Shown: positions 1-64,000 of the stretch, one piece after another
Layout: each line of letters opens with the position of its first letter
How positions within the stretch are numbered: position 1 is the stretch's first letter
From: an uncultured Alphaproteobacteria bacterium
GTDB lineage: Bacteria > Pseudomonadota > Alphaproteobacteria > RF32 > CAG-239
Assembly (NCBI GenBank): GCA_944391705.1
Contig: CALXUN010000002.1
Span: 8,279-72,278, forward strand
Direction of reading: 5' to 3'
DNA length: 64,000 nucleotides
Program-made: the position numbers and the translations under genes
Notes under the pieces: generated by a model
Database searches by the model: none
What the model saw: the letters and a program-made list of their open reading frames with translations, nothing else
What the model was told of the DNA's origin: nothing

Positions 1-120
1 ACGACAACAACTAAAACAATGGCAAATTCCATAAAAAATCTCCTTATAAAAAATTTCTTATAAGGAGATTGTGCCAACTTCTGACAATTATGCAACTTTA
101 AAACAAGTTGTTAACATCAT

Positions 121-1056
121 TTAGATTTTTAAGGCTTCCTGCACGGCCTCAGCCATAACCTCAGCGCTGTGTTTTAAAAGTTTTTCTTCTTCATCGCTTA
201 AATCCGGAACAGCTGTATAAACCGCACCGTTTTTTCCGATAACTGCCGGCAATGACAATGGTACGTTTTTAATACCTTCGACCTCATCATGCACAACCGA
301 AACTGTCAGTTCACGCCGTTCATTTTTGATAATAGCCTCGCAAATTTTTACAAGTGAACTGGCTATACCATAATATGTCGCTTTTTTACCGCGGTAAATT
401 TTGAAACCGGCGTCAATGACATCTGCAGACATTTGCTTTTTAAACGCGTCGTCTAACGTTTTTTTGCACTTAAATGCATATTTATCAAGCGCCATACCGC
501 CGATGGAAGCCGTAGACCAGGATACCAGCGACGATGCACCGTGTTCACCCAAAACATAAGCATGAACCGACTGTGGCGAGATGCCGAAATATTCACCCAG
601 CATTGCCCGAAAACGTGCCGTATCCAACACCGTTCCCGAACCGATGACTTTTTCTTTGGCAAAACCGGATAGTTTTAACGAAAGCGCCGTCATAACATCA
701 ACCGGATTGGTCGCCAGTAAAATAATGCTTTCTGACGCATGAGTTGCAATTTGCGGAATAATTTCTTTTAAAATTTTAGTATTGCTTTCCAATAATGCCA
801 TCCGATTATCGGTCAAAGCTTTTTGACTGTCCACCGTAACAATGACAATTCCGGCACCTTTTAAATCAGCATAACTTCCTTTATAAACCTTACAATCTGC
901 ATTTAAAGCCGCAGCATGCAGCACATCTAAAGCTTCTGCTTCGGCCTTGACCTCATTTATATCTACAAACACAATTTCCTGAACCAAACCTTTAACCACC
1001 AAAGTATATGCCGTGGTACTGCCGACAAATCCGGCGCCGATAATTCCGACCTTCAT
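121..1056 (-). CDS. LDH/MDH-family 2-hydroxyacid dehydrogenase, paralog 1
   Basis: N-terminal Rossmann MKVGIIGAGFVG and catalytic GEHG and NPVD motifs. The substrate loop VDSQKALTDNR keeps Gln and Arg but departs from the canonical AGxxQxxGETR. The start is the internal ATG at 1056, preceded by an AAGGAG RBS, rather than the ORF-track start at 1095. Confidence 0.8.
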   Translation of the reverse strand: MKVGIIGAGFVGSTTAYTLVVKGLVQEIVFVDINEVKAEAEALDVLHAAALNADCKVYKGSYADLKGAGIVIVTVDSQKALTDNRMALLESNTKILKEIIPQIATHASESIILLATNPVDVMTALSLKLSGFAKEKVIGSGTVLDTARFRAMLGEYFGISPQSVHAYVLGEHGASSLVSWSTASIGGMALDKYAFKCKKTLDDAFKKQMSADVIDAGFKIYRGKKATYYGIASSLVKICEAIIKNERRELTVSVVHDEVEGIKNVPLSLPAVIGKNGAVYTAVPDLSDEEEKLLKHSAEVMAEAVQEALKI

Positions 1057-1358
1057 TTTAATCAACTCCTTAAAATAAGTTATACTGGTTTCCATTTAAC
1101 CCTGATGGGAGCAATTGGCAAATAACATTGCATAACCGTTTGTTACAATCAGAGTTAAAATTTTTCCCTCCGGAAGGGGTTTTTTTGCCGCTTACTTTAA
1201 ATACGATTTCTGGATTAACATTGGAACATCTATTGCAGGTGGAGCTGACAGACTATATTGCTGCAAAAGCGAAAGTTTGGTTCCTAACGCACAATGTGGT
1301 TTATAATTCTTCATTATTACATCAAAAAACCTCCGATTTTTTATCGGAGGTTTTTCTT

Positions 1359-1958
1359 TTATCGCCGCCGGCGTGACCGTGATTTCTCTTTGCTAAACTT
1401 AAACAAGCCTTCATCAAGCGGTTTATCTTGAATAACATCATACAATGACAATGTTACTTCCACGCTTTGCGGATCAATAATTTTCCATTGTTTCAGCGCA
1501 AACGGATTGTTTGAAAACACCAGCGTAATCGGACCGACGTTTTTATCTTTGGCATATTCCAAAGTAACGGATGTTAAGCCGGCATCTTTGTAAAAATCCG
1601 TCACTTTAAGGTTTTCATCGCCGATTTTTATATCATTGGCCAAAATCATGGTTGCCGGAATATCTTCATAATCAATATTGGTTATTTGGTCGAGCTCTTT
1701 ATCATTAAACACGACATAATCCCCGTTGCCGACAATCAGAATATCAGCCGGTGGCGCATATTCCATGCGAATTTTGCTCGGTTTTTCTATATATAATTTC
1801 CCTTCCGAGGTTGTTCCGTTGCTGGCCATCTGCACGAACGAGGCTTCAAGCGTTTTAATATTGTTCAAATAGTTTTCGATTTTGCTTAAATCAGCTACTG
1901 TCTGGGCATGTGCCGTTCCGGCACAAAAACACAAAAGCCCTGCTATAAATTTTTTCAT
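1359..1958 (-). CDS. lolA: Outer-membrane lipoprotein carrier LolA-like periplasmic protein
   Basis: Signal peptide MKKFIAGLLCFCAGTAHA followed by a LolA-like beta-barrel-type sequence (LEASFVQ...). The start was moved to the ATG at 1958. A bidirectional terminator follows at 1327-1360. Confidence 0.55.
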   Translation of the reverse strand: MKKFIAGLLCFCAGTAHAQTVADLSKIENYLNNIKTLEASFVQMASNGTTSEGKLYIEKPSKIRMEYAPPADILIVGNGDYVVFNDKELDQITNIDYEDIPATMILANDIKIGDENLKVTDFYKDAGLTSVTLEYAKDKNVGPITLVFSNNPFALKQWKIIDPQSVEVTLSLYDVIQDKPLDEGLFKFSKEKSRSRRRR

Positions 1959-2172
1959 TGCCGTATATTCCTGTATGTTTTGTTTTTTATAATATAAGAG
2001 ACAATTTTTCAAAGAACAACTTTATTTATTATTTCTTTCACTAAATCTTTTATTAAATATCCGGCTTTTTATCGGCAGCGATTGTCTTTATCTTCCGGAT
2101 AATACTCTGTTTAAAACATAGTCTTTATTAAAAAAGCCTCCCTTCTTACCGGGAGGCTTGTGATCTTAAGTT

Positions 2173-2394
2173 TTAATCCTTATGGCGGAAGGTGATGCGC
2201 CCTTTGGTTAAATCATACGGGGTCATTTCTATATCAACCTTATCGCCGACCATGACCCGGATTCTGAACTTGCGCATCTTACCTGCCGTGTGTGCTAAAA
2301 TTTCCACCCCGTTTTCCAAGCGGACACGAAACATGGCATTAGGCAGTTTTTCAATCACTTCGCCGGTTAATTCCAGCAATTCTTCTTTACTCAT
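2173..2394 (-). CDS. infA: Translation initiation factor IF-1
   Basis: 72-aa S1-like fold. The sequence [33 protein letters not shown] is near-identical to IF-1 consensus. A terminator follows at 2125-2160. Confidence 0.95.
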
Positions 2395-2452
2395 AAACCA
2401 AACCTCTTTTCATTTTTATATTTTATTTTGCTATTTGTATAAACTTAATTTT

Positions 2453-4120
2453 TTAATTTTGCAATTTATTTCTTCTGGTTTTCGGGAATTTTATCATAAA
2501 TGTCGTCCCTTTGTTAACGGTACTATCGACACTTATCATACCCTGAAACTTTTCCACCAGCGACTTGACAATTGCCAAGCCCAGCCCCGTCCCCTGGTGT
2601 CGGCTGCTGCGCCCGTCCGAATAAAAAGGTTCAAAAATATGGCAAAGCTTTTCCGGCGAAATACCGACACCGGTATCGGAAATTTCAATTAATACATAAT
2701 TTTGATTTTTTGAAGTCCGGATTGAAAGCTCTCCGCCTGAAGGCATGGCTTTTAAAGCATTTTGTGCCAAATTCAAAATAATCATTTTAAAATCAGCTTC
2801 ATTACCGACAATGGTATTTTTTCCGCCGGCATTTTGCTGATGGACGACAACGCCGTTTCTTTTTGCCTCATAATCAAGTAATGACACAATTTCTGCTATA
2901 TTGATATCGGCATCAAAGCTGCCGTGTTCGCCGCCGCTGTTTCTGGCCAGTTTTAATAAGCGCTCCGGCATTTCAACGCTGTTTACAATCTGATTGTAAA
3001 TCATCAGCAAATATTTTTTTTCTTCTTTGTTATCCGGAACATCTTTGTAATAGTTATCCAAAAGGCCTTCCAAAATCATGCGGATTGAACCTAAATTGTT
3101 TTTCATTTCATGAGCAACGGAAGTTGCCAAAAAACCGAGCGAGGCAATTTTCTGCTCATGCGAAAAGCGTATATCATCGCTTAAATCACGGATAGATTCA
3201 ATAATATAAAAACCTTTTTTATCAGATGTATTCTGAATTTTTAACGGCGCGGCATTAATAGACAAAGGCCTTCCGGACATATTCTGAATAATACTGATAC
3301 CCTTTGACATACTGTTTTTAATTTCACGCAACGGACAGGTAAACATACCTTCCGAACAAGGCTTATCAAAGTTATATGCCTGATAGCATTTCCGACATTC
3401 TTCCATTCTTAATGTTTTTAACAGTTTTATATAGGCTTTGTTAGCCAGAACAACATTATAATCATGATCAATAACCCTGATCCCGTCCGGAATGGCATCA
3501 ATCAAAGACTGCAGGAAAATTTCCGTGTTTTTTATTTCGGCAATATTGTTTTCTATATTATCAATCATGGTATTAAAAGTTTTGGCCAAAGTATCAAATT
3601 CATCGAAAAAAATTTGTTTTTTGCCCAGCAAAACCCGGTGTGAAAAATCACCTTTTGCTACAAATTTGCTGGCATTGGTCAACCGGCGTATCGGGACAAT
3701 CACCCATTTATGAAGAAGCCAGCCCAAAACCACCACCAAAACCAAAGACAGCAATGAACTGATACCGATGATTTTAACACCCTCCACAAAAGCAACCGCC
3801 CGTTCATTATAATTTTGTTGCAAATCCTTATTTAATTTTTGCTCTCTGGACAGTTCTTCCTGCTTTTGGCCCAAGTCACCGCTTAAAGCGGTTTTGCTTT
3901 CTTTGGATAATTCTATTTTTGAGTTTGCCAATTCACGGCGCAGGGCAATATTTTCATACAAAAGTTCCATAACATATTGATTGCGCAAAATAATTGAGTT
4001 TTGATCCTCCTGATATTTTTTGCCGTAAATATTTAAAAATATGGTCAAAAACAGTATTGCCATAAAAATTAACAAGACAAAAACCGTATAAAAAATTTTC
4101 TTATTCAGGCTGAAATACAT
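2453..4120 (-). CDS. Membrane sensor histidine kinase with PAS domain; orphan, no adjacent response regulator
   Basis: N-terminal TM helices, coiled-coil or HAMP-like region, H-box SVAHEMKNNLGSI, HATPase G-boxes GTGLGLAIVKSLVE. No receiver-domain gene nearby. Confidence 0.85.
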   Translation of the reverse strand: MYFSLNKKIFYTVFVLLIFMAILFLTIFLNIYGKKYQEDQNSIILRNQYVMELLYENIALRRELANSKIELSKESKTALSGDLGQKQEELSREQKLNKDLQQNYNERAVAFVEGVKIIGISSLLSLVLVVVLGWLLHKWVIVPIRRLTNASKFVAKGDFSHRVLLGKKQIFFDEFDTLAKTFNTMIDNIENNIAEIKNTEIFLQSLIDAIPDGIRVIDHDYNVVLANKAYIKLLKTLRMEECRKCYQAYNFDKPCSEGMFTCPLREIKNSMSKGISIIQNMSGRPLSINAAPLKIQNTSDKKGFYIIESIRDLSDDIRFSHEQKIASLGFLATSVAHEMKNNLGSIRMILEGLLDNYYKDVPDNKEEKKYLLMIYNQIVNSVEMPERLLKLARNSGGEHGSFDADINIAEIVSLLDYEAKRNGVVVHQQNAGGKNTIVGNEADFKMIILNLAQNALKAMPSGGELSIRTSKNQNYVLIEISDTGVGISPEKLCHIFEPFYSDGRSSRHQGTGLGLAIVKSLVEKFQGMISVDSTVNKGTTFMIKFPKTRRNKLQN

Positions 4121-4136
4121 TTATTGCTCCCGAAAC

Positions 4137-4850
4137 TTAAAAAAGCTGTTCAAAAGTTTCTCTATCCTTAATACGCAAATACGGATTGCACTGTTTTTCC
4201 ATTTTCAAACTGACGGGCGCAACCGGTAAGCCTGCTGCCAGGCATTTTCGGGCATGCACGGCATAATCCTGCATGACCACGCTGTTTTCGCGCCTTACGG
4301 CATCTGCCAAACAATGCGCCGTATATTCATGCCCGGGATAAAAAAGAACATCATCCGGCAAAGCTTTTATTTTTTGCAGGCTTTCCCACATTTGTTCCGT
4401 CGTTCCTTCAAAAATTCCGCCAATACACAAATTAAACAAAACATCACCGGTAAATAATAGTTTTTCATCCGGAAAATACCATAAAACATGACCCAGCGTA
4501 TGTCCCGGCGCACTGATAACTTCAGTCTTTGTTTTACCCAGAAACAATGTTTCACCGCCGCCAACGCCTTTATCAATTCCGGGAATCAAATTTTTTTCTT
4601 CTTCCGGTCCGATAATTAAGAGATTATGAAGAGCTTTCAGTTCTTCATTGCCGCCGACATGATCAAAATGATGGTGGGTGGTTAAAATATACTGCGGTTT
4701 TAATCCGAGTTCCCGGCATTTAAGGATAACCGGCTCTGCTTCGGAAGCATCGATAACCGCACTCACGCCGGTTTCTTCATCGGTTATAATATAAGCATAA
4801 TTATCCATCACGCCGGCCCGGCATAATACGGGATTAACTTTCAAACTCAT
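4137..4850 (-). CDS. gloB: Hydroxyacylglutathione hydrolase (glyoxalase II), MBL fold
   Basis: THHHFDHVGG metallo-beta-lactamase motif and GloB-like length. Start moved to the ATG at 4850 (MSLKVNP). Confidence 0.8.
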   Translation of the reverse strand: MSLKVNPVLCRAGVMDNYAYIITDEETGVSAVIDASEAEPVILKCRELGLKPQYILTTHHHFDHVGGNEELKALHNLLIIGPEEEKNLIPGIDKGVGGGETLFLGKTKTEVISAPGHTLGHVLWYFPDEKLLFTGDVLFNLCIGGIFEGTTEQMWESLQKIKALPDDVLFYPGHEYTAHCLADAVRRENSVVMQDYAVHARKCLAAGLPVAPVSLKMEKQCNPYLRIKDRETFEQLF

Positions 4851-5832
4851 ATTCTTCCTCCAGTGTTGCTTCATCCAGGTAGAAAAATTTATAATAAGTC
4901 AGTGTATAATCAAGCAACCCGGCATAATTTTGCAGATTATTGTCCAAAACAAATGTCCAGTCCATGCGTTTGCCGTAGACAACCGAACCGCGCCGGCGGG
5001 ATTCTTTGCGCGAATTCCAAAACTGCTGATATTTTATATGGGAATTTATCCGCAAAATATAAGCTCTGATAGAATCTTCCATTGAAGGATAAATATGGTA
5101 ACGGTAAGAATCATCATCTTCACCTATCGGTTTTAAGCCTTCGTCAGTATACCAGTCGCGCGCTTTATATAAATTATTGCCCTGCACGGCAATCCTTGAA
5201 GTCCCCCAGTTGGTATAAACCGCAGCTGCAGCAATTAAAATCGACGGCGGAACAATATCAACCCGGCGCGTCAGCTCTTTTAAAAGTTTCATATGCCGGC
5301 GGGTGTCTTTAAACGGCGTTGTGACATCATACTTTTCTGCCAAAAGCTCCAGATAGTAAGTTTCAGCCTCGCCAAAATCATGATTTTGTTCAAAGCTGTA
5401 AGCAACGGCATCAAGATATGCCCTTTCTTCCAAAATTTCATTATTGACTTTCAACACCAGCGGCATCAAAATCTGCACGAACAAACGATTGCGCTCCGTC
5501 TGATTTTCAAAAGCGGCAAAATCATAGGGCATATTTTTTACAAAAATCCGCGGATAAACGTTTCCCGGTACTTTGATATACTCATCATATTCCAGATAGT
5601 GGAACATATCAATCAGTTCTGCAGTTGAAAAATCGCTCAAATAAGCCCCGCTGTTGTCAATAGCCATTTTTGCTTTGGATTTTTTAACAACAGGTTTAAC
5701 TTCCGGCGTTATATCTTGTTTGGCAGACATGGACGGTGCCGGCTCAGATATTTTGGTTTCATCCGCAAAACTTATTTCCGGCCAAAAGTTTAATAATGCA
5801 ACTATCAGTAAAAACCCTTTTGTTTTTCTCAT
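4834..5832 (-). CDS. Secreted Bax/FlgJ-like glucosaminidase-domain protein (COG2992-like)
   Basis: Signal peptide. Motifs TNWGTSRIAVQGNNLYKAR and YPSMEDSIRAYILRINS resemble the mannosyl-glycoprotein endo-beta-N-acetylglucosaminidase domain. Confidence 0.5.
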   Translation of the reverse strand: MRKTKGFLLIVALLNFWPEISFADETKISEPAPSMSAKQDITPEVKPVVKKSKAKMAIDNSGAYLSDFSTAELIDMFHYLEYDEYIKVPGNVYPRIFVKNMPYDFAAFENQTERNRLFVQILMPLVLKVNNEILEERAYLDAVAYSFEQNHDFGEAETYYLELLAEKYDVTTPFKDTRRHMKLLKELTRRVDIVPPSILIAAAAVYTNWGTSRIAVQGNNLYKARDWYTDEGLKPIGEDDDSYRYHIYPSMEDSIRAYILRINSHIKYQQFWNSRKESRRRGSVVYGKRMDWTFVLDNNLQNYAGLLDYTLTYYKFFYLDEATLEEEYEFES

Positions 5833-6374
5833 TCTTCACTGCCAACCGGTTTAACTTCATTAATTTCGGGAATATAACTTTTAAGTATTTTTTCAACACC
5901 GTCTTTTAAAGTCCGCATGGCATACGGGCAGCCGGCACATTTGCCGGTCAGTTCCACCCAGAGAATGCCTTTTTCAAAACCTTTTAGTTCAATATCGCCG
6001 CCATCGCGGTTTAAGGCCGGACGAATCCTGGCCGCGACCAGTCCGGAAATTTTTTTCATCAACGCATCTTTATCCTCTTTTGCCGGAGAGGCCAGCACCA
6101 CATCTTCGCCGGTGGCGGCAAAATCAAGAATTTCAGCCATAATCTGCGGGCTTAAATCTTCCCACAATGCCTCCGGCGTTTTGGTTACGGACACCATATC
6201 CGGCGAAATCAAAACGCTTTCAACGCCGCCCAAATCAAAAATAGCTTCAGCCAAAGGCGACTTGCGCAAAGATTTGGCATCGGCAAATTCCGAAACATCG
6301 GATTTTAAAATCCGTTTTTCAGGATAAAAGTTGCGAATATTTTCATCCGGCGTTGTCTGTATATTAATGAGCAT
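5829..6374 (-). CDS. NifU/Nfu-type Fe-S cluster assembly protein (Nfu_N + NifU C-terminal domain)
   Basis: C-terminal CAGCPYAMRTLKDGVE CxxC motif. Start moved to the ATG at 6374 (MLINIQTTPDEN). Overlaps the upstream gene by 11 nt. Confidence 0.75.
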   Translation of the reverse strand: MLINIQTTPDENIRNFYPEKRILKSDVSEFADAKSLRKSPLAEAIFDLGGVESVLISPDMVSVTKTPEALWEDLSPQIMAEILDFAATGEDVVLASPAKEDKDALMKKISGLVAARIRPALNRDGGDIELKGFEKGILWVELTGKCAGCPYAMRTLKDGVEKILKSYIPEINEVKPVGSEE

Positions 6375-7380
6375 TATTTTCTTCCTGTTGTGCCAAAGCA
6401 TTAATGATTTTATTAAGCTGCAATTCGGCTTTAGCCGTATACCAGCCCAAAACCAGCAGGTGATTCGGTGCAAAAGTACCGTCCGGACGGCCGTTGCGTA
6501 TGATAAGAGGATTTAGCATAAATCCGTTTTCCAGCATTTTATTAAGAGATGTCCAGTTCTCATATTGTCCGGCAGCCAATATCTGCGGCTGAAAATCCTC
6601 AGCCAGCGCTTTTAAGATGACATAAAAGCCGTATAAACGTCCCTGATTATAGTAAAATACGTTATCAGCCAAACCATCCGTCCAGTCAGAACTGTATTCC
6701 CGCACCTGTTTTTCAATATCAATGGTTATGCTGCCAAGATTTTTTGCAATATTTTCCAACAGAGCCGGTAAAATTTTATTTTGGGCGATTTTAGGCATTT
6801 GCGGTTTATCATTAAAACGAAGAAGCGCTTTTCGGGCTTTCCGGTACTGAGCACCGGAAGACGGAGCCAGAGCCAAATTCTCGGTTTTTGAAAGCAGCCA
6901 GATATTACCAGGATAACTTAACAGTTCGGCGGCTTTATTTAAATCCGGCGAATCGTAACAGCGTGCCAAAACCTGCACCGTAGATTTTAAAGACCGGATA
7001 ATGCCCAGCTGATACTGCGGCATATTATCCAAAACATAACCCGGGAAAACAAACGGCAGATTCGGCGTCCACATATGATTATCAACTTCACGCGTAATCA
7101 GCCCCGCAGCCGAATCGGCAACGGCCAGTCCTTTTTCCGGCCTGGATACATTATCAATCAGCGACTTATCAATATTATGTGTTGCCCAACTGCCGACGAC
7201 ATAATATAAAACCAGAAAAGTCGGCAGAAGAATCGCTATTGATTTCCATGACTTACGGATAAATTGCAAACTTAAAACAACCCGCTCCCTCGTCAGCGGA
7301 TTTATACGCCGGAGGACTTCCAAAATTTCTTTTATCCGGCGTCTAATTGTTTCCCACTGCGTTTTTTTTGGCATCGGCAC
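6364..7380 (-). CDS. Conserved hypothetical protein with N-terminal membrane anchor
   Basis: One TM helix (IAILLPTFLVLYYVVGSW) and then a roughly 280-aa soluble domain. No motif recognised. Translationally coupled between murJ and nfu. Confidence 0.5.
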   Translation of the reverse strand: MPMPKKTQWETIRRRIKEILEVLRRINPLTRERVVLSLQFIRKSWKSIAILLPTFLVLYYVVGSWATHNIDKSLIDNVSRPEKGLAVADSAAGLITREVDNHMWTPNLPFVFPGYVLDNMPQYQLGIIRSLKSTVQVLARCYDSPDLNKAAELLSYPGNIWLLSKTENLALAPSSGAQYRKARKALLRFNDKPQMPKIAQNKILPALLENIAKNLGSITIDIEKQVREYSSDWTDGLADNVFYYNQGRLYGFYVILKALAEDFQPQILAAGQYENWTSLNKMLENGFMLNPLIIRNGRPDGTFAPNHLLVLGWYTAKAELQLNKIINALAQQEENNAH

Positions 7381-8950
7381 CTCTTTTCTTTTTCATCAGT
7401 CTATATATTTCCGCAATATCCAGAACACAAGTTATTTTAGCCAGAATAAGAAAAGTTGCAAGCCCGAAAATGCCTAATCCGCCCAATATGCATAATTTTA
7501 GGATAATTCCAAGCTCAAGCCAGCTGCCGACGCTTAAATTCAGGCCGTATTCAGCACCATATACCGCAGCTCCCATTACCAGAGAACAAATGATAATTTT
7601 AAGGATTTTATAACCCAAGGCCCCGGATATCTGCCAAAACCCGCGTTTTTTCAAGCCGTGAATATATTGAAACAACGAAACAAAAGCGGCAATCGTGGTT
7701 GCGGCAGCAATGCCGACATGACCGAACGGACGCATTAAAATCAGGTTAAAAATAAAATTAGTCAGAAAAACAACGGCGCTGTATTTAACCGGCGTTACCG
7801 TATCGCCGCGGGCAAAGAAATTCGGCATCAGGGCCTTGACGATAACATAACAGGGCAACCCGACCGAATAAGCGACAACTGCATAAGCCGTCATCTGCGT
7901 ATCTGCAGCGGTAAACCTGCCGTGTTCAAACAAAATATTAATAACCGGATGCGCTAAAACAATCATCAGTACGGCAGCCGGAAAAGAAAGAAGGGCTCCG
8001 TATTCAACCGCCTTATCCTGCGTTTGCCGGCTTTCTTCAAGGGACCCGGCTTTCAGCTGCTTGGAAAGAATCGGCAAAAGCGCAACGCTTATGGCCGCCC
8101 CGACCACGCCCAAAGGCAGCTGCTGTAAACGGTTGGCATAATAAAGCCAGGAAATGGCTCCCGTTCCGACCAAAGATACCAAAATAGTATCTACCACCAT
8201 ATTAATCTGATAAATACCGGCACCGACCACGCCCGGGGCAATCCGTTTAAACAGGGTTTTAATTTCGGGATTGCGCAAAATTTTACCAACTTTAACATAT
8301 GGTTTTATTTTAACATTTTGACGTTTCAGAAAGTATCCGAGCCAAAGAATTTCCAAAAAACCGGCAACCGTAATGCCAAGGGCAAATCCGTGTGCCGGCG
8401 TAGGGCTGAACGGGACAAAAACAAACGCTGAGGCAATCATCACCAGGTTAAGAATTACCGGTGCTGCCGCCGGTGCGGCAAACTTTTCAAAAGAATTTAA
8501 AATACCGGCCTGAAAAGAAACAACCGAAATAAACAGCAAAAACGGAAAAGTAATCCGGCACAATGAGGTTGCCAATTCCATTTTACCGGCATCATGAACA
8601 AAGCCCGGCGCCAAAACGTCGACCACATACGGCATAAACAGTTCAAACAAAACAACAAAAATTAATAAGAAAAACACCAGAATCGAAATAGCCTCAGAAG
8701 CAAAATGCATGGATTTTTTTTTGCCTTCGCTTACCAACTTTTGAGAAAAAATCGGGACAAACGCACTGGTAAACGCCCCTTCGGCAAAAAGACTTCGAAA
8801 CAAATTCGGCAGTTTGAACGATACAAAAAAAGCGTCTGAAACCATGCCGGCACCCAACATGTTAGCCAAAACCATATCCCGCAAAAAACCGGTAATCCGG
8901 CTGACAAAAGTAAAACCGCCAAAAGTAGCAATTGATTTAAATAAAGACAT
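7343..8950 (-). CDS. murJ: Lipid II flippase MurJ (MviN)
   Basis: The N-terminus SLFKSIATFGGFTFVSRITGFLRDMVLANMLGAG is the classic MurJ signature, with about 14 TM helices. Start set at the ATG at 8950. Confidence 0.9.
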   Translation of the reverse strand: MSLFKSIATFGGFTFVSRITGFLRDMVLANMLGAGMVSDAFFVSFKLPNLFRSLFAEGAFTSAFVPIFSQKLVSEGKKKSMHFASEAISILVFFLLIFVVLFELFMPYVVDVLAPGFVHDAGKMELATSLCRITFPFLLFISVVSFQAGILNSFEKFAAPAAAPVILNLVMIASAFVFVPFSPTPAHGFALGITVAGFLEILWLGYFLKRQNVKIKPYVKVGKILRNPEIKTLFKRIAPGVVGAGIYQINMVVDTILVSLVGTGAISWLYYANRLQQLPLGVVGAAISVALLPILSKQLKAGSLEESRQTQDKAVEYGALLSFPAAVLMIVLAHPVINILFEHGRFTAADTQMTAYAVVAYSVGLPCYVIVKALMPNFFARGDTVTPVKYSAVVFLTNFIFNLILMRPFGHVGIAAATTIAAFVSLFQYIHGLKKRGFWQISGALGYKILKIIICSLVMGAAVYGAEYGLNLSVGSWLELGIILKLCILGGLGIFGLATFLILAKITCVLDIAEIYRLMKKKRGADAKKNAVGNN

Positions 8951-9129
8951 TTTAAATACTTCCACAGTCGTTTAAAATAATTGTTGTTAAGTTAGCCGAA
9001 AAAGGTTATCTTTGCATTAATTATTTCATGAATATGATGATTTGTTGCATAACCTGTGCAAAAAAACTCTTGACAAAACTTTGAAAATATGCTTAAGATA
9101 GACAAAACGACCCAAGAAAGGAAAAAGAA

Positions 9130-9285
9130 ATGAGTAAAGCAGTCATACAAGCCAAATTTGGCGGAAAGAAAATCGGAAGCGGCGAAAACCGTGAAATTCC
9201 GACGCCGAAAGCTTTGGAAAAATTTGTACAGAATACCGCTAAATCCAATACGGTTTCTATGCAAAAAGAACAGCCGATTCGTTAA
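9130..9285 (+). CDS. Small basic protein of 51 aa; not in the ORF track
   Basis: ATG at 9130 preceded by AAAGGAAA. Strong promoter upstream: TTGACA at 9071-9076, about 18 nt, then TAAGAT. An intrinsic terminator follows at 9322-9350. Translation: MSKAVIQAKFGGKKIGSGENREIPTPKALEKFVQNTAKSNTVSMQKEQPIR. Confidence 0.35.
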   Translation: MSKAVIQAKFGGKKIGSGENREIPTPKALEKFVQNTAKSNTVSMQKEQPIR

Positions 9286-9373
9286 GTTTTCCCCTACCCT
9301 TAAAAAATATTTCATAATAACAAGAACCGCCGTTAAGGCGGCTTTTTTATGCCTGATACGTCATTCTTCCCTT

Positions 9374-9814
9374 TTATTCCCGATGATAAGGATGACCGTT
9401 CAAAATGGTCTGGATTCGGTAAATTTGTTCGGTTAAAACCACGCGCATCAACATATGCGGCAATGTGAGCTTTCCAAAAGAAAGAACCATATCCGCCCGT
9501 TTGCGCGTCGATTCCAAGTGCCCGTCAGCACCGCCGATTAAAAAACAGATTTCCGAACAACCGGAAAGCATCCAGTTTTCAATTTTTTTAGCAAGCTCAA
9601 CACTTTTTACGTTTTCACCACGTTCATCTAAAACAACCACTTTAGCACCGGAGGGAATATTGCTTAATAAAAATTCAGCTTCTTCGGCCTGAGAAGAGTT
9701 TTCTTTTTCTTTAATAATCATTTCCCAGCCGGAACGTTTGACATATTCCGAAATTAAAGCCCATTCCGGTGAATTACGGCGGCATTTTCCGATAGCAAGG
9801 ATATAAACTTTCAT
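9374..9814 (-). CDS. rlmH: 23S rRNA (pseudouridine1915-N3)-methyltransferase RlmH (SPOUT)
   Basis: About 150-aa SPOUT fold with conserved C-terminal GHPYHRE-like end and the IGGADGH motif. Confidence 0.9.
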   Translation of the reverse strand: MKVYILAIGKCRRNSPEWALISEYVKRSGWEMIIKEKENSSQAEEAEFLLSNIPSGAKVVVLDERGENVKSVELAKKIENWMLSGCSEICFLIGGADGHLESTRKRADMVLSFGKLTLPHMLMRVVLTEQIYRIQTILNGHPYHRE

Positions 9815-10115
9815 GGTATTTACCTTTCGTTTTATTTATGTTTCATATTTATATAAAAGTAAATATCTTTTTAAAAGACATGTATCAGGCTCTTCCACAT
9901 CGTCGTGCCTTTAAAATGCCTCTTACCCCTTCCCTGTCATGCCTACGCAGCCGCATTAGCGTCTGAGTACTAGGCATCCACGAATCAAAAAAACATCATC
10001 TTTACAGCTGGGTGATAAAACTTCAGTCTGCTATGATTGTGTTTCCTGCAATAGCGCCAACTTCAAAAAAATTCCGTCTGGGGATTATGTCGAAATCGGC
10101 GATGATGCAACAGAG

Positions 10116-10316
10116 TTGTGCCGCAAACATAATTTTGCATCCTACGACATATATGAACAACAAATACTTAACTATACTCTTGAAGACAATGAAGGGCGGT
10201 CAGGAAAGTGCTATATCTGGAAGAATTCTGATTGTTCCAGAGCCAGTACCGAAACCGTTGTCGGCTGTAAAAACGGTGAAGAATTTGACTACCGTGATTA
10301 CTGCGGCATCATCTGA
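10116..10316 (+). CDS. Small Cys-rich protein. The frame is open back to 9960 with no canonical start before TTG 10116. Carries a CYxCxxC module like the 636-aa protein at 48913-50823.
   Basis: Ends 5 nt before a strong bidirectional terminator at 10325-10366. The upstream in-frame peptide SVCYDCVSCNSANFKK matches the GCYKCxxxCxxGY module of the large Cys-rich protein. The overlapping 123-aa frame (10012-10383) runs through the terminator and is rejected. Confidence 0.3.
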   Translation: MCRKHNFASYDIYEQQILNYTLEDNEGRSGKCYIWKNSDCSRASTETVVGCKNGEEFDYRDYCGII

Positions 10317-10365
10317 TTTCAACCAGAAAAAAAGCCTTTCTCCAATATTGGAGAAAGGCTTTTTT

Positions 10366-10701
10366 TCATTTAACGGCTTTTAGCGCTTTCAGATGATGCT
10401 TATATATCTGCCACTGCTTGCGCTCGGCTTTTTCCTGCAAGAACGAAACACTTTCATCACAACGGCGCCAGAAATTGTCAACGGTATCTTCAAGCCATTC
10501 CTTCAGACATTTTTGATATGCCCCGGGTTTATTCTTAACCATCCGGCAGAAAATATCAACCCTTGGCTGGTCATCATACAAAACGGCCACCGCTTCCGGT
10601 AAAAGTTCGTCAAGCTCTTGCCATAGTTCTTCACCTTTTTTGAGCCTGACTTTCCGTGAAGCCATGCCGCATAAAATTAAAAAATTTTCAGTCTTCTTCA
10701 T
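10366..10701 (-). CDS. Hypothetical helical protein
   Basis: 111-aa ORF ending exactly at the bidirectional terminator. No recognisable motif. Confidence 0.45.
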   Translation of the reverse strand: MKKTENFLILCGMASRKVRLKKGEELWQELDELLPEAVAVLYDDQPRVDIFCRMVKNKPGAYQKCLKEWLEDTVDNFWRRCDESVSFLQEKAERKQWQIYKHHLKALKAVK

Positions 10702-10752
10702 AATTGTTAAAATTAAAAATTTATTTTGTCAAAAGTGTAACAAAAAAAGTTC

Positions 10753-11742
10753 TTAAAGTAAAGACTTTTGCCTGACTTTCTTCATTAAGGTTGAGAAAGG
10801 ATACGATTCTAAATCCGAAACCTTAACAAAAAATCCGTCGGCAAACGCATCAGCATAAACAAAACAAATCTCTAACCGCATTTTAATATGCGTAAAAACA
10901 TGCGTGACCGTCAAACCGCTTTTCAGGGCATTTTCAAACAAATAACTTTCGCTCCACGGAAACTCATACAAACCGGAAAGCAGGCCTTTTTCAGTGCGTT
11001 TCCGGATTAAAACTTCGCCGTTTTTATTGCGGATAACATAAACAAAGCCGTTAATTTCTTTTTTTATTGCTTTAACCCGCCGGGGAATATCCTCAATATC
11101 ATCTTTTCCGTAAGACAAACACGCTTCCTGCCACGGACAAAGCCGACACTGCGGTTTTTTGGGCGTACAGATTAAAGCGCCCAGATCCATAATGGCCGAG
11201 GCATAATCGGCCGCATTTTCTTTATCGGTCAGCATCTCTGCTTTTTCCCGGATTAAAGGCATAATCTCTTCAACCGGCTGTTTAAGATGATACAAACGAC
11301 AGATAATACGTATAACGTTGCCGTCCACGACCGTTTCCGACTGGTTAAACGCCAACGCCAGGAAACTTGCCACAGTATAAGCACCGAGGCCTTTTAGTTT
11401 TTTGACATTTTCTTTATCGACAGGAAACTTCCCGCCAAAATCACGCACAATCATCTCTGCTGTTGTATGCAAAGAACGCGCCCGGGTATAATAACCCAGC
11501 CCCTGCCAACAAAGATACACTTCTTCCAACGGCGCGGCAGCCAGTGCCTCAACTGTCGGGAAACGGTTCATAAAGCGTTCAAAATACGGCAAAACCGTTT
11601 TAACGGTTGTTTGCTGGAGCATAATTTCCGAAACCAGAACGACATAGGGGGTTGGGTGAGCACCGCCTCTAACCCGCCACGGCAAATCCCGGCCGTAAAG
11701 GTCATACCATTGCAAAAGATTTTTTGTTAAATTAATGCTCAT
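10753..11742 (-). CDS. mutY: A/G-specific adenine DNA glycosylase MutY
   Basis: HhH-GPD domain (VSEIMLQQTTV, GLGYYTRARSL). 4Fe-4S cluster loop CTPKKPQCRLCPWQEAC. C-terminal NUDIX-like domain. Start set at the ATG at 11742. Confidence 0.9.
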   Translation of the reverse strand: MSINLTKNLLQWYDLYGRDLPWRVRGGAHPTPYVVLVSEIMLQQTTVKTVLPYFERFMNRFPTVEALAAAPLEEVYLCWQGLGYYTRARSLHTTAEMIVRDFGGKFPVDKENVKKLKGLGAYTVASFLALAFNQSETVVDGNVIRIICRLYHLKQPVEEIMPLIREKAEMLTDKENAADYASAIMDLGALICTPKKPQCRLCPWQEACLSYGKDDIEDIPRRVKAIKKEINGFVYVIRNKNGEVLIRKRTEKGLLSGLYEFPWSESYLFENALKSGLTVTHVFTHIKMRLEICFVYADAFADGFFVKVSDLESYPFSTLMKKVRQKSLL

Positions 11743-11985
11743 GTGCAAAGCTTTACACCAAAAAAAACAAAAGTACCAAGTGTTTTTAAAATATTTTATC
11801 ATCTGTTTTTTAGATGACGCTTTGAAACACTTAATTCACGGAAGCAAACATACTTGAGGAAGAACAGTAACAAACAGTAGGTTGTAACTTATCCCCTACA
11901 AGACTCTTTAAAATTGCAAAAAAAAAAAACAGTTTAGAATGACGGGCAAATCAGTATTTTTTGCAATTTTTCAGGAGTTCTTTGG

Positions 11986-12720
11986 ATGAAACATAATCTT
12001 TTTTCATTCTTATGCAGAGGGCTGCAGATGCGCCGTAACTTTTTAACGACGTGTACGATATCGGGTACACAAGGAAAAAAGTTACAAGCAGATATTGCTC
12101 TATGCGGAAGAAGCATGGTGGAGATGTTGGGGGTACTGGCAATTATTGGTGTGCTTTCGGTCGGCGCTATCTCGGGTTATTCCAAGGCGATGATGAAATA
12201 CAAACTCAACAAACAAGCCGAGCAATTAAGCTGGCTGTTTAACATTATCTATCAATACAAAGGACAGTTCGTTTTTGATAAGAAAACTTCCATGATACCT
12301 TTATTTACCAAATTAAATTTAATTGACCAAAATATGATACGTGCTGATAAAAAAGAAACAATCTACGATTCTTTCGGCAATGCCATCGCTATAGCCAACA
12401 ACAACGGCCCGAAGTTCAATGAAATTGTCTTGAATATGGGTTTACCGAAAAGCAGTTCTAACCGCTTGGCGATTTGTCAAAATGTTTTTAACGTTGCTAA
12501 AGCCCACAGTCCTTACCTGCTTTACATTCGCACCGACAACAGAGAAAGCCAAAGTGAGCCGGTAACCCCTTCCGATATGTATTACGGCGATAGCCTTTGC
12601 CAAAGTCGGGGAAATGGTGTAAATTGTATACGTTACGCAACTCTTGAAAACATTTATAATGTCTGCCAAAATTGTGATGAAATGCCAATTTGTTATTTTT
12701 CTATCACGTGGCGCATATAA
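11986..12720 (+). CDS. Prepilin-like protein (type IV pilin or pseudopilin N-terminal domain), paralog 1
   Basis: Class-III signal: ...ALCG|RSMVEMLGVLAIIGVLSVGAISGY, with Glu at +5 after the conserved Gly and a hydrophobic alpha1 helix. C-terminal Cys cluster (CQNCDEMPICY). Unusually long 40-aa leader. Terminator at 12748-12781. Confidence 0.65.
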   Translation: MKHNLFSFLCRGLQMRRNFLTTCTISGTQGKKLQADIALCGRSMVEMLGVLAIIGVLSVGAISGYSKAMMKYKLNKQAEQLSWLFNIIYQYKGQFVFDKKTSMIPLFTKLNLIDQNMIRADKKETIYDSFGNAIAIANNNGPKFNEIVLNMGLPKSSSNRLAICQNVFNVAKAHSPYLLYIRTDNRESQSEPVTPSDMYYGDSLCQSRGNGVNCIRYATLENIYNVCQNCDEMPICYFSITWRI

Positions 12721-12790
12721 TAGTATCATAAAACATTTATAGCATAAAAAAAACGCCTGATTAGGCGTTTTTTTTATAAATCTTCAAAGA

Positions 12791-14059
12791 CTACGCTTCA
12801 AACTTTTTTAAGACCAATGACGAGTTTGTACCGCCAAAACCAAAGGAATTGGACATTGCCGCCTTAATGGCCTTTTTCTTAGCCTTTAAAGGCACCAAAT
12901 CCATATCGGCAACCTCATCTTCAACCTCTTCCAGGTTAAGCGTCGGCGGACAAATCTGGTCGCGCAAAGCCAAAACCGTATAAACCGCCTCAACCGCACC
13001 GGCTGCACCCAGCAGATGCCCGATGGCTGATTTGGTGGAAGACATCGAAACATATTTGATATCATCACCAAACAGACGTTTAACCGCCAAAGCCTCACCC
13101 ACATCGCCGGCAGGCGTCGATGTGCCGTGGGCATTGATATAATTGATGTCTTTTAATTCAACACCATGTTCTTTGGCATGATCTGCGGCCATCTTCATGG
13201 CACGGTAAGCCCCGTCGCCGGAAGGCGCGGTAATATGATAGGCATCACCACTCATACCGTAACCGACAACCTCGGCATAAATTTTAGCGCCTCTTTTCTT
13301 AGCATGCTCTAATTCTTCCAACACAACGGCACCGGAACCTTCACCCATAACAAAACCGCTGCGATGTTTATCCCACGGGCGCGAAGCCTTTTCCGGTTCA
13401 TCGTTAAATTCGGAAGTTACCGCACGCATACGGGCAAAACCGGCCAGCCCTAAAACATTAACCGCCGATTCTGCACCACCGGCAACCATAACATCGGCAT
13501 CATTCATGGCAATAATTCGTGCCGCATCGCCAATAGCGTGTGTTCCGGTTGAACAAGCCGTGACACAGGCATGATTCGGACCTTTCAAACCAAACATAAT
13601 TGACAAATTGCCTGAAATCAGGTTTATCAGCGAAGCCGGAATAAAAAATGGCGAAATACGTTTAATACCGGATTCGTTAAACGATAAGGAATTTTCATAA
13701 ATAGTTTCCAAACCGCCAATTCCCGATCCCATCATCACGCCAAAGCGATTCTTTTCTTCTTCCGTTTCGGGAACATAACCGGCATCGCGGATGGCATCAC
13801 TGCCGGCAGCCAGCCCGTAAAGAATAAAACGGTCGTTTTTCTTTTGATCTTTCGGCGGCAAAACGCTGTCCGGGTTAAATTCCCCCTCGCCTTCGCCCCA
13901 TGGCACACGCCCGGCAATTCTGACCGGAATGTCTTTTAAATCAATGTCTTCAATTTTTGTAATGCCGGATTCCCCGTTGAGCAGACGTTTCCAGTTATGT
14001 TCCACGCCCCGTCCCAAAGGAGAAACAACGCCTAAGCCGGTTATCACAACTCTTCTCAT
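12791..14059 (-). CDS. fabF: 3-oxoacyl-ACP synthase II (KAS II)
   Basis: MRRVVITGLGVVSPLG start, active-site Cys region ACSTG, and the HGTSTPAGD and GHLLGAAG motifs. Confidence 0.95.
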   Translation of the reverse strand: MRRVVITGLGVVSPLGRGVEHNWKRLLNGESGITKIEDIDLKDIPVRIAGRVPWGEGEGEFNPDSVLPPKDQKKNDRFILYGLAAGSDAIRDAGYVPETEEEKNRFGVMMGSGIGGLETIYENSLSFNESGIKRISPFFIPASLINLISGNLSIMFGLKGPNHACVTACSTGTHAIGDAARIIAMNDADVMVAGGAESAVNVLGLAGFARMRAVTSEFNDEPEKASRPWDKHRSGFVMGEGSGAVVLEELEHAKKRGAKIYAEVVGYGMSGDAYHITAPSGDGAYRAMKMAADHAKEHGVELKDINYINAHGTSTPAGDVGEALAVKRLFGDDIKYVSMSSTKSAIGHLLGAAGAVEAVYTVLALRDQICPPTLNLEEVEDEVADMDLVPLKAKKKAIKAAMSNSFGFGGTNSSLVLKKFEA

Positions 14060-14077
14060 TTACATACCTCTTCAACC

Positions 14078-14110
14078 TAACACGATACGAAAAAACTCGC
14101 CTGATAGCAG
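14078..14110 (-). terminator. Intergenic hairpin between acpP and fabF (attenuator or terminator)
   Basis: AACTCGC-loop-GCGAGTT followed by a T-run on the minus strand. Confidence 0.5.
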
Positions 14111-14142
14111 CGAGTTCTTACACTTAATCTAAGCCACAAGAC

Positions 14143-14376
14143 TTACGCATTCTTGGAAAGATAGTCAATAGCATCTTTAACGGTAAGAATTTTTTCAGCG
14201 GCTTCATCAGGAATTTCGCAACCGAATTCTTCTTCAAATGCCATAACCAATTCAACGGTATCCAAGCTGTCGGCACCCAAATCATCAATGAAGCTTGCGC
14301 TTTCGGTAACTTTGGATTCTTCAACGCCAAGGTGCTCGGCAACGATCTTTTTAACGCGATTAGCGGTATCAGTCAT
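14143..14376 (-). CDS. acpP: Acyl carrier protein
   Basis: [21 protein letters not shown] phosphopantetheine-attachment motif. Confidence 0.95.
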
Positions 14377-14649
14377 GTATTTAAACCTCTATAAATATTA
14401 AAAACAAATTTTCAGGCCTCTAAGAACCTTGATTAGGTTGTTAGCATAATTTTGCACCTTTTGACAAGCTTTTTTTTCAAAAACCAGCAAAAAAATACCA
14501 CAAACCACATATAACACATTGATTCTAAATAATTTTATGTCTGTAACAAATTGTTATAAATAGTGTATAAAAGCAATTGTTATTTTAAAGTTTATAACTA
14601 TATTTTATATGGAATTCATAAAAAGGTATAATATTGAAGGAATAAATAA

Positions 14650-15576
14650 ATGAAAGTAGGAATTATCGGTGCCGGACAAGTCGGCAGCGCCACCGCATTT
14701 GCGCTTATCCTGCGCGGCGTAGCCCGGGAAGTTGTTTTAATCGACAGCAATGAAAAAAAAGCAGAAGCCGAAGCTTTGGACATTTCACATGCAACAACGT
14801 TTGCTTATGCCAGCAAAGTCCGGGCCGGCTCATATCATGATCTTGATAACGCCGACGTCGTTATCATCACCGCCGGCGCCAACCAGCGCCCGGGTGAAAC
14901 CCGGATTGACTTAATGGAACGCAACGCCGCCATTTTCAAAAGCATCGTCCGTCAGATTGTCGAAAACGCCCCGAATGCCATTATTTTGGTAGCTTCCAAT
15001 CCGGTTGACATTTTAACCGAATATACCCTAAAGCTTTCAGGACTGCCCAAAAACCGTGTTTTCGGCAGCGGTACCATTTTGGACACTTCCCGTTTCCGCA
15101 CTCTTTTGGGTGAACATCTGGGCATTTCTTCAAAGTCGATTCACGCCAACGTTTTGGGCGAACACGGCGACAGTGAAGTTCTCATCTGGTCAAACGGCGA
15201 TGCCGGAACTCTGCCGATTGCCACTTTAGGCGTTGATTTAAACCGCCCGATAACGCCTGAAGTTAAAGCCAGAATTGATGACAATGTTCGCAATGCGGCA
15301 TATAAAATCATTGACGGCAAAGGCGCAACTTTTTATGGCATTGCCGGCGGCCTGACCCGCATCTGCCAGGCCATAGCCACCAATGAAAATGCCATTTTGA
15401 CGGTTTCTTCATTCCATGAAGATGTTGAAGGTATTAAAAACATCTGTCTTTCTTTACCGACAATTATCAATAAAAACGGCATTGAAAAAGTTATTTACCC
15501 GCGTTTATCGGATGAAGAACATGCACTTTTGCGCGCCAGCGCCCAGAAATTGAAAGATTATGTGCAGATGCCATAA
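14650..15576 (+). CDS. ldh: L-lactate dehydrogenase (canonical LDH-type substrate loop)
   Basis: MKVGIIGAGQVGS, ITAGANQRPGETRIDL (Gln at the LDH specificity position), and catalytic GEHGDS. Extended -10 TATAAT at 14626-14631. Terminator at 15597-15636. Confidence 0.9.
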   Translation: MKVGIIGAGQVGSATAFALILRGVAREVVLIDSNEKKAEAEALDISHATTFAYASKVRAGSYHDLDNADVVIITAGANQRPGETRIDLMERNAAIFKSIVRQIVENAPNAIILVASNPVDILTEYTLKLSGLPKNRVFGSGTILDTSRFRTLLGEHLGISSKSIHANVLGEHGDSEVLIWSNGDAGTLPIATLGVDLNRPITPEVKARIDDNVRNAAYKIIDGKGATFYGIAGGLTRICQAIATNENAILTVSSFHEDVEGIKNICLSLPTIINKNGIEKVIYPRLSDEEHALLRASAQKLKDYVQMP

Positions 15577-15715
15577 TCTTCGGCAGAAAAGCCCGAAACA
15601 GCGGTTGCGCTTATAAAACAGCCGCTGTTTTTTTGTGCTGATTTAATATTTTAATTGCATTTTTAAACAACTCCGTCCATAATTGCCTTAACAATCAATC
15701 CTTGAAAGGAAACAG

Positions 15716-16990
15716 ATGATGGAAAACCAAACTGAAGAAAAAACTCTTTCTGCGGCAGAGCCTGTCGTAAAGACAAATTCTGCCGGCCGTAAAACAACAA
15801 CGGCCAAAACAAAAAAACAAACGGAGACGACTGCCAAAAAAACATCAACCGCCAAACGCAGCAGTAAAACGGCTTCCAAAGCTGCCATGAAAAAAACGGC
15901 GGCAACAACTAAAAAAGCAAACCCGGCAGCCAAGAACCGCAATGCCGATATTAGCGCAGACATGGCCGTCAAAGACACTCCGTCAGCAGCCGCAGAACCT
16001 ATGGAAACCGGCATTTGGAAAAACTTTTGGAAATGCTTAAAAAAATACTTCACGTTTTCCGGCCGTGCATCCCGGTATGAATATTTTTCTTTCGGACTGT
16101 GTTTTTTCTCTATCACACTCGTAACGTCGATTCTCGGCGCTTTTTCCCAGTTTTTATCCTGGGTTTCAACCTTGTGTTATCTGCTTTTGATTATCCCGAT
16201 GTTTGCCGTTTTAAGCCGGCGTTTTCATGACATCGGCAAAAACTTATGGAACGGATTTTTTAACTGGATTGTATACGGCCTTATTTCCGCGCTTATCGTC
16301 GGAACCGTTTTTGTTATTTTTTCTGCCGCACCGGTCAAACTGGCTGTCCTCGGTGCCTTGTCATATGCTTTAATAACTTTTGTCTTATTTGGTATTGCCG
16401 TTTCGCTGCGCTGTCTGGTATATGTCTGCCGCCGCGGCCAGACCGAAACCAACCAATACGGCGATGTCCCGGTTCTTAACAACCCGGCAACCGAAAAAAC
16501 GGCATTTTGGATAATCGTCTTTTATTTCAGCTTAAACATCTTCTTTTATGTACTGATGACGGTTTTAACCTATACATACCAAAAAGATTTGCAGGAAAAT
16601 ACCTTAAAAACCGAGGCTCAATTTATTCTTTCGCAAAGAGCTATTGATAAAATATATACCGAAGAACTCTCTTATACCTGGTTAAACAACCAATCTGCGC
16701 TTGACTTGCAGTTACTTCCGCCGGACATGCCGGTTACCGGCGGTACGGGTATTGTTTCTGCCTTAGGGCTGCCGGTAAATTTCTACGGCTTTTTGGAATC
16801 ATACCTGATTGTGATGTGGAACGTTGATACCGACACCTGCCATACAATCCTGAACACGCCGTGGCGTTTACACGGGCTGCAATTAGTACAGATTCGGCAA
16901 AATCAGGCACCGGCCGTTGCCCTGACAAACTCATCGCAATGCTACCCATGCATGGATGGAAATTGTGAAATTGCCTGGCTCATACAGTAA
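15716..16990 (+). CDS. DUF805 (YhaH-like) inner-membrane protein with an N-terminal tail of about 100 aa rich in Lys, Thr and Ala, plus a C-terminal extension
   Basis: DUF805 signature FSGRASRYEYFSF...RRFHDIGKNLW, preceded by the low-complexity tail KTTTAKTKKQTETTAKKTSTAKRSSKTASKAAMKKTAATTKK. Good RBS AAAGGAAACAG. Terminator at 17003-17040. Confidence 0.6.
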   Translation: MMENQTEEKTLSAAEPVVKTNSAGRKTTTAKTKKQTETTAKKTSTAKRSSKTASKAAMKKTAATTKKANPAAKNRNADISADMAVKDTPSAAAEPMETGIWKNFWKCLKKYFTFSGRASRYEYFSFGLCFFSITLVTSILGAFSQFLSWVSTLCYLLLIIPMFAVLSRRFHDIGKNLWNGFFNWIVYGLISALIVGTVFVIFSAAPVKLAVLGALSYALITFVLFGIAVSLRCLVYVCRRGQTETNQYGDVPVLNNPATEKTAFWIIVFYFSLNIFFYVLMTVLTYTYQKDLQENTLKTEAQFILSQRAIDKIYTEELSYTWLNNQSALDLQLLPPDMPVTGGTGIVSALGLPVNFYGFLESYLIVMWNVDTDTCHTILNTPWRLHGLQLVQIRQNQAPAVALTNSSQCYPCMDGNCEIAWLIQ

Positions 16991-17134
16991 TTTATTAACA
17001 TACTGGAAATCCCCCGGAAAAAAACGGGGGACTTTTTTTTACATTTCACGCTAAGACTTTGGCAAAATCTGCCGGAAATAATGGATTTTAAAATTTTTCC
17101 TTGCAATATCCTCACAATTCCTTAATATAAATAC

Positions 17135-17290
17135 TACCGTCGTTTGACGGTGGTGTCCGTAAGACATCTTCATACCAAAAACTCCTTGTTTGGGGAGTGG
17201 AGGAAATAAGGCTTTGCTCGAATAACTCTGACTGTGGTATGACAGTTTTACGGCTCCCCACCTTAAAGTTTTTAAGGTGGTTTTGTTTTA
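17135..17290 (+). ncRNA. Candidate structured small RNA or cis-acting leader, copy A. Has a paralog at 56500-56655 on the minus strand.
   Basis: Promoter TTGCAA (17101-17106), 16 nt, then TAATAT (17123-17128). 5' hairpin CCGTCGTTTGACGG, internal ACUGU...ACAGU hairpin, anti-SD-like ACUCCUUG and GGAGG segments. Ends in an intrinsic terminator, CCACCTTAAAGTTTTTAAGGTGG followed by a T-run. Nearly identical in sequence to the copy at 56 kb. Confidence 0.45.
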
Positions 17291-17318
17291 ATTTATAAAC
17301 AAAGATGGAGTTAATAAA

Positions 17319-17627
17319 ATGATTTATTCTTTTAAACCCGGAAACGATGAATATATTCATCTTGTCAGCGGACTTATCCGCGAAGAACTCGGAAAAACCT
17401 TAACCCGAATTCGCAAAGAAAAAAATTTAACTATCCGTGAAGTCTCGGAAACAAACAGGCTTAATCTACCCATGTTGCATTCTCTGGAACAAAATACCAA
17501 ACGCAACGGGTGGATAAATTTTAAGAAAACCGCTGAAAAATACGGCTATGATTTAATGATACGCCTTAAATTCTCGGTTGATGTGGCAGCCCTTGAAAAG
17601 CCCAAACCCAGAGAGCATAACCGGTAG
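17319..17627 (+). CDS. XRE-family HTH transcriptional regulator (paralog A)
   Basis: HTH_XRE: ELGKTLTRIRKEKNLTIREVSETNRLNLPMLHSLEQN. The C-terminal YGYDLMIRLKFSVD is shared with the 56185-56460 paralog. Lies immediately downstream of RNA element A. Confidence 0.7.
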   Translation: MIYSFKPGNDEYIHLVSGLIREELGKTLTRIRKEKNLTIREVSETNRLNLPMLHSLEQNTKRNGWINFKKTAEKYGYDLMIRLKFSVDVAALEKPKPREHNR

Positions 17628-17744
17628 ATTTGCTATCCTGCCGTACTAATATAACCGGCATCGGTATGGCTATTTGCTCTGTTTATTTAAATAATACGAA
17701 ACTCCACTGGCATTCACCGGTGGAGTTTCGTTTTAAAAACCGGT

Positions 17745-20363
17745 TTACATATTGAAGTTATAATTTCCTTCGTATGCCAGCCAATAAAGCTTTTCGATTT
17801 CCTCAATCAGCGGATAACGCGGGTTGGTACCGGTGCACTGGTCATCAAAGGCCAGTGTCGGCAGCGTTTTCATCGCTTCGGTGAAATCTTCTTTGGAAAT
17901 ACCCCATTCCTTAATGGAAAGCGGAATATTCAGTTCTTTTTTCAACCCTTCAATGGCTTTAATCAGGTTATCGACCTTTTCATCGTCGGTTTTGCCTTTA
18001 AGCCCGATTCCCTCGGCAAAAGCAGCATAAGCGGCTTTGGCGTTCGGATAACGGTACTGCGGGAAAGCACATTGCTTAACCGGGCAATCCGTTGCATTAT
18101 AGCGGATAACCTGCGAAATCAGCAACGCATTGGCAAAGCCGTGCGGAATATGGAAAGCAGCACCCAGTTTGTGCGCCATGGAATGACAAACGCCTAAGAA
18201 AGCATTGGCAAATGCCATACCGGCAATGGTCGCCGCATGATGAACATGCTCACGGGCCTTGGCATCTCCTGTCTTATAAGAAGTCGGCAGATAGTTCAAA
18301 ATCAAACGGCCGGCTTCAACCGAAAGCCCGCGGGTATATTCAGTTGCCATAGATGACACATACGATTCCAAAGCATGCGTCATCACGTCAATACCCGATG
18401 CCGCACACAAACCTTTCGGCATGGTCAAGACCAAATCGGTATCAACAATTGCCATGGAAGGTGTCAAAGCATAATCGGCAATCGCATATTTAATACCGGT
18501 TGAATCATCGGTAATAATCGAAAACGGCGTCACTTCCGAACCGGTACCCGAAGTTGTCGGGATAGCCACCAACTCGGCTTTCTGCCCCAATTGCGGAAAT
18601 TCAAAAATACGTTTGCGGATATCCATAAAGCGCATCGCCAGATCTTCAAATTTTAATTCCGGATGTTCATACATAATCCACAAAATTTTGGCTGCGTCAA
18701 TCGGCGAACCGCCGCCCAAAGCAATCAGCACATCAGGGGCAAAAGAATCAACCATGGCCTTGGCCTTGTTAATCGTTGTCAAATCCGGATCCGGACGCAC
18801 GTCACTGAAAATTTGGCATTGAATGCCTAAAGGTTCCAGAATATCGGTTACTTTGCGGGTATAGCCTAAATCAAACAGCGATTTATCGGTAATGATAAAG
18901 GCGCGTTTTTTGCCTTCCAGCTCTTTTAAGGCAAAGGAAAGGCTTCCCGGCTTGAAATAAACTTTCGGCGGAACTTTGAACCACAACATATTTTCTTCTC
19001 TTTTTGCAACATTTTTAATATTCATCAGATGTTTTACTCCCACATTTTCACTAACCGAGTTTCCGCCCCATGAGCCGCAGCCCAAAGTCAACGACGGTTC
19101 AAGCCTGAAGTTGTAAATATCGCCGATAGCACCCTGCGATGACGGACAGTTAATCATCACGCGGCCGGTATGCAAACGGTGACCGAAAGTTTTAATTCGT
19201 TCATCATTGGCAGGATCGGTATAAAGAACCGAAGTATGTCCGTTGCCGCCGAATGTGACCAGCTCTTTGGCACGCTTGGTTGCCGCTTCAAAGTCATCAA
19301 CTTTGTACATAGCCAGAACCGGCGAAAGTTTTTCGGCCGAAAACGGTTCTTCTTTGCCGACTTTGGAAACTTCCGCAATCAGGACTTTGGTTTCGGGAGC
19401 CACTTTAATATCAGCCATAGCGGCAATTGTTGCGGCTTTCTGGCCGACGATGCCTGAATTTAACTTGCCGTCAATCATAATAACTTTGGCAAGCTTTTCT
19501 TTTTCTTTGGCCGACAAAATATAAGCACCGCGTTTTAAGAATTCAGCCTTAACGGCATCATAAATTTCTTTAACAACCACGACGGATTGTTCGGAAGCGC
19601 AAATCATGCCGTTATCAAAAGTCTTGGACATCAAAATTGAGCTGACAGCCATCTCAATATCTGCCGTCTCATCAATCACAGCCGGTGTATTGCCTGCGCC
19701 CACGCCCAACGCCGGTTTTCCGGAAGAATAAGCGGATTTCACCATTCCCGGACCACCGGTTGCCAAAATAATGTCAACTTTCGGATGCTGCATCAGATAT
19801 TGCGTACGCAAAATCGTCGGCTCGTCAATCCAGCCGATAATATCTTCCGGCGCACCGGCTTTAACAGCTTCTTCAAGCATAATACGCGCTGTTTCAACCG
19901 TGCATTTTTTGGCCCGCGGATGCGGTGAAAAGATGATACCATTGCGGGTTTTCAAAGCAATCAAAGTCTTAAAAATCGCCGTTGAAGTCGGATTGGTTGT
20001 CGGTATAACGCCGGCAATCACACCCAAAGGTTCGGCCATTTTAATCAGACCATTGTCCTTATCTTCTTCAATAATCCCACAGGTTTTAGTATGTTTGAAT
20101 TTATTATAAATATATTCCGAGGCAAAATGGTTTTTAATAACCTTGTCTTCGACAACGCCCATACCGGTTTCTTCTACTGCCATTTTAGCCAGCGGAATTC
20201 TCAAAGAACTCATTTTCAAAGCCACGCGGCGGAAAATATAATCCACCTGTTCTTGAGAATACTCTGCAAATTTCTTTTGCGCCTGGCTGACTTTTTCAAC
20301 CAATTCATCAATATATTTTTTTTCAGCCGTTTCATCAACGGCCTTAACTTCTTTCTGAGCCAT
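17745..20363 (-). CDS. adhE: Bifunctional acetaldehyde-CoA/alcohol dehydrogenase
   Basis: 872 aa. N-terminal ALDH domain and C-terminal Fe-ADH domain with GGGSPIDAAK and the His-rich iron site. Confidence 0.95.
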   Translation of the reverse strand: MAQKEVKAVDETAEKKYIDELVEKVSQAQKKFAEYSQEQVDYIFRRVALKMSSLRIPLAKMAVEETGMGVVEDKVIKNHFASEYIYNKFKHTKTCGIIEEDKDNGLIKMAEPLGVIAGVIPTTNPTSTAIFKTLIALKTRNGIIFSPHPRAKKCTVETARIMLEEAVKAGAPEDIIGWIDEPTILRTQYLMQHPKVDIILATGGPGMVKSAYSSGKPALGVGAGNTPAVIDETADIEMAVSSILMSKTFDNGMICASEQSVVVVKEIYDAVKAEFLKRGAYILSAKEKEKLAKVIMIDGKLNSGIVGQKAATIAAMADIKVAPETKVLIAEVSKVGKEEPFSAEKLSPVLAMYKVDDFEAATKRAKELVTFGGNGHTSVLYTDPANDERIKTFGHRLHTGRVMINCPSSQGAIGDIYNFRLEPSLTLGCGSWGGNSVSENVGVKHLMNIKNVAKREENMLWFKVPPKVYFKPGSLSFALKELEGKKRAFIITDKSLFDLGYTRKVTDILEPLGIQCQIFSDVRPDPDLTTINKAKAMVDSFAPDVLIALGGGSPIDAAKILWIMYEHPELKFEDLAMRFMDIRKRIFEFPQLGQKAELVAIPTTSGTGSEVTPFSIITDDSTGIKYAIADYALTPSMAIVDTDLVLTMPKGLCAASGIDVMTHALESYVSSMATEYTRGLSVEAGRLILNYLPTSYKTGDAKAREHVHHAATIAGMAFANAFLGVCHSMAHKLGAAFHIPHGFANALLISQVIRYNATDCPVKQCAFPQYRYPNAKAAYAAFAEGIGLKGKTDDEKVDNLIKAIEGLKKELNIPLSIKEWGISKEDFTEAMKTLPTLAFDDQCTGTNPRYPLIEEIEKLYWLAYEGNYNFNM

Positions 20364-20716
20364 AATCGCTTTTCTCCATAATTAAATTTTCCTGCGCCAT
20401 ATAATGACAGCACCTTATAAAATACACAACCTAAATTATAGGACAATCCAATCAACAATTATTTCTAAATTGTCGTAAACACAAACGCCATAACACAGAT
20501 TCCTTAAAAAAATGGTATACAGACACCTGATTAAATCAAAACAAAAATCTTCCTGATTTCCCGGAGCAAGACCTGTTTAAAGAGAGCAAAAAAACGTACC
20601 GGAAGTATGCTCTCCTTTGCGCCAAAAGAATCTTTAAAGTTGCAAAAAAAAAAACGGTTTAGAATGACGCGTAAATCTTATTTGTTTTGTAATTTTTGTA
20701 ACTTTGGAGATTTTTT

Positions 20717-21553
20717 ATGAAACCTTGGTTTTCTTTATTCTTACGCAGAATGTTGCAGATGCGCCGTAACTTTCTGACGACGTGTACAACATTAGGTACA
20801 CGAGGAGAAAAGTTGCAAGCAGATGCGACTTTTTCCGGAAGAAACGAACGACCGCAGAACCGGACAGATGCGAAGCCTTGTTTGAGCGACGTGTACAAAA
20901 TGAGTACACGAGCGAAAAGAAGGCAAACAGATGTTCGGTTATCCGGTCGTTCTATGGTGGAGATGTTGGGAGTTTTAGCAATTATTGGAGTTTTAAGTGT
21001 TGGCGTTATCTCGGGCTATTCCAAAGCCATGATGAAGTATAAACTCAACCGACAAACAGAACAAATCGGTAGTATTCTAGATTATGTTCTGATTAATTCT
21101 GATAAGTTTAATCACGATACTTCCATAGCATTTATTTCATTATTATATAAATTGAATGCCATTCCGGTGGAAATGATAAGGGAAGATTGGATCTACGGCT
21201 ATGCTTATGACATATTCGGCAATAAAGTATATCTGAATGACAATAATGATGGAAATAATATTTATTATAGTTTATCCGTTTCCATCAGTAAATACTCGCG
21301 CGAAATTTGTATGAATTTATACCAAATGGCCAAGCTCCGTTCTGCCAATTTATGGCAAACCGTGTTTAATAAAGACACCCAAAGTTCTTCCATGGAACAC
21401 ACCAACAGAGTATGGGGCGATTCTTATTGCAGCAAATCAGTTACTTGCCTCAAAGATTTAAGCTTAACACAAATGGACGAACTTTGTTCAGCATGTGACG
21501 ATTCTCAAACCTATTGTAGATTTTATATTTTATGGGGTCGGATCAAACCTTAA
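20717..21553 (+). CDS. Prepilin-like protein, paralog 2, with a duplicated leader module
   Basis: Identical mature N-terminus G|RSMVEMLGVLAIIGVLSVGVISGYSKAMMKYKLN. The 77-aa leader contains a tandem duplication of the leader module. Divergent C-terminal domain with a Cys cluster (CSACDDSQTYC). Confidence 0.6.
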   Translation: MKPWFSLFLRRMLQMRRNFLTTCTTLGTRGEKLQADATFSGRNERPQNRTDAKPCLSDVYKMSTRAKRRQTDVRLSGRSMVEMLGVLAIIGVLSVGVISGYSKAMMKYKLNRQTEQIGSILDYVLINSDKFNHDTSIAFISLLYKLNAIPVEMIREDWIYGYAYDIFGNKVYLNDNNDGNNIYYSLSVSISKYSREICMNLYQMAKLRSANLWQTVFNKDTQSSSMEHTNRVWGDSYCSKSVTCLKDLSLTQMDELCSACDDSQTYCRFYILWGRIKP

Positions 21554-21661
21554 AATTAAACATGAATATCACACAAGTCCATTTATAAATTTTGCAAAAT
21601 TGCAACCTCGCTTCTTATCAAGTCATTAAAAAAACAAAGACATTCTTACGTGTTATACCAA

Positions 21662-22125
21662 CCACCATCCGGTCAAGCCGCTTAAAAAGTTCGGATAACG
21701 AGTCAGATACGACGAACCCCTTTTTACATAAGAAGCACAAAGAATTAGACAGTTACGAAGAAAGCTTTCTTGTACCGCCAAACCAACGCCTGATTAAGCC
21801 GCTAAAAAAACAACAACCGCCCAAACACAAAGTCCGCCACCATTCCGTCAAGCCGCTTAAAAAGTTCGGATAACGAGTCAGATACGCCCCCTTTTTACAT
21901 AAGAAGTTCAGAGAATTAAACTGATACGAAGAAAGCTTTCTTGCACCGCCAAACTAACGCCTGATTAAGCCGCTAAAAAAAACAACAACCGCCCGGACAC
22001 AAAGTCCGCCACCATTCCGTCAAGCCGCTTAAAAAGTTCGGATAACGAGTCAGATACGACGAACCCCTTTTTACGCAGTGTACCCAAAATAGTACATAAG
22101 TAAAAAGGGGTTCAAGTAGATGACC
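21662..22125. repeat. Tandem direct repeat of about 175 bp, about 2.4 copies, ending in a hairpin
   Basis: Units begin at 21662, 21837 and 22009 (CCACCATYCCGTCAAGCCGCTTAAAAAGTTCGGATAACGAGTCAGATACG...). The last unit carries a 21-nt insertion containing GTGTAC-N8-GTACAT inside the hairpin AACCCCTTTTTAC...GTAAAAAGGGGTT. Confidence 0.85.
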
Positions 22126-22139
22126 GTTAGACGAACTTT

Positions 22140-23150
22140 TTAGAAGTGGTCGTCACATTTTTTAATCAACTCTTCAATATTTTCCGGCGGCCAACCCGGG
22201 GTTTCCATACCAAGATGAATGCCCATCTTAGCCAGAACTTCTTTGATTTCATTCAAAGACTTGCGGCCAAAGTTCGGTGTGCGAAGCATTTCGGCTTCGG
22301 TCTTCTGAACCAAATCGCCGATATAGACGATGTTATCATTTTTAAGGCAGTTTGCTGAACGAACGGAAAGTTCAAGCTCTTCAACCTTCTTCAAAAGATT
22401 ACGATTGAACGGCAGTTCTTCCTTAACATCTTCAACTTCATTTTCCGGTTCATCAAAGTTAATGAACGGTTTGAGCTGATCTTGCAAAATACGAGCCGCA
22501 TAAGCAACTGCATCTTCCGGAGAAACAACACCGTTGGTTTCAACAGTCAATGTCAGTTTATCGTAATCGGTAATCTGTCCGACACGGGTATTGTCTACTT
22601 TGTAAGAAACTTTTTTAACCGGTGAATAAATTGCATCAACCGCAATCAACCCAATCGGAGCATCTGCCGGTTTGTTCTGATAAGCCGGAACATAACCTTT
22701 ACCGGTATCCACGGTTAATTCCATGGAAATTTTTGCACCGGCATCCAGATTGCAGATAACATGATCCGGATTCATGATTTCGACATCATGACCGGTCTCA
22801 ATCATCGCAGCCGTTACCGTGCACGGACCTTCGGCTTTCAAAGTCATCATTTTCTGACCTTCGCTGTGAACGGCAACAGCCAGCCCTTTAACATTCAGGA
22901 CGATATCCGTCACGTCTTCGCGGACACCCGGAATAACTGAAAATTCATGCAGCACGCCGTCAATTTTGATAGCCGTTACCGCGCCACCCTGTAAAGATGA
23001 AAGCAAAACTCTGCGCAGAGCATTGCCCAAAGTCAGACCAAAACCTCTCTCCAGGGGTTCTACCACTATCTTAGCCTTATTTCCGCCTTCGCCGGAAGTA
23101 ACTTCTAAATTAGTTGGTTTAATAAGTTCTTGCCAATTCTTCTGAATCAC
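22140..23150 (-). CDS. rpoA: DNA-directed RNA polymerase alpha subunit
   Basis: 336 aa. NTD and CTD are typical of RpoA. Lies downstream of rpsK in the alpha operon. Confidence 0.95.
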
Positions 23151-23247
23151 CGGTATACCCTCTTTTCTAAGTTATATATGCATATATATTTATAAAAAAA
23201 ACATTGAAGCGGCGGAGATAAAAAACCTCCGCCAGCCAAAACTTATT

Positions 23248-23640
23248 TTAAACGCGACGTCTTTTTCTCAAACGGCAGCCGTTATGTGGAATCGGGGTAA
23301 CATCACGAATTGATGTGATTGTAAACCCGACAACCTGCAATGCTCTGATTGCCGATTCTCTGCCCGAACCCGGACCTTTGACTTCGACTTCCAAAGTTTT
23401 CATACCGTTTTCCTGGGCTTTTCTGCCGGCTTCTTCAGCGGCAACCTGTGCGGCATACGGGGTGGATTTACGAGAACCTTTAAAACCCTGTGCACCGGCT
23501 GTCGACCAGGCAACTGTGTTGCCCTGGGCATCGGTAATTGTTACTCTGGTATTGTTAAACGTAGAATTCACGTGGGCAACGCCGGAAGTGATATTCTTTT
23601 TTTCTTTTTTCTTAACACGTTGTGTTACTGCTTTAGCCAT
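23248..23640 (-). CDS. rpsK: 30S ribosomal protein S11
   Basis: Conserved S11 sequence and operon position. Confidence 0.95.
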
Positions 23641-23651
23641 TGCAACCTCGC

Positions 23652-24020
23652 TTACTTCTTCTTATTCGCAACTGTCTTGCGTTTACCTTTACGGGTACGG
23701 GCATTTTGCTTGGTGCTTTGTCCGCGTACCGGTAAACCTTTACGATGCCTTAAACCTCTGTAACATCCAAGATCCATCAATCTTTTGATGTTAACGCCAA
23801 CTTCGCGACGCAGTTCACCTTCCACCAGATAATCACGATCAATTACTTCGCGGATTTTGGCAACTTCTTCATCATTTAAGTCCTGCACGCGACGGTCAAC
23901 AGAAATTCCCGATTTTGCACAAATGTCTTGAGCAGTTTTTCTTCCGATGCCGAAAATATACGTCAGTGCGATTTCTATTCTCTTGGCCGTCGGAATATTT
24001 ACGCCAGCTATACGAGCCAA
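23652..24020 (-). CDS. rpsM: 30S ribosomal protein S13
   Basis: [10 protein letters not shown] start and conserved S13 sequence. Confidence 0.95.
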
Positions 24021-24181
24021 ATTAACTCTCCATTTTCAATAAAATTAAAACATTTAAAAAGTTGATCACCACTTTTCAAAATTAAGCGGATTATATTCGA
24101 ATAATTCTTAGAGTCAAGAGCGTTTTTAACAAAAAATTCATTTTTTTCAAAAACAACCTCTGACCTGACTTTTCCGGCCGC

Positions 24182-24871
24182 TTATTCGGCAGCCTCATTG
24201 CCTTCCAACCCGAGAACCCGGGCAATTTTATGCGCCGTTGCCTCAATCGTGCCGGTTCCGTCAACACAGCTGAGAAGCCCCTTTTTCTCAAAGTACGGAA
24301 TCGTCGGATATGTCAACGAACGGTAATTAACAAGCCTGTTCTGCACCGTTGTCCGGTTATCATCCGCCCGGCGCGAAAATTCCGTGCCGCCGCAGACATC
24401 GCACACACCATATACTTTGGGCTTTTGAAATTTATCATGATAACCCTGTCCGCATTTCATACAGGTATAACGCCCCAAAATACGTTCCATAATGATTTCA
24501 TCCGGCACCTGAATTTCAACCACACGGTCAAGTTTCAAGCCCTTTTCCTGCAAAATACCTTCCAAAGCCTCTGCCTGCGGCAAGGTCCTTGGAAAACCGT
24601 CCAAAATAAAACCATTTTTGCAGTCACTTTCATCAATACGGTTGGAAACCATCTGAATAATCATTTCATCGGTGGCAAATTCACCGCGGTCAAGAGCCGC
24701 TTTTAAATCCCGCCCCAAAGGCGTATCTTTGGCAGCCTCACCCCGCAGCATTTCACCGGTCGACAAATGGCAGATATGCGCTTTTTCTTTCAAAATCCGC
24801 GCCTGCGTACCTTTACCGCAGCCCGGTGCTCCGGTAAAAACCACATGCAACCCTTGTCTGTTTTTATCCAT
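24182..24871 (-). CDS. adk: Adenylate kinase (long form with zinc-lid Cys4)
   Basis: P-loop GAPGCGKGTQ and lid CMKCGQGYH...CDVCG. Confidence 0.9.
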   Translation of the reverse strand: MDKNRQGLHVVFTGAPGCGKGTQARILKEKAHICHLSTGEMLRGEAAKDTPLGRDLKAALDRGEFATDEMIIQMVSNRIDESDCKNGFILDGFPRTLPQAEALEGILQEKGLKLDRVVEIQVPDEIIMERILGRYTCMKCGQGYHDKFQKPKVYGVCDVCGGTEFSRRADDNRTTVQNRLVNYRSLTYPTIPYFEKKGLLSCVDGTGTIEATAHKIARVLGLEGNEAAE

Positions 24872-24873
24872 GG

Positions 24874-26223
24874 TTATTTTCTTTTCTTATGGACGAGCGC
24901 TGCTTTTTTAATCAGCCCTTCATATTGATAGGCAATCAGATGTGACTGAACCTGCGTCACAAAATCCATCGTCACCTGTACCACGATGAGCAAAGTTGTG
25001 CCGCCCAAAACAAACGGAACGGATAATTTCGAAATCAGAATTTCCGGCAAAATGCACAAAGCCGTCAAATAAGCCGCACCCAGAACCGTTAAACGGGTGA
25101 TGACGTAATCTAAGTATTCGGCCGTATTTTTACCCGGACGGATACCGGCGATAAAACCGCCGTGCTTTTTCAAATTATCTGCCGTTTCTTCAGGATTAAA
25201 CACCACAGCCGTATAGAAAAAGGCAAAAAAGATAATCAAAAATGCATACAAAGCCAGATACAGCGGCTGACCGTGCCCGAGCCACTGGCTCATAGTCTGT
25301 GCCCAAGACGGACCGTTTTGAGCCGATAAATTGGCAATGGTTACCGGTAGCAACAGCAAAGAACTGGCAAAAATCGGCGGGATAACCCCGGTCGGGTTGA
25401 TTTTAAGCGGCAGGTGCGAACTTTCAGCCGCCGTCATCCGCATACCCATTTGGCGCTTCGGATACTGAATGACGATTTTACGCTGGGCGCGTTCAACAAA
25501 GACAATGATGTAAATCAATGCCAGAGCCATCACCAACAACATCAGGATAACCCCGAGCGACATTGAACCGATGCGGCCCAATTCAAACGTCTGCGCCAAA
25601 GCATTCGGGATGTTGGCAATAATACCGACGGTAATAATCAAAGACGAACCGTTGCCTACCCCGCGGGAAGTAATCTGATCACCGAGCCAGACCACAAACA
25701 TTGTACCGCCCACCAAAGAAACGATGGTCGTAAATTTGAACACAAAACTCGGAATAACCACCACCGATGCACCGGCGCCGGCACTCATGCTTTCCAGACC
25801 GACAGCGATACCGTAACCCTGGATAATCGTGATAAAGACCGTTAAAATCTTCGTATAGTGCGTTACCTTGCGGTGCCCGGCTTCACCCTCTTTCTTCAAC
25901 GCTGCCAATGACGGAATAACCGACTGACCGAGTTGAATGATAATGGAAGCAGAAATGTAAGGAAAGATGTTTAAGGCAAAAATCGTCATACGCGACAAAG
26001 CACCGCCGGAAAACATATTAAACATACCCAATATGCCGCCCGAATGCTGGGAAAAAATCTCCGACAAAGCTCTGGCGTCAATTCCCGGCAGCGGGATAAA
26101 CGTGCCCAAGCGGAACACAATCAGCGCCAAAATCGTAAACCATAACCTTCTTTTCAGTTCGTCAGCTTTGCTAAATGCGGACATATCCATATTTGCCGCC
26201 ATTTTTTCTGCCAATGATACCAT
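24874..26223 (-). CDS. secY: Preprotein translocase subunit SecY
   Basis: 10-TM SecY with the conserved N-terminal IPLPGID region. Confidence 0.95.
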   Translation of the reverse strand: MVSLAEKMAANMDMSAFSKADELKRRLWFTILALIVFRLGTFIPLPGIDARALSEIFSQHSGGILGMFNMFSGGALSRMTIFALNIFPYISASIIIQLGQSVIPSLAALKKEGEAGHRKVTHYTKILTVFITIIQGYGIAVGLESMSAGAGASVVVIPSFVFKFTTIVSLVGGTMFVVWLGDQITSRGVGNGSSLIITVGIIANIPNALAQTFELGRIGSMSLGVILMLLVMALALIYIIVFVERAQRKIVIQYPKRQMGMRMTAAESSHLPLKINPTGVIPPIFASSLLLLPVTIANLSAQNGPSWAQTMSQWLGHGQPLYLALYAFLIIFFAFFYTAVVFNPEETADNLKKHGGFIAGIRPGKNTAEYLDYVITRLTVLGAAYLTALCILPEILISKLSVPFVLGGTTLLIVVQVTMDFVTQVQSHLIAYQYEGLIKKAALVHKKRK

Positions 26224-26372
26224 TTCTTCTTCCTTAAATTAATTTTAAAACACACATAAGAAGGGCGTTAAAACCCTTTTTGCATACTCTAATACACAAA
26301 TTAAAAATTTATTGCAACAATTTTCTCTTTATCCTCAGTTTTTTACCGGAAGCTTACCAAGCGCTGTTGAGA

Positions 26373-26891
26373 CTATCCGTTTTCCGCCTGTTTGCCATGT
26401 TCCTCAGCCAAACGGACAAGTTTGGGGTCAGCACCGATAATCCGCCAACGTCTCACACCGGGCATAATCATATAATCCAAGGCGTTGCCTAAAAAAATAA
26501 AATGATACCACCCTTTCGGAATAACAAAATGGCGGCAGCCTTCCAAAAAGAGTTTGCCGACAGTAACCCCGGGGGCAATCTCAAATCCGGAAGCACCACT
26601 TAAATTAACCTCATCATATTTCAAGGCCGGAACCCGGGCATTGCGTGACGAACTTAAAATCAGACTGTTGATTTTGGCCTCCTCATCAATATGAAATTCA
26701 TCAGCCTGGTTAAGAAAAATCCGGCCGTATTTGCCTTTGGGAATATTGGCGCGATAGGTATTGTTTAAAATAAGGACATTGATTTTGACGCCGGGTTCAA
26801 TGTAAAAGCCTTTGGCACGACTTAAATCCACCCTTTCATAAGAGCCTTTTTCAATCGTCACGCCAAAAGTATCCTGCAGACTGAGCTTCAT
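26373..26891 (-). CDS. Hypothetical protein with an internal tandem repeat of about 60 aa, inserted between rplO and secY
   Basis: Repeat ERVDLSRAKGFYIEPGVKINVLILNNTYRANIPKGKYGRIFLNQ versus DEVNLSGASGFEIAPGVTVGKLFLEGCRHFVIPKGWYHFIFLGN. No known domain recognised. Confidence 0.5.
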   Translation of the reverse strand: MKLSLQDTFGVTIEKGSYERVDLSRAKGFYIEPGVKINVLILNNTYRANIPKGKYGRIFLNQADEFHIDEEAKINSLILSSSRNARVPALKYDEVNLSGASGFEIAPGVTVGKLFLEGCRHFVIPKGWYHFIFLGNALDYMIMPGVRRWRIIGADPKLVRLAEEHGKQAENG

Positions 26892-27409
26892 TTCCTTTCT
26901 CCCGCACGTCTGACATTATCAGAATATAAAAAAAACACCTGTTCGTCAATAATTTTATTAATTTTTAATCCGTCTCACCGCAAAGCAAGACGGATTAAAA
27001 GTTTTCCATTTACATACCGGATTTTTTATTTTGGCACAACGGCTTTCGGGGCTTCCGTTTGAGAGGTTGGAGCCGTTTGAAGCTGAGTTTGTTCTTCACT
27101 TTCCTCTTCTGCCTCAAGCTCCCCTTCTTCCGGCTCGTATTGTTTCTCGTCAATTAATTTGACCGAAAACCATTGCCGTCGCCAAAGGTGCCGAGTATAT
27201 CCCCGCAAACCCCGAATTGCTGGAAACGTATTTTGCTTTTTATTTCAATGTATCGTTATGGGGCGGCTTGTTGGCAATCGTACTGGCATTTTTGTATATA
27301 ATAAAACAACACCTTGCCAAAACCAAAACTTCATAAAACTAAGAGTACACTGTTCGCTGACAGTCTTTAGCAACACTTATCCTTAAAAAAAACAAGGATA
27401 TGCAACACA

Positions 27410-27447
27410 AAAAAGCGGAAGTTTTTCTTCCGCCTTTTTTATTGTAT
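27410..27447. terminator. Bidirectional intrinsic terminator immediately downstream of rplO
   Basis: GCGGAAG-TTTTT-CTTCCGC with T-runs on both strands. Confidence 0.7.
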
Positions 27448-27465
27448 CTGCCTGTAAGCTTTCGC

Positions 27466-27921
27466 TTAGGCAATAACGTTAACTTTGCCGCCGGCTTTTT
27501 CAACAGCAGCAACAGCAGCTTTGGAAGCTGAATTAACCGAAATGTTAACACTGCTGGTGATAGCACCGCGGGCAAGCAAACGAACACCGTCCATTTTCTT
27601 GGAAATAACACCGGACTTCAACAAAGCCTCAACATCAATGGCATCGGCAGTCAATTTGCCGGCATCAATGGCTTTTTGAATAGTGTCCAGATTAACAACC
27701 GCAAAATGAAGTGCAAACGGGTTTTTAAAACCACGTTTCGGCAAACGACGGTATATCGGCATCTGTCCGCCTTCAAAACCGTACTTGGCACCGCCGGAAC
27801 GGGATTTCTGACCTTTAACGCCGCGGCCGGCCGTTTTGCCTTTACCGCTGCCGATACCGCGTCCGACACGGATACGGTCTTTGGTCGCTCCCGGATTATT
27901 TTTCAATTCATTAAGTTTCAT
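27466..27921 (-). CDS. rplO: 50S ribosomal protein L15
   Basis: Conserved L15 sequence with the [15 protein letters not shown] region. Confidence 0.95.
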
Positions 27922-28079
27922 TGTTCTTCACCTAACTAATTTTTAATTTTACTATAAAAAGTCTTGTCATAAACAGGTTTCGATAAGCAGGCCTGCTGTT
28001 GTCCAAACTGTAAGCGCCGTATACAAATAGATACACAAGCAATCAAATCAGACAACTTGAAGCCTGCTTTATAAAACCG

Positions 28080-28262
28080 TTATTCCTCGACTTTAACGAG
28101 GTGGCTCACCTTCTTAATCATGCCGCGAACAGCCGGTGTATCTTCCAGCACAGCGGTACGATTCATCTTGTTTAAGCCTAAGCCGATTAAAGTTGCTCTC
28201 TGGTCTTTCGGTTTGCCGATCGGGCTTGCGATCTGAGTAACTTTTAATGTCTTCTTAGCCAT
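28080..28262 (-). CDS. rpmD: 50S ribosomal protein L30
   Basis: 60 aa with conserved L30 sequence. Confidence 0.9.
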
Positions 28263-28265
28263 GGA

Positions 28266-28826
28266 TTAAGCCTCCTCTTTTTCCATTTTTACATTTGAAG
28301 AATTTTCGCGGCGGCTGACGATATCCCCGACTTTTTTACCGCGTTTGGCGGCAATCATGCGCGGAGAATTAATCGACTGCAGGGCATTGAAAGTTGCTTT
28401 AATCATATTGTACGGATTGTTTGAACCCAATGATTTGGCAACCACATCCTGCACGCCCAAAACTTCAAACACGGCACGCATCGGACCGCCGGCAATAACA
28501 CCGGTACCGGCCGGAGCTGTTCTCAAAATAACTTTTCCGGCGCCGAAACGGCCTTCAACATCATGGTGAAGCGTTCTGCCTTCACGCAGCGGAATGCGAA
28601 CCATATTTTTCTTTGCCTCGTTGGTCGCTTTAACAATGGCTTCCGGAACTTCGGCGGCTTTGCCGGAACCAAATCCGACACGCCCCTTCTGGTCGCCGAC
28701 GACAACGACTGCCGCAAAAGACATCGTGCGGCCGCCTTTAACCGTCTTGGCAACACGGTTGACGTGAACCAGTTTTTCGACCAATTCTTCGGTTTTTTCT
28801 TTTTTATTATGACGATCTACTGCCAT
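28266..28826 (-). CDS. rpsE: 30S ribosomal protein S5
   Basis: Conserved S5 sequence. Confidence 0.95.
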
Positions 28827-28836
28827 CTTACTTCTC

Positions 28837-29199
28837 CTAGAATTTCAATCCGGCTGCACGGGCAGCATCGGCCAAAGCTTTTACACGGCCATGATAGATA
28901 TAACCGCCTCTGTCAAAGACAACTTCGCTTACACCTGACTTGACTGCTCTTTCAGCAATTAATTTACCGATGAAGCCGGCGGCTTCAACCGTAGATGACT
29001 TTTTGATGCTGTCACGGACTTCTTTATCCAAAGTGGAAGCAGAAGCAACCGTTGCACCTTTGGCATCGTCAATAATCTGCGCGTAGATGTGCTTGCCGCT
29101 GCGGAAAACGGACAATCTCAGCTTTCCGTTGGCGGCTTTTTTCAAAGCGGTTCTGACGCGCGCCTTTCTTTTTTCAAACAATTTTCTTGGTGTATTCAT
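28837..29199 (-). CDS. rplR: 50S ribosomal protein L18
   Basis: Conserved L18 sequence. Confidence 0.95.
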
Positions 29200-29213
29200 C
29201 TTAAGCCTATCCC

Positions 29214-29750
29214 TTACTTCTTCTTGCCTTCTTTACGACGTACGTATTCGCCTTCATACTTGACACCTTTACCTTTATACGGTTCCGGCTTTCTGTACTT
29301 GCGAATTTCCGCAGCAACCTGTCCGACAAGTTGTTTATCCACACCAAAAACTTTAATCTGAGTCGGTGATTCGCAGGAAATCTTAATACCTTCCGGAGCC
29401 GGAAAGTTAACATCATGCGAAAAGCCTAAAGAAAGAACGAGCTTGTTGCCTTCCGTACGGGCTTTGTAACCGACGCCGACCAATTCCAAATTCTTAGTGA
29501 AGCCTTCGCTGACACCTTTTACCAGAGTATTGATGTTAGCGCGGGTTGTTCCCCACAAAGCGCGAGCCGTCTGGCTGCCTGACAACGGGGAAACGACAAT
29601 CTTATTGTCTTCCAGTTTGGCTGCAACATGACTATCGTCAAAAGTGCAGCTGAGTTCACCTAATTTTCCTTTAATGGTAACAACATTGCCTTCAATGGCT
29701 GCTGTTACGCCAGCCGGGATAATAACCGGATATTTACCTATTCTTGACAT
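29214..29750 (-). CDS. rplF: 50S ribosomal protein L6
   Basis: Conserved L6 sequence. Confidence 0.95.
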
Positions 29751-29762
29751 CCGTTTTCTCCC

Positions 29763-30161
29763 TTAAAATACCTGACACAAAATTTCACCGCCGACATTGG
29801 CCTTGCGGGCATCATTGTCGCTCATCACACCCTGCGGGGTGGAAACAATCGAAATACCCAGACCGTTGTAAACTCTCGGCAGGTCCTTAACGCTTGAATA
29901 AACACGACGACCCGGCGTTGAGACGCGGTAAATTTCAGTTATAACCGAAGCACCTTCATGGTACTTTAATTTAATAACGAGTTCATCAATACCCGGCTTA
30001 ACATTGCGCTTTTCATAGCCTTCAATGTAGCCTTCTTTTTTCAGAACTTCCAAAACATTTTCACGCAGGCGAGAGGCCGGTGATACAACATCACTTTTCT
30101 TCGCTCTTTGTGCGTTTCTAATGCGTGTGAGCATATCGCCCAAAGGATCAGTCATTGACAT
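29763..30161 (-). CDS. rpsH: 30S ribosomal protein S8
   Basis: Conserved S8 sequence. Confidence 0.95.
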
Positions 30162-30173
30162 AATATCTCCTCC

Positions 30174-30479
30174 TTACCAGCTTGATTTTACCAAACCCGG
30201 AATTTCACCGAAACTGGCCATGTTTCTTAATTCCACACGGCTCAAACCGAACTTCCGGTAATAACTACGTGAGCGGCCAGTCAGCTTGCAGCGGTTTCTA
30301 ACTCTGATTTTGGCAGAGTTGCGCGGCAGGGCGGCCAACTTCAAAGTCGCCTGGAATCTTTCTTCCGGAGAAGCATTCTTATCCATAACGACATTCTTTA
30401 ATTTCTGACGGCGATTAGCATACTTCTCGGCCATCTTTACTCTTTTCAAGTTTCTATATACTGAACTTGTTTTCGACAT
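30174..30479 (-). CDS. rpsN: 30S ribosomal protein S14 (long form)
   Basis: 101 aa with conserved S14 sequence. Confidence 0.95.
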   Translation of the reverse strand: MSKTSSVYRNLKRVKMAEKYANRRQKLKNVVMDKNASPEERFQATLKLAALPRNSAKIRVRNRCKLTGRSRSYYRKFGLSRVELRNMASFGEIPGLVKSSW

Positions 30480-30493
30480 CGTAAAATCTCCGC

Positions 30494-31033
30494 TTATTTC
30501 TTGTAAGGCAGGTTAAATGAAGTGAGCAAAAACTTTGCTTCTTCATCTGTTTTGGCCGAGGTGCAAATAACAATGTCCATTCCGCGGACGTCTTCAACTT
30601 TTTCATAGTTGATTTCCGGGAAAATAACCTGTTCTTTAATGCCAAAAGCAAAATTGCCTTTGCCGTCAAAGTTTTTGCCGGATATGCCGTGGAAGTCCCT
30701 GATGCGCGGCAAAGCCATATTAATAAGTCTTTCCAGAAACTCATACATTCTGGTCGAACGCAGTGTAACTTTGCAGCCAATCGGCATACCTTCTCTGAGC
30801 TTAAACGTTGCAATAGATTTGCGGGCCGTTGTCATAACCGGCTTCTGTCCGGCAATCAAAGCCAGCTCTTCCATCGCATTGTTGAGCTTTTTCTTGTCGG
30901 TAACGGCATCGCCGATACCCATGTTCAGTACAATTTTCGTCAGCTTCGGAATCTCATGTGGGTTCTTGTAACCGAATTTTTCCACAAGAGATTTCTTTAT
31001 GACGTCATTGTAAAGTTTTTCAAAATTTGTCAT
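30494..31033 (-). CDS. rplE: 50S ribosomal protein L5
   Basis: Conserved L5 sequence. Confidence 0.95.
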
Positions 31034-31044
31034 AAAATTTTCTC

Positions 31045-31359
31045 CTATTTATCGATTACTTCACCGGATTTACGTGCAACCCGCACTTTAGTCCCTTTGT
31101 CATCCTTGTAACCGATACGGGAAGCCTTGCCTTCCGAGGTTACAATCGCGACGTTTGAAACGTGAATGGCTGCTTCTTTGGTTACAATGCCGCCCGGAGT
31201 GGTCTGGCTGGGCTTGGTGTGTCTTTTAACCAGATTGACACCTTGAACAACCACCTTACTCTCTTTGGGCATTGCTTTCAAAACTTCGCCGGTTTTACCT
31301 TTGTCATCGCCAGACAAGATAATAACTTTATCACCTTTTTTAATTTTCATTTTAGGCAT
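31045..31359 (-). CDS. rplX: 50S ribosomal protein L24
   Basis: KOW motif and conserved L24 sequence. Confidence 0.95.
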
Positions 31360-31727
31360 TACAATACCTCCGGTGCTAATGAAATGATTTTCATAAATTT
31401 CTTTGCGCGCAGTTCTCTTGTGACAGGGCCGAAGATACGGGTACCAATCGGCTCGCCGTCTTTATTAATCAGAACTGCCGCATTGCTGTCAAAACGGATA
31501 ACGCTGCCGTCTTTGCGACGGATATCGCTGGCGGTTCTGACGATGACGGCTTTGCAGACATCACCTTTCTTCACGCGCCCTTTGGGCATCGCTTCTTTAA
31601 TTGAAACAACAATAACATCACCTACGGAAGCATGCATTCTCTTGGACCCGCCAAGAACTTTAATGCACTGCACCTGACGTGCTCCAGAATTATCTGCAAC
31701 ATCTAGGTTGGTTTGCATCTGTATCAT
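31359..31727 (-). CDS. rplN: 50S ribosomal protein L14
   Basis: Conserved L14 sequence. Confidence 0.95.
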
Positions 31728-31745
31728 TTTCTAATTCCTTCTTTT

Positions 31746-31982
31746 CTAGGCGTTATCAACTAATACAGTCCAACTTTTCGTTTTTGAATAAGGTTTGGAT
31801 TCAATAATCGAAACCTTATCGCCGACTTTGAACTGGTTATTTTCGTCGTGAGCAGCATATTTTTTGCTCTTCTTCACGAACTTTTTGTAAACGGGATGCA
31901 TAACCTGACGCTCAACGCTGACCACGACGGTTTTATCCTGTTTATCGCTAACAACAACACCTTGAAGAATTCTTTTAGGCAT
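31746..31982 (-). CDS. rpsQ: 30S ribosomal protein S17
   Basis: Start set at the internal ATG at 31982 ([14 protein letters not shown]), preceded by AGGAGA. The ORF-track start at 32015 would overlap rpmC. Confidence 0.9.
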
Positions 31983-31992
31983 ATCTTTTCTC

Positions 31993-32190
31993 CTAACTAT
32001 TCTTCTTGCGCTCACTTAAGAGCGTGTTGATTTTGGCTATTTCACGGCGGACTTTACGGATTTGTGCCGTATTCGTCAGCTGACCGGTTGACTGCTGAAT
32101 GCGCAAGTTAAACTGTTCCTTTTTATTTTCGGTCAGTTTTGCCTCTAATTCATCAATCGTCATAGCGCGCAAATCTTTTGTTTTAACCAT
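31993..32190 (-). CDS. rpmC: 50S ribosomal protein L29
   Basis: 65 aa with conserved L29 sequence. Confidence 0.9.
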
Positions 32191-32618
32191 TATGCTTCTC
32201 CTTTATCCGAATTCAAGCGCTGAACAAATTTGCTTTTAACCGGCAATTTTGCAGCACCAAGGGCAAATGCACGGCGGGCGGTATCTTCATCAATGCCTTC
32301 CGCTTCAAACATAATGCGACCCGGTTTAACTCTTGCAACCCAGAATTCGACAGCACCTTTACCTTTACCCATACGAACCTCGGCCGGTTTGTCCGACACC
32401 GGAACGTCAGGGAAGATTCTGATCCATAAGCGGCCGGCTCTTTTCATCTCACGGGTAATTGCGCGACGGGCTGCCTCAATCTGGCGGGCCGTAACGCGTT
32501 CCGGAGACAAAGCCTTCAGGCCGTATGTACCGAAACTCAATGTTGATCCGCCTTTGGCCAGGCCGTGAATACGACCCTTATGCTGTTTGCGGAACTTCAT
32601 ACGTTTTGGACTTAACAT
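32190..32618 (-). CDS. rplP: 50S ribosomal protein L16
   Basis: Conserved L16 sequence. Confidence 0.95.
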
Positions 32619-32636
32619 CTTATTCTAACCTCTTTA

Positions 32637-33308
32637 TTATTTCTGTTCAGCCAGCTTCTTGTCCTGAGCCATCGGATCATGAGCCATAATTTCGCCTTTA
32701 TAGATCCAGACTTTAACGCCGCAGGCACCATAAGTGGTATGAGCCGTTGAGGTAGCATAATCAATGTCTGCACGCAGCGTATGCAAAGGAACGCGTCCTT
32801 CGCGGTAAGATTCGGTACGGGCAATTTCGGCACCGCCCAAACGACCGCTGCAGCAAACCTTGATGCCTTCCGCGCCCAAACGAAGCGCAGACTGCATAAC
32901 CCTCTTCATAGCCCGGCGGAAAGCAACACGTCTTTCCAACTGCTGGGCAACCGAATCAGCCACAAGTTTTGCATCCAGTTCAGGTTTTCTGACTTCCAGA
33001 ATGTTCAACTGAACTTCAGAAGATGTCAGTTTCTGAATTTCTTTTCTCAAATTCTCGATATCCTGACCCTTTTTGCCGATAACAACACCGGGTCTGGCCG
33101 AATGAATGGTAACTCTGGCTTTTTTGGCCGGACGCTCAATAACGATGCGGCTGACCCCTGCCTGAGCCAATTTTTCTTTCAAGAATTCTTTAATTTTTAA
33201 ATCTTCGTGGAGATAGTCGGTAAACTTGTCATCATCAGCATACCAACGAGAGTCCCAGGTGCGGTTAACGCCCAAACGAAGACCTGTAGGATTTACTTTC
33301 TGTCCCAT
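32637..33308 (-). CDS. rpsC: 30S ribosomal protein S3
   Basis: KH domain and conserved S3 sequence. Confidence 0.95.
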
Positions 33309-33313
33309 TTAAC

Positions 33314-33688
33314 TTACTCCCCACGCTCGGTGACGACGACAGTCAGGCTGGAAAACGGTTTTAAAACCCGTGCCCCGCGCCCGCGACCGCGTGCGTGCAT
33401 ACGTTTCATAACTAAGCCTTTTCCGACAAACGCTTCGCTGACAACGAGTTTGTCAATATTCAGGCTGTGATTGTTTTCGGCATTGGCAATTGCAGATTGC
33501 AGCAATCCCAACGCAACTTTGGCAATTCTCTTCTTAGAGAAAGAGAGCTCAGCAACAGCTTTTTCGGCCGACAGACCACGGATAGACTGGGCAACCAAGT
33601 TCAGTTTACGCGGGCTGGTGCGGATAGAGCGGCAAACGGCCATCGCCTGATTTTGAGCTACTCTTCTTGCATCTTTAGTTTTTCCCAT
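33314..33688 (-). CDS. rplV: 50S ribosomal protein L22
   Basis: Conserved L22 sequence. Confidence 0.95.
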
Positions 33689-33690
33689 AA

Positions 33691-33969
33691 TTAACCTCTC
33701 TTCGCTGTCTTGTCTGCGGCGTGCCCGTAGAAAGTACGGGTCGGCGCGAATTCACCAAACTTATGGCCGACCATATCCTCGGTAACCAGTACCGGAATAA
33801 ATTTGTGGCCGTTGTGAACGCCGAACGTTAAACCGACGAACTGCGGCAACATTGTCGAACGACGTGACCAGATTTTAATCACTTCATTACGCCCTGAAGC
33901 TCTGGCTGCATCAGCCTTCTTAAGAAGATAACCGTCAACAAAAGGTCCTTTCCATACGGAACGTGTCAT
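33691..33969 (-). CDS. rpsS: 30S ribosomal protein S19
   Basis: Conserved S19 sequence. Confidence 0.95.
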
Positions 33970-33984
33970 TAGTTTTTCTCCTTA

Positions 33985-34818
33985 TTACTTCTTGTTATCA
34001 TGACGGGATCTCATAATAAAGCGATCCGTCTTCTTGTTAGAACGAGTCTTGGCGCCCTTGGTCGGCTTACCCCACGGCGTAACCGGATGACGGCCGCCCG
34101 AGGTTCTGCCTTCACCACCACCGTGCGGGTGGTCAACCGGGTTCATTGCAACACCGCGGACAACCGGTCTGATACCCATCCAGCGGGAACGGCCGGCCTT
34201 GCCGAGCGACTTGTTTTGATTATCCGGATTGGAAACGGCACCAACCGTTGCCAGACATTCCTCACGAACGATTCTTAATTCGCCGGAGCTTAATTTTAAC
34301 TGGGCATAACCGGCATCTTTACCGACAACCTGAGCATAGCAGCCTGCAGAACGGGCCAGCTGGCCGCCCTTGCCTGCCTTCATCTCAACGTTGTGGACAA
34401 TCGTACCGACCGGCATGCTCTTCAAAGGCATAGCATTACCCGGCTTAATGTCAGCTTTTGCCGAAGCAATCACTTTATCGCCGGCTTTCAGTCTTTGCGG
34501 AGCCAGAATATAAGCCAGCGTACCGTCTTCATACTTGATTAAAGCAATAAAAGATGTACGGTTCGGATCATATTCAATCCGTTCAACTGTTGCCTCGCAG
34601 TCGAATTTATTGCGTTTGAAGTCGATAACTCTCAGCTTGCGTTTATGACCGCCGCCGATTCTCCGACTTGTAACATGTCCAAAATTATCACGCCCACCGG
34701 TTTTGGTCAGACCGACCGTCAACGTCTTTTCCGGTGCACCTTTGTACAAATCGCTTCTGTCAACGATAATCAGCTGACGAAGCCCCGGAGATGTGGGCTT
34801 AAATGTTTTCAAAGCCAT
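33985..34818 (-). CDS. rplB: 50S ribosomal protein L2
   Basis: Conserved L2 sequence with the GGGHKRKLR region. Confidence 0.95.
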
Positions 34819-34820
34819 GA

Positions 34821-35141
34821 CTAAATTCCTGTTGTAACATCAATATTTTGACCCTCGGCAAGCGTAACAACGGCTTTTTTGTAATCAGAGCGAACACCCT
34901 GACGGCCGCGGAATACTTTAACCTTGCCGAACTGACGAATGGTATTTACCTTATTGACCTTAACGTTAAAGATGCTTTCAACCGCTGCTTTAACGTCGTC
35001 TTTGGAAGCAGATAAGGGCACCATAAAAGTAACCTTGCCGGCTTCTGACGAAACCATGGACTTTTCGGTAATTACCGGACGAACCAATGTATCATACATT
35101 TTTGCGGTAACATTGTTTGATTTTTTAAGATTTTTTACCAT
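34821..35141 (-). CDS. rplW: 50S ribosomal protein L23
   Basis: Start set at the ATG at 35141 (MVKNLKK), preceded by GAAGGAGAG. Overlaps the end of rplD by 7 nt. Confidence 0.9.
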
Positions 35142-35767
35142 GTCAATCTCTCCTTCAAGCATTCAACCGCATCTTTGGTCAACACCAGTTTGTCCCTTCT
35201 CAAGATGTCATATACATTGGCACCGATTGTCGGCAGAACGTCAACGCCTGCGATATTGCGGCTGGCCAATGCAAAGTTTGCATCTACTTCCTTGCCGTCA
35301 ATGAACAAGCAGTTTTTCAACCCGCAAACATCCAATTTGGCTTTCAAATCTTTTGTTTTCGGAGCCGACAACTTTGCTTCGTCAATGATGACGAGGTTGC
35401 CCTCTTTGGCTTTCGCGGAGAGAGCCGTTTTTAAACCGAGTTTTCTGAATTTTTTGGTCAAATCGTGCGAATGGTCGCGGACAACCGGACCGAACACGAT
35501 ACCGCCCTTGCGGAACTGTGTCCCTTTACGGGAACCCTGACGGGCATTGCCGCTGCCTTTCTGCTTAAACGGCTTAGCCGGTGTCAGAGCAACATCAGAA
35601 CGGCCTTTGGTCTGGTGAGTACCAGCCTGCTGGCGGGCGAGCTGCCAAACAACAACACGGTGTAAAATGTCAGGACGGACTTCAAGCCCGAAAATCGAGT
35701 CGTCAAGTTCAATCGTACCGACATTTTTATTATCTAAATTTAAGATGTCCTGTTTCATAATTTTCAA
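35135..35767 (-). CDS. rplD: 50S ribosomal protein L4
   Basis: Conserved L4 sequence. Confidence 0.95.
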
Positions 35768-35778
35768 TCCTTACAATC

Positions 35779-36507
35779 TTATGCATTTTCAGCCGGAGCA
35801 GCTTCTTCGGCTTTAACTGCAACAGGTTCATCAACTTTCTTTAATCCGGCAGGCATCGGCAGCTGGACGGAAGCTGTTTTCTTAACGGCATCGGTTACCC
35901 GAACCCAGGCGTTTTCACTGCCCGGAACGGCACCTTTAACCATAATCAGCCCCTTGGCTGCATCAACGGCAACAACCTTAAGATTCTGAACGGTAACCCG
36001 TTTGGCACCCATGTGGCCGGCCATCTTTTTGCCTTTAAACACTTTACCCGGATCCTGTCTTTGACCGGTAGAACCGTGTGAACGGTGTGAAACCGAAACG
36101 CCGTGCGTGGCTTCCAGACCGGCAAAGTTGTGGCGCTTCATAACGCCGGCAAAACCTTTACCGATTGAAGTAGCACAAACATCAACATACTGTCCCGGCA
36201 CAAAATGTTCGGCCGACAGTTCGTTTCCAACCGAAAGCAGGCAGTCTTCAGAAACTCTGAATTCACCCAGCTTCTTTTTCGGTTCAACATTAGCTTTTGC
36301 GAAATGTCCTTTCATAGGTTTGGATACATTCTTGGCCTTAACAGCGCCCGTTCCCAGTTGAACGGCTGTATATCCATTCTTCTCCGCAGTTTTGACAGCA
36401 ATAACTTTCAGCCCGTCTACGCTTAAAACCGTAACCGGAACATGAACGCCGTTCGCTTCAAAAATGCGGGACATTCCTAATTTTTTTGCGATCAGACCTG
36501 TACGCAT
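35779..36507 (-). CDS. rplC: 50S ribosomal protein L3
   Basis: Conserved L3 sequence. Confidence 0.95.
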
Positions 36508-36574
36508 TATTATTTTTTCCTTTTCTAATTGGTTGACGCCTCATATTTCAAAACGCCAACATTAAAATCATTAA

Positions 36575-36886
36575 TTACAATTTAATTTCGACATTAACAC
36601 CGGCGGCCAAATCAAGCTTCATCAAAGCATCAACCGTTTGCGGCGTCGGGTCGACAATATCCAGAAGTCTTTTGTGGGTACGGATTTCAAACTGCTCGCG
36701 GGATTTTTTATTAACGTGCGGCGAACGGTTTACCGTAAACTTTTCGATTCTGGTCGGCAGAGGAATGGGTCCTCTTACGTTTGCCCCTGTTCTTTTGGCC
36801 GTATGCACAATTTCTTTGGTAGAAAGATCGAGCAGACGATGGTCAAAAGCCTTGAGGCGAATTCTGATATTTTGGGTTTCCATCAT
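36575..36886 (-). CDS. rpsJ: 30S ribosomal protein S10
   Basis: Conserved S10 sequence. First gene of the cluster. Confidence 0.95.
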
Positions 36887-37225
36887 TTTTTTATTTTTCC
36901 CTATAACTAAACGGCAAAAGCCACCTTAACGGAACCCTGCCATTTAACTTGTTAAAACTCAAACAAAACGTTCTATAGCAACGCCTTGCCTTATATTTTA
37001 TATTTAACATCACCGGAACTTGTTAAAGGCTCCGAACAAACGTTGTGAGGGGCTTATAACATAGCAAAACAAACATTGCAAGTAAAAAATGCACAAAAAA
37101 TCAAAAAAAAGTTAACGCCGCCAACCCTTGTCCAGACTCTGTTTGAGTCATTTCCCCGATTCGCGGCATTAACCATTTTGAGTCTAAATTGCCTATTTTG
37201 AGTCCAGCGGCATGCCTGTTTCATT

Positions 37226-37582
37226 TTACCTGGAATAACTCATATCCTTTTTAGTACTGCGCTGATTTTCTTTTTCGATATACACTCCCAGTTTTCCTTG
37301 AGCTTTTTTAAGAATTTCCGCACCCATTTGCTGTTTCGGATTTTGACCTTCCGCTGAAATATTCAGACTTTTAAGATTCTGGGCAAAATTCTCCCCTTCC
37401 TTCCACGGAGCCTGACAGGCCAAAACCTTTTCTCCCTTTTCGTTATAAAGTTCGGCATGAACAGAGGAAACCATATTTTCAGAAGTTAGCGAGCCATGCG
37501 GACCAAATGAATTATGGCGTTTGAAAACCGTCCCTTCTGATTCTTTATAAAACTTAGCCGTTACCGCCCCTGTCTGCTCCAC
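37226..37582 (-). CDS. Hypothetical protein upstream of the S10 operon; start uncertain
   Basis: The ORF-track start at 37684 is a TTG inside an AT-rich promoter-like tract. The complex part of the sequence begins near GIAVEQTGAV, so a downstream GTG or ATT start is possible. No domain recognised. Confidence 0.3.
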   Translation of the reverse strand: MEQTGAVTAKFYKESEGTVFKRHNSFGPHGSLTSENMVSSVHAELYNEKGEKVLACQAPWKEGENFAQNLKSLNISAEGQNPKQQMGAEILKKAQGKLGVYIEKENQRSTKKDMSYSR

Positions 37583-37706
37583 AGCAATACCGAAAATTCT
37601 CTTTATGCGAAATGTTAAAAAAAATAAATTAATGGTTGCAAAATTATACTTTCTATTATAAGTATATATGTAGATATTAATCAACTGTTTATAGAGGGAG
37701 AGTCAA

Positions 37707-38000
37707 ATGACCAAATTAGCTAATCGCGTTATTTCTATCTTTGACCGCAAAACCAGCATGCGCCTGGCCATGCCGGAATGGACTGCCGTTGATGATATTT
37801 GCCGGCGGGAAAACATCAAACGTAAACACCTCTTTGAAATCATTGAAAGCAATAAAGACCCCAAACTCGGTTTTACCTGCTCGGTACGGCTTTTTGCCAT
37901 TACATACATGCATAATCATATGCCTAATTATATTCCGAAACAAAAAAACGGCAAAAATGATTATAAAGGAATTTTTGATACCATAAAAACCATGTCATAA
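37707..38000 (+). CDS. Ribbon-helix-helix (RHH_4, COG4321-like) DNA-binding protein
   Basis: RKTSMRLAMPEWTAVDDICRRENIKRKHLFEII matches the alphaproteobacterial RHH family. RBS GAGGGAGAG. Confidence 0.55.
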   Translation: MTKLANRVISIFDRKTSMRLAMPEWTAVDDICRRENIKRKHLFEIIESNKDPKLGFTCSVRLFAITYMHNHMPNYIPKQKNGKNDYKGIFDTIKTMS

Positions 38001-38071
38001 AGACCTCTTGTAAATCAAAAATCTCTGCTTATCTATGAAAATACAGTCAAACGATAACATGGAAAGTACAG

Positions 38072-38533
38072 ATGAAAAAAATAATTGTTTTGTTACTGCT
38101 CTCTGTTTACCCGGCATCGGCGCAAACCCCCACCGTTGTTTACGGCGCTGCTGAAACAGCGGTCGGAAATGAAAATCAGTTTATGGTTATCCAGCCTGAA
38201 AACGCCCCCAACCCTTTGGGTAACCCGATTGTCACGATCCCGGACACCCAAACTTCCATGCCGGCCGCCACACCGCAGGAAATTCCACAGCCACAAAGCA
38301 CCGTCAGCACTCAAAACAAAAAACAACCGGCCGAAAATGTTATTAATCAAACCGCAGAACAAAACCCCGAACCTTTTTCGGAAACACCCCGACAGGAACA
38401 AAATCAAATCCAAAACACATTATACCAGGGCGGAAACCGCATATATGATGTTCAGTCTTTTCCAATAAATGATATTAAAACCATCACCGAACCGAACATT
38501 CAGCCGACAATTACCACTTACCCGGAATATTAA
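38072..38533 (+). CDS. Secreted low-complexity protein rich in Pro, Gln and Thr
   Basis: Signal peptide MKKIIVLLLLSVYPASA. The mature part is rich in P, Q, T and N. No domain recognised. Confidence 0.55.
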   Translation: MKKIIVLLLLSVYPASAQTPTVVYGAAETAVGNENQFMVIQPENAPNPLGNPIVTIPDTQTSMPAATPQEIPQPQSTVSTQNKKQPAENVINQTAEQNPEPFSETPRQEQNQIQNTLYQGGNRIYDVQSFPINDIKTITEPNIQPTITTYPEY

Positions 38534-39276
38534 ACCCGTTCATATTCAAAAAAGACTGGTTTTCGACCCTCCCGGAGAGCCTTCCGCTGATATTTTGTTT
38601 CCACCCAGTCTGCCGGCGGACAGCGCCAGTCGGCCGAAGTTTTTGCCGTCCATCTAAAGTCCGGGGAACCATGCATCATCCGCATTGTCCAGGCCTTATA
38701 AATTTTATGATCGGTTGCAATCTGTAAAATACCGCCGTGCCGGATAATACGAGCCAGTTCTTTTAAATTTTCCGGATTAACAAACCGGCGTGCCGCATGT
38801 CTTTTTTTGGGCCACGGATCCGGAAACAACAAAAAAACTTTATCAACAAAACCATCCGGAATTTTAGAAAACAACAACCGGGCATCATCATCATAAACCC
38901 GGACATTATCCGTTCTTTCCGGTCGTAAATTAATATTTTCCGGGACATTGTTTCCATCCGCCACACCGGTCAAAAGTTTCAGCAGATTAGCCACACCGTT
39001 TTGAAAAACTTCAATTCCGATAAAACCGATATCCGGATTTTTTAAAGACATACCTGCCAAATGTTCCCCGTCACCGAAACCGATTTCCAGATAAATTTTT
39101 TGAACCGGAAAACCAAACATTTTTTCTTTATCAAAAACCGTATTTTCCCCTATCTTGATTTTCGGTAAAAACCGTGCCAATAAAGTACTTTTTGCTTTAT
39201 GGATAACCCGGCCTTTCCGTCGACCGAAAAACTTTGGCAACATTGTTGTCCCGGTTGAATTTTGTTTCTGCTGCAT
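38530..39276 (-). CDS. trmB: tRNA (guanine46-N7)-methyltransferase
   Basis: SAM-binding EIGFGDGEHL and conserved TrmB C-terminal region (FPDPWPKKRH). Confidence 0.85.
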   Translation of the reverse strand: MQQKQNSTGTTMLPKFFGRRKGRVIHKAKSTLLARFLPKIKIGENTVFDKEKMFGFPVQKIYLEIGFGDGEHLAGMSLKNPDIGFIGIEVFQNGVANLLKLLTGVADGNNVPENINLRPERTDNVRVYDDDARLLFSKIPDGFVDKVFLLFPDPWPKKRHAARRFVNPENLKELARIIRHGGILQIATDHKIYKAWTMRMMHGSPDFRWTAKTSADWRCPPADWVETKYQRKALREGRKPVFFEYERV

Positions 39277-39343
39277 AAAATAAAGTTCCCGTTATTACTT
39301 ATACGGGAACTTCTTTATCTTAAAAAAAGCAAATAATCAAGAA

Positions 39344-39835
39344 TTATTCATCTGCCATAGTTGAATTTGATTTTGACATACTGACGATTAAATCAAATAA
39401 ATGCTTGGCAATCTTACGGTTTGAAATCCGGTAATATGCACGAACCAACTCCAGGGTTTCTTCCCTTTTCATCGGATCCAAATCCATATCATCAGCTTCT
39501 TCAGCCAGCATACCGGCCTCTTCATTATCCGGCATAGTCAGCATCATCGGACTTTGGCTTTCGACTGATTTATCCATATCTTCAAAGAAAAAATCCATCG
39601 GTACTTTTAAGACCTTACTGATATCCCACAACCGGCTTGCACCAACACGGTTACACCCCTTTTCATATTTTTGTACCTGCTGAAACGTTAATCCGAGTTT
39701 ACGCGCCATAAACTGCTGGCTGTAACCTAAAATAGTCCGGCGCAGGCGAATACGGTTTCCGACATGAACATCAACCGGGTTAGGCACACCGTCAGCCACT
39801 CTTCCCCGAACAGATTTTTCTTTTTTAAATTCCAT
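39344..39835 (-). CDS. XRE-family HTH regulator with acidic C-terminal tail (the conserved HTH gene next to lnt)
   Basis: HTH: GNRIRLRRTILGYSQQFMARKLGLTFQQVQKYEKG. Start set at the ATG at 39835 (MEFKKEK). Confidence 0.7.
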   Translation of the reverse strand: MEFKKEKSVRGRVADGVPNPVDVHVGNRIRLRRTILGYSQQFMARKLGLTFQQVQKYEKGCNRVGASRLWDISKVLKVPMDFFFEDMDKSVESQSPMMLTMPDNEEAGMLAEEADDMDLDPMKREETLELVRAYYRISNRKIAKHLFDLIVSMSKSNSTMADE

Positions 39836-39894
39836 AGTTCCATAGTCCCCCATAAAATGTGATATTATTATAAATAAACGATTATACAAAAAAG

Positions 39895-41418
39895 TCAACT
39901 ATTTTTTGCACAATATTGTTTTATCAACCTTTCATATATACACAAAACACACAAAATCAATACAATAAAAGATATAACATATATGTTTTTATTTTTTCCA
40001 TAAGATGTCTGCAATTCTAAATTGCGAGGAAGCGAAACATCAAGAAAACCTTTTGCATTCAAAGGCAAACTACCGACAATCCGTCCCAACGGATCTATAA
40101 CGGCGCTGATGCCTGAATTGGCACTGCGTACAATCGTCAAACCTTCTTCAACCGCACGCATCTGCGCCGCCGCCAAGTGCTGATACGGACCGGCACTATT
40201 ACCGTACCAGCCGTCGTTTGTCAACACGACCAGCCATGACGGGCGATTTGTTCGTCCCGTGACCTCACCCGGAAATATAATTTCATAACAAATCAAAGCA
40301 CCGAATGCCGGATAAGCAGCAACTTCAATATTCTTATATTTTTTACCGGCACCGAAATCCGACACATTTGCGGCTACCGGCTTAATCCATTCCGGCAGAT
40401 AATTTCTTAACGGTATATACTCTCCAAACGGCACCAGATGGCTCTTATCATAGACTCCTTCTACGCCGCCGTCCGGATTAAAAACATATAATGAATTATA
40501 TGCTTTTTTACCATCAAAACGCACCATGCCGGTAATCAGATACCCTTGAGGCGGAACAGCTTCCATGATTTTATTCAGATGATGCCAGTCCCTGTCCAAA
40601 TCAAACGGCACGGCCGTCTCGCCCCAAACGATAAAATCAATCTCATCTGCCGGCTGCATCCGGCTCATGCGGATATAGGTTTCAAAGTTATCTTCCAGCA
40701 CCTGCCTGTCCCATTTCATTTGCTGGGGAATAGAGGGCTGTACCAACCGGACTTTAATATCCCCCGGGCGTGCATCAAAGTTTGTTATTCTCCAAAAACC
40801 GAACCCGGCCATAAAAAGCATTATACAAAAGAAAACAACCATACCTGATTTGTGTCCGCGCAAAAACATATAAACTCCGCCGGACAAAAAAGCAGCCAGA
40901 AAACTCAGGCCGTAAACACCCCACAGGCTTGCTGTCTGCATGAACATCGGCTCAAAAACAAAAACCGAACCGAGAGGATTCCAGGGAAACCCGGTTAAAA
41001 TAAAACTCCTTATCCACTCCAAAAGCACCCAGGAACAGGCAAAACCCGATACTTTTTGCCATAAACCGGAAAAGTAGTGCCATACCATAAACGGTATAAC
41101 CGTAAACAGACCAAAAAAAGCTCCCGTACCCAATAAAACAATCGGATAAAGCCAGCCGAAAGTTTCGGCATCAACCAGCAACGCATTGCCTATCCAGTAA
41201 AAACCGGCGGCAAACATCCCGAAACCATACCAATACCCTATGGCAGCCGCCTGCCGGAAGTTTTGTGCGGCATCGGTTAAAAAAAACACGGCAGCCAATG
41301 TACCAACTGTTGCCCAGACGGCATAAACCGGCGCAAATCCTGCCGCTGATATCAAACCCAAAAGCAGCGCCGTCCATTTATAATGTTTATAAAAAAATTC
41401 CGTTGTTTTTTTTATCAC
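39895..41418 (-). CDS. lnt: Apolipoprotein N-acyltransferase
   Basis: N-terminal multi-TM region and C-terminal CN-hydrolase domain, 507 aa. Confidence 0.9.
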   Translation of the reverse strand: MIKKTTEFFYKHYKWTALLLGLISAAGFAPVYAVWATVGTLAAVFFLTDAAQNFRQAAAIGYWYGFGMFAAGFYWIGNALLVDAETFGWLYPIVLLGTGAFFGLFTVIPFMVWHYFSGLWQKVSGFACSWVLLEWIRSFILTGFPWNPLGSVFVFEPMFMQTASLWGVYGLSFLAAFLSGGVYMFLRGHKSGMVVFFCIMLFMAGFGFWRITNFDARPGDIKVRLVQPSIPQQMKWDRQVLEDNFETYIRMSRMQPADEIDFIVWGETAVPFDLDRDWHHLNKIMEAVPPQGYLITGMVRFDGKKAYNSLYVFNPDGGVEGVYDKSHLVPFGEYIPLRNYLPEWIKPVAANVSDFGAGKKYKNIEVAAYPAFGALICYEIIFPGEVTGRTNRPSWLVVLTNDGWYGNSAGPYQHLAAAQMRAVEEGLTIVRSANSGISAVIDPLGRIVGSLPLNAKGFLDVSLPRNLELQTSYGKNKNIYVISFIVLILCVLCIYERLIKQYCAKNS

Positions 41419-41421
41419 GCT

Positions 41422-41934
41422 TTACTCCCGGTATGGATTATCAATGCCAAGCCCGGCTAAAACTTCTGTTTCACGTTGTTCCATTTCTGCAGCATCTTCC
41501 GGCTCAATATGATCGTAACCTAAAATATGCAACAGCCCGTGCGCCCATAAATGACAAAAGTGGTCATGCAAAGATATCCCCTGTTCCCGGGCTTCGCGCT
41601 GCATAGTTTCAAAAGCGACGATAACATCACCGAGTTCCACCAGGTCTTCACATTCCAAAACTTCTTCAAAATCAGGATCGTCAATATTGGCAAACGATAA
41701 GACATTCGTCGGCTTGTCTATGCCGCGGAATTCAAAATTCAATTTATGAACAGCCTCATCATTGCTTAAGCAAAGGTTGACGCTAAACAGCCGGGGCGGC
41801 ACCCAAAAATCAATTTCACCTGCCACCCGGCCGATAACGGCCTCTTTGACCTGTTCAACAACGGCAGCGATGTTCTCCACCGCCGCCGTCCATTTTGCCT
41901 CTTCAATATCAACAAATACTTTAATCTCTGTCAT
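41422..41934 (-). CDS. ybeY: rRNA maturation endoribonuclease YbeY
   Basis: HGLLHILGYDH zinc-binding motif. Start set at the ATG at 41934 (MTEIKVF). Confidence 0.85.
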   Translation of the reverse strand: MTEIKVFVDIEEAKWTAAVENIAAVVEQVKEAVIGRVAGEIDFWVPPRLFSVNLCLSNDEAVHKLNFEFRGIDKPTNVLSFANIDDPDFEEVLECEDLVELGDVIVAFETMQREAREQGISLHDHFCHLWAHGLLHILGYDHIEPEDAAEMEQRETEVLAGLGIDNPYRE

Positions 41935-42892
41935 TTTCCTGCAGCTTTTTATTTTTTTCCTCATAAGCTTTCACGATTTTGGCAACCAGCCCGTGGCGGA
42001 CAACATCAGCTGCGCTGAACGAAACGGCACTGACATTGCTGATATTTTTTAACGTATCCAGCGCATCGCGTAAGCCTGAAACCGTGCCGCGCGGCAAATC
42101 GACCTGGCTTAAGTCGCCATTGACCACCATACGCGAATTTTCACCCAGACGGGTCAAAAACATTTTCATCTGCATCGGCGTGGTATTTTGCGCCTCATCC
42201 AAAATGACAAAGGCGTTTGAAAGTGTCCGGCCGCGCATAAACGCCAGCGGCGCAATTTCAATTTCACCCAGAGCAAGCTTTTTATCAACCTGTTCGGCCG
42301 GCAGCATTTCATACAATGCATCATATAAAGGCCTTAAATACGGATCGACTTTTTCTTTTAAATCACCCGGCAGAAAACCAAGATTTTCTCCGGCTTCCAC
42401 TGCCGGACGCGATAAAATAATCTTGTCAACCGCACCTTCCAGCATCATGGAAACCGCCAGCGCCACCGCCAGATAAGTTTTACCCGTACCGGCTGGGCCA
42501 AGACCGAACACCAGTTCGTTTTTCATCATTTCCTGAATATATTTGGCCTGCGTTGCCGAACGCGGATAAATATATCTTTTTTTGGTTTTCAAAACAATCT
42601 CATTTAAATTTTGTACTTCTTCGTCATCATGACAGTCGCTGCAAATCCGTACCGCAGCTTTTACTTCCTGCTCACTGACTTCAATGCCCTTGCTGACTTT
42701 GTCATACAAAACATTGATTGCGGCTTTTGCCTCTTCAGCCTCTTTAGGATTACCTTTAATCGTAATCTGATTGCCGAAACTCAGGATTTCCACATTCAGC
42801 ATTTTTTCAATCAGCCTCAGATTGGCATCCGAAACGCCGACCAGTTTTTGCACCAGTTGATTATTAAAAAGTTCCAGTTCAATTTCAGCCAT
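41921..42892 (-). CDS. ybeZ: PhoH-like ATPase (YbeZ)
   Basis: Walker A GPAGTGKTYLAVA. Conserved ybeZ-ybeY-lnt neighbourhood. Confidence 0.9.
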   Translation of the reverse strand: MAEIELELFNNQLVQKLVGVSDANLRLIEKMLNVEILSFGNQITIKGNPKEAEEAKAAINVLYDKVSKGIEVSEQEVKAAVRICSDCHDDEEVQNLNEIVLKTKKRYIYPRSATQAKYIQEMMKNELVFGLGPAGTGKTYLAVALAVSMMLEGAVDKIILSRPAVEAGENLGFLPGDLKEKVDPYLRPLYDALYEMLPAEQVDKKLALGEIEIAPLAFMRGRTLSNAFVILDEAQNTTPMQMKMFLTRLGENSRMVVNGDLSQVDLPRGTVSGLRDALDTLKNISNVSAVSFSAADVVRHGLVAKIVKAYEEKNKKLQENDRD

Positions 42893-42893
42893 A

Positions 42894-44225
42894 TTATATT
42901 ACCTCTCCGCTTAAAGAATTTGTGGTTGCGTCCGTTACCCGGACTTTAACGATATTATTTAACATATTTTTATCAGCCTTCGCATGCAGGTTTTGCATAT
43001 ACGGTGTCCGGCCGATAAGCTGTCCTTTGTGCCGCCCTTTTTGTTCAAACAGCACCTCAAAAACTTTTCCGATGCATGATTCATTAAATTTCGTCTGATA
43101 ATCAAATAAAAGATTTTGCAAAATATCCAGACGCTCCTTTTTAACCTTTTCTTCCACCTGCCCGGGCATTACGGCAGCAGGCGTTCCCGGCCGACGGCTG
43201 TATTTGAAAGAAAAGGCCTGAATATATTCAACTTCTCTGACCAGGCTCAAAGTTTTATTAAAATCCTCATCGCTTTCACCCGGAAAACCGACGATAAAAT
43301 CCGAAGAAAAGCGAAGTTTGTCATTTGCTTTTTTCAGTTTTTCAATAACCTCCAGATACAGCTTGCGGTCATGACGCCGGTTCATTGCTTTAAGAATTTT
43401 ATCCGCCCCCGACTGCACCGGCAAATGCAAATAAGGCATCAGCTGTCCCAAATCCCGGTGGCAGGCAATTAAATCATCATCGACATCAGCCGGATAAGAT
43501 GTTGTATAACGCAAACGTTTCAAACCGTCCAACTCGGCCAGACGCCGCAAGAGATAAGCCAGATTGCGTTCTTTACCGGATTCATCCTCCCCGTGGTATG
43601 AATTGACATTCTGACCCAGAAGATTAATTTCAAGCGTTCCGGTTTCAAGCAAATGCTTAGCTTCATCAACAACCTCAGCCACCGGACGCGAATATTCCGC
43701 CCCGCGGGTATACGGCACCACGCAATAGGTACAAAAATTATTACATCCTTCCTGCACTGCTAAAAATGAACAGCCGCCCTCCGAGCGGTTTTCAGGCAGA
43801 AAATCAAACTTTGCCTCCGCCGGAAAATCCGTATCAATAATTGTTTCCCCGCGTTTGCGGCCGATTTTAGTTAAAATTTCCGGCAAGCGATGATACGTCA
43901 AAGGCCCCAGGGCAAAATCGACATACGGCGCCCGTTTGGCAATCTCTTCATCTTCGGCCTGCACCACACAGCCGGTTACCCCGATAACGGTATTTTGCCC
44001 CTTTTCGGCTCGTTCCTGTTTGATTAAATACGCCCGTCCCAGATCTGAGAAAACTTTCTCGGCGGCTTTTTCCCGGATATGACAGGTATTAAACAGCACC
44101 AAATCCGCATCAGCCTGATTTGCTGCCGGCTCATATCCGAAATTTTCCAAGATAACTGCCATCCGATGTGAATCATATACATTCATCTGACAGCCGAAAG
44201 TTTTAATAAAATATTTTTTTGACAT
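42894..44225 (-). CDS. miaB: tRNA-i6A37 methylthiotransferase
   Basis: UPF0004 domain, radical-SAM CxxxCxxC (CNNFCTYC), and TRAM domain. Confidence 0.9.
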   Translation of the reverse strand: MSKKYFIKTFGCQMNVYDSHRMAVILENFGYEPAANQADADLVLFNTCHIREKAAEKVFSDLGRAYLIKQERAEKGQNTVIGVTGCVVQAEDEEIAKRAPYVDFALGPLTYHRLPEILTKIGRKRGETIIDTDFPAEAKFDFLPENRSEGGCSFLAVQEGCNNFCTYCVVPYTRGAEYSRPVAEVVDEAKHLLETGTLEINLLGQNVNSYHGEDESGKERNLAYLLRRLAELDGLKRLRYTTSYPADVDDDLIACHRDLGQLMPYLHLPVQSGADKILKAMNRRHDRKLYLEVIEKLKKANDKLRFSSDFIVGFPGESDEDFNKTLSLVREVEYIQAFSFKYSRRPGTPAAVMPGQVEEKVKKERLDILQNLLFDYQTKFNESCIGKVFEVLFEQKGRHKGQLIGRTPYMQNLHAKADKNMLNNIVKVRVTDATTNSLSGEVI

Positions 44226-44393
44226 TCTTCTTTCTGTTTTTTATAAATTGGTTTGCTATTATGCTATGCCAATCCTTAACAATTTTCAAACATTTTTTTA
44301 GTTTTGCATAAATAACAAAATCTGTCTTTTTATGTTGAAAAAATCAGAAATCCGGTTATGATGTAATTAAACAATCAGGAGGTGCTGATAATT

Positions 44394-44834
44394 ATGACTT
44401 ATACTGAAACCCTCGAAGCCAACGGTTATATTTTAAAACTAACCGAAGAACAGAAAATTATTTTCTTAAAAGCTCTGGCTTATATGGCAAAAATCGACGG
44501 CCATCTTGACGAAGAAGAAATCAAATACATTAAAGATGTTGCAACAAATTACCACATTACCCAGCCGGGCCGGATTTTTGAATTTAAAAACGAAGAAGAA
44601 ATTTTAAATGAAATCAAAAAGTTGGGTAACCGCCGGATTTATCTGGAACTGATTAAAGAACTGTGCCTTCTTGGACATTCCGACAGCGATTTGAGCAATG
44701 ATGAAGTTGCCTTTATCGGCAATGTCGGCAAAGCCACCGGCATTGAACTTGAAAAAGTTGAACAAATCAGCAATTGGGTCATTGACAAACTTATGTGGCT
44801 TGAACAGGGAAAAATCATTTTTGAAGACGCCTGA
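44394..44834 (+). CDS. TerB-like / DjlA-N-like domain protein
   Basis: Two helical repeats with conserved D-G/E patterns (LKALAYMAKIDGHLDEEE; LIKELCLLGHSDSDLSNDE). Start set at the ATG at 44394 after AGGAGG. Confidence 0.45.
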   Translation: MTYTETLEANGYILKLTEEQKIIFLKALAYMAKIDGHLDEEEIKYIKDVATNYHITQPGRIFEFKNEEEILNEIKKLGNRRIYLELIKELCLLGHSDSDLSNDEVAFIGNVGKATGIELEKVEQISNWVIDKLMWLEQGKIIFEDA

Positions 44835-44850
44835 ACACGGGAGATAAAAC

Positions 44851-45843
44851 ATGGATAAATATGATGTACAACACACCGAAGAAGCCATAAAAAAAGAAAA
44901 AGAAACCGAGATTATCAAACGTGCCTTGCTTGCGACATACAATAACCTTAACGAAAGAGCGCTTCGTCAGGCAACGCGGGAAACGATTTTTGCCCCGTCA
45001 AACCGACCGGTTAAGATTGGCGGCCGGAAAGTTTTGGCTTCGGATTTACGTTATGAAGTGGCTAATACAATTGAAAATTTAAGCAGCGGCAAGAGTGTTG
45101 AACACGCACAGGATTTACAATCCATGATTGCTCAAAGCATAGAAAACATCAATAGCGAAACATCTTCATCACAGGAATATTTCCGCTGGCTTGATGAAAC
45201 GACCGACATTTTAAAAAACATGAATGACGGTTTCGTGACCGATGACGATCTTGCCAAAAGAAATGAATTTCTGGATTTCAGCCACCAGCGGGAAGCAGAA
45301 CTTTTGGTTTGTTTAGGTTTGTATCAAAGCAGCAAAAACCCGGAAGCTCAGGAAAAAGCAAAGATGATCCGCTACAAGCTGATCAAATTGCGCGAGATGC
45401 GCTCAGCCATTGAAAACCGCACCCGTAACAAAGCAGATGTGGAAATTTCCCGGGCCGAATATGAAGCGGCAATCCCATACTATAAATTGTACCGCGGACT
45501 TGCCAAACTTCCTTTTGGTTACGACATTGCCCGCCAGCAGAAAATCAATTTGAACATAAATCATGATGACGATGATGATTTGGATGAAGATTTTAACTAC
45601 TATGACAATCTTTTAAATGTCGTTCTTGACCAGATGGAAGAAGAAGACCGGGGAATAGTTGCCCGGGAATACCAGCTGGCGCATGATATGGCCCGCGAAC
45701 CGGATACTTTTACCCCCTTTGAGACACCGAACAGACAAGAAATTGCTGATAAACTGCAAGAATTATCTGGACGTAAAAATACATTTCGTGTAAAATACGA
45801 CATCGTGAATGCGAAATTGAATGAAAACGTGAACGAATATTAA
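44851..45843 (+). CDS. Hypothetical acidic helical protein, co-transcribed with the TerB-like gene
   Basis: 330 aa, helical, with a DDDDDLDEDF acidic patch. No known domain recognised. Confidence 0.5.
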   Translation: MDKYDVQHTEEAIKKEKETEIIKRALLATYNNLNERALRQATRETIFAPSNRPVKIGGRKVLASDLRYEVANTIENLSSGKSVEHAQDLQSMIAQSIENINSETSSSQEYFRWLDETTDILKNMNDGFVTDDDLAKRNEFLDFSHQREAELLVCLGLYQSSKNPEAQEKAKMIRYKLIKLREMRSAIENRTRNKADVEISRAEYEAAIPYYKLYRGLAKLPFGYDIARQQKINLNINHDDDDDLDEDFNYYDNLLNVVLDQMEEEDRGIVAREYQLAHDMAREPDTFTPFETPNRQEIADKLQELSGRKNTFRVKYDIVNAKLNENVNEY

Positions 45844-45862
45844 TTTATAAAGGAGAAAAATA

Positions 45863-46162
45863 ATGGGAATGCTGTTAATCCCTTTCTTTGATACACTGGC
45901 TTTGGTTGTTGATATTTATTTTAAAATTGTTGTGGTGGAAATTGTTTTATTCTGGCTGCTGCACTTTAAGATTATCAGCATTACCAACAAATATGCCCAG
46001 AAATTTATGGACATCTTAAAAATGGCAACCGAACCGGTTTATAAAAAAATCCGTGAAAAAGTTCCGCCATTTGCCGACTTTGACGCATCGCCGTTTATTT
46101 TGCTGCTGGCATTGTTTTTTGTTGCCCGCCTGATTTATGTGTTAAAAGAAATGGTTTTATAA
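45863..46162 (+). CDS. yggT: YggT-family membrane protein
   Basis: Two TM helices around a TEPVYKKIREKVPPFADFDASPFILLL core typical of YggT/Ycf19. Confidence 0.6.
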   Translation: MGMLLIPFFDTLALVVDIYFKIVVVEIVLFWLLHFKIISITNKYAQKFMDILKMATEPVYKKIREKVPPFADFDASPFILLLALFFVARLIYVLKEMVL

Positions 46163-46180
46163 GCCGGATATTTTTTTATC

Positions 46181-46486
46181 GTGTTTTTCGAGAAAAAAGA
46201 CAATCAGTACCTGTTAAGAGTTAGGTTAACGCCTAACTCTTCTTCTTGCCGGATAAACGGCATATTTTTTGATGAAAACAATCAGGCCTATTTAAAAATA
46301 AATGTCGTTTCCATCCCTGAAAAAGGTAAAGCCAACAAAGAACTTATTGACTTTCTTTCCAAAACGCTTAAGATGCCGAAATCATCCATTACGATTGTCA
46401 CCGGATTGCAGGACAGACTAAAAAAGGTATGCATTGCCGGTGCTGATGAAAAAACAATCTTAAAACTGACGGAGGGAGAGGAATGA
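46181..46486 (+). CDS. yggU: DUF167 (YggU/UPF0235) protein
   Basis: The ...EKGKANKELIDFLSKTL...ITIVTGLQDRLKKV pattern and the yggT-yggU adjacency. Confidence 0.6.
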   Translation: MFFEKKDNQYLLRVRLTPNSSSCRINGIFFDENNQAYLKINVVSIPEKGKANKELIDFLSKTLKMPKSSITIVTGLQDRLKKVCIAGADEKTILKLTEGEE

Positions 46487-47328
46487 ACGCTCAAATCATT
46501 GACGGCCGGAAAATTGCGGCAGACATTCAAAACACCCTCAAAGAAAAAATAAAAAAGCAAACCGGCATACCGGGGCTGGCCATTATTCAGGCCGGTGACG
46601 ATGAAGCCAGCACCATCTACGTCCGCAACAAGCTCCGGGCTGCGGCCGACGTCGGCATTAAGGCCGTTTTGTACAAATTTCCGGAAAGCGTGACTGAACA
46701 AGAGCTTTCGGCATTAATTTCTTCCTTAAACAAGGATAAAAACATTAACGGCATGATTATCCAGCTGCCTTTACCCGCTCACTTAGATGAAGAAGCCCTC
46801 ATTGACAGTATTGACCCTGAAAAAGATGTCGACGGCTTTCATCCGTTAAATATCGGAAGATTACAGAACAATTCGCCGCAAGCACTCATTGCCGCAACGC
46901 CGAAAGGAATTTTATACCTGTTAGAAAACACACACATCAGCTTAGCCGGTAAAAACGCTCTTGTCATCGGCTGTTCCAAAATTGTCGGCCGGCCTGCAGC
47001 CATGATGCTAATCCAAAAAGGCTGCACGGTAACCATGGCCCATATTCAAACCAAAAATCTGCCCGAACTTGTAAAAATGGCAGATATCGTCATTTCAGCC
47101 TGCGGCTGTCCGGAAATGGTCAAAGGCGAATGGATAAAAGAAGGTGCCGTTTTAATTGATGTCGGCATTAACCGTTTAAACGGCAAACTCTGCGGCGATA
47201 TTGAATTTGCCTCAGCCATAAACAAAGCCTCATATATCACCCCCGTCCCCGGCGGCGTAGGGCCGATGACGGTTGCCATGCTTTTGCAAAACACTTATGA
47301 AGCTTATTTAAAACAAAATCAGAATTAA
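46483..47328 (+). CDS. folD: Bifunctional methylene-THF dehydrogenase/methenyl-THF cyclohydrolase
   Basis: Conserved FolD sequence: YVRNKLRAA, GxSxIVGRP and PGGVGPMTVAML. Confidence 0.9.
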   Translation: MNAQIIDGRKIAADIQNTLKEKIKKQTGIPGLAIIQAGDDEASTIYVRNKLRAAADVGIKAVLYKFPESVTEQELSALISSLNKDKNINGMIIQLPLPAHLDEEALIDSIDPEKDVDGFHPLNIGRLQNNSPQALIAATPKGILYLLENTHISLAGKNALVIGCSKIVGRPAAMMLIQKGCTVTMAHIQTKNLPELVKMADIVISACGCPEMVKGEWIKEGAVLIDVGINRLNGKLCGDIEFASAINKASYITPVPGGVGPMTVAMLLQNTYEAYLKQNQN

Positions 47329-47396
47329 CCTACAAAAAATCAAAAAAAGAAATATATCAGTCCCCGAAAACGGCAAAGCAACCTTTTGGAGATAAA

Positions 47397-47771
47397 ATGA
47401 CTGATTTCGGCAAAGTGCTTATTTTTGAAAACCGGCCGGAACTATTAAAACCCTTCCGGGAAGATTTGGAAGCTCAGGGTTTCTTTGTGTTCGGATTTAA
47501 CAATCTCTACCAGTTTTTGCAATATGCCAGGGAAATCAACCCCGATATTGTCATTATGAATTTTGATGATAACTTCAGCCCTGATGCCAAAACCTGGGAA
47601 ACTGTTGAAAAAAGTTTATGCAAGAAAAATTGTCCGGAAATATATCTTAATGCCGCCGCCAAATTCCAAAACCGAACCAATTTCCACTATGTTGAATTTA
47701 ATTCGGACATATTAAAAAAAGACCAGATTTTAAGCATCATTAAAAAAAATCCGAAAAACTATCTGCATTAA
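47397..47771 (+). CDS. Pseudo-receiver (CheY-like fold lacking the phospho-acceptor Asp)
   Basis: KVLIFENRPE...PDIVIMNFDDNF. The acidic pocket and the Asp57-equivalent position are replaced. Confidence 0.35.
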   Translation: MTDFGKVLIFENRPELLKPFREDLEAQGFFVFGFNNLYQFLQYAREINPDIVIMNFDDNFSPDAKTWETVEKSLCKKNCPEIYLNAAAKFQNRTNFHYVEFNSDILKKDQILSIIKKNPKNYLH

Positions 47772-47846
47772 AACAAATAAGCTGTTGTCAAAACAAAAAA
47801 TATACGGCATAAATTGGAAGTATTTCAATTTTAACCGGGGAAAGAT

Positions 47847-48443
47847 ATGCAACGGATACATCAGCTTTTACATCAAATGTATGACTTAATGTTAAGACTT
47901 TCGGCACACAACAAAGCCATGTTCTTTTTATTTTTGGTATCTTTTGCCGAAAGTTCGTTTTTCCCGATTCCCCCGGATGTCATGATTATCCCGATGGTTT
48001 TAGCCACACCAAATAAAGCTTGGCGGATTGCAGGTTTGGCTACGGTTGCCAGCGTTTTAGGCGGATATTTCGGCTATATCATCGGCGCCGGATTTTTTGA
48101 TTTGATTGCCAAACCGATTTTGGAAATGTATAACGCACTCGAACAATTCAAAGAATTTGAAGACTACTACCACAAATTCGGCGCGTGGATTGTTTTTGCT
48201 GCCGGCTTAACCCCGTTTCCCTATAAAATCATCACTATTGCCAGCGGTGTTGTTCATTTGGATTTGTTTGTCTTTACCGTTGCCTCAATTTTGGCGCGCG
48301 GCATGCGGTTTTTCTTTGTTGCCTGGCTCTTGAAAAAATACGGCGAACCGATGAAAATCTTTATTGAAAAGAATTTGGGCTGGCTTTCGGTTTTGTTTTT
48401 AATTCTCTTAATCGGTAGTTTTATGCTGATTAAATGGTTGTAA
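47847..48443 (+). CDS. YqaA/DedA-family (SNARE-associated domain) membrane protein
   Basis: FFPIPPDVMIIPMVLA motif and 4-5 TM helices. Confidence 0.7.
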   Translation: MQRIHQLLHQMYDLMLRLSAHNKAMFFLFLVSFAESSFFPIPPDVMIIPMVLATPNKAWRIAGLATVASVLGGYFGYIIGAGFFDLIAKPILEMYNALEQFKEFEDYYHKFGAWIVFAAGLTPFPYKIITIASGVVHLDLFVFTVASILARGMRFFFVAWLLKKYGEPMKIFIEKNLGWLSVLFLILLIGSFMLIKWL

Positions 48444-48876
48444 GAAAACTCAGCCTATAAAAATCATATAAATATCGCCAGGTAGCCCAGGATTCTGTGC
48501 AGCCACGGACCTACAGTTTGACTTTTGCTCTTAGGGCATGACGAACTGAGAGGCCGTCGCACATGTTGTCACCCCTATGAGGACGCATAGCGTCCGAATA
48601 CCAGGGGTCCACAAAAACTAAAGCAATAACATTTGATTTGTGGATGCCTGATACTCACTCGCTTACGCTTGTTCTTAAGCCATGACAGAAAGGGAGAAGA
48701 GATACTCGTAGCATAAAGCGGTGTTGCAATAGATATCCCCCAGTAAACTGGGGGTTCTATAACAGCTACAAACCTTACGGTTTGACCAAGCTCGTTGGCG
48801 TGGAGCGGTGTTGTTCCAACACCTTGGCATTCAGCCCCGAGTAAACTCGGGGTTTTCTGTAAGGCAACTAAATAAA

Positions 48877-48915
48877 CCAACCCCCGCATTGGGATGCGGG
48901 GGTTGGTTTGATTTA
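48877..48915. terminator. Strong bidirectional terminator
   Basis: AACCAACCCCCGCATTGGGATGCGGGGGTTGGTTT. Confidence 0.8.
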
Positions 48916-50823
48916 TTGTTTTTTAGTTGGTGCTTTGGTTACGTAGTTGTGATTACTGTTATAATCATAACATAGCTCAAAGCATCCATCTGTAACCATA
49001 ACATATGGAACAGAATTGGGATTTGGATTTTTCTTACCGGGTGTCCAGTGGTTATCCTCAGGCTTGGTGAAACATTCATATTCAGCGGTATGGTATTGTC
49101 CATCCGGGCACAATTGACATTTGTAACAAGTGTCATTACCTGCATATCCAACTGTACTTTCATAACCATAATATGGTGAATTATAGCATTCCGAACGGTT
49201 TGTCGTAATACCAGGTCCGGTCGGACAGGTTTTGGCTTTACATTTGTAACAACTTACATCACCTGAGCCGTTTTCATTAGCTTCAATAATGCTTGTATCC
49301 AATTCCCATCCGCCACTTTGGCCGCATTCTGAAACATCTTTAACAAAGCCGTCTATGCAAATACATTTATAACACTGTCTATCACCCCGATAAGAATCAC
49401 CCAATGTTGAACTCATATTCACGCCACAGAACCTTAGCACTGAATTCATACCAAATTCGTCTGTTGCGCATGACTTAGTTTCACATTGATAACACCCTGC
49501 CTCATCGGTATCCGTACCAAGCTTCCAGCCCTTTGTTCCGGTTTTCCCGCAATCAGCTGCCGTTTTTGCATAACCATCCGTACATTGAAGCGTTACGCAT
49601 TTATAACAACCCTTAACTGTAGCGTGTTCTTGAAGCGTTTGTCCGACAAAACAGGCTTGGAGCCGATTTGCAGAATAACCGGCAGGACAATCTTTAACAC
49701 ATCGATAACATCCTGTATCGCCGGCATAAGCCGTCGAATGATATTCCGCCTTATAATCACTACGGCAAATACCTAAATCTCCGGCAGTATATCCTGTAGG
49801 ACAGGATTTGGCTGCACAAGCACCGCAAACAATTACTTTATTGCCGCTGACAACCTTTTTAGTGTATATATTCCATCCGGCGCTCCCTGAATCACCGCAA
49901 TCTTCAACTTTTTGATACTTGGAAGAAGAACCAGCCGGACACACATCATCGTCGGTTTCTTCTTGACCTGGACAATACATATAACTTGAATCAAACGGGC
50001 ATTTAACCCCGGTTGTTCCGTCATCACATTTTGTTGCCTTGACATAACCAAGGGTTGCACAATCCGTAACCGTTGTTTGCGTCACATTGCACCAATATGC
50101 TTCCAGATTAATCTGTCCTTCTTCGCTGCAGGTTTCTGCACTGCAAAGATAGCAATTATCATGACCGTTATAAACCTGTTCGACCAGCGTTGTACAACCA
50201 TCTGTCCGGGAGCTGCATTCTTCGGTCGAATAGCTGTCATCGCAAATACAATAAGGATACCAGCGGCTGCCGTCCGGTTCCTCGCAATAATCCGTACCGC
50301 TTGGTTCTTTTAAACCTCTCTCATCGCAGCTATACGGATAAACAGTTCGGGAACAAGCACATTCCTCATATCTGATAGATCCATCAGCAGGGCTCCTACA
50401 GGAATCTCCGCTGCCGGATGCATTAGTATAGTCAGCACAACTTTCATACGGATAACGAGCCGGATTGCAAATGGTTTCAGAACCGGCACAGCCGCACACC
50501 GAATTAAAAGTTCCGGTACAAATATATTTACCATTTTCCAAATCCAAAACATTATCGCTGTTACAGCTGCAACGATAATATGTTTTGTCATTATAAATAC
50601 AAGTTTGCTCCTGATAACCTTCCGGACATGGCGTTGTCCGATCATATCCCTGACATCCCGTACCAAGCCAGCTGCTGTTGTCAATACAACCGTCACCATT
50701 TAAAACGCCGGGCAAAAAGCAGACTTTGGCTTCTGCATCTGCTGCCGCGATTAGTATAACCAACAGTAAAAATTTCGCCAATGTCCGCATACTCTTAAGC
50801 CCTTCAGATAACTTGCCGTTCAT
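48913..50823 (-). CDS. Secreted, extremely Cys-rich repeat protein, 636 aa
   Basis: Signal peptide MRTLAKFLLLVILIAAADAEA. About 7 tandem modules of 35-45 aa of the form C-[PT]-x-G-[YF]...G..GCY[KRQ]C... (GCYRCVKDCPAGY, GCYKCVTLQCTDGY, GCYQCETKSCATDEF, QCYKCICIDGF, SCYKCKAKTCPTGPG, TCYKCQLCPDGQY). Own promoter and an AGGAAAG RBS. Confidence 0.7.
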   Translation of the reverse strand: MNGKLSEGLKSMRTLAKFLLLVILIAAADAEAKVCFLPGVLNGDGCIDNSSWLGTGCQGYDRTTPCPEGYQEQTCIYNDKTYYRCSCNSDNVLDLENGKYICTGTFNSVCGCAGSETICNPARYPYESCADYTNASGSGDSCRSPADGSIRYEECACSRTVYPYSCDERGLKEPSGTDYCEEPDGSRWYPYCICDDSYSTEECSSRTDGCTTLVEQVYNGHDNCYLCSAETCSEEGQINLEAYWCNVTQTTVTDCATLGYVKATKCDDGTTGVKCPFDSSYMYCPGQEETDDDVCPAGSSSKYQKVEDCGDSGSAGWNIYTKKVVSGNKVIVCGACAAKSCPTGYTAGDLGICRSDYKAEYHSTAYAGDTGCYRCVKDCPAGYSANRLQACFVGQTLQEHATVKGCYKCVTLQCTDGYAKTAADCGKTGTKGWKLGTDTDEAGCYQCETKSCATDEFGMNSVLRFCGVNMSSTLGDSYRGDRQCYKCICIDGFVKDVSECGQSGGWELDTSIIEANENGSGDVSCYKCKAKTCPTGPGITTNRSECYNSPYYGYESTVGYAGNDTCYKCQLCPDGQYHTAEYECFTKPEDNHWTPGKKNPNPNSVPYVMVTDGCFELCYDYNSNHNYVTKAPTKKQ

Positions 50824-50912
50824 ACTTTCCTATATTTTAAAGAGTATAACATAAAAGCTCAACCGTCAAGATTTTTCAAAAAAAAACAGCCATGATAATT
50901 TATCCGACCAAA

Positions 50913-51440
50913 CTAACCGTACTTTGCCTTCAACTGATAAATATATTCAATCACATCATCGCTGTCCCACTTGGCGCTGCCGCGGATACGCCCGATTTCT
51001 TCACCGTTTTTGTTAATCAGAACCGTATGCGGACTGGTAAAAATTCCCAAATCGGAAGCCACGGCCCCGTTTTCATCAACATAAAAATCGACATCCGGCG
51101 CTCCGTAACGTTTCAAAAAACGTTTTTGTTCGGCTACCGTTGCCCACTCTTCATTAGGGGAAATCAAAAGCAATTTGATGCCGTTTCCTTTTACGGCCTT
51201 ATAAAAGCCGTTAAGACTTTTAAGTTCTGCCAGGCACGGACCACAGTCGCGCGACCAGAAAACCGCCACCACAAAATCGCCTTTAAAATCCGAAAGACGG
51301 TAGTTTTTGCCGCTTTCATGAATAATTTTATGCGCCGGCGCCGGCCGCGGCTTGTCATAAATATTAACGCTGTCCTTGGCATAGGCCGGAGCCGCCAGTA
51401 AAAACAGAATAAAAGCCGCTTTCAAAACAAGTTTCAACAT
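50913..51440 (-). CDS. TlpA/ResA-like periplasmic thiol-disulfide oxidoreductase (thioredoxin fold)
   Basis: Signal anchor MLKLVLKAAFILFLLAAPAYA. WSRDCGPC CxxC active site. Start set at the ATG at 51440. Confidence 0.75.
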   Translation of the reverse strand: MLKLVLKAAFILFLLAAPAYAKDSVNIYDKPRPAPAHKIIHESGKNYRLSDFKGDFVVAVFWSRDCGPCLAELKSLNGFYKAVKGNGIKLLLISPNEEWATVAEQKRFLKRYGAPDVDFYVDENGAVASDLGIFTSPHTVLINKNGEEIGRIRGSAKWDSDDVIEYIYQLKAKYG

Positions 51441-51529
51441 CCCTGTTAAAATCCTTAATTTTACTTTGTATTTTACAATCGTTTTGAATATAATTATCAT
51501 CAATGTAAATACAACAAAAAGGTTAAAAA

Positions 51530-51664
51530 ATGAGATATGTTTTTAAATTTTTTTCAATTCTGCTGCTTGCCACGGCAATTCTCGGCACAACCGCCTGCGG
51601 CAAGGTTTCCGCTCCCGTTCCGCTTGAAGACAGCGGCTATCCGCACAGTTACCCGCGGCGTTAA
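51530..51664 (+). CDS. Tiny putative lipoprotein of 44 aa; not in the ORF track
   Basis: MRYVFKFFSILLLATAILGTTACGKVSAPVPLEDSGYPHSYPRR. Hydrophobic signal plus a Cys with a loose lipobox. Sits immediately upstream of the vWA gene. Confidence 0.3.
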   Translation: MRYVFKFFSILLLATAILGTTACGKVSAPVPLEDSGYPHSYPRR

Positions 51665-51681
51665 ATAAAGGATATCAGACC

Positions 51682-52368
51682 ATGAATGAACAAAAAAAAC
51701 CAACTGATGATACCATTCCTTATGTCGAATTTGCCGACAATGCCAATGAACGTACCCCCTGTGTGCTGGTTTTGGATTGCTCCGGCTCCATGCGCGGTGA
51801 ACCCATAAAACAGTTAAACGCCGGCTTAAGCGCTCTGGAAAAAGAACTGAAAGAAGACATTGATGCCAGCTCACGCGTTCAGCTTTTAATCATTAAAGCC
51901 TGCGGCAAAGACGAAGCCGTCATCAGCTCGGACTGGGTTGATGCCATGAACTTTACCGCGCCGGTTATGGAAGCCGGCGGTTTAACGCCGCTTGGCAAAG
52001 CCATGGAACTGGCTTTACAGAAAATCGAGGAACAAAAATGCCTTTACGACAGCTGCGGCGTTACCTCCAAACGTCCCTGGATATTTTTAATCAGCGACGG
52101 GGAACCCACCGACTACGGCTGGGAGCAGGCTGCCGAAAAATGCCGTTATGCCCAGCAGAATAAAAAAGTTATTATCCATGCCGTCGGCACTCAGGGGGCC
52201 AATTTGGAAAAGCTGGCAAAATTTTCCCTGATGTCGCCCAAACGCTTAACCGGGCTGAAATTTACCGAATTTTTCTTATGGCTGAGCCGCAGCGTTTCCT
52301 GTATTTCCAAAGCCGCCCCGAACGCGGATGATTTGCTTGAGGACATTAACGACTGGAATGATGAATAG
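51682..52368 (+). CDS. vWA-domain protein (TerY-like)
   Basis: MIDAS VLVLDCSGSMRGEP, ...T..., ISDGEPTD. RBS AAAGGA. Confidence 0.75.
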   Translation: MNEQKKPTDDTIPYVEFADNANERTPCVLVLDCSGSMRGEPIKQLNAGLSALEKELKEDIDASSRVQLLIIKACGKDEAVISSDWVDAMNFTAPVMEAGGLTPLGKAMELALQKIEEQKCLYDSCGVTSKRPWIFLISDGEPTDYGWEQAAEKCRYAQQNKKVIIHAVGTQGANLEKLAKFSLMSPKRLTGLKFTEFFLWLSRSVSCISKAAPNADDLLEDINDWNDE

Positions 52369-53107
52369 AAAACAGAACATACATATTGTTGCCGCCAGCG
52401 TAACCGGAACATATCACCGTGCCAAAAATCTTCCCTGTCAGGATTTTCATGCTCATGCCTGCCGGGGGAACAAGCTGGTTGCGGTTGTTTCCGACGGCGC
52501 GGGTTCGGCAAAATATGGTAAAATCGGTGCCAAAACCGTTTGCAGCACTTTATGCGATATTCTGATTTCCTGCCCGCTGGACGATATCCGCCAAAAAATT
52601 ATCGACGCTTTGGAAATTGCCCGCCAAAAGCTGATATATCACCGTTTTAACAAAACCAAAAGTGAAAACGGACTGGTTGATTTTGCCGCCACGGTTGTCG
52701 GTGCCGTCTATACCGGCAGCCGCGGCATATTTTTTCATATCGGTGACGGGGCCGCCATAGCTCTGGGAGATACAGCACAAAGCACCGTGGTTTCGCGCCC
52801 GGAAAACGGTTTGTTTTCCTGTGAAACTTATTTTTTTACCATGGACGACTGGAAAGACAGCCTGCGCTTCACCCCGTTTGAAAAAGCGCAAAGCCTGATG
52901 TTAATGACCGATGGTGTGACCGGTTTTGCTTTCACCAAAGATTACGACTGCCTGGAAAACAGGTTTATAGAACCGATTAACCGCTTTTTACGGGCTGAAC
53001 CCAACCGCCGCAAAGCCGTCCGTGCTTTAAACAACACATTGGGCACGCCGCGCGCCTGCCAATTAAATCCCGATGACAAAACGCTTTTATGGGTCGGTCT
53101 GAAATGA
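52358..53107 (+). CDS. PP2C-family Ser/Thr phosphatase
   Basis: VAVVSDGAGSAKYG and FHIGDGAAIAL metal-binding Asp motifs. Start overlaps the end of the vWA gene. Confidence 0.7.
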   Translation: MMNRKQNIHIVAASVTGTYHRAKNLPCQDFHAHACRGNKLVAVVSDGAGSAKYGKIGAKTVCSTLCDILISCPLDDIRQKIIDALEIARQKLIYHRFNKTKSENGLVDFAATVVGAVYTGSRGIFFHIGDGAAIALGDTAQSTVVSRPENGLFSCETYFFTMDDWKDSLRFTPFEKAQSLMLMTDGVTGFAFTKDYDCLENRFIEPINRFLRAEPNRRKAVRALNNTLGTPRACQLNPDDKTLLWVGLK

Positions 53108-54579
53108 ATCAAAACATAACTTCACAGGAAGCGGAATTTTTGTATTTTAACGCCATTTACGGCGACGGGCATTTTGAGCGTGAAAAGCTGGGCGAACTCT
53201 TAAACAAAGGTGGTGCTGCCGGCAAAATATATCGTGATGTCATTCACCCCGGGTTGGTAGCCAAAATCTTTCATGACCGCAGCAAAAGCCACACCAACCG
53301 CCAGAAGCTGGAAGCCATGCTGCACAACCGCCCGAACATTCCGCCGATTGTATATGACGGAAAAACTTATGTACAGATTGCCTGGCCGGAAGCGGTTTTG
53401 GAAGATGACGACGGCTTTTGCGTCGGCTATCTGATGCCGCTGATTAATATGAACGAGGCCGTTTCCTTAGACCACCTGATGCAAAAGGCCGTCCGTAAAA
53501 AACTGGGGCTTTCCGAAAGTTACAGCAACCGGCTGTATGCCGCTTATAATGTGGCCTCTATGGTTGCGGCATTGCACAAATGCGGCCATTACATTGTTGA
53601 CTTGAAACCGGCCAATGTTTCCGTTTACAAAGAAAACATGATTGTTGCCATGTTTGACTGCGACGGTTTTTCCATTAAGGGCGAAAAAGGGCGTTATCCG
53701 GCAGAATTTGTCAGTGAAGAATATATTTATCCGGAAGGAATGCAGCAAAATTGTGAGGAAATGGGCGAAGAACAGGATAAATTCGCTTTAGCCGTCATCA
53801 TATTCAAACTTTTAAACAACGGCATTCACCCCTTTTCCGGCACGCCGCGCAAATCTGGCAGCGAAATGCTGACCATTCAGACGCGGATTGAACAGTATCA
53901 TTACGCTTACGGCCTGTGGCCGGATTCTTATCAGGCGCCTAATCCTTACAGCATACACAATTATTTTGATAAAAAAACTTTGGAATTGTTTGACCGTGCC
54001 TTTTTAAAAGGCCAGAAACGTCCGTCTGCCAAAGAATGGCAGGAACACATGGAATATCTTTTCCGCAATTTAAAAACCTGCAAACAAAACCCGGATCATG
54101 TGTATTTTACATCCAGAGGCTGCGGTTTATGCGCCATTGAGGAAAAATTTAAGCAGAACATGGCCGCCGTCAAAGAAGAAAAAGCCATGCCGGTCAAAAT
54201 CCGCGGACTGGAAATATCCGAGCTTTCAACCGAAAAAACCGAACGTTTAAAACAAGAAAAACGCTTGAAGTTCATTAAACTGAACAAACTGACCTTAGCC
54301 GGCATCGTGCTATATCTTTTATTTTTCGGCAGCCTGTCGTTTATCCTAAAACCGGCGAAAGAGTTTCTGACATCGGGCGGTTATGCGCTGCAGCTGATTA
54401 TGATGGCCCTGCTTGTTAAAGTATTGTATACGGCAGGAAATCGCTTACAAGCCACTCTTCCGCTTTTAAAAAACCAGTCTTTGCTTAACATGCTTAAAAT
54501 TTATGCCCTGATTAACATCATTGTCGCATTTATTATCATAAACAATCTCGGTTTTGAAATTTTCCGGCCGGCCGGTTAA
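53104..54579 (+). CDS. Hanks-type Ser/Thr protein kinase with C-terminal coiled-coil and 2 TM helices
   Basis: Gly loop GGAAGKIY, VAKIF Lys, catalytic loop YIVDLKPANV, FDCDGF (DFG-like), YPE. ATGA start-stop overlap with the PP2C gene. Confidence 0.75.
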   Translation: MNQNITSQEAEFLYFNAIYGDGHFEREKLGELLNKGGAAGKIYRDVIHPGLVAKIFHDRSKSHTNRQKLEAMLHNRPNIPPIVYDGKTYVQIAWPEAVLEDDDGFCVGYLMPLINMNEAVSLDHLMQKAVRKKLGLSESYSNRLYAAYNVASMVAALHKCGHYIVDLKPANVSVYKENMIVAMFDCDGFSIKGEKGRYPAEFVSEEYIYPEGMQQNCEEMGEEQDKFALAVIIFKLLNNGIHPFSGTPRKSGSEMLTIQTRIEQYHYAYGLWPDSYQAPNPYSIHNYFDKKTLELFDRAFLKGQKRPSAKEWQEHMEYLFRNLKTCKQNPDHVYFTSRGCGLCAIEEKFKQNMAAVKEEKAMPVKIRGLEISELSTEKTERLKQEKRLKFIKLNKLTLAGIVLYLLFFGSLSFILKPAKEFLTSGGYALQLIMMALLVKVLYTAGNRLQATLPLLKNQSLLNMLKIYALINIIVAFIIINNLGFEIFRPAG

Positions 54580-54732
54580 AATATTTTTCACACCAATCCT
54601 TGCCTAAAACCCGCAGAATAGCTATTTAGTTTCTTTAAGGAAACTATAGGTATCTAAAGTGCCTACTTTTCTTTTTGCAAAAAAACGCATAAATAAATTC
54701 TAACAGAATTTTTTAGTTTTAAGGAAAAAACA

Positions 54733-56121
54733 TTGAAAAAATTAAATCCCATTATTTTATCAGGCAAAGAAGTCCTGCCCTTAATTGAAGGCGGCAAAGG
54801 CATTAACGGCAGCAACGGATACAGCTCCGGCGCCTGGGCAAGAGAAAACTGCGTCGGCACGTTTTCGGCTGTCAGCCCGGATACACTTGACAATAACGGC
54901 AACGTTATCATCGAAACATTTAAGAAGAAAATCCGTGCCGAACGCCATGAAGAAATGGTGCAATATGCCATTCAGGGCGGCATAGACCAGGCAAAAGTGG
55001 CACATGAAGTTTCCGGCGGCAACGGCCGCATCCACATGAATATGCTTTGGGAAATGGCCGATTCCGAACGGATTATTGCCGCCATCTTGGAAGGAAGCAA
55101 AGGCCTGATCCACGGTGTCACCTGCGGTGCCGGGCTGCCTTATCATTTAGGTGAGCTGGCCTCAAAATTCAAAGTTTATTATTACCCGATTATCTCCTCG
55201 GCCCGGGCCTTTCAGGTATTGTGGAAACGTGCCTATTCCAAATGCTCGGAATATTTGGGCGGCGTTGTTTATGAAGATCCGTGGCTGGCAGGCGGACACA
55301 ACGGTTTATCCAATGCCGAAAACCCCTTAGAACCGCAGTCGCCATACAACCGGCTGGTTGAATTACGTAAGCTCCTGCGTGAACTGGGGCTTGAAAAAAC
55401 ACCGATTATCATTGCCGGCGGAGTTTGGAAATTAAGTGAATGGGAAGATTATATTGACAACCCGGAAATCGGTGACGTTGCCTTCCAGTTCGGTACACGC
55501 CCGATGATTACCAAGGAAAGCCCGATAAGTGCAGCCTGGCAAAATGTTATGATGCACGTCAAAAAAGGCGATGTCATTTTACAAAGATTCAGCCCGACGG
55601 GGTTTTTCTCCTCGGCCATTAAAAACACTTTCTTAGAAAAACTGATTGAACGTAAAAAAGGCGAAATCGCTTTCAAAAACGAACCGGACAACGAATATTC
55701 TCATGCTTTGCCCATGAATGCCAACCGTACGGTTTACATCAAACCGGAAGACGCCGAAAAAGCCGACAACCAAATCAATGCCGGATTAAGCGTTATTCAG
55801 GAAACCCCTGATCAAACGGTTGTCTTTATGAGCCAGGAAGACTACAAAAAAATGAAGCAAGACCGTGCCGAATGCGTCGGCTGTTTGTCGCAGTGCCAGT
55901 TTTCAACCTGGTCGCGCGCTAACGGTACCACCGGCAAACTGCCGGATCCGCGCACATACTGCATTCATAAAACGCTTTATGAAGTCGGCCACGGCGGCAG
56001 CGTTAAAGACCATTTGCTGTTTGCCGGCCACCAGGTTTACCGCTTTGCAACCGATCCGCTGTATCGCAACGGTATTCCGACAGTAAAAGAACTGATTGAA
56101 AAAATCAAAGTCGGCGAATAA
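54733..56121 (+). CDS. FMN-dependent NMO (2-nitropropane dioxygenase/enoyl reductase-like) family oxidoreductase with C-terminal extension
   Basis: TIM-barrel motifs GVTCGAGLPY and IIAGGVW. TTG start with an AAGGAAAAAA RBS. Confidence 0.55.
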   Translation: MKKLNPIILSGKEVLPLIEGGKGINGSNGYSSGAWARENCVGTFSAVSPDTLDNNGNVIIETFKKKIRAERHEEMVQYAIQGGIDQAKVAHEVSGGNGRIHMNMLWEMADSERIIAAILEGSKGLIHGVTCGAGLPYHLGELASKFKVYYYPIISSARAFQVLWKRAYSKCSEYLGGVVYEDPWLAGGHNGLSNAENPLEPQSPYNRLVELRKLLRELGLEKTPIIIAGGVWKLSEWEDYIDNPEIGDVAFQFGTRPMITKESPISAAWQNVMMHVKKGDVILQRFSPTGFFSSAIKNTFLEKLIERKKGEIAFKNEPDNEYSHALPMNANRTVYIKPEDAEKADNQINAGLSVIQETPDQTVVFMSQEDYKKMKQDRAECVGCLSQCQFSTWSRANGTTGKLPDPRTYCIHKTLYEVGHGGSVKDHLLFAGHQVYRFATDPLYRNGIPTVKELIEKIKVGE

Positions 56122-56184
56122 CAATAACCTGTTTTGACTGATAAATTTTAACCCCACTCTTTTAAGAGCGGGGTTTTTGTTTTA

Positions 56185-56460
56185 TTATTCTTTATCCTTA
56201 TTTTTATCCTTGGCCGGAGAATAATCAACGAGTTCGATTTTAACCCGCTTGTCATAAAACGCTGCCAGCTGCGCCAGATAGCCGCCGTTAATCTGGCCGC
56301 GGCCGCATATCAGATAATCCAATTGCCATTCCGGTATGCGAGAAAGCACTGATAAATCTTTTAACGGCATATCGTGTCTTTGGCGTAATTCCCATAACAG
56401 CTTTCGGGTTTCACGCCGGGTTAATCTTAAGGCCGCGCGCTTTTGTTGTTTATTAAGCAT
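56185..56460 (-). CDS. XRE-like small regulator, paralog B of 17319-17627
   Basis: Start set at the ATG at 56460 (MLNKQQKRAALRL...), preceded by AAAGGAG. The C-terminal FYDKRVKIELVD aligns with YGYDLMIRLKFSVD of paralog A. Confidence 0.55.
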   Translation of the reverse strand: MLNKQQKRAALRLTRRETRKLLWELRQRHDMPLKDLSVLSRIPEWQLDYLICGRGQINGGYLAQLAAFYDKRVKIELVDYSPAKDKNKDKE

Positions 56461-56499
56461 TTTTATAAGCTCCTTTCTTTTGTTCATACTAAAATTAAA

Positions 56500-56655
56500 A
56501 ACAAAACCGCTTTAGAAAATTCCAAAGCGGGGAGCCAAAAAACTGTCACAATGCAGTCAGAGTTATTCGTGCCAAAGGCCTTATTTCCTCTACTCCCCCA
56601 AAGAAGGAGTTTTATTGTGAAGATGTTTTTTGGACACCACCGTCAAACGACGGCA
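56500..56655 (-). ncRNA. Candidate structured small RNA or leader, copy B (paralog of 17135-17290)
   Basis: Promoter TTGCAA (56684-56689), 16 nt, then TAATAT (complement of 56662-56667). Terminator CCGCTTTGGAATTTTCTAAAGCGG followed by a T-run on the minus strand. Sequence is near-identical to copy A, with compensatory substitutions in the stems. Confidence 0.45.
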
Positions 56656-56747
56656 GTGCTTATATTAAAGAAATTCCCCATTTTTGCAAGTGTTTTTTAA
56701 AAGCTCCCTCAAACGGGAGCTTTTGTTAATTACTCTCATTTGTTGAC

Positions 56748-56776
56748 AATTTATATTGCAGGTATTATATTTTTTA
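56748..56776 (+). promoter_or_regulatory. Sigma70-like promoter TTGACA-N17-TATATT, with a second one (TTGACT-N17-TATATT) about 150 nt downstream
   Basis: Near-consensus hexamers. Together they precede a short non-coding stretch that ends at the terminator at 57030-57062. Confidence 0.4.
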
Positions 56777-57062
56777 TAAGGGCAATGAAGAGTGGAAAGG
56801 TTTGCCGCCGCCATGTGTGTTTATTAAAGCACCTTGAAGAGATGTATGATAGAGATGACCGCCTATCCATTGTCCTTATTTTTTAAATCCTGTTTTCACA
56901 AAAATATTATCCCCACTTGACTTTTTTATTTTACAATGTTATATTTAATTAACCAACCGGTGGGAATGAAAGATGGTAATCGCCTGCTGTGTATCCTTAA
57001 AAGGGGAGCTGCTCTTTTAAGAGACTTGGTAGAAAAGCCCGAATTTTTCGGGCTTTTTTGTT

Positions 57063-57749
57063 TTATCTTTCTATTTTATACATTGAAGATATTGTCCTTC
57101 CATTTTCAGTTGGCGAAACAACAATTCTATATCTGCCGTCAGGTCTTGATACCTCATAAACAGATTGACCTCTTGGCGATATTTCAACAGGTTGTTCTTT
57201 GATATATCGAGGTATTTGTGTTGTTTCATTTCTAGGAACATCATGTTTATAGATAGCTTTATTTAAGCCATAATTTCTTTTGGTTCCATATTCTCGCAAC
57301 AAAGGTTTTCCTGCCGCAATAATTTCTCCGTTTTCCCCTCGTATAGCCTCGCCACGTTGGAGAATAACCGGTTCACCATTATGGTTCTTCATCCTTGTAA
57401 TAACATCTTTACCGCTACCTTGAAACGGGTTTTGTTTCAACCTGTCATAAGCCCGCCCGATTTGCCAACTGTTATAATAGGGACGCATGATGTTTACGCC
57501 GGTACTACCCAGACCATACATACCTAACCCCATACCGCCGAATTGTGTCATATTTCCCAAATTCTGGGCAAGATTACCGGTACCTTCCTCATCTTTAAGA
57601 CTTAAATAATCATTCATGCGGGTATCAATCCCGTACTTCTCACCCAGATAATCCAGTCCGCCGCCGCTCAGGCCGTTTATGGTTCGACCGGCGCCGTATA
57701 CCATGTCGGCGACATTTTCCGCCAGATAATCCGTAAACATATTCGGCAT
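57063..57749 (-). CDS. Hypothetical Gly-rich protein
   Basis: 228 aa with G-rich segments (GGGLDYLG, FGGMGLGMYGLGSTG). No known domain recognised. Terminator immediately downstream. Confidence 0.45.
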   Translation of the reverse strand: MPNMFTDYLAENVADMVYGAGRTINGLSGGGLDYLGEKYGIDTRMNDYLSLKDEEGTGNLAQNLGNMTQFGGMGLGMYGLGSTGVNIMRPYYNSWQIGRAYDRLKQNPFQGSGKDVITRMKNHNGEPVILQRGEAIRGENGEIIAAGKPLLREYGTKRNYGLNKAIYKHDVPRNETTQIPRYIKEQPVEISPRGQSVYEVSRPDGRYRIVVSPTENGRTISSMYKIER

Positions 57750-57761
57750 TTGAGGTCTTAT

Positions 57762-58127
57762 TTATCTTGCCAATGCTTCCTCCTCTTCCTTTTGCCTTTC
57801 TGTCATCGGCTGCAATGATGTTGAATATTGCTCCTGATATGGCGCTTCTTCTTTTTCCCATTCATCTTCATCCTCATATTCAAACCCGTACCATTGCCGA
57901 AACTTTGCACCGTTTTCTTTGACATATGCTTCAAGCTGCTCTTCAACTTCTTTCATGTCTTTGGCCTCCCTGATAATATCGGCCATATCCCTTATTTCTC
58001 TTTCACTTAATTTATAGGCTTCCGGGTATTTGTATTTGATATATCCGTATTTATCTCCAAAACGCCGCGACAGCTCCTCGTCATGCTCGTTTTCATAGAT
58101 TTTACCGTTTATACTTTGATAGGGCAT
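57762..58127 (-). CDS. Hypothetical acidic protein, upstream partner of 57063-57749
   Basis: 121 aa, rich in Glu, Asp and Tyr, 12 nt upstream of the Gly-rich gene. Confidence 0.45.
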   Translation of the reverse strand: MPYQSINGKIYENEHDEELSRRFGDKYGYIKYKYPEAYKLSEREIRDMADIIREAKDMKEVEEQLEAYVKENGAKFRQWYGFEYEDEDEWEKEEAPYQEQYSTSLQPMTERQKEEEEALAR

Positions 58128-58369
58128 GTTGTCTCCTTTCTTTGTTGGTTAAAAGTTAATCTTCAAAGAAAGGTTATCATCTTTGATATGCTTTTGTCTT
58201 GTATCGCGTTGTATCTTTTTGCCCACTCTTGCACTCTTTTGCACAAACTTGCTTAAAGTTGCTCAATCTTGTATCGCTTGGCGCAAAGCGGGCATACTCG
58301 CCCGAAATTTTCCAGTATACAAAAAAGCACTGCTGACAAGCAACAGTGCTTTGACCGACTTTGGCAAAA

Positions 58370-59428
58370 TTATTTCAAAAGTGAGTTACCGTTAAAATAA
58401 TTAATCCCCATGGCGGTTTTAACCTCCTGCAGCGTCTGTTCGGCAACAGCCCGCGCTTTATGGCTTCCCTTTTCAAGCATGGCAAAAACGCCGCCCAGAT
58501 CTTTGGCAAATTCCTCGCGTTTTTCACGGATAGGCTTTAATTCATTTTGCAAAATCTCATTTAAAAACTTTTTAACGGTTCCGTCGCCCAAACCGCCGCG
58601 TTGATAATGCGCCTTCATCTCGTCCAGGTTCTGATATGCCGGCAAAAACGCAGCAAAATGTTCATCTTTGCAAAATGCATCAAGATAAATAAAGACCGGA
58701 TTGTTTTCCGTATGTCCCGGATCCTCAATCCGTAAATGTGTAGGATCGGTAAACATACTCTGCACTTTTTTCTTTATTTCGTTTGCCGTATCGGAAAGAT
58801 AAATGCAATTGCCCAAAGACTTGCTCATTTTCGCCGCACCGTCAAGCCCCGGCAGACGCGAACAGCGGCTGTTTTCCGGCAGCACGGCTTCCGGCTCGAC
58901 CAAAACTTCCTTATACTGCTGATTAAATGAACGCACAATCTCACGGGTTTGCTCAATCATCGGCAATTGGTCATCACCGACCGGCACCAGATTAGCCTTA
59001 AACGCGGTTATATCTGCGGCCTGGCTGATCGGATAAGTAAAAAAGCCGACCGGAATGCTTTGTTTAAATCCCCGCATCTGAATTTCATTTTTAACCGTAG
59101 GGTTTCTCTGCAAACGGGAAACCGTCACCAGATTCATATAATAAAACGATAACTCGCACAACTCCGGAATTTGTGACTGAATAAAGATTGTCGACTTTTC
59201 GGGATCCAGCCCGCAAGCCAGATAATCCAGCGCCACTTCGGAAATATTGTCGCGTACTTTGGTAATATTTCCGGCATTATCGGTTAAAGCCTGAGCATCG
59301 GCAATCATAATATAAATTGTATCGTATTTTCCGCTGTTTTGCATTTCCACCCGGCGCTTCAGGGAACCGACATAATGTCCCAGATGAAGCCTGCCGGTCG
59401 GGCGGTCGCCTGTCAAAATCACATCCAT
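58370..59428 (-). CDS. trpS: Tryptophanyl-tRNA synthetase
   Basis: HIGH-type motif [12 protein letters not shown] and KMSKS. Start set at the ATG at 59428 ([12 protein letters not shown]) after GGAAGGA. The track start at 59461 is GTG. Confidence 0.9.
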
Positions 59429-59496
59429 TTTCTTATCCTTCCAGTTTTTTTGAAATAACACAGCCCCGGACGCTTGTCAAGCACCGCTGAATTTCC

Positions 59497-59545
59497 CTTG
59501 TATAAAAGCCCCGCCGGGGTTTCTCCCGAACGGGGCTTTTTTTCA
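59497..59545. terminator. Bidirectional terminator between the acrB-like gene and trpS
   Basis: GCCCCG...CGGGGC hairpin with T-runs on both strands. Confidence 0.6.
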
Positions 59546-59554
59546 TGAGCCTGC

Positions 59555-62500
59555 TTATTTGCTCTTGGTTTTAGGGGTTTCTGTCTGCACTTTTTTGCTA
59601 AGGTGTTCCATCACTGTCTCTATCAAAACATACAACAACGGAATAACAATCAATCCCCCGGCCGTACCAATCAGCATGCCGTAAAACACCGGAACACCAA
59701 TGGCAACACGGCTGCCGGCACCGGCACCGCTGGCAATAATCAACGGAAACACACCCAAAATGAAAGTAAAAGCTGTCATCAGCACGGCACGGAATCTTTC
59801 ACGCGTTCCGGCAACCGCTGCTTTCTGGATGCTCATGCCTTTCTCACGTTCATCTTTGGCAAATTCCACAATCAAAATGGCGTTTTTACTTGCCAAACCC
59901 ACCAGCAGCACCAGACCCAGCTGAGCATAAATACTCAAAGGCATACCGGTAATGAGCAAACCTAAGAAAGCTCCCAAAACCGCCACCGTAACCGAGGTCA
60001 AAACCGATACCGGCAGCATCCAGCTCTCATACTGGGCAACCAGGAACAAATAACCAAACACAACAGCCAACGCTATCAGCATACCGACCTGACCGCTGTT
60101 TTGACGCTCCTGCAAGCTCATGCCCGACCATTCATAACTGTATCCTTCCGGCAAAGCTTCATCAGCAAGTTCTTCCAGAGCCGCCATAGCCTGACCGCTA
60201 CTCACGGAAGGGCTGGCCATAGCCGTAATGGTAGCACTCGGATATTGGTTATAACGCTCAATGCTTCGCGGCGCCTGAATAACTTTAACCGATATCAGGC
60301 TGCCCAAAGGCACCATATTGCCGGTAGAACTCTGGACATAAAGTTTGCCGATACTGTCAATATCCTTACGATACGGCCAGTCAGCCTGTATCATAACCTT
60401 ATTGACCTGCGTACCGATATTGATATCGTTGACATAACTTGAACCCAGGTAACTTTGTAAAACCGAATAAATGCTGCTTATCGGCACATTCATAACTTCG
60501 GCTTTTTCTTTGTTGATTTCAATGTAAGCATGAGGCGTTTCTGCCGTATACGTTGAAAAAGCATATGAAATTTCCGGCAATTGTTGTGCTTTACTTAAAA
60601 AGCTGCGCAAGACCGATTCCAAATGTTTCGGATCCGTATCATCCAAAGCCTGTAAACGGAAATCCATACCGCCGGTTGTCCCCAGCCCCGGAATAGCCGG
60701 AAATTCAAACAGGTTGATTTCCGCATCCGGAATTTGCGAAAACTTGGCACTTAAACGATTGAGAATATTGGTCGAATATTCAGAATCTTCCTTACGGTCA
60801 CCCCAGGTTTTCAGACTGATAACCGACATGGCAACGTTTTCGCCCTGACCGGACAACATACTAAATCCCATAATCGTCATAACAGACTGAACGCTTTTTT
60901 CTTCTTTGATAATCGGCAGAATTTCATCCATAACCTTTTCAACACGCGGCTGGGTAGCGCCTTCCGGCAGCTGAATATTTGCCAGAATAACACCTTGGTC
61001 TTCTGCCGGAATAAACGTCGTATTGCTGATTTTTAAGAAGATGCCGTTAAATAACAGCAACAATCCCAAAAACAACGCAATAACACTGACCTTTCGGGCA
61101 AAATAAGCCACAATTGCCAAATATTTATTACGGGTTTTGGACAGCATTTTGTTAAACCATGCCAGCGGTCCGTGCTTAACCGGCGTTAACGGACGAAGCA
61201 AAGTCGCACATAAAGCCGGCGACAAAGTCAGAGCATTAATACCTGAGAATAAAACCGCAAATGAAATGGAAATAGCAAATTGCTGATAAATTTTACCGGT
61301 AATACCGCCCAAAAAAGCAATTGGCACGAAAATCGCCATCAACACCAGAGTTGTTGCGATAACCGCGCTTGAAACCTGTTCCATGGCTTTAATGGCGGCT
61401 TCTTTTGGCGCCAGATGTTCTTCTTCCATCAGCGTCAAAACACGTTCGACCACCACGATGGCATCATCAACCACCAAACCGATAGCCAAAACCAGACCGA
61501 ACAAAGTCAAGATGTTCAAGCTGAAACCAAGAGCCAGCATAACGGCAAAAGTAGCCAACAATGACACCGGAATGGCAATTGACGGGATAAGGGTTGAACG
61601 CCAGTCTTGCAAAAAGACATAACACACACCGATAACCAAAGCAAAGGTCAACACAAGCGTCAAAACCACTTCTTCAATGGAAGCAACGATATACTCCGTC
61701 GCATCATAAAAGATGGAAACTTCAAAATCATCCGGATAAAAATGAGACAATCTTTCCAATTCTGCTTTCAACGCCGTCATGGCCTGAATGGCATTTGCAC
61801 CGGACAGCGTATTTAAAGAAATGGCCACGGAAGGCGCACCGTCGCGCTCGGATTTAACCATGTAAGTTTCAGTTCCGATTTCAACCTTGGCAATATCTTT
61901 TAAACGCACCAAACCACCGTCTTGCTCGGTGCGGACAATAATATTCTCAAAATCTTTTGCCTCGTTTAAACGTCCCTGTGTTTGCAAAGAATACATCATC
62001 TGCTGACCGCCGTCGCCCGGCATCGCACCGACCGAACCCAAAGACGGCTGATAGTTTTGGCTTTCAATCGCTGCCTGAACGGTACTGATTGGAATATTCA
62101 AAGCCGTAATTTTATCGGCATCCAGCCATACGCGCATACTCAAAGGCGCAGCGTGAACGCTGACATCACCCACACCATATACGCGGCTTAAGTTGTTTTT
62201 AATATTGTTTTCAACATAGTTGCTTAAAAACTGCGTATCATGTGTGCCTTTCGGCGAACGTATATTTAAGAACCCCAAAATATCCGATGAACGACGGCGC
62301 ACGCTGATACCATATTGCTGCACCTCGGCCGGAAGTTTATTTACCGCCTGTTGTACGCGGTTTTGCACTTTAACTTGTGCCATATCAGGATCAGTACCAA
62401 CTTCAAAGCTGACCGTCAAACTATAATCACCGGAGTTGGAAGAGGTAGATTCCATATAAAGCATATCTTCCACCCCGTTGACTTCCTGTTCAATTGGGAT

Positions 62501-62689
62501 ACCGATGGTACTGGCCACCACATCCGCACTGGCGCCTGTATAGTTTGCCGAAACATAAACCTGCGGCGGCGTAATCTGCGGATACAAGGAAATTGGCAGT
62601 GAGAAAAGAGAGATAACGCCGGCAATCGTCATCACGATGGCAATAACCATCGCAAAACGCGGACGCTCAATAAAAATCTTTGAAAACAT
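59555..62689 (-). CDS. RND multidrug efflux transporter (AcrB/HAE1 family)
   Basis: 1044 aa, 12 TM helices with two large periplasmic loops. Conserved AcrB sequence throughout. Confidence 0.9.
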
Positions 62690-62707
62690 TGTCTTGCTTT
62701 CTCCTTT

Positions 62708-63862
62708 TTACTCGGCCGGCTGAATAACGGCTGAGCGGACTTTTGTACCATCCTGGACTTTCTGTAAGCCTTGAATAATCACCTTATCACCGGCTTTTAA
62801 GCCTTCTTTAACAATCTGGTTGGAACCGATAACATCACCCAAAACCAGGCGGCGTTCTTCGGCAACTTCATCATCATTAACGATAAAAGTATAAAAACCA
62901 TGCTCATCCTGGGCAAGGGAGGCTTGCGGAATAACCACGTTGGTATCCGGCTCACCTTTAAACAAAGCTATCTGGACATAGTTGCCCGGCAGCAGTTTTT
63001 CATCAATATTGGCAAAATCTGTATAAATCGAAACCGTTGCCGTATCGGTGCTGACTTCATTATCGGCAAAACGCGAACTGAAGTCTTCTATCATATCTTT
63101 GCCGTCCGGCAATGTGATTCTTGCTTTCATATCGACATCAGAATCGGCCTCATACTGTTCTTTAAGATTTAAAAATTCACGGTCGGTAAGTGAAAAGGTC
63201 ACACGAACCGGGCTGACCTGAACAATCCTTGCCAAAACCTGTGAAGAAGTTGTCACATAGTTGCCTTTGGTAACCAGAGCCTTGCCGATATAACCGCTGA
63301 TCGGAGCCTTAACTTCGGTATAGCCCAAATCGATTTTAGCCAGTTCCAAATTGGCCTCAGCCTGTTTCACGGCTGCCTGCCCTTGCAAATAAGCACTTTC
63401 CGCCGCATCAAAAGTTGCTTTGGAGGCAATGTTTTGCTTGCTTAATTTAAGCTGGCGGTTATAGTTGCGTTCGGCTTCAATAAGATTTGCTTTGGCACTG
63501 GCCAGCTCCGCTTCTCTTAAATTAAACGTCGCCTGATAACGGTCGCGGTCAATAACAAACAACACATCGCCGGCTTTAACAAAGCTGCCTTCTTTAAACA
63601 AAACATCATCAACCGTACCGGTTACCTGCGGCTGCAGATTGACGCTGTTAATTGCTTCGACATGGGCAATATGCTCTTTAGCCTGCATTGTATTCTGGGC
63701 CTGAATTTCCTGAACCAGAACATAAGGCTCCTGCTGGCCGCCCATATTTGCGCCGTAATCCGGGCTTAAACGCCCTTTTAAGTACCAGCCGATACCGACA
63801 CAAATCAAAAAATACGCCAAATTTTTTAAAATAACACTTTTCTTCGGTTTACTTACTCGCAT
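62708..63862 (-). CDS. RND efflux periplasmic adaptor (membrane fusion protein, AcrA-like)
   Basis: Signal anchor, coiled-coil hairpin, and the lipoyl, beta-barrel and MP domains typical of the HlyD/AcrA family. Confidence 0.85.
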   Translation of the reverse strand: MRVSKPKKSVILKNLAYFLICVGIGWYLKGRLSPDYGANMGGQQEPYVLVQEIQAQNTMQAKEHIAHVEAINSVNLQPQVTGTVDDVLFKEGSFVKAGDVLFVIDRDRYQATFNLREAELASAKANLIEAERNYNRQLKLSKQNIASKATFDAAESAYLQGQAAVKQAEANLELAKIDLGYTEVKAPISGYIGKALVTKGNYVTTSSQVLARIVQVSPVRVTFSLTDREFLNLKEQYEADSDVDMKARITLPDGKDMIEDFSSRFADNEVSTDTATVSIYTDFANIDEKLLPGNYVQIALFKGEPDTNVVIPQASLAQDEHGFYTFIVNDDEVAEERRLVLGDVIGSNQIVKEGLKAGDKVIIQGLQKVQDGTKVRSAVIQPAE

Positions 63863-64000
63863 CTTCAGTCCTTTCCTTTTTAAGACCGTTAAATATTAAA
63901 TTAAAACTTTCTTCAATCATAACCTTTAAATCTACCGTGCAGCGTTTGCTCATATAAGCATTCAAAATCCCCGTCCACATATTCATAATAATGGACACCA
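63849..64000 (-). CDS. 3' end of a gene cut off by the window edge, upstream of acrA; possibly a cognate regulator
   Basis: Frame open from the window edge to the TAA at 63849-63851, overlapping the acrA start. Helical C-terminal peptide ...MSKRCTVDLKVMIEESFNLIFNGLKKERTEDASK. Confidence 0.25.
   Translation of the reverse strand, partial: VSIIMNMWTGILNAYMSKRCTVDLKVMIEESFNLIFNGLKKERTEDASK

Follow-up and report, generated by a model that had tools for sequence, protein, structure and literature searches.

A conserved structured leader RNA in front of small XRE-type regulator genes of uncultured Alphaproteobacteria, a candidate attenuator and translational switch

Background

In Clostridioides difficile, pilin, adhesin, and regulator genes are controlled by the c-di-GMP-I and c-di-GMP-II riboswitches. 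The ROSE and fourU RNA thermometers are simple hairpins that have neither a terminator nor a conserved junction. The CcsR or "cuckoo" RNAs of the Alphaproteobacteria, LhrC of Listeria, and the csRNAs of Streptococcus are sibling small RNAs (sRNAs) directed against Shine-Dalgarno sequences (SDs). They comprise about 80-150 nt, consist of simple hairpins with a C-rich motif in the loops, and have no fixed connection to an ORF downstream. Typical representatives of both antitoxins and phage repressors are small XRE proteins, and type III toxin-antitoxin (TA) systems consist of tandem RNA repeats of about 36 nt, a terminator, and the gene of an endoribonuclease toxin. [quoted passage not shown]

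Here, we describe a leader RNA that shares its conserved 5' UTR domain and its intrinsic terminator directly before the ORF with terminator/antiterminator riboswitches and attenuators. As in the terminator/antiterminator riboswitches, one strand of a core helix can alternatively pair towards the 5' side of the terminator. However, unlike the known riboswitches, the leader RNA does not match any Rfam 15 family in sequence or structure. The genes behind it, for pilins, surface proteins, and transcription factors, resemble those controlled by the c-di-GMP riboswitches of C. difficile, but the main genes that it would regulate are many paralogous small XRE regulators. Like ROSE and fourU in their 5' UTRs, it carries an anti-SD segment, here predicted to pair with the SD of the following gene, although this masking would be linked with a second alternative helix and with the termination of transcription. 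With CcsR, LhrC, and the csRNAs it has in common the multiple and sometimes tandem copies, the own promoter and terminator, and a C/U-rich CUCC complementary to the SD. Its CUCC strands, however, take part in two competing helices within the 165-nt multi-helix fold of a 5' leader. Complex conserved folds followed by a Rho-independent terminator, with recurrent protein genes nearby, are also found in skipping-rope, drum, DUF3800-I, and FuFi-1 RNAs (PMC5737381). In contrast to those, the leader RNA is nearly always co-oriented and directly precedes the gene, and there is no covariance-model match between them.

Results and Discussion

A duplicated transcription unit

The window, by which we mean the whole 64 kb stretch of DNA analysed, contains two related units. 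A preliminary description of the minus-strand unit had proposed a paralogue of a cassette at 17 kb with the same promoter and terminator layout, and this has been confirmed in all points that concern the layout. The minus strand from 56690 to 56185 encodes a promoter of the type TTGCAA-N16-TAATAT, a structured RNA of about 165 nt with an intrinsic terminator at its end, then an SD and an ORF of 91 residues, and is the reverse-complement paralogue of the unit at 17101-17627 with 81-85% identity (Table 1). The repeat itself, 17118-17297 on the plus strand versus 56490-56672 on the minus strand, falls into three collinear blocks (98, 60, and 32 nt; 78-81%), and in a MAFFT alignment of both units the mean column identity of copies A (17 kb) and B (56 kb) is 85%. 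A covariance model of the RNA finds exactly two copies in the window (199 and 173 bits), while a second model, run without filters, scores the same copies at 178 and 155 bits and everything else in the window at 27 bits or less. A module family of promoter, RNA, terminator, and small HTH protein, as suggested before, is thus represented twice, with proteins A and B being probable distant homologues.

The promoter hexamers could be read directly in both copies as had been described. A generic promoter scanner misses both promoters, each of which matches only 8 of the 12 consensus positions. For the majority of the 79 distinct copies that we collected (see below), the hexamers are located at a constant distance, while the sequence of the spacer is variable; -35 variants of the TTGCCA, TTGAAA, or TTGACA type occur, and the divergent copies have looser -10 boxes. 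Promoter-like hexamers and a terminator are present in every complete copy. As far as can be judged from the sequence, the region forms a transcription unit of its own with a putative sigma-70-type promoter. The bidirectional hairpin upstream of the module, also part of the preliminary description, is present with its flanking A and T runs. At the 3' end there is a further hairpin, read from the sequence, that is common to the module and a convergent NMO-like gene and is absent from the output of a generic terminator scan.

Table 1. Features of the minus-strand module (copy B) and of its second copy in the window (copy A)
Feature	Position	Strand	Remarks
Upstream bidirectional hairpin, insulating the module	56701..56735	.	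AGCTCCC-TCAAAC-GGGAGCT, flanked by A run and T run
Promoter-like hexamers, copy B	56662..56689	-	TTGCAA 56689-56684, N16, TAATAT 56667-56662
Structured leader RNA, copy B	56498..56660	-	MFE -61.3 kcal/mol, z -5.4; covariance models 199 and 178 bits
Helices of copy B, followed by linker and terminator	P1 hairpin 56659-56634; P2 56633-56625 with 56543-56535; P3 56620-56614 with 56552-56546; P4 56610-56603 with 56599-56592; P5 56591-56588 with 56562-56559; P6 56579-56571	-	
G-rich strand GGGGGAGU, 3' strand of P4, SD-like	56592..56599	-	covaries with the P4 5' strand (56610-56603) and with the linker
Linker GCUCC and first two C of the terminator stem	56529..56535	-	alternative partner of the G strand; complement of the SD
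Intrinsic terminator, copy B	56497..56530	-	10-bp stem 56530-56507, then TTTTGTTTTT / UUUUGUUUUU
Shine-Dalgarno sequence GGAGCU	56468..56473	-	7 nt before ATG 56460
91-aa protein B, putative divergent XRE-type HTH	56185..56460	-	C-terminal strand motif FYDKRVKIELVD
Hairpin CCCCACTC / GAGCGGGG, 3' end of the module	56152..56173	.	common to convergent NMO-like gene; read from sequence
Promoter, leader RNA, and terminator, copy A	17101..17290	+	TTGCAA 17101-17106, N16, TAATAT 17123-17128; stem 17258-17280
102-aa protein A, XRE-type HTH, putatively of the same divergent family as B	17319..17627	+	HTH_19 E 8.6e-5, below Pfam cut-off; 33.0 bits with family HMM

Fold and covariation of the leader RNA

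The preliminary description had not noticed that the RNA between promoter and terminator adopts a large fold of several covarying helices that includes an alternative pairing, nor that it also precedes genes of pilin-like and LRR proteins. The hairpin P1 is followed by P2 and P3, which are stacked onto a junction bearing P4 and an arm of P5 and P6. In the 79 distinct copies, 92.7% of the cells are paired compared to 38-49% (about 43%) if the partners are slid against each other, and compensatory double changes are found in 48 of the 52 predicted base pairs. The first 24 copies had already given 90.9% versus about 42%. The stem of the terminator shows compensatory changes in all eight of its pairs across the family, and both window copies have a folding z-score of -5.4. 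Many pairs of P1 are G.U pairs (e.g. UG:55 and GU:57), which are workable only if this strand is present as RNA.

Conservation at the level of the DNA, in the form of a dispersed repeat, a MITE, or a recombination site, or of a protein-coding gene on the opposite strand, would agree with the dispersed, multi-copy nature of the element. Each of the window copies has overlapping antisense ORFs (80-85 residues; 82 and 85 aa), and some copies are mosaics that suggest recombination between copies: the halves of P2 do not match in two of them (L025 and L009a), and a third (L001) has kept only the 3' third. This is nevertheless the least probable of the explanations considered here, since compensatory changes maintain the pairing in 48 of the 52 predicted pairs, and the many G.U pairs would be C-A on the other strand. 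The antisense ORFs were rejected as genes because their frame changes between copies and the translations diverge after ...RSF, and the variable positions track the helix partners and not third codon positions.

Two further alternative hairpins are possible, GGUGU (P1-3') with ACAUC (J2/3) and ACUG with CAGU (99.7% paired), but their bases are near-invariant and thus beyond the reach of covariation. Behind the terminator, the U tract can form a hairpin with AACAAAA; with 7.2 bp versus 6.3 bp in composition-matched shuffles the excess is modest.

Distribution and novelty of the RNA

The 79 distinct copies were collected from gut metagenomes and from MAGs of uncultured Alphaproteobacteria, and about 100 distinct representatives of the leader RNA exist in the sequence searched. 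At the gathering threshold, Rfam 15 has no match in the whole window. Among 16 loci with diverse copies it gives none on the element and identifies only tRNA and RNase P. Lowering the threshold to E<=10 for the region 56100-57100 yielded only scattered low-scoring matches on the element. A weak skipping-rope-like match at 56780-56875 adjoins the element but is not on it. In the literature, nothing was found on an XRE-associated RNA motif, and the strongly conserved leader RNA is apparently undescribed so far. Three matches to a genome pattern in Latescibacterota, Chloroflexia, and Bacillota are due to chance because the covariance model does not match them. A weak candidate upstream of a Bundlin/PilS pilin gene (L004, 2931-3145; 26-32 bits) does not contain the core motifs and was not included in the family.

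Genes behind the RNA and the small XRE-type proteins

The RNA is nearly always co-oriented with and directly 5' of a gene, with the SD and ORF following after 13-30 nt. In the evaluable copies, the start of the gene is located at a median distance of 13 nt from the end of the RNA model, too short a distance to accommodate a further promoter. Small XRE proteins, falling into 17 sequence clusters, are encoded by 65 of the 75 downstream genes. The other ten encode three type IV pilin-like proteins, six secreted proteins (with LRR_5 domains of the BspA type in the two tested), and one larger XRE protein. A generic dispersed repeat at loci unrelated to HTH genes, which had been named as the finding that would speak against a regulatory module, is contradicted by these 65 proteins belonging to one XRE-like family. 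The neighbours of the modules are housekeeping genes such as adhE, recR, ftsI, accC, NMO, and the gene of a response regulator.

The ORF of protein B had been proposed to start at ATG 56460 and to encode 91 residues. This agrees with the lengths of its full-length homologues, 36 of 36 of which have 89-94 residues, and with the position of the SD. The relationship between proteins A and B, for which common C-terminal blocks had been put forward, is more difficult to see. BLASTP does not find any match between the two at E<=100, and an hhalign comparison of the two small families gives an E-value of 0.01 and a probability of 4%, although in register over the HTH. The blocks themselves, FYDKRVKIEL and KYGYDLMIRL, do fall on the same profile columns, and if the own family is left out from the HMM, B still scores 32.6 bits and A 33.0 bits. 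From these profile scores, proteins A and B would be members of one very divergent XRE-type family.

Protein B alone does not have any Pfam match, but HTH_3, HTH_19, HTH_25, or HTH_31 match 8 of 12 sampled RNA-linked members. A profile of 12 diverse members matches the solved XRE proteins DdrO, HipB, SinR, and HigA with E-values from 1e-8 to 1e-3. An AlphaFold2 model of B based on 15 close homologues reached a pLDDT of 53, which is too low for a fold search. Its helices (residues 15-28, 33-40, 44-52, and 59-69) together with one strand are compatible with an XRE fold. HipB, HigA, DdrO, the N-terminal domain of SinR, and the controller (C) proteins likewise have an HTH core of about 60 residues. 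In contrast to these, the RNA-linked family is restricted to its lineage and, with its 17 clusters, extremely divergent. Its members also carry a C-terminal strand motif, [FY]-Y/x-x-K-x-V/I-x-I/V-x-L-V/I-D/E, that distinguishes them from the small XRE/Cro-C1 regulators named. Unlike HipB, HigA, and the C proteins, the RNA-linked XRE genes are solitary and do not have a toxin or restriction-modification partner.

An RNA-protein TA pair or a phage-repressor or immunity module on a mobile element, as had been considered in the preliminary description, would be suggested by the small size and XRE type of the proteins, by the profile matches, which apart from HipB and HigA also include an immunity repressor and controller proteins, and by a zeta-toxin gene that adjoins some of the modules (L017 and L020; Zeta_toxin E 2.7e-45). 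However, a toxin gene does not follow the XRE gene, and the modules sit between housekeeping genes. The RNA is a single multi-helix unit of 165 nt that does not contain an array of short repeats as in ToxIN-like type III systems, and the downstream protein is an HTH protein and not a ToxN-like nuclease. Matches were absent from viral contigs (for which the first search pattern included the variable P5 helix and was too specific), from phage and plasmid records searched with blastn, and from PHROGs. The PADLOC defence library returned nothing for B and only generic HTH or controller-protein hits for A. In addition, the same RNA precedes pilin-like and LRR surface-protein genes and thus behaves as a cis-acting leader rather than as an RNA dedicated to a single protein. 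Both the TA and the phage-repressor idea are therefore largely refuted, and we regard them as highly improbable.

Competing helices and a possible switch

The leader contains a G-rich strand that covaries both with its partner in P4 and with the linker CUCC-N-CC that enters the base of the terminator. At position 5 of the G strand/linker pairing the copies have G-C (31), U-A (23), A-U (10), G.U (5), C-G (2), and U.G (1), with three mismatches, so that 72 of 75 are paired at this variable position with all four Watson-Crick pair types. The same position of the G strand also covaries inside P4 (pair 105-117). The mean contiguous helix between G strand and linker is 6.88 bp compared to 5.20 bp (sd 0.16) after the linkers had been exchanged at random between the sequences, with none of 1000 shuffles being as high, although these statistics overstate the independence of the copies, which share descent. 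A triple helix in which the G strand would be joined by both CU-rich strands was also considered but rejected; the covariation is that of antiparallel Watson-Crick pairing including U-A and C-G.

The linker is not only complementary to the G strand but also to the unusual SD GGAGCU. The sequence GGAGC is found as SD in 39 of 54 distinct leaders but in only 1 of 17 further genes from the window (Fisher 1e-6), and in the minimum-energy fold of the read-through RNA of copy B the GCUCC is paired with the GGAGC. The GGAGCU SD is absent from the leaders of the LRR type.

These features are those of a riboswitch-like attenuator. A structured domain with 48 of 52 pairs covarying is present in the 5' UTR, the pairings of the G strand and of the linker are mutually exclusive as judged from covariation and from the linker/SD complementarity, and a G+C-rich hairpin with a U tract lies between promoter and ORF in both window copies. 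We infer from this that the two states might control termination and translation, and in the direction outlined in the following. The leader would then be a bistable cis-acting attenuator and translational switch for the regulator gene behind it, which we consider the probable reading. In the OFF state, which is the predicted minimum-energy fold, the upstream ACUCC strand would lock the G-rich GG-N-GGAG in P4, the terminator would form, and most transcripts would stop as RNA of about 165 nt. In those transcripts that are read through, the free linker AGCUCC would pair with the SD GGAGCU and block translation. In the ON state, the partner of the G-rich strand would be the linker CUCC-N-CC, which here includes 2-4 nt from the start of the terminator stem; this pairing is predicted to be sterically incompatible with P2 and P3. 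The terminator would thereby be weakened, the SD freed, and the regulator made. The alternative helix extends just 2-4 nt into the base of the terminator, and this short overlap and the additional predicted control over the anti-SD/SD pairing differ from terminator/antiterminator riboswitches such as those for c-di-GMP. Forcing the RNA into the ON fold costs on average 8.8 kcal/mol of stability relative to the OFF fold, so that the ON state would require a factor or a kinetic route. Candidates for the trigger are a small molecule as ligand of the conserved junction and internal loop (GAAAUAAG/CGAAUAA), which would make the leader a riboswitch, a protein or an RNA capturing the A-rich/CUCC 5' strands, or temperature.

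Alternatively, the terminated transcript of about 165 nt could itself be the product. The copies would then be sibling trans-acting sRNAs using the single-stranded CUCC linker as anti-SD seed on other mRNAs, while the XRE gene would be a passenger or, through leaky read-through, provide the RNA with a transcription factor of its own. A separate promoter and a strong terminator belong to every unit, even in the tandem RNA-RNA-gene arrangements (L004, L009, L024), and there are at least five copies per genome and at least seven on one 246-kb contig, as might be expected for such siblings. In one locus (L020), the RNA is intact next to a broken, pseudogenised XRE gene. The conservation of the RNA is far above that of the proteins, and at the syntenic ldh-DUF805-module-adhE locus the RNA has been kept while the XRE family differs. 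Also, the paralogous XRE mRNAs have in common the GGAGCU SD, to which the free linker is complementary. However, an RNA acting in trans does not need a co-oriented place 13-30 nt before a gene in essentially all evaluable cases, pilin and LRR genes included, nor does it need a linker complementary to the unusual SD of just the adjacent gene. An elaborate junction and an intramolecular alternative helix also exceed what base-pairing sRNAs usually require. Thus, we think it unlikely that the RNA acts as a trans-acting sRNA in the first place, although this could coexist with the cis-acting switch in a dual-function RNA.

Returning to the cis-acting switch, the leader is also found in front of pilin-like and BspA-type LRR genes, and it is thus probable that it coordinates a group of genes for surface proteins and regulators. 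An association with metabolic genes that would point to a ligand was not seen among the RNA-linked genes. Evidence for an autoregulatory operator was not obtained either, the promoter spacers tracking the ancestry of the locus and not the XRE family. As a tentative extension, to which we give some but limited credence, the leader might represent a new riboswitch class or an equivalent sensing leader. Its junction would bind a signal, for example a second messenger, and co-activate a regulon of XRE, type IV pilin, and BspA-type adhesin genes, and the terminated form might act in trans via its CUCC on the GGAGCU SDs of sister mRNAs.

If the switch model is right, the leader would be an undescribed class of structured regulatory RNA with a complex conserved core and a switch mechanism that can be read from its pairings. 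The host clade comprises gut bacteria that lack a cultured model and of whose regulation almost nothing is known. The leader could offer a handle on the control of their pili, their surface adhesins, and a large set of fast-evolving small XRE proteins. As an orphan riboswitch candidate, its ligand could reveal a signal that is relevant to gut colonisation. In general, the pattern of a fixed leader with hypervariable or replaced regulators behind it, including different XRE families at the same site, is unusual and suggests a cassette-like turnover of the regulators.

Two copies of an RNA-plus-regulator module

The description that best fits this element, judged from its sequence, is that of an orphan riboswitch-like attenuator and a new family of bistable leader RNAs. 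Module B, on the minus strand of the window, comprises a promoter, a leader RNA, a terminator, and the ORF of protein B, and module A is its plus-strand paralogue with the ORF of protein A (see table). The preliminary description had taken module B for a reverse-complement copy of the element at 17 kb, and this is borne out. The copies are joined by three collinear inverted-repeat blocks in a repeat search (17118-17297, plus strand, and 56490-56672, minus strand; 78-81% identity), the aligned units are 85% identical, and two covariance models find credible RNA copies in the window at A and B only. The proposed promoter is present in both copies, and the hairpin described next to module B is there too. 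The proposed start of protein B also holds, because a second in-frame ATG at 56487 lies upstream of the SD and all 36 full-length homologues have 89-94 aa.

Features of modules A and B
Feature	Position	Strand or placement	Source
Hairpin flanked by A and T runs	56735-56701	upstream end of module B, minus-strand reading order	read from sequence
Module B promoter hexamers TTGCAA / 16 nt / TAATAT	56689-84 / 56667-62	-	read from sequence
~165 nt without conserved ORF	between promoter and ORF of module B	-	read from sequence
Module B terminator: stem, then TTTTGTTTTT	56530-56507 (stem)	-	terminator scan
Module B SD GGAGCT, after short A-rich spacer	56473-68	-	read from sequence
91-codon ORF (protein B)	ATG 56460 to 56185	-	read from sequence
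Hairpin common to module B and convergent NMO-like gene	56152-73	3' end of module B	read from sequence
Copy A promoter TTGCAA-N16-TAATAT, same as copy B	17101-06 and 17123-28	+	
Copy A terminator	17258-80	+	terminator scan
102-aa ORF (protein A)	17319-17627	+	

The homology of the two proteins, which had been proposed from C-terminal blocks, is supported by family HMMs but not by direct comparison. BLASTP detects no similarity between proteins A and B, and hhalign of their small families gives an E of 0.01. Pfam gives a weak HTH_19 match for protein A and nothing for protein B. The proteins encoded directly after RNA copies can be aligned without large gaps, 8 of 12 diverse ones match Pfam HTH families, and their profile matches solved structures of the XRE proteins DdrO, HipB, SinR, HigA, ClgR, and C proteins down to an E of 1e-8. 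Because protein B (32.6 bits) and protein A (33.0 bits) each match end to end an HMM built without their own family, we regard them as distant relatives within one XRE-type family. The C-terminal blocks fall into the same HMM columns, and the family signature there is roughly [FY]-Y-x-K-x-[VI]-x-[IV]-x-L-[VI]-[DE]. The 51 distinct sequences of the family form 17 clusters.

Fold and distribution of the leader RNA

Copies A and B have the same folded architecture (z-score -5.4 each), and their sequence differences are compensatory in helices P2 and P3 and in the terminator. Contigs with genes for homologues of proteins A and B provided more copies and a conserved pattern, with which representative genomes were scanned once; metagenomes were scanned once with a core pattern. 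The genome scan yielded 17 true matches, every one in an animal or human gut MAG of uncultured (Alpha)proteobacteria, with up to five copies in one MAG, spread over four contigs. The metagenome scan yielded 118 stretches, from gut-type samples wherever the record name gives the source, and one 246-kb contig has at least seven copies. As far as the genome and metagenome collections show, the family is limited to uncultured gut Alphaproteobacteria, and the RNA-bearing MAGs presumably belong to the RF32-type gut lineage. Rfam 15 has no family matching the RNA in the whole window or in 16 loci with diverse copies, and literature searches found no description of it.

In an alignment of 79 distinct sequences that was fitted to the covariance model, and therefore favours the structure, 92.7% of the cells pair as the fold predicts versus 38-49% with the 3' partners slid, 48 of the 52 predicted pairs have changes on both sides, and double-change cells number 941 versus 94-142 in the slid controls. 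The first 24 copies, aligned with plain MAFFT, already give 90.9% versus about 42%. Helix P1 abounds in G.U pairs, which means that the structure exists on this strand only, as RNA. The strand-specific covariation contradicts both a DNA-level repeat and an antisense coding gene, and the latter also conflicts with the frame shifts between copies. Conserved throughout the family are GGUGUC, ACAUC, ACUCC, GGAGU, GA-N-AUAAG, CGAAUAA, GACUG, CAGUUU, and GCUCC; some of these segments were preset by the search patterns, but the two patterns preset different ones, and those preset in one stayed conserved among copies found with the other.

Alternative pairing and a putative switch

The 3' strand of P4 (G strand) reads GG-N-GGAG and the linker between P2 and the terminator CUCC-N-CC. 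With GGAG and CUCC as anchors in each sequence, a tally of the variable position gives G-C 31, U-A 23, A-U 10, G.U 5, C-G 2, and U.G 1 with 3 mismatches. The contiguous helix of G strand and linker has a mean of 6.88 bp versus 5.20 (sd 0.16) with linkers shuffled among sequences, and 0 of 1000 shuffles attained the 6.88 bp. This position of the G strand covaries with the 5' strand of P4 as well, so that two mutually exclusive helices are both under selection. Because the linker begins directly after P2 and the G strand lies at the far end of P3, their pairing is sterically incompatible with P2 and P3, and the terminator stem loses its first 2-4 nt to it. Forcing this helix costs 8.8 kcal/mol on average (copy B from -61.3 to -53.6, copy A from -59.7 to -49.5 kcal/mol); since it is the costlier one, the terminator-forming fold is the predicted default state.

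The linker is also complementary to the SD of the downstream gene. GGAGC is found in 39 and GGAGCU, the exact complement of the linker AGCUCC, in 34 of 54 distinct leaders, versus GGAGC in 1 of the 17 other window genes with a GGAG SD (Fisher 1e-6). In the predicted MFE structure of the copy B read-through transcript, GCUCC (56535-31) pairs with GGAGC (56473-69) across the terminator hairpin; this pairing is absent from that of copy A, whose SD is GGAGUU. The A-rich segment between terminator and SD is able to form pairs with the U tract, but this exceeds composition controls only weakly.

From this anatomy we infer the direction of the switch and its consequences. In the OFF state P2, P3, P4, and the terminator would be formed, most transcripts would stop as ~165-nt RNA, and the linker would mask the SD of any read-through mRNA. 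In the ON state the G strand would take the linker and the terminator base, weakening the terminator and freeing the SD. The trigger may be a ligand or protein, to judge from the size and conservation of the junction and from the symmetric GAAAUAAG/CGAAUAA internal loop. A purely trans-acting sibling sRNA would fit the private promoter and terminator of each RNA, the tandem RNA-RNA-gene arrays at three loci (L004, L009, L024), and L020, where the XRE gene is broken and the RNA next to it intact, but explains neither the constant 5'-UTR position nor the complementarity of the linker to the SD. A dual function as cis leader and trans sRNA is quite possible.

Genes behind the RNA

The XRE family accounts for 65 of the 75 proteins encoded just after RNA copies, and the other ten stand behind more divergent copies. 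Of these ten, three are type IV pilin-like and have a GRSMIEMLGVLAIIGVLS segment at the N terminus, six are secreted (both tested ones are BspA-type LRR_5), and one is a larger canonical XRE protein. A gene set of pilin, adhesin, and regulator resembles second-messenger riboswitch regulons, which is a comparison and not evidence. The RNA always has the orientation of the downstream gene, and the SD starts at a median of 13 nt past the end of the RNA model, which leaves no space for a second promoter, so that transcription of the gene has to pass through the terminator. We consider co-orientation and short spacing the signature of a cis-acting leader and not of one protein's partner.

The duplicated module family of the preliminary description stands, while a generic repeat unrelated to HTH genes is at odds with the predominance of XRE genes. 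The nature proposed for it, phage-repressor-like or a toxin-antitoxin-like RNA-protein pair, does not stand. A toxin-antitoxin or phage-immunity module fails, since the modules have neither a toxin partner nor an array of short repeats, lie among housekeeping genes, and give no signal in phage, plasmid, or defence-library searches.

Possible regulator exchange and other repeats

Synteny around ldh - DUF805 membrane protein - module - adhE is shared by the window (17101-17627), which carries an A-type XRE, and three MAGs (L008, L014, L022), which carry an unrelated-looking 'MSKGSGH...' type with closely similar RNA and promoter. By this comparison the RNA-linked XRE family appears to undergo turnover. 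At L020 a hybrid, copy A-like SD region precedes a broken 'MSKGS...' ORF; both loci suggest cassette-like XRE replacement with the breakpoint between terminator and start codon. The RNA copies at L025 (1359-1529) and L009 (2545-2713) have P2 halves from different P2 variants with 2-3 mismatches and look like recombinants between sister copies. At L001 (3650-3961) a B-type XRE gene has a leader reduced to the 3' third of the RNA (49-69 bits; P3 3' strand, P2 3' strand, linker, and terminator), the 5' two-thirds being swapped for an unrelated ~190-nt sequence that has a TTGACA-type promoter of its own and the long-range pairing GGGAGCGG/CCGCTCCC. Rfam matches place tRNA genes just upstream (3094-3166, minus strand) and ~1.6 kb downstream of the XRE gene (5891-5963, plus strand). 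Some modules directly follow a gene for a zeta-toxin-like kinase (Zeta_toxin E 2.7e-45), which has a 98-aa ORF ahead of it (L017 1519-2740, L020 1360-2581, and L025 ~984-1232, where the kinase gene seems truncated).

Divergent from module B are two small ORF-less transcription units (56740-57062, plus strand) with strong sigma-70-like promoters, TTGACA-N17-TATATT (56743-71) and TTGACT-N17-TATATT (56917-45), the second with a clear terminator (57028-62). Both open with similar GGnAAUGAAnGAUGG, the first (56780-56875) weakly matches skipping-rope RNA RF02924 (25.7 bits versus a gathering score of 36.7, E 0.0017), and the divergent promoter sequence recurs beside a B-type module in L002 (3560-3600). 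At 21629-22058, in a ~550-nt non-coding gap, a ~172-nt unit is repeated in tandem about 2.5 times (73-98% identical); the copies have no Rfam match, each ends, read on the minus strand, in a terminator-like hairpin and T run, and they may be another tandem small-RNA array. Direct repeats at 11908-12225 and 20633-21064 (64-161 nt, 73-78% identity, 8.7-8.8 kb apart), opening with TTGCAAAAAAAAAAAAC-type sequence, suggest two paralogous genes with similar upstream regions. The inverted repeats 227-308/15398-15479 and 1008-1058/14648-14698 (71-82% identity) correspond to a paralogous gene pair of the lactate/malate dehydrogenase type, ~14 kb apart and on opposite strands.
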